Below, in pieces: positions 1 to 31,722 of a DNA stretch of 31,722 nt. Numbering within the stretch: the first letter of the stretch is position 1; every line of letters begins with the position of its first letter. Made by a program: the position numbers and the translations under genes. This stretch comes from Candidatus Heimdallarchaeota archaeon (lineage in GTDB: Archaea > Asgardarchaeota > Heimdallarchaeia > Hodarchaeales > Hodarchaeaceae), in assembly GCA_048881705.1 (NCBI GenBank), contig JBHLSH010000045.1, forward strand, positions 1 to 31,722, read 5' to 3'. The notes under the pieces were generated by a model. That model saw only the letters and a list, made by a program, of their open reading frames with translations. It did no database searches and had not been told where the DNA came from.

Positions 1-674
1 AAAAAGGCTAGAGCAATTGCGGGTGGGCCCAAAATTGCACGATTTAGAATTTCAGGGTATACAAACTGATTAGTTATAGGATCTTTTTCAGTAATTTCGA
101 TTCCTGAAATAGTGTGGAATATAATTCCCCAGACCGCCCCTGTCAACACAGTGACCGAAAGTCCGGTAAACTCGGCCCAAGTTCCTCGCTTAACAAGAGA
201 AGTAGTATCTAGGCTTAAAAGCCCCAAAGAAGTTAAAACTATAGGTCCAAGTAGCGGAGCCACTATCATACTTGCAATGATTACAACAGAATCACTGTTT
301 ATTAATCCAATACTTGCTAATGTCGCTGCAAGTATGTTCATCAGTAAATATATCCCGGAAAAGCCTGAAATGTCTCCTAGATTCGCTAAAATTTCTTCTC
401 GATTGACACCCGCCGCTGTAGGGAGCGTATTCTCCTCTTTCTGGCTTGAAATTATCAAAGAAACTGGTCGTACAATAATATCCCCGTATGCAACACCTAT
501 TCCCCGGGCTTTTAGCTCCTCAATCATGACATTGGTTTGGTAGTCTTCAACGGACAGTTCAAACACAACTAGTTCTAGGAAATCGTACGTATTTGATTGA
601 AGTTTAAAATCTAGTAAAAACTCGTCCATAAGACTCTTTTTGTCTGTAGGAATTGTAACTTGAATTTCCTTCAA
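1..674 (-). CDS. TIGR00341/DUF389-family multi-pass membrane protein, 3' end truncated by the window edge
   Basis: Not in the ORF track. I translated an open minus-strand frame from 683 to the window start: (V L S) L K E I Q V T I P ... SDSVVIIASMIVAPLLGPIV (DUF389 signature) ... PEILNRAILGPPAIALAF. The likely start is TTG at 674, 6 nt after GAGGTG; the alternative is GTG at 683. Confidence 0.85.
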   Translation of the reverse strand, partial: MKEIQVTIPTDKKSLMDEFLLDFKLQSNTYDFLELVVFELSVEDYQTNVMIEELKARGIGVAYGDIIVRPVSLIISSQKEENTLPTAAGVNREEILANLGDISGFSGIYLLMNILAATLASIGLINSDSVVIIASMIVAPLLGPIVLTSLGLLSLDTTSLVKRGTWAEFTGLSVTVLTGAVWGIIFHTISGIEITEKDPITNQFVYPEILNRAILGPPAIALAF

Positions 675-1173
675 GCTGAGCACCTCTTATAATTGGGCTA
701 AGAAAATTAGCTAAGAGATCAAAACAAACAAAGGTAAGTGACTGATTTTACTTTTTTATGAACTGTTTTCCTCATATCGATACTTGATTAAAGGAATCTA
801 GCAACCCTTTCGATTTAACCTTATGCTTTTTTCCCTATATTGGAGTTCGCGCTCGATCACGAATTATATAACTTGAATGTCCATTGATGCAGAGTAAGAT
901 TGAATCAATTAGATTTTCCGAGGTTTATGCAGAAAAAAATCCATAAGAGAACTCAATATTGCATTAAACTGGTTTTCATGTAACAAATAATTGAGATGAC
1001 ATACGATTCCCAAATTTATAACCAATTTTGGCATTGGTACCAAATAAATCCGCGCCCATTGAACCAAAATTAGTTTGCGATTTTCGCATCTTTACGTTTA
1101 GATTCGGCCAACGAAACTCGAAACCCCTACGAAAAACTTAATAAACACTTTTCGAAGTTTAAATCTTAGAAAC

Positions 1174-1201
1174 TTATATAACTATTAACTATTGTTAACA
1201 A
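1174..1201 (+). promoter_or_regulatory. Archaeal promoter of the Lrp/AsnC gene: TATA box TTATATAA (1174-1181) plus downstream palindrome TTGTTAACAA (1192-1201)
   Basis: A purine-rich BRE-like AGAAAC precedes the TATA box, which lies about 40 nt upstream of ATG 1222. A GGTGA SD-like site precedes the ATG. Confidence 0.6.
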
Positions 1202-1221
1202 CATTAAAACGGTGAATAAAT

Positions 1222-1686
1222 ATGAGTCACGACATATTTGACGAAATAGATAGAGAAATCTTAGAAATTCTTAGTCAGGATGGCCGAACGAAGTTTACTA
1301 CCATAGCGAAGAAAATTAATCGAACGGAGGGAACGGTTCGTAATCGAGTTCGTCGCCTGAAGGAAAAAGGCATTATACAAGGATTTAAAGTTATCACAGA
1401 TCCAGTGAACCTTGGATATGAGAGACAAGCTATCGTCAGGTTCCAACTTACGCCAAAATATGAAGTCTATACCCAGCTCTCGAATCTTCCCTTTGTATGC
1501 AGCTCTTCTGATTGCCAGCTTCTATCACTCTATCGATCCAACGGAGAAAGTACATTCATTCTAGAGATTCAAAGCAAGTCTAAACAGGGCCTGGATCACT
1601 TCCTGGAGGCTTTATCTGAATTTGATGGTCTCAGCGATATGGAAGTCCTTGTTAAGGAAGAGAAGCTTTACAGTAACATTGCTTAG
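1222..1686 (+). CDS. Lrp/AsnC-family transcriptional regulator
   Basis: N-terminal HTH DEIDREILEILSQDGRTKFTTIAKKINRTEGTVRNRVRRLKEKGII, linker DPVNLGY and C-terminal RAM domain. Confidence 0.93.
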   Translation: MSHDIFDEIDREILEILSQDGRTKFTTIAKKINRTEGTVRNRVRRLKEKGIIQGFKVITDPVNLGYERQAIVRFQLTPKYEVYTQLSNLPFVCSSSDCQLLSLYRSNGESTFILEIQSKSKQGLDHFLEALSEFDGLSDMEVLVKEEKLYSNIA

Positions 1687-1699
1687 CTAATCAAATTGC

Positions 1700-1728
1700 T
1701 TTTTTCTCTTTTTTCTTTTTTCTTTTTT
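1700..1728 (+). terminator. Oligo-T intrinsic terminator (four T6 runs, the last three as a TTTTTTC heptamer repeat)
   Basis: The tract begins 14 nt after the Lrp stop codon. Oligo-U tracts are the established archaeal terminator type. Confidence 0.6.
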
Positions 1729-1749
1729 CGTTGGTAGGTATTTCTCCAA

Positions 1750-3549
1750 TCATCCATACGTCTGCTTTTCCGGAAAGAGTACACCTTCAATAATTTCGGT
1801 TTTTGCCGTATCAATATCGAGGTTTTGCCCGTATATTCGTTCGATTGCGTCGATAAACGAAGAATGCCTCCGTGCATTTAGAAACTGACTGGTTCTTCGA
1901 TGAAGTGATGGTCGTTGAACAGGTTCTTTCTGACCCAGATCTACTACCCCAATGGTTTTATCTAATGCAATTGTACCGACCGCTCTGTCTTCACTCCTGT
2001 TTAGACTAAAGATGAGTCTCGTTTGGTCTCCATTCATCATAAATAGTTCTTCAATATTAATAGATTGCGGATTAGAGAAGGTTACCGTATGAAAACGGTC
2101 AACAGCTGCCTCTAGTTCACCTAATACTTGAACAATCTCATTTATCATCTTGAATCGCGGATTAACTTTGAATTCCATCTTACTTGTTCTTTTATCAGAA
2201 TCAAAAGCTCCCTGGATGTAATAGTTTGTTTCTCGTACAGTATCGAAGAGTTCAAACATATGTAGATCACCTACAGCATCAATAGTCAAGCTTTGAGCTA
2301 TGAAGGTATACGGAGCTATAATGGAAGAAAAATTTCGTGCCTTACGGGTGATCTTTTTCTTCACAGATTTTTCCAGGGATTTATCTCTATCTGTCCCTGT
2401 AGATCCTTTTTTTCCAAACAGAAAACCAAAAATACGCCCAAATAATCCAGGTTTCTGCTTGGAGCTTCCAGAATCAGATAATGACTTAGAAGGGGTCATT
2501 TCCTTGGAAATAGGCTGTGTAACATCCATTTTAGCAATGATCGGTTTACCAGATTTTCCTAGCGTATCCTGCCATCCTTCTCTTTCCTCTCCTCTAAACT
2601 GTAATATTGTCAATATTTTCGTGAGGTTAAGGTCATCCGCAGGAGTTACTAGCACAAATACGGACTTAGAGGAGATAAATGGATTTCTAACAATGAAAAA
2701 GTCGTTAGAACTATTTCCGATTCTACCTCTCAAGGAAACGAAACTATACTCCCCTATTTGCTTGTCCAGAGCTTTTATAAGGTTCTTGAGTTCATCCTGT
2801 ATTGTTTCCAGATTTATTTGAGATTTCCGACTCCACGCGGCTAGGTATCCAGGCCTGTTTGAGTCAAAGATGACAATGCCTTGACTCTCGTTAAAATTCG
2901 GAACGCTAACGATTTCTTTCTTTTGAATAGTATGGTGCATTTGATACCTTTTAAGAAGATCCCAGATATATCTGGTTAAATCCTTAGCTGATTTATGGGA
3001 CGATGCTTGGCCAAAAGCACCGATCTCGGCATCTGGATATTCACGTTGAAGAGCTGCAGAGATAACACCCAGTTCCCAGCCCGCAGGTCCCTCTCCTAGG
3101 ATTTCTGCTGCAACCCAAAGGTAGGGGGTTATGTAGGCATCCTTTAACCTTAGTAGCGAAATTTCGCGTATGATTCCGCGATCTCCCATAAAAGCATCCT
3201 GCGAGCGGATTTCAACAGCCGTTTTATATGCTAGATAGATGATTTTTAGCAGTTTATCTGGAGATTCGCACCTCTTTTGTCCCAGAATAAAAATATTGAC
3301 AACCGTACGATAACGGTCTTCGTCTGTACATCCACTAGGTAATACAGATGAAGTGATGATGAAATCAGCGACAAATAAGGCTTTTGATGCAGTTTCTGCA
3401 CTAAGTCCCTTCTCGGTTGCAAAAGATATCCATTCGGGTGAATATGTAGGATATTTAGCGAGTCGATCGGCTAGATTATATTCCTTCTCGAGATTGGAAA
3501 GTATATTCCGTAGTACTGTTTCATTTGGTATAAAAACTTGCCTTTGCAT
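1750..3549 (-). CDS. Uncharacterised 599-aa multidomain protein (helical N-terminus, two putative longin/roadblock-like alpha/beta domains, internal amphipathic helix)
   Basis: Long ORF with normal protein composition. The domain calls rest only on the strand/helix pattern read by eye. Confidence 0.85.
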   Translation of the reverse strand: MQRQVFIPNETVLRNILSNLEKEYNLADRLAKYPTYSPEWISFATEKGLSAETASKALFVADFIITSSVLPSGCTDEDRYRTVVNIFILGQKRCESPDKLLKIIYLAYKTAVEIRSQDAFMGDRGIIREISLLRLKDAYITPYLWVAAEILGEGPAGWELGVISAALQREYPDAEIGAFGQASSHKSAKDLTRYIWDLLKRYQMHHTIQKKEIVSVPNFNESQGIVIFDSNRPGYLAAWSRKSQINLETIQDELKNLIKALDKQIGEYSFVSLRGRIGNSSNDFFIVRNPFISSKSVFVLVTPADDLNLTKILTILQFRGEEREGWQDTLGKSGKPIIAKMDVTQPISKEMTPSKSLSDSGSSKQKPGLFGRIFGFLFGKKGSTGTDRDKSLEKSVKKKITRKARNFSSIIAPYTFIAQSLTIDAVGDLHMFELFDTVRETNYYIQGAFDSDKRTSKMEFKVNPRFKMINEIVQVLGELEAAVDRFHTVTFSNPQSINIEELFMMNGDQTRLIFSLNRSEDRAVGTIALDKTIGVVDLGQKEPVQRPSLHRRTSQFLNARRHSSFIDAIERIYGQNLDIDTAKTEIIEGVLFPEKQTYG

Positions 3550-3749
3550 GGTTCATCCGCCAGCGTTTATGGCGATAACGAGATCATAGGCCTTTAAAGG
3601 GCTATATTCGACAAATATGGAGAGAGATGACAATAAACTTCGTAACAGCTAGTAAAAGACCCGCAGATTTTTAAAAGGTGTTGCAATTATTGGGAGATAA
3701 CTGAATGATTTTAATGATTTTCCTGTTAGATCAGCAAAGGTGAACCTTA

Positions 3750-4223
3750 ATGGGTCGTAGAGTATATGTGAAAGGCAAGAAAACATACGCCAAGGGTCAG
3801 GCGCCAGATTTATCAAAAAGCAACCGCTATCAGAACATTATTAGTCTTAGTAGTATTCGTGTCGAAGACGTTCATGAAACAAATCCTATAGACAGAACAG
3901 GTGAGTTCTACTTTCAAATTGGCGGCAAAGGAATCGTCAAACAAGATGTTCGGGTACCCTATGAGGGTACAATAAATGTTAAGGAAAATATGACTTATAC
4001 GTCGAAACAAGACTTCACCTTATGGCTAGAATTCGATGAAACGAGTAAAGCGAAGACAAAAGCTATCCCTATTAAGCTCAGAGAAGCGGATGCGTCCAAA
4101 GATGATACGGTAATAAAAACGGACATCAACTTGGTTTATGGATCAGGAACAAAGCATGAAGTAATAAAAGGAAAGGGAGTAACAGTGAAGCTAAAAATAT
4201 CCTCCCATAAAACCAGATTCTAA
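3750..4223 (+). CDS. Uncharacterised all-beta protein, putative C2-like domain with basic N-terminal tail
   Basis: AGGTGA SD lies 6 nt before the ATG. C2-like loop segments IRVEDVHETNPIDRTGEFYF and IKLREADASKDDTVIKTDINL. Confidence 0.8.
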   Translation: MGRRVYVKGKKTYAKGQAPDLSKSNRYQNIISLSSIRVEDVHETNPIDRTGEFYFQIGGKGIVKQDVRVPYEGTINVKENMTYTSKQDFTLWLEFDETSKAKTKAIPIKLREADASKDDTVIKTDINLVYGSGTKHEVIKGKGVTVKLKISSHKTRF

Positions 4224-4249
4224 CTTTTAGAGTAGATTTCTTTATTCTG

Positions 4250-4840
4250 GTGATCCTGCTGTCTCCAAATGAAAGAGGCGAGAAAATATCCAAAGGAGAG
4301 GGATTATTTGATAAAATTAAAAAAGGAGGTAAAGAATTTGTTGAGGGGGTTAAAGAGGAAATTAATACGGGCACATCAACTATTGAGGAAAAAGCCCAGG
4401 GATTCAAATCACAGCAAAGTACAAAGGTACGATCTGCAATTGCTGAGCGAAAAACGCAAACCACAACGCCAGAAGAGCTGTATTTTTCTACCTGGGCCTG
4501 GTTTTGGGCCCTTATATTCGCCACAATAGGTTGTTTATTCCTCTTCTTCATGGGATTAACAAATTCCCGCTTCTTTTATCTCGGTTTGTTATCACTCTTG
4601 GCTTTTCCGTTCATTACAGGGTGGTGCCTGGTTCATATGATTCCAACCGTCAAGATCTTTGGCTATACAATATTTGACAGACGTAAGCTTTCACTTCGAC
4701 GTCAGCTCTCCGTAGGTAAGGAAATTGCCCGCCTCTTTTCCCGAGAATTTATTGGCGATGAACCATTGTTCGCTTTTTTCGTTTTTTTATTCATTTTCGC
4801 CTTTGTTCTCGCTTTGGCGATCGCTTTTATCTCTGTCTAA
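4250..4840 (+). CDS. Uncharacterised membrane protein (N-terminal amphipathic helix, 2 TM segments plus a C-terminal TM); start uncertain (GTG 4250 or CTG 4259)
   Basis: Hydrophobic segments WAWFWALIFATIGCLFLFFMGL, FFYLGLLSLLAFPFITGWCLV and LFAFFVFLFIFAFVLALAIAFISV. Begins 26 nt after the upstream stop. Confidence 0.8.
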   Translation: MILLSPNERGEKISKGEGLFDKIKKGGKEFVEGVKEEINTGTSTIEEKAQGFKSQQSTKVRSAIAERKTQTTTPEELYFSTWAWFWALIFATIGCLFLFFMGLTNSRFFYLGLLSLLAFPFITGWCLVHMIPTVKIFGYTIFDRRKLSLRRQLSVGKEIARLFSREFIGDEPLFAFFVFLFIFAFVLALAIAFISV

Positions 4841-5036
4841 CTACTCGTGCGGAGGATTAGGCAAAAGCGAATGAAGCTTTAATCAAAGTTCCAGTAATCG
4901 ATTCAAGGGGAGTTTCTTGGATTCTCCTCTCCATCGAACGTTCCACTCTGTAGTGTTGCCTTGAGCCAACGCATTTTAAATTGGGGGCAAGGTGGAGTTT
5001 AAGGTTAATTGAAAGATTATAATATGATTCCTGGTC

Positions 5037-6479
5037 GTGATTATTATCGAAGATTTACTTATTTTCGCAGTAAGAGAAGCTGAGCGAAATGGAGCTTTCA
5101 TTGAAGCGCGATATGAGGATTTAACCCTAAGAACTCTAGTTAGAGAAAAAGAAACTCTGAAAGAAGTAATTAGTAACAGGCGTTTGGGAATAGCAATCAC
5201 AGCATATTACCAAGGAGTTCAAGGTTTTTCGTTTACGGCGTCGGTAGAAAAAAGCGATATAAGTGAAACAGTTACTAGAGCAATAAAAATCGCCAAAGTT
5301 ACTGAACCTACTGCTCGTTTGAGACTACCTTTTGACCCTGATGCTAATCTGCCTGATGTACGGACCCCATTATCTCCTAAACATATCAAAAAGCATCCAC
5401 ATGGCTTCGATTTAGAGTTCAAGAAAGAAATGGTAGATCGTGCCGTTGATACCGTATTATCGTTTAAGAAGCCGAAACCGAATTCAGTTATTGGGAGATA
5501 CGGAGAATTAACTGGCATCAAAATGCTGTACACCTCTGAAGATCGGATGGTAGTTTGGAAGCCCCTTATTACGGATCTACGAATAGGAGCAATCATTAAA
5601 GATGATCGTGGGGAATTGCTACGTGCTGGTGACGGTAGTGGTGGGGCTTGGGGTTTGGATCATTGGGAAAAAAGCGACAACACTCCAGAGAAACTGGGAG
5701 AAAATGCCTATAATTGGGCTGTTGAAAAATCTAATGCAAAAAAACCACCCGCAGGTGAGCATCGAGTCCTCACCGATCCTAAATTAACTGCAGTGCTTGT
5801 ACATGAGAGTTTTGGCCATCTGTGCGAGGCAGATGGTGTTGTAGAAAATACTAGTCCGCTTTCCGGTAAAATCGGGGAAAAGATAGCGACAGAAGAAGTT
5901 TCGGCTATAGATGTAGGTACTATGGACGGAACTGCTGGCGGACTATATCTACCATTCGATGATCAAGGTGTTCCGACCGCTCGGACAGTTTTAGTTGAAA
6001 AAGGAATACTTAAGTCTTACCTACATAATCGTGGAACGGAAAATTACCTCCCTGAAACGGGAGGTTTGAGCGGTAACGCTCGTGCCATCACTTATCGTTT
6101 CGCTCCGATTCCACGCATGAAAAATACCATTTTTTTGCCTGGTTCAGTCAGAACTGAGGAAGAAATGCTTGAACTTCTTGATACGGGTATTTACTCAATT
6201 GATACTACGGGAGGATCAGTCGCTTTGGGAGAATTCCAGTTTTTCGCAACCCGGGGATATTGGGTTGAAAATGGAGAAAAGAAATATCCCCTAAGAGATC
6301 ACCTGCTAACTGGGAATATTCTCAAGGCCCTTCAAAAAGTTGAAGGAGTCGGGCAGGATTCCGTTCTTCTATCTGGATATTTTGGAGGTTGTGGAAAAGC
6401 AGGTCAATACCCGCTTTCAGTTGGAATGGGTGCCCCTCATATGCTTTTTTCGGGAATTCAAGTTGGAGGGGAAGCTTAA
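5037..6479 (+). CDS. tldD: TldD metalloprotease subunit (copy 1)
   Basis: HExxxH zinc motif HESFGH, PFDDQG, GNARA..PIPRMKNT and C-terminal GGCGK zinc-ligand Cys. Confidence 0.95.
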   Translation: MIIIEDLLIFAVREAERNGAFIEARYEDLTLRTLVREKETLKEVISNRRLGIAITAYYQGVQGFSFTASVEKSDISETVTRAIKIAKVTEPTARLRLPFDPDANLPDVRTPLSPKHIKKHPHGFDLEFKKEMVDRAVDTVLSFKKPKPNSVIGRYGELTGIKMLYTSEDRMVVWKPLITDLRIGAIIKDDRGELLRAGDGSGGAWGLDHWEKSDNTPEKLGENAYNWAVEKSNAKKPPAGEHRVLTDPKLTAVLVHESFGHLCEADGVVENTSPLSGKIGEKIATEEVSAIDVGTMDGTAGGLYLPFDDQGVPTARTVLVEKGILKSYLHNRGTENYLPETGGLSGNARAITYRFAPIPRMKNTIFLPGSVRTEEEMLELLDTGIYSIDTTGGSVALGEFQFFATRGYWVENGEKKYPLRDHLLTGNILKALQKVEGVGQDSVLLSGYFGGCGKAGQYPLSVGMGAPHMLFSGIQVGGEA

Positions 6480-6500
6480 GACCTCTTTGAGGTAGTGATT

Positions 6501-7889
6501 ATGCCAAAAATACAGTTTGAAGACCTAAAGGACTATTTACAGGGATTAGCAGAAGAAGGGGTGAAAAATGGGCTAGATTCATACCCTGAAATTGAGATCG
6601 AGGTCTATCTTGCCTACGGTTATGAAGCAGAAGTTGCAATTGAACATGGAATTCCCAAAGCCAAAGATGGAGCTTCAGGTGGAGTTGGGGTGCGAATCGC
6701 ACAAGATAAAAACTTAGGCTTTGCAGCGGCATCAGGACTCAGCAGAGATGTAATTAAATCGACGGTAGATGAATCATACGCTACAATGCGAGCCATTTCC
6801 GCTCCTGATAATAAATTTGAGGGTTTTACAGACCCAATACAAAAAAATTCTAAAGATGGCATAATTTTTAAACCGATTCTTGATATTACTTCCGCTGATC
6901 TTATCGAACGAGTGAATGCAATTACTGCGGAAGCGCAAGGAATTGATAACCGGATAGTATCAATTTCAGGTGAATCTGGAGTATCTTATGGTGGTTTTTC
7001 AGTCGCAAATTCTCGTGATGTAAATGTAGCCAGTACGATGGCAGCTAGTTACATAGTAATTCAGTGTATCGCTCAGGAACAAGAAAAAAGGAAGCTGGGA
7101 TTTGAATTTGATGTTTCACGATCCAGAGAGCTAGAATGGGATGATTTGGCTGAACGCGCTGGAAAACATGCACTCGATCTTTTGGATACGAGGAAACTTT
7201 CAAAATCGGAAGTGCTTTCTACGGTGTGGGAACCACGTGTAGGTTCCACATTTATCCTTAATAGTTTGGGTAGTGCATTGAATGGCAGACAGGTTGTCGA
7301 GGGAAGATCACGCTTTGCAGATAGGATCGGAGAGGAAATTGCTCGGCCGAATTTTGGATTGGTGGATGATGGTCAACTTCCTGAAGGCCTAAATACGAGT
7401 GCATTTGATGCCGAAGGCGTTCCCAGACAGGAAACCGTACTTGTAGAAAAGGGTACTCTTCGAAGCTTTTTATTCGATTCCTATTACGCCCGAATCTATG
7501 GAACCGAATCCACAGGAAATGCAAAGCGTTCAGGGCAAGAACCATTTTCTAATACTCCGAATGTCGGGATTTCCACACTAAACGTCCCTCCAGGCACCTC
7601 TAGTGTAGCTGATGCAATCTCTGACATTGATGAAGGGATCTATATTCAAGATTATATTATGGGACTCTCACATTCTGACCCGATCAGCGGGGATTTTTCT
7701 GCAGTATCTCCACAAAGCTTCTTAATCAAGAATGGCGAAATTGCTGGTGCATTGGAGCCGGTCACAGTTGCGGGCAATTTTTATACAGCATTACTAAATT
7801 TCCAGACCATTTGTAAAGACGCTACACTAACACCTTGGAATATCAAGATCCCCACCTTGATTATTGAGGGTTTAACTGTCTCTGGTTAA
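6501..7889 (+). CDS. pmbA: TldE/PmbA non-catalytic subunit (copy 1)
   Basis: TldD/PmbA-family motifs (GVGVRI..LGFA, FDAEGVP, TGNA, GDFS, IAGNF) with no HExxxH. ATG 6501 lies 6 nt after GAGGTA (the track gives GTG 6495). Directly follows tldD. Confidence 0.93.
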   Translation: MPKIQFEDLKDYLQGLAEEGVKNGLDSYPEIEIEVYLAYGYEAEVAIEHGIPKAKDGASGGVGVRIAQDKNLGFAAASGLSRDVIKSTVDESYATMRAISAPDNKFEGFTDPIQKNSKDGIIFKPILDITSADLIERVNAITAEAQGIDNRIVSISGESGVSYGGFSVANSRDVNVASTMAASYIVIQCIAQEQEKRKLGFEFDVSRSRELEWDDLAERAGKHALDLLDTRKLSKSEVLSTVWEPRVGSTFILNSLGSALNGRQVVEGRSRFADRIGEEIARPNFGLVDDGQLPEGLNTSAFDAEGVPRQETVLVEKGTLRSFLFDSYYARIYGTESTGNAKRSGQEPFSNTPNVGISTLNVPPGTSSVADAISDIDEGIYIQDYIMGLSHSDPISGDFSAVSPQSFLIKNGEIAGALEPVTVAGNFYTALLNFQTICKDATLTPWNIKIPTLIIEGLTVSG

Positions 7890-7941
7890 CTCTTCAATTT
7901 AACTCGGGCCTTCCCTATTTGAGGGGAAAGATCAGGAGATA

Positions 7942-9783
7942 TCATTCCTGAGTATCATATATTGGAAGAGACAGGTAAAAAGTTGTCCCCTTTGGTAAAT
8001 TCTCTTCATACCAGAGTTTACCTTGATATGCACGGACGATATTATATGATATTGACAAGCCAAATCCACTCCCTCGTTTTTCAGGTGGTCCAATGGCTGC
8101 AAACGGTTTGAAGATTTCGTCTTGACCGTTTTGTGGTATCCCGGGGCCAGAATCGCTAATCCTAAATAACCACTCTCGTGGGTTCTCTTGTTTTCTTATC
8201 TCTACCTCTATAGTTCCCCCATTCGGGCTGAATTTAATCGCATTGTCCAATAGGTTTCGAAGGACACTATTAATTCTATAATCTGCTAGAACTAAGAATT
8301 CCCCTTGATCTGACGGCCATTTTTCTTCAAGTTGGAGCTCCTTTTTCTGCAACTCTACATTATAGGTTCTTTTTATGACGCCAAATTCCTTTTGGAGGTT
8401 CATGGGTTTTAATTCTAGCTCGCTATAATCATGTGTGTCAAGGGTAATAACATATTCCAGGGTATGATCAATGATTTCTTCCATTTCTCGGGCTCGAAAT
8501 GCTATAGATTCAAGATAACGTTCAGATTCAAATGAAGTATTCGCATCTGCAAGGTTAGAACTCAATAAATCGGTGAAACCTCGGATTACATGTATTGAAT
8601 TTTTTAAATCATGAGAAATGATGTTCAAAAGGCTTTGCCTGAATTCATTGCTTGTTTTTAGGAGGTTAGTAACCTCTCGTTCTGATGTGATGTCCTGAAT
8701 GAGATATATGAAACCAATGTGATTGTCACCCTCGTGAAGCGCTTCTATGAGTATCCGAAAAGAACTCCTACGAGATTGATCCGGCAGGGTTCCCTCGATT
8801 TCTAAACTGATTTTTTTCTCCGGATCCCTAGAAAGGGCTACCAAACGCTTTTCAATGTCCTGAATTTGGTCAAGATAGGGAGTTAGGGTTCTCTGTTTAC
8901 TAAGAAACGAGAAAAAATTCATTCCTATGGAAGTCTCGCGAGATCCAGTAAAAAACGGATCAGCGATATAGGTCCAACCTTGCGGATTTACATCGATTAT
9001 CCGATGATCTAGGGTAGTGATTATTATACCCAGATTTGTTGTTCTAAATATCAGATTGTGTGCTGCGGGCAGAATTCCCAATAAATCGAAATTGTACATA
9101 CCGATTAGGAAGATCGAAGCAAAAACCATGAATGTTAATGGTGTTATATTTAGGTAAATGGAGAAAGGGAATAATTCGATTATATCAATCATTAGACCGG
9201 TCAATATAGCTGACACAGAAGCTAGAAAAGTAATAACTTGCTTTTTATAGAGAGGATGCGGGTTTAAGAAGTAGGACCGTGCAACCATAAACACCGCAAC
9301 TAATACAAATGACGCAGATATTATTATGTGCGCCCAAAGGAACGGACCAGGGCTGTATGTCAGTGAAGGAAATGCAGCCGCGTCGAAAAGCTCAATATGG
9401 TCAAAAATCAATTCATGTGATGAATTTGTCAGAACCAGAATGTAAATAAATGTTCCTGGGAAGAACAACGGAACAAGCCGTTTACTATTGACAAAAAAAT
9501 ACTCGGCATAATGAGTAAAGGATAAACTGAACAAGAAAAAGAAAACGGGGAGGTACATGATACTGAAATATTGAACATACAACCAGAAAACCATAGTCGA
9601 ATAATCTACAGCCAAAATCTCGAAAATATAACCAATTCCCCACCACGAGGCGGCACCGGTCATTAAGACGAACATATAATTGGTTCTGGTGCCGGGGTAA
9701 AAAGCAAAGACATAGAGTGTCAATAAACTTACGACGATTGCAGATAGAATATAAGGAATAACTGCCAACGTGAATTCATACAC
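7942..9783 (-). CDS. Sensor histidine kinase: HisKA_7TM-type membrane domain + PAS + HisKA + HATPase_c
   Basis: About 7 TM segments, PAS start GIIITTLDHRIIDVN, H-box SHDLKN, N-box NLLDNAIKF, G1 DSGPGIP, F-box IFKPF, G2 GSGFGLSI. Confidence 0.93.
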   Translation of the reverse strand: MYEFTLAVIPYILSAIVVSLLTLYVFAFYPGTRTNYMFVLMTGAASWWGIGYIFEILAVDYSTMVFWLYVQYFSIMYLPVFFFLFSLSFTHYAEYFFVNSKRLVPLFFPGTFIYILVLTNSSHELIFDHIELFDAAAFPSLTYSPGPFLWAHIIISASFVLVAVFMVARSYFLNPHPLYKKQVITFLASVSAILTGLMIDIIELFPFSIYLNITPLTFMVFASIFLIGMYNFDLLGILPAAHNLIFRTTNLGIIITTLDHRIIDVNPQGWTYIADPFFTGSRETSIGMNFFSFLSKQRTLTPYLDQIQDIEKRLVALSRDPEKKISLEIEGTLPDQSRRSSFRILIEALHEGDNHIGFIYLIQDITSEREVTNLLKTSNEFRQSLLNIISHDLKNSIHVIRGFTDLLSSNLADANTSFESERYLESIAFRAREMEEIIDHTLEYVITLDTHDYSELELKPMNLQKEFGVIKRTYNVELQKKELQLEEKWPSDQGEFLVLADYRINSVLRNLLDNAIKFSPNGGTIEVEIRKQENPREWLFRISDSGPGIPQNGQDEIFKPFAAIGPPEKRGSGFGLSISYNIVRAYQGKLWYEENLPKGTTFYLSLPIYDTQE

Positions 9784-10009
9784 TCAGATCAGTCTCCTAG
9801 GGTATCCATGCGTGTTTTTCAAGAACTCCGATCGATCTATGATGAAAATGGATCATTACTGAGGATATCTCCAAAATACCGCAAGCATCTTGCTTGATTA
9901 AATACTGCAGGCGCAGCATTAGGTAAGTAAAACTTCAGAGATGCCATAACTTTCGACATTCACATTACAATGAATCTGTGCAAAATAGACGGATACTTGA
10001 TGGATCACA

Positions 10010-11890
10010 TCATTCTTTAATATTTGGGATCCCGGGTATTTCGCAAATGAAAATAGAACCAACAGGTTGGTTGTCCTGCACCCAAACTTTACCGTTGAAT
10101 GATTCAATAATTTCTTGTACTATTGTTAAACCGAGACCAGTTCCGATTTTCGTTTTAGAATCACTGAAGGTCGTGAAAGGTTTGAAGATTTCTTCCTTTA
10201 ATGTGTCAGGTACACCTGGCCCTTGATCTGAAAAGTTAATACGCCAAATTTCTGGAAACTTGATGACTTCGATCTTAATTTCGCCATTAGACGGTGAAAA
10301 TTTGACGGAATTATGAAGAAGGTTGAGGAAAGCACTCTTTAAAGCAAAGTTTGCGGGTACAAGTGCTAAATCTCTTTCAGGAGGCTCGAAAACAACATTT
10401 AGTCTTTTCTCTGTAATCTCGGGTTCTAATTCCTTTAGTACTTGAAAAAGTAATACGGATACATCCACCGAGATTATCTCCTGTGATTTGATATCTGAAT
10501 CAATTTTGAGCCATTTAGTTACATCTTCAATAAGGTTCATTGTAGTAATTGTTTTTGCTTCGATTGCTGCCAAACTCGTTTTGATATCAGAAACATCTTG
10601 TGAGGAATTTCTCAAGGATGCCCTGGCAAGCTCAGAATATCCACTCATCGTCATTAAATGATTCTTCAGGTCGTGAGACAGAAGTTTGAGGATTGTTCCT
10701 GTAAGCTTTTGCTTCTTTTGAAGACTTGTTTCTGCTCTTTTTCTGTCCGTGACGTCACGTAGAATTACCAAAAACCCTAGAAGTTTGTCTTTCCTTCTCA
10801 AACCCGTTGCTAGGAGATCATAGTATCGATTTTCAAGACCAGTGACCTTATGCGGGCTTCTAAGCAGGATTTCTGTACTGCTCACTATTGTTTCTCCAGC
10901 CTCAATCTGCTCTATACCAATCTGAAATAGTGTAGCATAGTAGGCGCGCTCCTGAGCTGCTTCCTTTAACACAGAGACGATGTGCTTTCCATATATTTCC
11001 TGAGGTTGATGTTTGGGGGCAAGAATACGGTATCCTGCTGTATTTAGGTCTATAATTCGCCAATCCTGATCCAGAACAAGCAGTCCGTCCAAAACCTCCT
11101 CGAAAACATAGTTACGGGCAATGGGCGCAATATCAAGGAATCCTGTCTCAAAAATAGCGTACGCAAACAGAATATAAGCAATTACAAACATTATAGGCGT
11201 TAGATCAATAAAAGCTATTGGTGGAATGAGGTTAGTAACTCGAATGATATTGCCAGCGAATGGAAAAAGAAGTCCGGAGAACACAATTAGTATTTGTTTT
11301 TGATAAAGATAATTGACCGCCTTTCTTCTCTGTTCCATGTAAGCCTGGATAAGGAATACCAATCCAGCTATTAATAGAGCATAAGAATAAAGCGTATGAG
11401 AATAAAAAACAATTCCATAATTATGTTCTATTGATACGAAATCTGGAGTTGTTATTAGTTGAGATTGGAGATAAAACATGTTGTGGATATCATTAGTGAC
11501 TAAAACTAGATAATGGATTAGGGGAGGAAGGAATAGGAGCCAAAGAAGTGGCTTCGTGACAGGGTTTCCTCGTTTAGCAAATACAAACACAAAAAAAAGA
11601 AAAAGAGGGGGAACTGCTGTAATTCCAATATATTCAATAAATATCCACATAAACTTGGTTGGAAGGTCGGTTGCCGCAAATTCGAGGGTATACCCTCCGC
11701 ACCAAATCGCGGTAGAAATGACCAATGCTATGAAATAACCGGAATACATTGATCGGGGTCTAAAGAAAAGTGAGTAAAATAAAAGAAAAATCGCACAGGC
11801 TGTTACAACAGCCAATACTAATACGAATACGGAGATCTGATAACCCAAAGTTTTACCCCGTTTCGTTACTCCGCCATGAAGAGTAACCAT
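10010..11890 (-). CDS. Sensor histidine kinase: HisKA_7TM-type membrane domain + PAS + HisKA + HATPase_c (paralogue of the neighbour)
   Basis: About 7 TM segments, DGLLVLDQDWRIIDLN, H-box SHDLKN, NLLHNSVKF, DQGPGVP, IFKPF, GTGLGLTI. Confidence 0.93.
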   Translation of the reverse strand: MVTLHGGVTKRGKTLGYQISVFVLVLAVVTACAIFLLFYSLFFRPRSMYSGYFIALVISTAIWCGGYTLEFAATDLPTKFMWIFIEYIGITAVPPLFLFFVFVFAKRGNPVTKPLLWLLFLPPLIHYLVLVTNDIHNMFYLQSQLITTPDFVSIEHNYGIVFYSHTLYSYALLIAGLVFLIQAYMEQRRKAVNYLYQKQILIVFSGLLFPFAGNIIRVTNLIPPIAFIDLTPIMFVIAYILFAYAIFETGFLDIAPIARNYVFEEVLDGLLVLDQDWRIIDLNTAGYRILAPKHQPQEIYGKHIVSVLKEAAQERAYYATLFQIGIEQIEAGETIVSSTEILLRSPHKVTGLENRYYDLLATGLRRKDKLLGFLVILRDVTDRKRAETSLQKKQKLTGTILKLLSHDLKNHLMTMSGYSELARASLRNSSQDVSDIKTSLAAIEAKTITTMNLIEDVTKWLKIDSDIKSQEIISVDVSVLLFQVLKELEPEITEKRLNVVFEPPERDLALVPANFALKSAFLNLLHNSVKFSPSNGEIKIEVIKFPEIWRINFSDQGPGVPDTLKEEIFKPFTTFSDSKTKIGTGLGLTIVQEIIESFNGKVWVQDNQPVGSIFICEIPGIPNIKE

Positions 11891-12037
11891 TCACTTTTGA
11901 TAAACTAAACCTAAGGTATCAATTAAATATTTGCATTTATTCTTGTCCTGACATTTTGTTACGCAAGTTTCAATTGGAGAAAAGATAATCAAGCGGAGGA
12001 ACAGCTCTTGCCAAGGTAGCTTACCAGGAAGGGTTTA

Positions 12038-12742
12038 TTGAAGATGTTAATCTCGTATCTCGCGCTATATGGGTTCCTTGCACTCATTTCAATTCTCGTA
12101 AAGAGTGTTAAATCCGGTGAGGTAGTAATTGACAATGTTATGCTTCGAAAATTGACTAAGATTAGGGTTCTGCTGAAAATGATGCCTACTGGTTTGGCGG
12201 CTATTTTTGCGTATTTTTGGATAACGAATAATCCTTTCTATCAGCTTGGCCTGGCTGGTGCGTTAATTTTTTGCTTCTTTGGCGACTTTGGTATCGATAA
12301 ACATTTCTTATTGGGATTTGGGCTTTTTTTTGTGGCTCAATTAATGTTCGCGGTAACCTTCTTGGTTGAAGCATTCACTCTCGTGATTCCTGTCCATCTT
12401 ACTATTCCTGGCGTCATCTTTACTGTATTGGTTCTGTTATATATGGTTATTTATCTCAATTACCTTCGATCATCGCCCTCAGGACTTGGAAATTACCTTA
12501 TTCCTGTCATATTATATTGTATTGGAATTAGCTGTATGTTGGTATCTTCGTTTCTCCTTTGGTTGAGTTTAAACGAACTTTATGCTGGATTTATTGTGCT
12601 GGGGGCCATTTCTTTTGTCATTTCCGATTCATTTTTGGGGATCCATCGTTTTCATCATGAAATCAAGTGGCGGGAATTCAAAGTCACTAGCACCTATTAT
12701 CTCGCATTACTTCTACTAAGTTTGAGCGCAATTTATGTATAA
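12038..12742 (+). CDS. YhhN/TMEM86 (lysoplasmalogenase-like) membrane hydrolase; start uncertain (12038, 12044 or 12140)
   Basis: Multi-TM protein with family motifs ALIFCFFGD, GFGLFFVAQ, VILYCIGI, GAISFVISDSFLG and TYYLAL. Confidence 0.85.
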   Translation: MKMLISYLALYGFLALISILVKSVKSGEVVIDNVMLRKLTKIRVLLKMMPTGLAAIFAYFWITNNPFYQLGLAGALIFCFFGDFGIDKHFLLGFGLFFVAQLMFAVTFLVEAFTLVIPVHLTIPGVIFTVLVLLYMVIYLNYLRSSPSGLGNYLIPVILYCIGISCMLVSSFLLWLSLNELYAGFIVLGAISFVISDSFLGIHRFHHEIKWREFKVTSTYYLALLLLSLSAIYV

Positions 12743-12834
12743 TCTCAGTGAAGCCCAAATTTCTTGGATCGGAAAAAAAAATAATTGTAACGAGAAGGAA
12801 AGGTAGCATAAAGATATAGAGGATCGGTGCACCT

Positions 12835-15800
12835 ATGGCTACATTTGATGCTTCTGGGCAAAGAACGGCAATAAAGGGTCATTCAGTTGAGTTAGATGAA
12901 TTAGTTTCTAGCTTAAATACAGATAAAGATAATGGGCTTACCAATGATGAAGCGACGCGTCGTCTCGAGGAGTTTGGCCTCAATGAGATTCCGAAACCTC
13001 AACAGTCATTTTGGCAGGTGTATCTAGCCCCCCTACTCAACACTCTTATTGTGGTTTATCTTGCTATGACCACTGTAATCTGCTTACTGGCTTTGATTTA
13101 CCTGCTTATTAATCCCAAGGACACTTCAATTTGGTGGACCGCTCTGCAATGGTTGATTATTGTTGCGATCAATTTCGGAATTGCAATTGTTCAGCAGGCA
13201 CGGGCACAAAAAAAGATCGAAGCGCTCCAAAAGCTAGCAGCACCTGAAGCAAGAGTAATCAGAGAGGGAAAAGAGTCCGAGATTGATACAATATACCTGG
13301 TTCCGGGTGACGTCGTTAAAATCGCCCAGGGCGATAAGATACCTGCTGATTGCAGGATATTACGATCCAGTTCATTAAGGATTAATGAAGCGAGCTTAAC
13401 GGGAGAAAGTGTTCCAAGTACTAAGGTTGAAACTGGTGATCAAACTTTTCCAGAGGATACACCAATAGGATCCCGTAAAAACATGGTATATAATGGCACA
13501 TTTGTTACGATGGGATCGGGCATCTGTATCGCGGTTAATACGGGAGGAAACACCGAATTCGGAAAGATAAGCCGGGAACTAGAAGAATTAAATACCGGAG
13601 ACATACCCATTAGGGCGAAAGTTAACGTAATCGGGAATTATCTAACTTTTGGCATGCTGATCGTGTTTAGCTTATTATTGATATATCAAACGACTCTTAT
13701 ATTAGATAATATCAAATCTGGCGTCTATGGGACAGAATTGGAATTATTAGGAGACGTTATATTCCAGATAAGCAATATGATAATTAAAGCCATGAGTGTT
13801 GTCCCCATCAACATACCATTACTGACTACTATCGTTCTCCTTACAGGGGTATTGGCCATGGCGAAGCGTAACGTGATTATTCGCAATTTGGCAGCTATAG
13901 AGAGCCTCGGACGCATTTCAATCCTATGTAGCGACAAAACCGGCACCATAACGACAGGACAAATGACAATTCAGCGTTTATGGGATGCAAATGAAGATAA
14001 ATTCTATCAAATCACTGGAATAGGGTATGCACCAGAAGGAAGCATCATTCCTCTTCCCAAATCAAAAACAGAACTTGAAAAACATGAATCAGAGAAACTA
14101 GACCCCGTAATCGTTGATCCGGATTCCTCATTGGGTTTCTTGATAATTAGTGGTATGCTTAACAACGATTCAGAAATTGTCTCAGAAAAAGTGGGAGATA
14201 TCCTAGCATACTCTGGAACAGGTTCTCCTACCGAATCTGCCCTCCTAGCATTATTTAATAAAACTGGACTTTCAAAAGATAGTATTTTGAGGGAATTTCA
14301 CCTTATACGCGAGTACCCGTTTGATTCAAGTCTGAAAAGGATGTCTAAGGTCTTCAAGGTAGATGAAAAAAAACAGCATCTTGTTTTCTGCAAAGGGGCA
14401 ACCGAGGTGGTCCTTGAAAAGTGTCAAAAACTGGGTTATGCAGCTCAGGCACGTCCCCTTAAACCTAAGGATCGAAAGAAGATTCTAGGCCACATGGAAG
14501 AGCTAGCTGCCCAAGGATTTCGTGTATTATCTTTAACATACAAAGAAGTAACCGAGCTACCAGCTAAGAGTGATGAAGAAAGAGATTTAATAGAGGACGG
14601 ACTTTCATACCTTGGATTTGTTTCAATCCTAGATCCACCTAGGGAGCGGGTCAATTATTCTGTGGTGGAAACCATTAGTGCCGGAATAACGCCAATTATG
14701 ATTACGGGGGACTCTTCTACCACAGCACAAGCAATCGCAACAGAAATTGGAATGCTGTCCCAACCACACCATCAGATTCATGAAGGACACGAGGCTGATG
14801 ATCTAAATGAAACAGATTTCTTCGATACGCGAGTATTTGCCCGTGTGGCACCAAAAGACAAGCAGATTATAGTTGAACGATATCAGGATAACACGCGCGT
14901 CGTTGCAATGACAGGAGATGGAGTAAATGATGCCTTGGCATTATCCATGTCGGACGCGGGGATTGCTATGGGAATATCCGGCACAGAGGTTTCAAAACAA
15001 GCAGCAGATCTTGTAATCGCAGATGACAGCTTTAATTCGATTGTCACCGGAATCCGTGAAGGACGGGCCCTCTTTCAACGCATACGTGTGATAATTTTCT
15101 TCTACATCTGTGTAAATTTGGCAGAAGCAGCAGCGTATATCGGGTCAACCTTTGTTTCTGGTTTTATTCAGGGATTTGAACTTATGGATACTCTCCAACG
15201 GGCTTACATCTTTGGAATTGCACACACCTTTCCTCCATTGGCTTTAATCTTTGATAAAATCCCACGCGACATAATGGATCGCGATCCAATTGATAGCGCA
15301 GGAATTTTTAATAAGAAACTAGCAGCGACAATGCTCATCACATCTATCACGCTTGCCATTAGCATTTATTTCTTCTATTTTACCGCATTCTTTGGTTTCA
15401 TTCCAGTTAATGCCACCAATATGAGTGGATATGTACCACTTTTTCAAACGGATCCTGAATGGATTGCTACACCGACCATTCGCAAACTTGCACCCATGAC
15501 ATGGGAACATGCAAAAGCGCGAACATTTATGCATACGATCCTTTATCTAGCCATACCCCTAATTGTCTTATCAATACGCCGAGTAGATAAATCACTGTTT
15601 GATGCAATTAGGGAAGATTCTTGGTGGCCGACATACATTTTTGTATTTGCGATCATCCCTTTCCATATGTTTCTGATGTATTTCCCCGTTATCCAAGAAA
15701 TTCTAAGTCCACTATCATTTTATGTAGATGTCATTGCCCTAGACCTATTAGATTGGATAATTTGCCTCATAGCAGCTCTAATTCCAGTAATCGTGCTAGA

Positions 15801-15843
15801 AACTGCGAAGTGGCTGGTACGGGCTAGTGGAAAATACTATTAA
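12835..15843 (+). CDS. P-type ATPase, P2 (SERCA-like) scaffold with atypical ion-binding site; substrate unknown
   Basis: TGES, DKTGT (D367), FDSSLKRMS, KGATE, DPPR, MITGD, FARVAPKDK, MTGDGVNDA; 10-TM layout; M4 motif PINIP. Confidence 0.95.
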   Translation: MATFDASGQRTAIKGHSVELDELVSSLNTDKDNGLTNDEATRRLEEFGLNEIPKPQQSFWQVYLAPLLNTLIVVYLAMTTVICLLALIYLLINPKDTSIWWTALQWLIIVAINFGIAIVQQARAQKKIEALQKLAAPEARVIREGKESEIDTIYLVPGDVVKIAQGDKIPADCRILRSSSLRINEASLTGESVPSTKVETGDQTFPEDTPIGSRKNMVYNGTFVTMGSGICIAVNTGGNTEFGKISRELEELNTGDIPIRAKVNVIGNYLTFGMLIVFSLLLIYQTTLILDNIKSGVYGTELELLGDVIFQISNMIIKAMSVVPINIPLLTTIVLLTGVLAMAKRNVIIRNLAAIESLGRISILCSDKTGTITTGQMTIQRLWDANEDKFYQITGIGYAPEGSIIPLPKSKTELEKHESEKLDPVIVDPDSSLGFLIISGMLNNDSEIVSEKVGDILAYSGTGSPTESALLALFNKTGLSKDSILREFHLIREYPFDSSLKRMSKVFKVDEKKQHLVFCKGATEVVLEKCQKLGYAAQARPLKPKDRKKILGHMEELAAQGFRVLSLTYKEVTELPAKSDEERDLIEDGLSYLGFVSILDPPRERVNYSVVETISAGITPIMITGDSSTTAQAIATEIGMLSQPHHQIHEGHEADDLNETDFFDTRVFARVAPKDKQIIVERYQDNTRVVAMTGDGVNDALALSMSDAGIAMGISGTEVSKQAADLVIADDSFNSIVTGIREGRALFQRIRVIIFFYICVNLAEAAAYIGSTFVSGFIQGFELMDTLQRAYIFGIAHTFPPLALIFDKIPRDIMDRDPIDSAGIFNKKLAATMLITSITLAISIYFFYFTAFFGFIPVNATNMSGYVPLFQTDPEWIATPTIRKLAPMTWEHAKARTFMHTILYLAIPLIVLSIRRVDKSLFDAIREDSWWPTYIFVFAIIPFHMFLMYFPVIQEILSPLSFYVDVIALDLLDWIICLIAALIPVIVLETAKWLVRASGKYY

Positions 15844-15863
15844 GGATCTTAAATTAGATAATC

Positions 15864-16766
15864 TTATGGTATTAGTTCTGGAAAAAACTGGCTAATAATC
15901 CAATCTCCAACTGGAGGGTGCCGATGTATTGCAGGCCGCCAAATCATTTTAGATTCAATCATATCCCATGGTACATCCAGATTGTCCAGAATTGCCCTCT
16001 GTGCAAACTGACTTAGCCGTTTTAACGTGTTATCAAATGGATATGTCATGTGATCGCAAGGGAACTCTTTCTGCTTCAGATTCAGGCTTTTGGGGGTGTT
16101 AGCCAATGGGAGGGAAGAGGAGGTTATGGGGACAATCCAATCGTATCTTCCAATCGCGTTCAACCAGTGGAGATTTGGGTTCAAAATTGGATCCTGATTC
16201 AAGCGCGATAATAATTGGCTCTTTGGCGTGAGCTGAAAAAAACCAAGGCCCAAATCAGGGGGTACCCGTTCCTTGCTTAAAACCTGTTGAACAGAATTGA
16301 AAAATTCCTCCATTTTAGAGCGATTTCCCCGTGTTATCCCTTGATTCGGAACCGTAAGTAGCACGATTCCAAATATCATCTCTTCTATTCTCGTTAGCTC
16401 CCTCGAATGCTGGAAATTTGGGCTGGTCATGACCCGGGTGATTATCCCTCCCATACTGTGAGATATAATGGTAACCTTTTGCTGGCTTTCTTCGAATACT
16501 AATTCGAGTGAGGTTAATAAATCATTTTCTGCAAGATCGATAATATTGGCATACACGGCATTGCTAAGTGTAAGGCTCCAGCAGTCGATTCCCTTCAAAC
16601 TCAAGTAATTACCTAAAGAATCTTCATAGCGAAACCAAACCTCCCCTGAACTTCCAAAGCCGTGGATAAAGAGGACGGGTGGGCCTTTAGAAAAAGGATT
16701 GTGATGAACGAGCCTTGCGATGCCAAAATCGGTCTTGATCCGATATAGAACAGTATCTAGGGACAT
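15864..16766 (-). CDS. Alpha/beta-hydrolase, lipase/esterase-like
   Basis: Oxyanion motif FIHGFGSS, nucleophile elbow SHSMGG, acid in GRYDWIVP, candidate catalytic His in CDHM. Confidence 0.88.
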   Translation of the reverse strand: MSLDTVLYRIKTDFGIARLVHHNPFSKGPPVLFIHGFGSSGEVWFRYEDSLGNYLSLKGIDCWSLTLSNAVYANIIDLAENDLLTSLELVFEESQQKVTIISHSMGGIITRVMTSPNFQHSRELTRIEEMIFGIVLLTVPNQGITRGNRSKMEEFFNSVQQVLSKERVPPDLGLGFFQLTPKSQLLSRLNQDPILNPNLHWLNAIGRYDWIVPITSSSLPLANTPKSLNLKQKEFPCDHMTYPFDNTLKRLSQFAQRAILDNLDVPWDMIESKMIWRPAIHRHPPVGDWIISQFFPELIP

Positions 16767-16858
16767 TTTTTACCCAGGAATATGCCTTTTTTCCTTATTG
16801 GGCGTGATTGTCATTACTCCTGCTCCCCTAATATAGATATTCGGAAGTAGGTAATGAA

Positions 16859-17347
16859 TCAGAACAGCTTTGGCGGCCATAATCGGAACCATACTAGTCC
16901 CAAAATGCTTGGTCCCTTGATGGTTCCCAATTCCCGGCTATCTGTACTGTACGGCAGGTTATCTCCCAATAAAAAGTAAGAATCCTCCTCAACCTGGAAT
17001 TTCATTTCATGATGAGGGTTGGAGCGACTTGAGGAAAGAATTATATTTGTTCTAGCCGCTTGAATTCTTATTTCTTTCTTATCCATATAAATATATTCCC
17101 CAGGGAGACCCATTACGCGTTTTATTAAGATTTTGGATCCAGTGTTGGAATGATGGAACCCAACTATCAGCATCCTTTCTATAGGATTGGTTTTGAAATA
17201 ATTCAAATCCATTAGAACATATTGGTCAGCAAGGATTGCTGGCTCCATTGAATGGCCATGGATCCGAAGCCATTTCCCTCTAAGTCGCCCAGTGGCAAGT
17301 CTAATAAACGCATCTTTGAGCTTATTACGACCCTTAATTCGTAGCAT
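16859..17347 (-). CDS. sodX: S26-family peptidase, nickel-SOD maturation protease SodX
   Basis: Ser/Lys dyad motifs GHSMEP and LIKRV plus GDN..STDSR. No N-terminal TM anchor. Lies immediately downstream of sodN. Confidence 0.85.
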   Translation of the reverse strand: MLRIKGRNKLKDAFIRLATGRLRGKWLRIHGHSMEPAILADQYVLMDLNYFKTNPIERMLIVGFHHSNTGSKILIKRVMGLPGEYIYMDKKEIRIQAARTNIILSSSRSNPHHEMKFQVEEDSYFLLGDNLPYSTDSRELGTIKGPSILGLVWFRLWPPKLF

Positions 17348-17397
17348 CCCGATGAGATAAAGTTTAAGTATAAAAAATGAAAAAAAAGGCTATTTTG

Positions 17398-17874
17398 CTA
17401 TTTATGCAGAACTAGTTCTGCGCCCGCACCTGCATAAGGAGCCTTAACTCTTATGCTTTCAATACCTTTGATCTTCCAGAAAATCATAGCAAACTCCTGA
17501 ACAGAGTTCAGCAGCTGGGTGGCGATTTCCAAGTTAATTTCCTGGCGGGCTTGGCTTGCCTGCTGCATAATCCTCGGAACCAGATCTGAAATTTCCGGAA
17601 ACTGTTCTACGTGAACAGGTTTGATAAAATCTCCCCATATGACTCTGATTTCGTGTTTAACCAGTTCCGCGTGCTCCTCTTTCGTTGCAATATAACGACT
17701 AAACTTGTGGGCATTGGCCTGATCAGTCCTGTTCGGTAAATCATTGATGAGATTAACCATTCTAATAACGGTATGCGCAGCTACTTGGGCCAAATGCGGA
17801 TCGTAAATCCCACACGGAATATCGCAATGGGCATAACCTATCTCGGGTTTTAGGATTTTTTCCATTATTTTCAT
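17398..17874 (-). CDS. sodN: Nickel-containing superoxide dismutase precursor
   Basis: Ni-hook HCDIPCGIYDP at residue 16 (codon 17827-17829) after a 15-aa leader, followed by helical-bundle motifs KEEHAELVKHEI..IWGDF and FW. AGGTGA SD lies 5 nt before the ATG. Confidence 0.96.
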   Translation of the reverse strand: MKIMEKILKPEIGYAHCDIPCGIYDPHLAQVAAHTVIRMVNLINDLPNRTDQANAHKFSRYIATKEEHAELVKHEIRVIWGDFIKPVHVEQFPEISDLVPRIMQQASQARQEINLEIATQLLNSVQEFAMIFWKIKGIESIRVKAPYAGAGAELVLHK

Positions 17875-17906
17875 TCATTTCACCTAATTGTTTTTTCTTT
17901 TCATAA

Positions 17907-17940
17907 AACGAGACCTAGCTCGTTGTTAAACGCATTTATA
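17907..17940 (-). promoter_or_regulatory. sodN promoter: TATAAA (17940-17935) with an inverted repeat AACGAG-N6-CTCGTT (17907-17924) over the expected start site
   Basis: Both elements were read directly from the sequence, and their spacing fits archaeal promoter geometry. Confidence 0.55.
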
Positions 17941-18100
17941 CTCTCAGTCCTTAAAAACTTTAACAGTTTCTCCGCGTAAGTTCGTAGTTTAAACCCATGA
18001 TTTTGAATATTTTGGGCTTTTTCCGAAGATATGCCACGGAGACATCAAATTCTGAGTTGAATTGGGAGATGGAATTCCTAAGTTAGGAGATCGGCTAAAA

Positions 18101-18811
18101 TTAGGGATCAGATGATTTTGTTGGCCGAACACATAGGATTTTAGAAAGTTGGACAGGAATATTTTCTCTTCGATCATTCATTGCAACGATGACTCCCTTA
18201 TCACTCTTTTCTTCGACCTGTAATTCAATTCCTACCTTATTGATGCCAATGCTTTCCAATGTACGAGCTGTATCGTTGAAATGAGACGAAACACGAGTCA
18301 ATGTAACTAATGTTCCATTGGGAATATCTAGAAGGCAAGGGTCGCTACATCCCAGATCTTTAACCTCGCCATGAGGAATAGGCATACCAAAAGGAGTTTT
18401 CTTGGTTCTTAATTTCTTATATATAAAATCAGCCAGGACGTCAGAAATACCATGTTCGATAAGACAGGCCTGTTCATGGAGGATGTTAAATGGAACATCA
18501 AAGACTTCATATAACATAGCTTCAGCAAGGCGGTGATTCCTAGCAATTCTTCTTGCTGCGTGGAACCCCTTTCTGGTCAGTTTCATACCTTCATATGGCT
18601 TATAATCTACATATTCCTCTTTCTCCAACTTACGGCGTACTATATTCGTCAGCTGGGTTTTCCCTATTTTCCCTCCTAGTCTATTGAGGATTTCTCCCAT
18701 TTTAATGCGTTGATCGTCTGATGAGGCATCTACCGATAGATCAAACAGGCATTCCATTATTTCTTGCTCAGGAACGCGAAGACCCTCGGTGGGACTGTGC
18801 ATTTCGGGCAA
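18101..18811 (-). CDS. DtxR/IdeR/MntR-family metal-dependent repressor with C-terminal FeoA (SH3-like) domain
   Basis: YKPYEGMKLTRKG wing, RNHRLAE, LHEQACLIEH (aligns with DtxR VHDEACRWEH), TPFGMPIP and FeoA-like C-terminus. Confidence 0.92.
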   Translation of the reverse strand: MPEMHSPTEGLRVPEQEIMECLFDLSVDASSDDQRIKMGEILNRLGGKIGKTQLTNIVRRKLEKEEYVDYKPYEGMKLTRKGFHAARRIARNHRLAEAMLYEVFDVPFNILHEQACLIEHGISDVLADFIYKKLRTKKTPFGMPIPHGEVKDLGCSDPCLLDIPNGTLVTLTRVSSHFNDTARTLESIGINKVGIELQVEEKSDKGVIVAMNDRRENIPVQLSKILCVRPTKSSDP

Positions 18812-18952
18812 TCTTATCTCCAGCCGTTATTGATTTATTGTTTAATTTAAAATCTACTATCGAAATCCCATATTGAAGATTACCTTAGAATTTCTGGGAG
18901 CAGTTTATATCTAAAGACCAATCTTATATTTTCCCCCTAATTCTTTTCCTAC

Positions 18953-19729
18953 ATGTCGTTCGGGCCATCTACATTAATACATTTCCGGATTATTCTATAT
19001 TTACTACTAACAGTACTCGTTCTAATAGTATCTTTCTTTCCTGAAGGTTGGTTAGTCTATTGGATTGTCACAACGGAAAATCTGGATCTTATTCATTACC
19101 TTCTTTCCCCATTGTATCTTTTTTTAACATACTGTGCTACAGTTGTATTTTTCGGAGTTGTGCATAGCCAAATTATCATCCGAGGGTTACGCTTACTTCC
19201 ATATCGAGTAGAACCAGGCATCTACCCCCATCATTCAGCAATGGGTAGGGCTGTAGGAATACGAATTGCCGCGGATGGTATTTTTAAGTCTATGCTGAAA
19301 GTTTTCACTTTTCTTCCCTTTGTTTGGGGAATTTTTCTTTTTCCATACGGAATGAGACTATATGGGTTACGAGTAGGAAAGAATTCACATATTGCTACGA
19401 GAACATATATCGAAGGAGCCGGATTGGTTGAAATTGGGGAAGATACATTTATTGGCTATAATTCCGTCGTGACAGGACATCGGAATGAAGATCGTGCAAT
19501 CAAGGTAAATCCTACAAAAATTGGAAATCATTGTCTCGTTGGTGCTTATTCAGTTGTGGCCAATGGAGCTGAAATGGAAGATGGATCAGTATTAGGAGCC
19601 ATGAGTGGGCTTCTTACGATGAAAATCCCCCAAAACGAAGTATGGGCAGGAGTCCCTGCAAAATTCCTGAAGAAAAAGGGCGGAAAATTCGGCGGCAAAT
19701 TACCGACTCAAAGTCAAGATGCTGGGTAA
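18953..19729 (+). CDS. Membrane-anchored left-handed beta-helix (hexapeptide-repeat) acyltransferase
   Basis: Two or three N-terminal TM segments, then hexapeptide repeats (RVGKNSHI, EIGEDTFIGYNSVV, KIGNHCLVGAYSVV) and terminal WAGVPAK. Confidence 0.85.
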   Translation: MSFGPSTLIHFRIILYLLLTVLVLIVSFFPEGWLVYWIVTTENLDLIHYLLSPLYLFLTYCATVVFFGVVHSQIIIRGLRLLPYRVEPGIYPHHSAMGRAVGIRIAADGIFKSMLKVFTFLPFVWGIFLFPYGMRLYGLRVGKNSHIATRTYIEGAGLVEIGEDTFIGYNSVVTGHRNEDRAIKVNPTKIGNHCLVGAYSVVANGAEMEDGSVLGAMSGLLTMKIPQNEVWAGVPAKFLKKKGGKFGGKLPTQSQDAG

Positions 19730-19924
19730 TTTCTACCTATTTAAATCGCCAAAATTCCTTCAAGTATTGGGAAAAGGGCTTAGAGCCAATTAATGATCAT
19801 TTATCTTAGGGCTGATTTTGTGATATTCATGGCGGAAATTGAGGGAGGCCAATTATGGCAGGGGATGAATAATATAATTCATGTCTGTTAGACCATCCCA
19901 TCACTCCCATCATGAGAGATTCGC

Positions 19925-21361
19925 ATGTTAGATATCCTAGAGAAATCCGTAACATTCGGTGAAACACTCGGTGCCAGGTTTGTTGATGCACGGTACGATA
20001 ACCTGACCCTCCGAACCCTCCAGAGAATAAATGATGTTTGGAAGGATGTTTTGATAAGAAGCCGAACTGGAGTAGGTATAACCGCCTATTTTGAGGGTGC
20101 GAAGGGATATGCATTTACTGGAAGTACAGACACGAGTGTTGTTAAAGAAACGGTAAAGCGAGCAGTGAAACTGGCAAAGGCAACTGCATCTGCTGTTTCA
20201 TTAAAATTAGAATTTGAAAATGGCGATGCGGTCAACTCAGCGAGTGCAGACTTAAGCAAACGCCTGATCAAAATTCATCCAGACGAGAAAGATCTTGATT
20301 TCAAGATTGGGATGGTAGATCGGGCTTTGGAGTCGGCCCGGGAACATGGTAAGAACATAAATACGGTGCGTGCTCTTTATGGTGAATTGTATGGTAAGAA
20401 ACTTTTTACGAACTCAGATCATAGTATTATTGACTGGGAATTCGAAGTAGTAGATTTGAGAACGTTGGTCACATCGAAAACAGATGAGGGTCACCTAGTA
20501 AACGGATTTCAGGGATATGGCGGAACCTGGGGCCTGGAAGTTTATAATAATCCAGGTAAAACTCCCGAGGCCATTGGAGCAAGCGCAGGAGAAAGTGCCA
20601 AAGAGCAGTTGGAAGCTAAGGCGTGCCCCGGGGGAAAATTTCGTGCATTGACTGAAAATCGTTTGACAGGCGTTTTGGCACACGAATCTTTCGGACATTT
20701 ATCAGAAGGTGATTTCGTCGTTACAGGAGGATCGCCTTTGACAGATAAAATCGGAAAACATCTGGGTTCTAAATACGCATCAATAATTGATACGGGAACG
20801 CCTGATATCTCTTCATACGGAGGCCTCTGGGTTCCTTTTGATGATCAAGGTATTCGTGGAGGTGAAACGGTTGTTCTTGACCAAGGGATCCTACAGTATT
20901 ATCTACATGATAGGGGTACGGCGAATTATTTAGATCAAAAACCGACGGGAAATTGTAGGGCACTACATTTCGGATATGGACCTATTCCTCGGATGACAAA
21001 CACGTATTTCACCCCAGGCGATTTAAACGAGGAAGAAGCCCTGGAACTATTAGATACGGGTATTTATGCAATTCAGACTTCGGGCGGCCAGGTATCACTT
21101 GATGGATTCTTTGTGTTCAAAGCAGTGCGAGGTTATTGGGTTGAAAATGGAGAAAAAAAATACCCTTTGCGCGAAGTTAGCCTCTCGGGCAATATATTGA
21201 ACCTCCTGGGAATGATTGAAGGTGCAACCCGTGATCTCAGCCTTAACAGTGGATATTTCGGAGGTTGTGGCAAAGGTGGTCAATATCCATTACCAGTTGG
21301 ATTGGGCGGACCCAAACTGGTGTTTTCTGAAGTCACATTTGGGGGTAAGGCTGGAACTTGA
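19925..21361 (+). CDS. tldD: TldD metalloprotease subunit (copy 2)
   Basis: HESFGH, PFDDQG, GNCRA..PIPRMTNT, GGCGK. Confidence 0.95.
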   Translation: MLDILEKSVTFGETLGARFVDARYDNLTLRTLQRINDVWKDVLIRSRTGVGITAYFEGAKGYAFTGSTDTSVVKETVKRAVKLAKATASAVSLKLEFENGDAVNSASADLSKRLIKIHPDEKDLDFKIGMVDRALESAREHGKNINTVRALYGELYGKKLFTNSDHSIIDWEFEVVDLRTLVTSKTDEGHLVNGFQGYGGTWGLEVYNNPGKTPEAIGASAGESAKEQLEAKACPGGKFRALTENRLTGVLAHESFGHLSEGDFVVTGGSPLTDKIGKHLGSKYASIIDTGTPDISSYGGLWVPFDDQGIRGGETVVLDQGILQYYLHDRGTANYLDQKPTGNCRALHFGYGPIPRMTNTYFTPGDLNEEEALELLDTGIYAIQTSGGQVSLDGFFVFKAVRGYWVENGEKKYPLREVSLSGNILNLLGMIEGATRDLSLNSGYFGGCGKGGQYPLPVGLGGPKLVFSEVTFGGKAGT

Positions 21362-21379
21362 CTAGGAGGTATCTGGAAC

Positions 21380-22774
21380 ATGGAGTTTGAAACCATTAAA
21401 GACGAACTATTGGCTACGATTGATTCTTCTCTGAAGTATTCCCAATCTCTTGATACCAACGCAGAATTCGAAATCTATTTGGTCTATCTTAACAAATCAG
21501 AAGTAAATATAAATCAGGGGATGGTAGAGGCTGCTGACGGGATTTTGGCAGGAAATGCAGTTCGAGTTGTGACTGGCTTTGAAAGGCAAAAAAAAGTTGC
21601 TTTTTCTGCTGGAAGTGGAATAGATACAGATTCTGTGAAAAAAAATTTGAGAGAAGCACTTGCTATCAATATAAATCTAAACATAACGGATCCCCGATTT
21701 TTCGATTTTTGTGATCCGAAGCAACCCGGACACGAAGGATTGCTCAACGATGAGATACTCACCTTAGGTACAGCTGATCTTGTTCCCGGGAACATGGACT
21801 TAATAAAAGAATGCGCTGCTGTCGATTCCCGAATTAGGCGCGTTTCCAGCTCATCCACCGTTATATGGGGAGGTTTTGCCATTGGGAATACAAGGGGTAT
21901 TCAACAAGCTTCTCGAACCACTAGAAACACTTTTTCCGTGGATTGTACAGCGATTGGAGAAAACGATGAGAGAAAAGAAGGTTTTATCTATGAAACAGAG
22001 AGATCTAGGCTCGTAGATATCCAAGGAATGGGGAAAAAAGCCGGAAACAGGGCCATTGGCCAATTAGGAGGCATAAACCTTGATAAAACCGTGGTTCTTC
22101 CAACTATATGGGATCCAAATGCCGCTGCCTCGTATATTAGATCTGGACTTGGTCAATCCGCCAATGGGGCATCAGTGGTAGAAGGTCTTTCCCCTCTTGC
22201 CGATAAAATCGGTGAAAAAATCGCCAATCCCATTTTTTCGCTGGTTGATGACGGTCAAAAGCCAAATGGAATATCTACTCATGCAATTGACCGCGAGGGG
22301 TATCCACAACAGAAAAATATCATTATAGAAGACGGAGTCCTCAAATCTTTCTTATTTAACTCATATTATGGTAATATTTTTGGTACTGAATCCACAGGAA
22401 ATTGTACTCGATCATCCAACCTCCCTTATGAGGGTACCCCCGGCATTCAAGGACTAAACTTTGAAACCAGTGTTGGCATAAAATCTGAGGATACACTAGT
22501 TCATTCCATTGATAGAAGGGGCATTTTAATCCGTGAAATGCCTATGGGTATGTTTCACAGTAACGTATCTACCGGAGAATTTTCAGTTGTTGCCAATGAA
22601 TCATACCTAATCGAAAATGGAACCATTCAAGGACCTATCAGAGCTACGTCAGTTGCAGGGAATTTTTATGACGGTTTGAAGAATATCAGGGAGCTAGCCG
22701 ATAATAAAAGAAAAACCCCTTATGGAGTAGAAACGCCTAGTATTTTGTTTGACGGATTCTCCATTGTGGCCTAA
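21380..22774 (+). CDS. pmbA: TldE/PmbA subunit (copy 2)
   Basis: IDREGYP, STGNC, TGEFS, VAGNF; no HExxxH; GGAGGT SD; follows tldD copy 2 by 18 nt. Confidence 0.92.
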   Translation: MEFETIKDELLATIDSSLKYSQSLDTNAEFEIYLVYLNKSEVNINQGMVEAADGILAGNAVRVVTGFERQKKVAFSAGSGIDTDSVKKNLREALAININLNITDPRFFDFCDPKQPGHEGLLNDEILTLGTADLVPGNMDLIKECAAVDSRIRRVSSSSTVIWGGFAIGNTRGIQQASRTTRNTFSVDCTAIGENDERKEGFIYETERSRLVDIQGMGKKAGNRAIGQLGGINLDKTVVLPTIWDPNAAASYIRSGLGQSANGASVVEGLSPLADKIGEKIANPIFSLVDDGQKPNGISTHAIDREGYPQQKNIIIEDGVLKSFLFNSYYGNIFGTESTGNCTRSSNLPYEGTPGIQGLNFETSVGIKSEDTLVHSIDRRGILIREMPMGMFHSNVSTGEFSVVANESYLIENGTIQGPIRATSVAGNFYDGLKNIRELADNKRKTPYGVETPSILFDGFSIVA

Positions 22775-22814
22775 ATAGCAACAGAAATGGAATTTACTGG
22801 AAATCTTATCCAGG

Positions 22815-23198
22815 TCATTCCTTGGTTACCACGAATCCTTCTCCTCTTAGCACGGAGATCGCTTTATCCAGATCTTCCTCTTTTATTAATATATAGTCAG
22901 TGTTGAATGTAGAGATGGCAAAAATACTTATTTTCTGATTGGCTAAAGGATTTGCAATGGAAACAAGGATACCATACAGATTGAACTCCAATGGACCGTT
23001 AACTTTGAGATAGCGCCATCCACGCTCAGCTTTAAGATTGGAATCTAGCTCTTCTTCCTTTATGATAATTGAAATCTCGTTTTCAGTTTTCGTGATGGAC
23101 CAAAACGGACTTAAATCTTCAAAGTTAGGAAGGGTGGCATCTGGGCTCAGTTGAAAGATCGCTAGGCGTGTTTTACCCACCAAAAGACTGAATTTCAT
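22815..23198 (-). CDS. ACT-domain protein (ACT_7/CASTOR-like family)
   Basis: FWSITKTENEISII and WRYLKVNGPLEFNLYGIL..PLANQKISIFAISTFNTDYILIK are typical of this family. Confidence 0.88.
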   Translation of the reverse strand: MKFSLLVGKTRLAIFQLSPDATLPNFEDLSPFWSITKTENEISIIIKEEELDSNLKAERGWRYLKVNGPLEFNLYGILVSIANPLANQKISIFAISTFNTDYILIKEEDLDKAISVLRGEGFVVTKE

Positions 23199-23403
23199 TC
23201 AAATTATCCTCAGAAATAATACCTGAACACCAAAAAAAACCTGCATTTATATTTACCCATCCACGGAATTGATTAATAAGATTAGAGGTCATAAATAATC
23301 GTATAATGGTTTATCCTAAATTTAATAGGTTCAAGAGGATAAAAATAGATCGTAAATAAAGGATGGACGTGTTTTAGAGAATTAAAAGGAGTTTGGCCCA
23401 ACT

Positions 23404-23721
23404 ATGCGTTATGAAGAAGCTTACCTGGTAATTATACAGGCTCGCGAAGATTTTCCAAATACAATGACCGAAGAAGAAAAAAAGATCATGAGCGATCATT
23501 ATGCCACCTTAAAGAGATACATGGATCAAGATAAGCTGATATTGGCAGGACCAACCTTGGATGATAGCGGTGGGTACATTATTTTGAATGTATCCTCAAA
23601 GGAAGAAGCGGTCAAGCTTATGTCGCAGGATCCTTCAGTGTTGGCGGGAATTATGACTGTTACCTATCATCCATTTCGTGTTTCTCTAATCAAGTGTCCT
23701 TCGACCAACATTATGAGCTGA
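23404..23721 (+). CDS. YciI-family protein
   Basis: H..LKR..LILAGPT..GGYIILNVSSKEEA..DPSV pattern; 105 aa. Confidence 0.85.
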   Translation: MRYEEAYLVIIQAREDFPNTMTEEEKKIMSDHYATLKRYMDQDKLILAGPTLDDSGGYIILNVSSKEEAVKLMSQDPSVLAGIMTVTYHPFRVSLIKCPSTNIMS

Positions 23722-23851
23722 AATGGGAATAAGATGCTCGAGCACAAATCATGTTATTTTCACACGCCATTTGAACCGTTACCTGAAATTGACAAGACGA
23801 TGAGGATATGCATGTTCCTATCGTATTGATCCTATCTTTCAATTTCAGAAA

Positions 23852-25249
23852 TCAAGAAGGAGAGATCAGATTGGCAGGATTTAGGATTTTATCTAATTTT
23901 TTCTCAGAAATCAAGTCTTCTTCTCTTACAACTTCTCGAATCGTTTTTCCTTGTGTGTAGGCCTTATGGGCTATACTAGCGGCTCGCTCGTACCCAACAA
24001 TTGGAGATAACAGTGTTACGAGCATGAGATTTTGATTTAGGTTTTCTTTGAGTTTGGTGTGATTAACGATCAATCCGTTCACACAACGATCTGCAAAATT
24101 TATCGCTACGTCCCCTAGCAGCTGAATTGATTGAAGAAGATTGAAAATCATTACGGGTTTGAAGACGTTCAGTTCGAAGTTCCCTTGAGATCCAGCAAAC
24201 GAAATGGAGACGTCGTTGCCAAGAATCTGAGCCACGACTTGAGTAACAGATTCTGATTGCGTTGGATTTATTTTACCAGGCATGATTGAAGAACCCGGCT
24301 CATTTGCAGGAAGAATGAGTTCTTGTAGACCATTGCGGGGTCCAGACCCCATCCAGCGGATATCATTTGCGATTTTCATTAGAGAAACTGAAACGACCTT
24401 AATGGCCCCACTTATCTCTACAATAGCATCATGGCTCGCCATTCCTTCGAATTTGTTTTCGCTAGATACGAAAGGAAGATTGGTTAGTACTGCGATGCGG
24501 CTTGCAGCTCGTTCCGCAAATTCAGGATGGGAGTTGATCCCTGTCCCCACTGCGGTTCCACCTATGGCTAATTCATAAAGATGAGGCAGAGCATTAGTGA
24601 TCCTAGTGATCCCATGTCGAATCTGAGTGGCATATCCCGAGAATTCTTGTCCCAAACTAATAGGAGTAGCATCCATCAAGTGTGTACGCCCAGACTTGAT
24701 GACGTCTTTATACTCCTCCATCTTCTCTGTAAGAATACTCAATAAACGGTTCAGAGCCGGAATTAAATGGTTGGAAATAGCTTGAACAGCTGAAACGTGC
24801 ATAACCGTGGGAATAATATCATTTGATGATTGTGATCGATTTACATGGTCATTGGGGTGGACTGGTGTCTTAGTTCCCAGACTTCCACCTAATATCTCAA
24901 TCGCACGATTCGAGATCACCTCATTCATGTTCATATTGGTTTGTGTGCCGGATCCAGTTTGCCATATGACCAGAGGGAAATGGTCATCCAGCTTGCCACC
25001 TCTAATCTCATCGGTTACCTGTATTATGACTTCAGCGATCTTTTCATCTATTAGGCCCAAATCTTTGTTGACCTCCGCACAGGCGCGTTTTACGATTGCC
25101 AATGCGTAGATGAACTCAGTTGGAAAAATTACATGTCCAGATGACCGAAAAGGAAAGTTATCAACACTACGTTGAGTTTGTGCTCCCCAATATTTGTCAT
25201 CTGGAACTTCAACCTCACCTAGACTATCTGCCTCTTTTCGAAAGCCCAT
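23852..25249 (-). CDS. fumC: Class II fumarate hydratase
   Basis: YWGAQTQRS, WQTGSGTQTNMN, HPNDHVN, GRTHLMDATP, signature GSSIMPGKINP. Confidence 0.96.
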   Translation of the reverse strand: MGFRKEADSLGEVEVPDDKYWGAQTQRSVDNFPFRSSGHVIFPTEFIYALAIVKRACAEVNKDLGLIDEKIAEVIIQVTDEIRGGKLDDHFPLVIWQTGSGTQTNMNMNEVISNRAIEILGGSLGTKTPVHPNDHVNRSQSSNDIIPTVMHVSAVQAISNHLIPALNRLLSILTEKMEEYKDVIKSGRTHLMDATPISLGQEFSGYATQIRHGITRITNALPHLYELAIGGTAVGTGINSHPEFAERAASRIAVLTNLPFVSSENKFEGMASHDAIVEISGAIKVVSVSLMKIANDIRWMGSGPRNGLQELILPANEPGSSIMPGKINPTQSESVTQVVAQILGNDVSISFAGSQGNFELNVFKPVMIFNLLQSIQLLGDVAINFADRCVNGLIVNHTKLKENLNQNLMLVTLLSPIVGYERAASIAHKAYTQGKTIREVVREEDLISEKKLDKILNPANLISPS

Positions 25250-25639
25250 CGATAACTACCAACCTGTTTCAGGATAAAAAGAAGTAAAGCGATACTGGTT
25301 TGATTAGAGGTTTCTTTCCAGAGTTAAAAATGTTCTAGATTCTTGATTCGGAATTTTCAAACAGATATATAGTCAAAGCCTTTCTAGTGGATTTGAACTG
25401 GCTGATATTCGTTCATAATGGCCACTGAAAACTGGTTATATTGTAATTATAGACCAACGGTACCACCAGAGAATATAAACGGCTTTGGAGAAGGAAAACT
25501 TTTTTTATCAAGTACACTAATCGTTCTTCATCCTTGTCACGGTTTTCGTCAGTTTGCGGAATCTAAATCCCAGATTGAGTGGGCGTTCTTAGGATACCCA
25601 AACAAATTGAACCATTTCGTGATTATCGAGGTGTTAAAA

Positions 25640-26761
25640 ATTCGTCTCCTTGAATATGAGAGTAAAGAGATTTTCAGTGAGTATGGTCTTCCACTAGCCA
25701 AGAGGATAGTTCTTGCCAAAAAAGAAGAGTTAAGTTCAAAGATCAAACAGTTTTCCTTCCCAGCGATTGTAAAATCACAGATTGCGGTTGGGAGTAGGAA
25801 AAAAAGAGGCCTGATAAAAATCGCCAATACCAGCGAAGAGGCTATACAAATGTGTGAGGAATTCTTTCAGAAGAAAGTGGGTGATTATGGGGTAGAGGCT
25901 ATCTTGATCGAAGCACTCGCTGATATTCAGCATGAATATTATTGCTCAATAGCTCTAGACTCTTCAGGAAGGCAATTTGTTCTTATAGCTAGTGCAGAGG
26001 GAGGGATTGACATTGAAGAAGTCGCGGCGACTCGTCCTGACGCCATAATCAAAGAATCCATTTCCTTACGTGAGGGACTCAGGAGAGATGTTGCACAGGA
26101 TGTCGCGAAGAGACTGGGTTTCGAAGATAATGTTTTAGCTGAAGCTACTGACATGTTCCTAAAGCTATGGCTAATAGCAACGGAAAAAGAGGCTCAGTTA
26201 GTTGAGATCAACCCCCTTGTTCTTACACCAGAAGGAATACTCGCTGTTGACGGGAAAATGACATTAGATGACAATGCGGTATTCCGACAACCTGTCGTCC
26301 AACATTTCCAAGAAAAAAAATTATCAGAGCTTGAGAAGGTAGCCAAAAAAGTAGGTTTTTCATTTGTAGAACTTAACGGAGATATCGGTATTTTGGCAAA
26401 TGGCGCAGGCCTTACTATGGCATTACTTGATGTTTTGGCTCAACATGGATTGAATGGTATGAATTTTCTTGACGTCGGTGGGGGAGCTAGTAAGGAAAGA
26501 GTTTATGAGGCTCTAAAACTAATTTTCACGATGGGACCTCGGGCGGTTCTAATAAACATCTACGGAGGAATCACTCGGTGTGACGTTGTTGCAGAGGCTA
26601 TTCTCGCGACGTTGGGTGAGTTCCCTGACGCACCGCCAATGGTGATCAGATTAACTGGCACTAGAGAAAAAGAAGGAGTCAGTATCCTAAAGAATGCTGG
26701 AATTGATGCATATCAAAACATGATGACTGCAGTTGAAAAACTAAAGCAGATCATTAGATGA
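25640..26761 (+). CDS. sucC: Succinyl-CoA ligase (NDP-forming) beta subunit; the real start is near 25631-25640, not 25418
   Basis: Homology begins at (I)RLLEYESKEIF. Also SAEGGIDIE, EINPL, DGKMTLDDNA, NGAGL, NFLDVGGG and NIYGGITRCD. Confidence 0.92.
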   Translation: MRLLEYESKEIFSEYGLPLAKRIVLAKKEELSSKIKQFSFPAIVKSQIAVGSRKKRGLIKIANTSEEAIQMCEEFFQKKVGDYGVEAILIEALADIQHEYYCSIALDSSGRQFVLIASAEGGIDIEEVAATRPDAIIKESISLREGLRRDVAQDVAKRLGFEDNVLAEATDMFLKLWLIATEKEAQLVEINPLVLTPEGILAVDGKMTLDDNAVFRQPVVQHFQEKKLSELEKVAKKVGFSFVELNGDIGILANGAGLTMALLDVLAQHGLNGMNFLDVGGGASKERVYEALKLIFTMGPRAVLINIYGGITRCDVVAEAILATLGEFPDAPPMVIRLTGTREKEGVSILKNAGIDAYQNMMTAVEKLKQIIR

Positions 26762-26777
26762 GAGAGGATGTGAAACC

Positions 26778-27647
26778 ATGTATATCAGCGAACAGAGTAG
26801 AGTAGTAGTTCAGGGAATAACAGGAAACCAAGGAAGATTTCATACCCAATTAATGTTGGACTATGGTACCAATATAGTGGCTGGAGTGACACCTAAAAAA
26901 GGAGGAGAAGAAGTTCTTGGGGTACCTGTTTTTAACACAGTTCAAGAGGCTGTAAGTGAAAAATCAGCTGATACGAGTATAATTTTCGTACCGGCTCGAT
27001 TCACATACGGAGCGGTGATGGAAAGCCTGGAAGCAGGAATTACAATGACCTGCATCATTACTGAGCACGTTCCAGTCTTCGATATGGTACGTCTCGTAGA
27101 GTTCTCGCGAACTCGCGGGCTTCATCTCATCGGGCCCAATACTCCAGGAATGTTGGTTCCTGACAAGATCAAGCTTGGAATTATGCCCAGTGACATGTGC
27201 CACTTTGGTCGAGTTGCAGTAATTGCCAAGAGTGGAACGCTCTCGTATGAAATAACGAAGGCCCTAGGAAATGCAGACATTGGTGTTTCCGCTTATATTG
27301 GAATTGGTGGAGATCCAGTCCGCGGTAAAACCCTCGTTGAAGCATTTGACTATTACGTAAGAGATCAAAGCACAGACATTATCGTTTTGATTGGAGAAAT
27401 TGGTGGAGACGAAGAGGAAAAGGTCGCAGAATACATTAAGGACGAAAAGAACGCGGTAGAAAAACCCATAGTTGCTTATATAGCAGGCAAGAGTGCCCCT
27501 GAAGGTAAGCGAATGGGCCATGCAGGTGCGATAATCTCGGGAAACGTTGGAACCGCTCAAGGAAAAATCGAAGCGCTAAATAAAGTAGGTGCAGCCGTGG
27601 TCGATACTCCCTGGGATATCCCCGCAACCGTAAAGGATTTCCTTTAG
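26778..27647 (+). CDS. sucD: Succinyl-CoA ligase alpha subunit
   Basis: VVVQGITG, GVTPKKGG, IGPNTPG, SGTLSYE, GIGGD, EIGG and phospho-His motif RMGHAGA. Confidence 0.96.
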   Translation: MYISEQSRVVVQGITGNQGRFHTQLMLDYGTNIVAGVTPKKGGEEVLGVPVFNTVQEAVSEKSADTSIIFVPARFTYGAVMESLEAGITMTCIITEHVPVFDMVRLVEFSRTRGLHLIGPNTPGMLVPDKIKLGIMPSDMCHFGRVAVIAKSGTLSYEITKALGNADIGVSAYIGIGGDPVRGKTLVEAFDYYVRDQSTDIIVLIGEIGGDEEEKVAEYIKDEKNAVEKPIVAYIAGKSAPEGKRMGHAGAIISGNVGTAQGKIEALNKVGAAVVDTPWDIPATVKDFL

Positions 27648-27924
27648 GTGACTTTAGATTCCCTTTCATTGATGTGTATAAACGTACGGCCTTCGGGGCC
27701 GCAATCTCTTCCTATGGATCAGCAGAAGGTCTGTAGAGAACAGGTCTATGATGAAATTCCGGAAACTCTTGCTCAATGGGGTGAGCTGCCTATCCTGCAG
27801 TTCGCGCTAGTGCAAAGATCGGAGTGAAATTAAGAAAACATTCGGATCAGCAATTTCGATACCCCAGAGGCCAATATCCTTGTGATCGTGCCCTTTTTTC
27901 ATTTTAGGACAGTAAATTATGACA

Positions 27925-28335
27925 TCAGAAAGAATTTTGTAAAGACTCGACAAGTTCTTTTGCTGCGGCTGGATCTAGTTCTCTTCGTGGAGCAGAAAAT
28001 CGAATATCGTCATTTGTCCACCTCGGGATTAAGTGAAAATGCGTGTGAAATACCTCCTGCATTGCAGCAGGTTCATTCGTCTGTAGTAGATTGATACCAT
28101 CACAATTGGTTACCATTTTCAATGCTTTTACACCCCGAGTTATGACTTTCCCAACAGCAGCCATATCTTCATCATGAATATCCAATAGATTGCGAGAATG
28201 TTCCTTAGGAACAACCAGTATATGACCTCTTGCAGTTGGGTTTATATCTAAGAATGCTAGCGTCTTGTCATCTTCGTAAACTTTGTATGCAGGTATGTTT
28301 CCTGAAATAATTTCGCAAAAAATACAATCTGACAT
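27925..28335 (-). CDS. HIT-family (HINT-like) nucleotide hydrolase
   Basis: DCIFCEII, FLDINP..GHILVVPK, histidine triad HTHFHLIP. Confidence 0.95.
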   Translation of the reverse strand: MSDCIFCEIISGNIPAYKVYEDDKTLAFLDINPTARGHILVVPKEHSRNLLDIHDEDMAAVGKVITRGVKALKMVTNCDGINLLQTNEPAAMQEVFHTHFHLIPRWTNDDIRFSAPRRELDPAAAKELVESLQNSF

Positions 28336-28550
28336 CTTCTCATCTCTTACTAGTCGTTTTAGATACTTTACGGAAGTTTTTTCGACGGAATCGATATGAT
28401 AAACGTTGATAGTAATAATGTTAATAGTCAGGATATTTAATTTTTCTAGTATATTTTGCCAAAACGATTCGTGAATCAGAATAAACAGGAACCTCTAAAC
28501 TCATTGATTTCTTTTTTACCTTAATGTAATTGGTTTTAGGAGATAAAATA

Positions 28551-30365
28551 TCAACGTACAAATTCTTTTGCCAATCTAAAAGATAATTTTTTGAAATACA
28601 CATATGCTACAATGATAATACTAGAAAATCCTATGGTTAATCCAATATATGGATCAAAAGTAGGTAGGAGAGGCTCTGTTATCAAAAACGTATACGCACT
28701 GGCTAACCCAAAGATAACTGAAATTGGAACTGTTTTAAGATTCCATATGTTTACCCAACAGATAACTCTAAAAAGAATGGGGGGCCCCCCACCCAAAGTA
28801 TATAACGTTCGTAAGTCTGTTACTAGAATGGATCGTGCAATGAGACTTGAATAGGCCACAATAGCCAATGTCGTTGAAATCAAAAGAGGGAGCGAAGTAC
28901 CAAAAGAAGATGCCCAGAATGGGTCACCCATTTCGATATATCGATTTTTGTAATCATCAAGAGAAAAGTAACCGATAGTCGGATCTTCATCAATTACTTC
29001 CATTATCTGACTAGAGGGATTTTGGATAAAAGCTACATTCCATGAATCCATTGATAACTCACGTAGGACTACTAATTCTTTAATATCCATATAAATACAA
29101 TCTCCGCGCGCAAAGGGATCAACTAAAACTCTTCTTATCTCAAAACGCTTTAATTCCGTTACATTTATGGGAATCACAGACTCAGCAGTGGGCTCTTTTC
29201 CATCAAATAAGCCATCACCAACATACACTAGGCTTTTGGTCGTAATTGGTTCATCTTTTATGCTGAAATAGTTAAACAGTGAGAAGTTTTGGCTATCAAT
29301 TCCCCAAAAAAAGGATTTTCCAGATACGATTCCTGATGCTGGATACGATCCGTTTTCGGATAGTTCAAGTGGGAGCAAGATATCAACTTCCCCGCCAAGT
29401 AATAACCGAGTTTCATATGTACCGGAATCTGGGAGGATTTGAAGAAACGATGGTGGCAGTAAATAATCCTTCGAAAGTAAAACTGATTGAAATGGCTTCG
29501 TTTGGGTTGATGGATCATAGAGATCCTCTACCAAAGACGAAATCTCAATGGGGGTTACAACAATAACCTGATCTCCATACCCTCTAGATGCAAAGCTGTT
29601 TGTGGAGACATGAATAATATTCCCCCCAAAAACGGCAAAACTGATCAAAAACACCAATAGAAAGGTTCCAATCAACATTAATGATGAAAGGACTCTAAAT
29701 CGTTTAGAAACAAGGTATCCAACCCAAAATGCAACCTGTTTTGTTATGGAATAGCCCCAAATGGTATGGGAACTTTTTAAGTCTAAAGAATATTGGCCTT
29801 CGATGATTTCTCGAAAGTTTTGTCGAATAATATAATTGATAATCAATCCTGCAACAAAATAAACTCCCAATAGTTGGAGAACAACATATATAGTCTCAGG
29901 TACGGGAATTAAGAGTTCCATAACGCTAATGAGCGGGATTCCCAGCAAAAACTGGAACAAAAATTGAATTAGTATATTGATTATCCATCCCAAAATTCCA
30001 GAAACAAGAGTTAGTAGAAGCATTTGCGCCAAAGGAACCCGTTGGATATCCTTGAAGGATCCGCCCATTGCAAGAAGAACAGCTAGATCCTTCATCCTTC
30101 CGATAGTCAATATTGAGCTCAACAGCGTGGCTACTAAGATCCCAGTGATCAATGCCGTCATACTAAGGAATGATAAGAAATTATATAAGATTGAGATAAT
30201 TGAAGGGTTTAAACCCGTGTAAGAAGAGACCTGTCCCCCGAGAAATTGAGATAAACGGTTGAATAACATCCCAGAGGCTGTTATAAGCGATTGAATTCCA
30301 ATAAAAATATTCGTGCGAGATCGTGTCCTTCTGATGTCTACCCAAGCTAGCTGGAGCGACCCCAT
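28551..30365 (-). CDS. FtsX/MacB-like ABC transporter permease
   Basis: N-terminal LAWVDIRRTRSRT, FtsX motif RMKDLAVLLAMGGS, a large extracytoplasmic loop and a second FtsX repeat (DLRTLYTLGG). Confidence 0.85.
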   Translation of the reverse strand: MGSLQLAWVDIRRTRSRTNIFIGIQSLITASGMLFNRLSQFLGGQVSSYTGLNPSIISILYNFLSFLSMTALITGILVATLLSSILTIGRMKDLAVLLAMGGSFKDIQRVPLAQMLLLTLVSGILGWIINILIQFLFQFLLGIPLISVMELLIPVPETIYVVLQLLGVYFVAGLIINYIIRQNFREIIEGQYSLDLKSSHTIWGYSITKQVAFWVGYLVSKRFRVLSSLMLIGTFLLVFLISFAVFGGNIIHVSTNSFASRGYGDQVIVVTPIEISSLVEDLYDPSTQTKPFQSVLLSKDYLLPPSFLQILPDSGTYETRLLLGGEVDILLPLELSENGSYPASGIVSGKSFFWGIDSQNFSLFNYFSIKDEPITTKSLVYVGDGLFDGKEPTAESVIPINVTELKRFEIRRVLVDPFARGDCIYMDIKELVVLRELSMDSWNVAFIQNPSSQIMEVIDEDPTIGYFSLDDYKNRYIEMGDPFWASSFGTSLPLLISTTLAIVAYSSLIARSILVTDLRTLYTLGGGPPILFRVICWVNIWNLKTVPISVIFGLASAYTFLITEPLLPTFDPYIGLTIGFSSIIIVAYVYFKKLSFRLAKEFVR

Positions 30366-30369
30366 AAGA

Positions 30370-31071
30370 TCACATGCTTAATTGATTTAATCTTCCCTCT
30401 TCCGGAATATAAATCGAATCTGCGAGTTTAAACAGATCCCTATTATGTGTAACGCATACAATTGTTCTTGTACCCTTCAAATGCGACAATTTAGAGTGAA
30501 TTATCTCTGAGGTGGCAGAATCTTGATTTGAAGTAGGTTCATCCACCAATAAAAGCTCAGGATCCATGAGAAGGCCTCTTATGAATACAACACGCTGATA
30601 TTCCCCTCCTGATATAAGAATCGGGAGGGAGTGTTCACGTCCAGCCAATTGGAACTCCTCTATCAGTTCCAGGGCCTTATCTTGGAATTCTTCCTGGTTT
30701 GCACCAGCCAGATGAACGGGAAGCATAATATTCTCAAGGACTGTCAGCGAGTCTATCAAATGGCCAGTCTGAAATACAAAACCGATGTAAGTAGCGCGAA
30801 AAAGCGCTAAATCCTCTTCAGACATATCTGATAAGTGATGATTTAACACCAGAACATCCCCGCCGTCCACGGTTGCTAATCCACCAATAATGGACAATAA
30901 TGTAGTTTTACCAGAGCCTGATGGTCCCGAGAGAATAACAAAATCGTTGGTACCACATGTAAAATTCAAATCATTGAAGATTGGGATTTTAATTGAAGCT
31001 CCCAATTTGAATACTTTAATTACGTTTGTTAGGGAGATTGCAGGTTCAGACAAGGACGTATCATACCCCAC
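30370..31071 (-). CDS. ABC ATP-binding protein, LolD/FtsE/MacB-like
   Basis: Walker A GPSGSGKTT, Q-loop GFVFQ, signature ISGGEYQRV, Walker B LLVDEPT, H-loop VTHN. Confidence 0.95.
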   Translation of the reverse strand: MGYDTSLSEPAISLTNVIKVFKLGASIKIPIFNDLNFTCGTNDFVILSGPSGSGKTTLLSIIGGLATVDGGDVLVLNHHLSDMSEEDLALFRATYIGFVFQTGHLIDSLTVLENIMLPVHLAGANQEEFQDKALELIEEFQLAGREHSLPILISGGEYQRVVFIRGLLMDPELLLVDEPTSNQDSATSEIIHSKLSHLKGTRTIVCVTHNRDLFKLADSIYIPEEGRLNQLSM

Positions 31072-31326
31072 ACTGCTTTAGTTTAAGATTTCATGGATTG
31101 TCAAATATTTACCGCTAGTTTCAAGGGTGCTTTCAAGAAAACAGATATAAAAAATCTCCTTTACGTGATATGGCAATGACCAATTCAAAATCAGATGATA
31201 GTTCGAATGCTTTTTCCGAGCCCTCATAAGGGAAATAGGGTGATTGCAGCTCAGTAAGATACCATGAAGAGAGTCGATTTTGAGTAATTAGTGATTTTCT
31301 CACAATCTTAGCTCTCTAATTCTGGT

Positions 31327-31722
31327 TTAGGACATTGTTAGCTCTGCAAACACGGCTCTATGGTCTGAATCTCTAGGCCTCCCAGATACATCACATTGTA
31401 AAACATTCCAAGAACCCTTAAGCCAGATATAATCGATTCTATTATCTAAGGTTCCATCATCATTGTACGAAGTCCTTCCAGTATCGATAAGCGGATCATT
31501 TCCTGCCAGAACCCACGCATCAGAGAAAGAATTATTCAATAAGAGATAGGTCGGATCTGTTCCATTTGGAGGCGTGTTAAAATCTCCCATGAGAATAGCT
31601 CTTTGGTCAGAAATGGTTTGCGCAAAAATAGCCTGTGCCTGTAAAAAGCGGTCATCTGCGAAACCACTTGTTTGAAAATGCGTAACGATTATTGGAACTT
31701 GACCCGCAAGACTGCCTGTCTC
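31327..31722 (-). CDS. Endonuclease/exonuclease/phosphatase (EEP) domain protein, 5' truncated by the window edge
   Basis: The frame is open to the window end (ETGSLAGQVPIIVTHFQ...RAILMGDFN), with motifs GDFN, RIDYIW and SDHRAV. Confidence 0.9.
   Translation of the reverse strand, partial: ETGSLAGQVPIIVTHFQTSGFADDRFLQAQAIFAQTISDQRAILMGDFNTPPNGTDPTYLLLNNSFSDAWVLAGNDPLIDTGRTSYNDDGTLDNRIDYIWLKGSWNVLQCDVSGRPRDSDHRAVFAELTMS

Follow-up and report, generated by a model that had tools for sequence, protein, structure and literature searches.

A PINIP-motif P2-type ATPase family of Asgard archaea, probably single-site pumps for a small cation other than Ca2+

The window, a 31,722-nucleotide stretch of a Candidatus Heimdallarchaeota contig (JBHLSH010000045.1), carries on its forward strand at positions 12835–15843 an open reading frame for a P-type ATPase of 1002 residues (P0001), which belongs to an Asgard clade named here for the PINIP motif in helix M4. 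The gene is flanked by those for a PGAP1-like α/β hydrolase and a membrane protein of the YhhN family. Its translation contains, all on the same strand, the A-domain dephosphorylation motif TGES (residues 189–192; 13399–13410), the phosphorylation motif DKTGT with Asp367 (13933–13947) and the P-domain hinge motif GDGVND (14914–14931). The latter two are invariant among 133 homologues, and within TGES, Gly190 and Glu191 are invariant and Thr189 and Ser192 are each present in at least 90% of 133 homologues. The Pfam domains are E1-E2_ATPase, Cation_ATPase, Cation_ATPase_N/C and Hydrolase, with no added sensory or regulatory domain found by Pfam. Together with these domains and motifs, a score of 246.6 bits for TIGR01494 (cut-off 62.3) places the protein in the P-type ATPase superfamily (HAD-IC), and a 93% identical orthologue covers all of residues 1–1002. 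The original prediction had described the phosphorylation and ATP motifs as intact and had argued against decay. With all three motifs read from the bases and conserved in the 133 homologues, the sequence supports this view of P0001 as an intact and apparently functional pump.

The motif Pro324-Ile325-Asn326-Ile327-Pro328 (PINIP; 13804–13818, forward strand) occupies the unwound part of M4, with Ile325 at the position of SERCA Glu309 and, in a HMMER alignment, under the gating Glu of Listeria LMCA1. PINIP stands in place of PEGLP, so the gating Glu that characterizes the P2A Ca2+-ATPases is missing family-wide, and the equivalent of SERCA Gly310 is Asn. In M5, Asn761-Leu-Ala-Glu764 (NLAE; 15115–15126, forward strand) retains the site-I ligands of the P2A enzymes, SERCA Asn768 and Glu771. 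M6, from Gln788 to Pro801 (15196–15237, forward strand), reads QRAYIFGIAHTFPP and has Phe793, Ala796 and His797 where SERCA has Asn796, Thr799 and Asp800, and thus departs from P2A at all three positions. These residues lie under the M6 N/N(T)/D of LMCA1, and the M6 register is unchanged in an alignment to the Na,K-ATPase. The M4, M5 and M6 equivalences proposed originally, including the retained Asn761 and Glu764, were therefore all recovered by alignment. In M8, Ile907 (15553–15555, forward strand) falls in the SERCA Glu908 column, which holds Gln (57) or Glu (38) in 109 canonical P2 representatives, and the P2A Glu/Gln is thus absent from P0001. The replacement of this residue by Ile had been suggested with less certainty; it is correct for P0001, but confined to its own subclade (34 of 133 members), Glu being kept in 97 of the 133. 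The additional Arg789 of M6 fares similarly: it is found near the site in the subclade of P0001, but is not a feature of the family, where position 789 is Arg in 74 members, Gln in 19, Ser in 14, His and Leu in 7 each and Lys in 6 of the 133. Across six positions the substitutions add approximately 200 Å3 of side chain, which indicates that the pocket of P0001 is filled and not widened.

Conservation was counted over 133 family sequences of 35–93% identity. Glu764 is found in all 133 and Pro324 is likewise invariant, whereas the Phe at position 793 is present in 100. Ile325, Asn326, Ile327, Pro328, Asn761 and His797 are each conserved at 92–99%, with His797 in 132 members, Ile325 in 127, Asn761 in 126 and Asn326 in 123 (the remainder being Ser, Thr or Met). 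The M2 residue Asn113 is found in 132, and eight members read PISIP at M4. A Bathyarchaeota variant has Gln in place of the His, Gln in place of the M8 Glu and Ser in place of Asn761, which suggests that His797 is dispensable in some members. As the signature persists in 133 sequences down to 35% identity, the substitutions are, on the alignments, not attributable to drift or sequencing error and lie far beyond chance. The concern that they might be unique to this genome can be set aside, since more than 130 homologues share PINIP together with the Glu of M5 and the His of M6.

A search for homologues with the PINIP motif, as had been proposed, yielded a large family present in about 291 of 400 Asgard genomes (hand count, E < 1e-150) and in 2 of 401 Thermoproteota genomes sampled. 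Such a frequency among Asgard genomes points to a core function and not to an oddity. Besides P0001, its genome encodes two canonical PEGLP/NxxE/NxxTD pumps and three of the P1B type; P0001 is thus the sixth and would be expected to have a different role. P3A proton pumps were found in 67 of the 400 Asgard genomes, including two of the genus of P0001 (G071 and G076) and G307/G308. A complementary distribution of P3A pumps and the PINIP family was considered and rejected, as both co-occur in many Asgard genomes. A contig scan with an M4-centred alignment picked out the generic pattern C[ST]DKTGT[IML]T and so returned mostly ordinary pumps, with a single family member (L007); the ordinary-pump loci served as the source of reference genomes.

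In a tree with P2A-like, P3A, P3B and P1B references, the family forms one clade (SH-aLRT 100), which falls within a group (SH-aLRT 99) shared with prokaryotic P2A-like pumps. The P3A, P3B and P1B references lie outside this group, those of P3A as a clade of their own with a support of 100. The phylogeny called for at the outset, spanning P2 to P5, thus gave, for the P2A-like, P3A, P3B and P1B references covered, a placement on the P2 side with P3A and P3B outside. The best profiles for P0001 are the PMR1-type (TIGR01522; 426.2 bits, cut-off 798.3) and the SERCA-type (TIGR01116; 399.1 bits, cut-off 703.4), the P2 scores ranging from about 350 to 426 bits and the P2A equivalog cut-offs being missed by 300–370 bits. 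Scores decrease through the Na,K-/H,K-type (TIGR01106; 348 bits, cut-off 946), P3A (TIGR01647; 320.2 bits, cut-off 615.5) and P5 (TIGR01657; 237.1 bits, cut-off 618), whose motif PP(E/A)LP is not matched by the VPINIP of M4, to P4 (TIGR01652; 104.1 bits, cut-off 431), the lowest among the classes. The AlphaFold model of P0001 (mean pLDDT 88.6) has helix breaks at residues 321–325 in M4 and 797–798 in M6, and the best 50 structures matched to it by Foldseek are P2 pumps without exception (SPCA1, SERCA and the Na,K- or H,K-ATPases). The last of these (P2C) also head the PDB sequence matches when the C-terminal third is searched by itself (70.9 bits) and have the M5 motif N-I/L-A/P-E in common with P0001, but their M6 Asp804 and Asp808 are replaced by Phe and His. 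A PDB search with residues 700–1002 gave a match carried by the P-domain end, and residues 735–1002 alone gave no match at 1e-5. The P2 fold and the P2 placement in the tree show that the family belongs to the P2 class in the broad sense.

The P0001 gene stands alone in its locus. A census of 431 neighbouring genes at 46 family loci from about 40 genera revealed no conserved partner, no neighbour family in more than four taxonomic families and no beta-subunit gene conserved nearby. The broadest neighbour cluster, an Arf-like small GTPase at four loci, was judged to recur by chance, such genes being numerous in Asgard genomes. The YhhN gene, a DtxR-like repressor and a hexapeptide transferase lie near the family gene only within the genus of P0001, and the hydrolase, an S26 peptidase and a Ni-SOD only in the 93% identical twin. 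An interpretation of the YhhN and hydrolase genes as a lipid locus was accordingly rejected in favour of genus-level residual synteny, on the basis of exact-protein look-ups and the 46-locus census. No operon partner, regulator or riboswitch indicating an ion was found; a promoter and terminator scan of positions 11800–16900 gave counts not above those of shuffled sequences, and visual inspection of the two upstream regions revealed no operator-like palindrome.

Taken together, the retained and replaced residues make it probable that P0001 is a single-site P2-type pump for a small cation other than Ca2+. It would follow an ordinary P2-type cycle, in which Asp367 of DKTGT is phosphorylated and the TGES motif then serves dephosphorylation, and this cycle would be coupled to one rebuilt binding site. 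Site II of SERCA, which includes Glu309 and Asn796, would be plugged by Ile325 and Phe793. Site I would survive through Asn761 and Glu764 of M5, with His797 taking the place of the bridging Asp of M6 and Asn326 providing a new polar residue in the M4 break; the M8 Glu would remain at the site in most of the family, with Ile in the subclade of P0001. By homology to SERCA, we infer that Asn326, Asn761, Glu764 and His797 form one site. The filling of the pocket, together with the retention of invariant polar residues, speaks against a lipid or an organic anion as cargo and in favour of a small ion. The arrangement would be the reverse of that in LMCA1, SPCA and PMCA, which keep site II and have lost site I, and to our knowledge every characterized single-site P2 pump retains site II.

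The identity of the ion and the direction of transport we likewise infer. A proton or a monovalent cation bound by the Glu-His pair can be suggested tentatively, and a borderline divalent metal (Mn2+, Fe2+, Co2+, Ni2+ or Zn2+) is a more doubtful candidate. One carboxylate and one His in P0001 are few ligands for a divalent metal, which counts against the small-cation reading. A buried pair of Glu and His can serve well as a proton site, and the earlier statement that the protein cannot be an H+ pump therefore does not follow. The P3A H+-ATPases (AHA2 and Pma1, and the archaeal references L165–L167 and L170) resemble P0001 in M4, where a P-x-x-x-P frame has a hydrophobic residue behind its first Pro (PINIP in P0001; PAALP, PVAMP or PVALP in the archaeal references), in an M2 Asn (Asn113 in P0001) and in one titratable residue at the M6 break. 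They differ in having Asp and not His in M6 and in forming a separate clade. Moreover, a plain proton pump would be partly redundant in those Asgard genomes in which P3A pumps co-occur with the family.

It is unlikely that P0001 still transports Ca2+ (or Ca2+/Mn2+, or Mg2+), with a hard divalent cation held at the surviving site I. Such a function would agree with the source records, in which the family is annotated as ‘Ca2+-transporting ATPase’ or ‘cation-translocating P-type ATPase’, and with the resemblance to the P2A Ca2+-ATPases (LMCA1, 6zhf and 9euq; human SPCA1, 8iwp and 7yag; SERCA1/2). These share with P0001 the domain order, length and ten-helix membrane domain, TGES/DKTGT/GDGVND, Cation_ATPase_N/C and the M5 N..E; they head both its sequence matches (E = 2.5e-108 to 1e-96) and its fold matches (TM about 0.7) and are its neighbours in the tree, and their PMR1-type and SERCA-type profiles score highest. 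The equivalents of Asn768 and Glu771 are kept and, in most members, so is that of Glu908. However, these best profile scores are far under the equivalog cut-offs (426 versus 798 and 399 versus 703 bits), and the equivalents of Glu309, Asn796, Thr799 and Asp800 are Ile, Phe, Ala and His in P0001. The gating Glu, Asn796 and Asp800 equivalents are replaced clade-wide, and we know of no characterized Ca2+ pump that does without these three residues. The change of Asp to His in M6 is unfavourable to hard cations on grounds of coordination chemistry, the M8 Glu is also lost in the subclade of P0001, and two canonical pumps are already present in the same genome. The original view that P0001 is not a standard Ca2+ pump is thus upheld, in that it would not be expected to bind Ca2+ as SERCA, SPCA and LMCA1 do.

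The flippase-like reading put forward originally, with a lipid or some other bulky or organic molecule as substrate and the Ile as a hydrophobic gate as in the P4-ATPases, is improbable. Ile at the Glu309 position, PISIP in eight members and the absence of acidic M4 and M6 cation ligands do recall the P4 flippases (Drs2, ATP8A1/2 and ATP11C), and the gene neighbours could be taken in the same sense, namely the flanking YhhN and hydrolase genes and, at single loci elsewhere, genes for a family-4 glycosyltransferase (Pfam Glycos_transf_4), a polyprenyl synthase, UbiA or STT3. None of these associations, however, extends to more than four taxonomic families over the 46 loci, and the two flanking genes are restricted to the genus and to the near-identical twin, respectively. 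P4 pumps are recognized by DGET, by PISL without a second Pro and by an M5 Lys, and usually have a CDC50 subunit, although the P4B pumps need none. P0001 has TGES and not DGET, retains the second M4 Pro, has Asn761 and not Lys in M5, and lacks PhoLip_ATPase_N/C, with no match to PhoLip_ATPase domains at an E value of 0.01 or better. Two of the points raised at the outset against a true P4 enzyme, TGES for DGET and the missing M5 Lys, were accordingly confirmed, TGES being conserved family-wide. The P4 profile score of 104 bits compares with 350–426 for P2, all 50 fold matches are to P2 pumps and the clade is placed beside P2A-like pumps in the tree. No CDC50-type partner is a conserved neighbour in the 46 loci, a census of neighbour genes only. 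An invariant buried Glu together with a His would be unexpected in a lipid groove, and side-chain volume is gained at the site. A bulky cargo would mean that flippase-like transport arose independently in prokaryotes, within the lineage from which eukaryotes emerged, which we regard as similarly improbable. The suggested relevance to the origin of P4-ATPases is not supported either: the Ile after the M4 Pro is the only P4-like feature and sits in a P-x-x-x-P frame like that of P2 and P3 pumps, and on present evidence the PINIP clade has no bearing on the origin of the eukaryotic lipid flippases. Least probable is a protein that no longer transports, acting instead as a ‘transceptor’ (an ATP-driven sensor or regulator) or moving only a built-in charge. 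Although one of the two ion sites has gone, and the subclade of P0001 lacks a third ligand as well and has Arg789 near the site, the remaining site residues and all ten membrane helices are strongly conserved clade-wide, Arg789 is not conserved across the family and no sensory or regulatory domain has been added.

P-type ATPases are classified on the basis of their transport site, and a single-site small-cation pump of this kind, if confirmed, would be the first of them to rely solely on site I, through a Glu-His pair. It would constitute a new subclass beside P2A–D, with a cargo not known from any P2-type pump, and some three quarters of the genomes sampled from the archaea most closely related to eukaryotes carry the clade. 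The distinct subfamily on a P2 chassis envisaged originally is borne out by the single clade with a support of 100. Literature searches on the PINIP motif with ATPase found nothing, and those on FUPA families and Asgard names found nothing on the PINIP clade; a P-type ATPase review from 2023 makes no mention of Asgard, and a survey of Asgard transporters has no more than a ‘putative Ca2+ ATPase’. The family thus appears to be undescribed in the literature searched, where no characterization of the clade as a cation pump was encountered. Identification of the ion would give a textbook enzyme family a new substrate class or binding mode and would put right the ‘Ca2+-ATPase’ label in hundreds of annotations; claims of Ca2+ signalling in Asgard archaea depend in part on these (PMC7997004).

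The pump gene, at positions 12835–15843 of the forward strand, comprises 1002 codons in a single open frame and encodes the full P2/P3-type Pfam architecture (Cation_ATPase_N, E1-E2_ATPase, Cation_ATPase, Hydrolase, and Cation_ATPase_C). Direct translation placed the motifs on the same strand, where the original prediction had put them: TGES (13399–13410), PINIP in M4 (13804–13818), DKTGT (13933–13947), GDGVND (14914–14931), NLAE in M5 (15115–15126), QRAYIFGIAHTFPP in M6 (15196–15237), and Ile907 in M8 (15553–15555). With every catalytic motif present in an open frame and the domain set complete, the view that this is an intact engine and not a decaying gene is upheld. In a HMMER alignment with Listeria LMCA1, the gating M4 Glu corresponds to Ile325 and the M6 ligands to Phe793, Ala796, and His797, and the M6 register is identical in an independent alignment with Na,K-ATPase. 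As translation and both alignments agree, the substitutions first noticed in M4 and M6 are correct.

In a word-indexed search, over 120 full-length relatives came up at 42–93% identity, and an exhaustive search of 1.84 billion representatives added ∼45 further 50%-identity clusters; among the full-length proteins listed in the latter, M4 switches from P-x-N-x-P to PEGLP as scores fall from about 480 to 465 bits. Across 133 aligned members of this PINIP family, with identity down to 35%, Pro324 and Glu764 are invariant, and His797 (132/133), Ile325 (127/133), Asn761 (126/133), and Asn326 (123/133, the remainder Ser, Thr, or Met) are nearly so; the remaining polar residues are thus under strong constraint. 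In a basal subgroup, M4 has PFNFP or PWNFP, but its Asn is still there, as are the Glu of M5 and the His of M6. Drift fails to explain substitutions found family-wide at such divergence, and on this alignment they are a family trait. The intramembrane Arg789 highlighted by the original prediction is present in the pump but not conserved in the family (74/133).

In 109 canonical P2 representatives, the column of residue 907 is filled mostly by Gln (57) or Glu (38), which identifies it as that of SERCA Glu908 and settles the M8 Ile, previously held as less certain. The M8 Glu is retained in 97 of the 133 family members, with Ile limited to the pump's own subclade (34 sequences, 62–93% identical to the pump). 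Because most members keep this Glu, the ancestral family site is the entire SERCA site I (Asn and Glu of M5, Glu of M8), in which the bridging M6 Asp had become His and the site-II-specific Glu309 and Asn796 had become Ile and Phe. The pump itself lies one step beyond this ancestor, and a single Glu, a single His, and two Asn remain in it. Summed over the six substituted positions, side-chain volume rises by ∼200 cubic angstroms, and the pocket is filled, not widened.

The highest NCBIfam scores were for P2 profiles (PMR1-type 426 bits, fungal Na/K 426, SERCA 399, PMCA 367, and Na,K 348), followed by P3A (320), P3B (290), P5 (237), P1B (222), and P4 (104), with only the generic superfamily model reaching its cut-off. 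A maximum-likelihood tree of 99 sequences (quick LG+G4 search) combined 45 family members, 40 canonical representatives, and the host genome's other pumps with four archaeal P3A references and one MgtA, all five over the cut-offs of their profiles, and four further pumps scoring under them. In this tree, built without eukaryotic P4 or P5 sequences and with the host's three P1B pumps as outgroup, the PINIP family forms one clade (SH-aLRT 100, stem 0.30) that groups with prokaryotic P2A-like pumps (support 99) to the exclusion of P3A and P3B. This group contains a polytomy, so that the family may be either sister to the P2A-like pumps or nested among them. An AlphaFold model that used the family alignment (mean pLDDT 88.6, pTM 0.83) breaks M4 at 321–325 and M6 at 797–798, as expected for residues lining the canonical site. 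Its best 50 Foldseek matches in the PDB were SPCA1, SERCA, and Na,K- or H,K-ATPases, with no P4 pump among them.

The catalytic engine is intact and the fold P2, with one transport site plugged and one rebuilt. The corresponding positions in SERCA bind Ca2+, and by homology Asn326, Asn761, Glu764, and His797 would face one cavity, which may bind a small cation. An M2 Asn, Asn113, is also conserved in the family, at what we take, from a hand alignment, to be the position of SERCA Asn101 and AHA2 Asn106. Since a buried Glu-His pair by an M2 Asn, with a hydrophobic residue at the Glu309 position, resembles P3A proton-pump logic, H+ or a monovalent cation is our first guess for the cargo. Equally, the exchange of a hard Asp for a His of borderline character, in a family most of whose members have two Glu, suggests Mn2+, Fe2+, Co2+, Ni2+, or Zn2+, although few strong ligands remain in the pump's subclade. 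Within the first guess, a simple proton pump is disfavored by true P3A pumps: bona fide genes over the TIGR01647 cut-off occur in 67 of 400 Asgard genomes (20 genera), a wider spread than the "mainly methanogens" of a 2023 review, and a test for complementary distribution was negative, both types coexisting in many genomes. A lipid or bulky cargo, as in the flippase-like reading of the original prediction, is possible, but the Ile at the Glu309 position is the sole point in its favor.

Six P-type ATPases, none of them P3A, are encoded in the host assembly (3.96 Mb in 155 contigs; completeness 91%). Beside the PINIP pump there are two canonical P2A-like pumps (PEGLP or PEGLA, N..E, N..TD) and three P1B metal pumps, making the PINIP pump an extra to the ordinary Ca2+-type and heavy-metal complement.

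We found no description of the PINIP clade in the literature searched, nor any paper pairing "PINIP" with ATPase. The 2023 review by Palmgren, which treats P4 and P5 as unique to eukaryotes, leaves Asgard pumps unmentioned, and an Asgard transporter survey lists only a putative Ca2+-ATPase.

Mapping the homologues, as had been proposed, gave Asgard labels for those that are named (Hodarchaeales, Heimdall-, Thor-, Odin-, Hel-, and Promethearchaeota), with Korarchaeota the lone exception. That protein, P0128, has as its sister (support 100) a sequence of family f28, within the phylum that the window comes from, and an Arf-like GTPase is encoded on the P0128 contig; the label of such MAGs may be wrong or outdated. 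Matches at E ≤ 1e-100 occur in 362 of 400 genomes of the phylum. Subtracting 71 with best matches of 1e-105 to 1e-146 as presumed ordinary P2A pumps, a range in which basal family variants also score so that a few may belong to the family, leaves ∼291 carriers (73%) in 17 of 33 taxonomic families, counted by hand with just two candidates scored per genome.

The family is not strictly limited to this phylum, being present in 2 of the 401 genomes sampled from the phylum to which a Bathyarchaeota MAG belongs. The copy in G482 (L177, G482:C27) is typical (PINIP/NLAE/His/M8 Glu), whereas that of the MAG itself, G401 (L178, G401:C12:277787-280669, on a contig of at least 280 kb), has PVSIP, S..E, and Gln in place of both the His and the M8 Glu. 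As the nearest group to both is labeled Odinarchaeota by NCBI, transfer out of Asgard is suggested; for the G482 copy, a binning error is conceivable. Head-to-tail pairs of family members occur in many Asgard genomes, either PINLP with PINIP (L148 and L158–L162) or two PINIP copies (L128). The copies at L128 and L148 are closely related; those at L158, L160, and L161 sit in different old subclades and so look like products of an ancient duplication.

The pump stands alone in its locus: in seven exact-protein look-ups and a census covering 431 neighbor genes (46 loci, ∼40 genera), no neighbor family occurred in more than four taxonomic families. No β or CDC50-like partner is encoded beside it, the lack of a CDC50 partner having been noted at the outset. 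A YhhN-family gene lies upstream on the same strand (12038–12742), and a PGAP1-like α/β hydrolase, an S26 peptidase, a Ni-superoxide dismutase, and a DtxR-type repressor lie downstream on the other. YhhN and the repressor, together with a hexapeptide transferase, are found near the pump within the genus only, with other genes inserted between, and the hydrolase, peptidase, and dismutase adjoin it only in a 93% identical twin; the reading of these neighbors as a lipid-scavenging locus is thus unsupported.

Arf-family small GTPase genes lie within three genes of the pump at four loci in four taxonomic families (L090/L091, +2 genes; L093, −2; L148, −1; and L129), probably by chance, such genes being many in these genomes. 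The Ni-superoxide dismutase (Sod_Ni, E = 8.6e-44), the adjacent S26 peptidase, which could be its maturation protease, and the DtxR-type metal repressor that comes next (16859–17874 and 18101–18811, reverse strand) form an oxygen-defense cassette in an Asgard archaeon, adjoining the pump only in the window and the 93% identical relative. Tandem paralogous histidine kinases with a HisKA_7TM sensor domain, one also with PAS (7942–9783 and 10010–11890, reverse strand), are conserved in the nearest relative (L125) with their order unchanged. On the forward strand, a PmbA/TldD-type metallopeptidase gene (Pfam match, 19925–21361) is followed by a second open reading frame of similar length (21380–22774).
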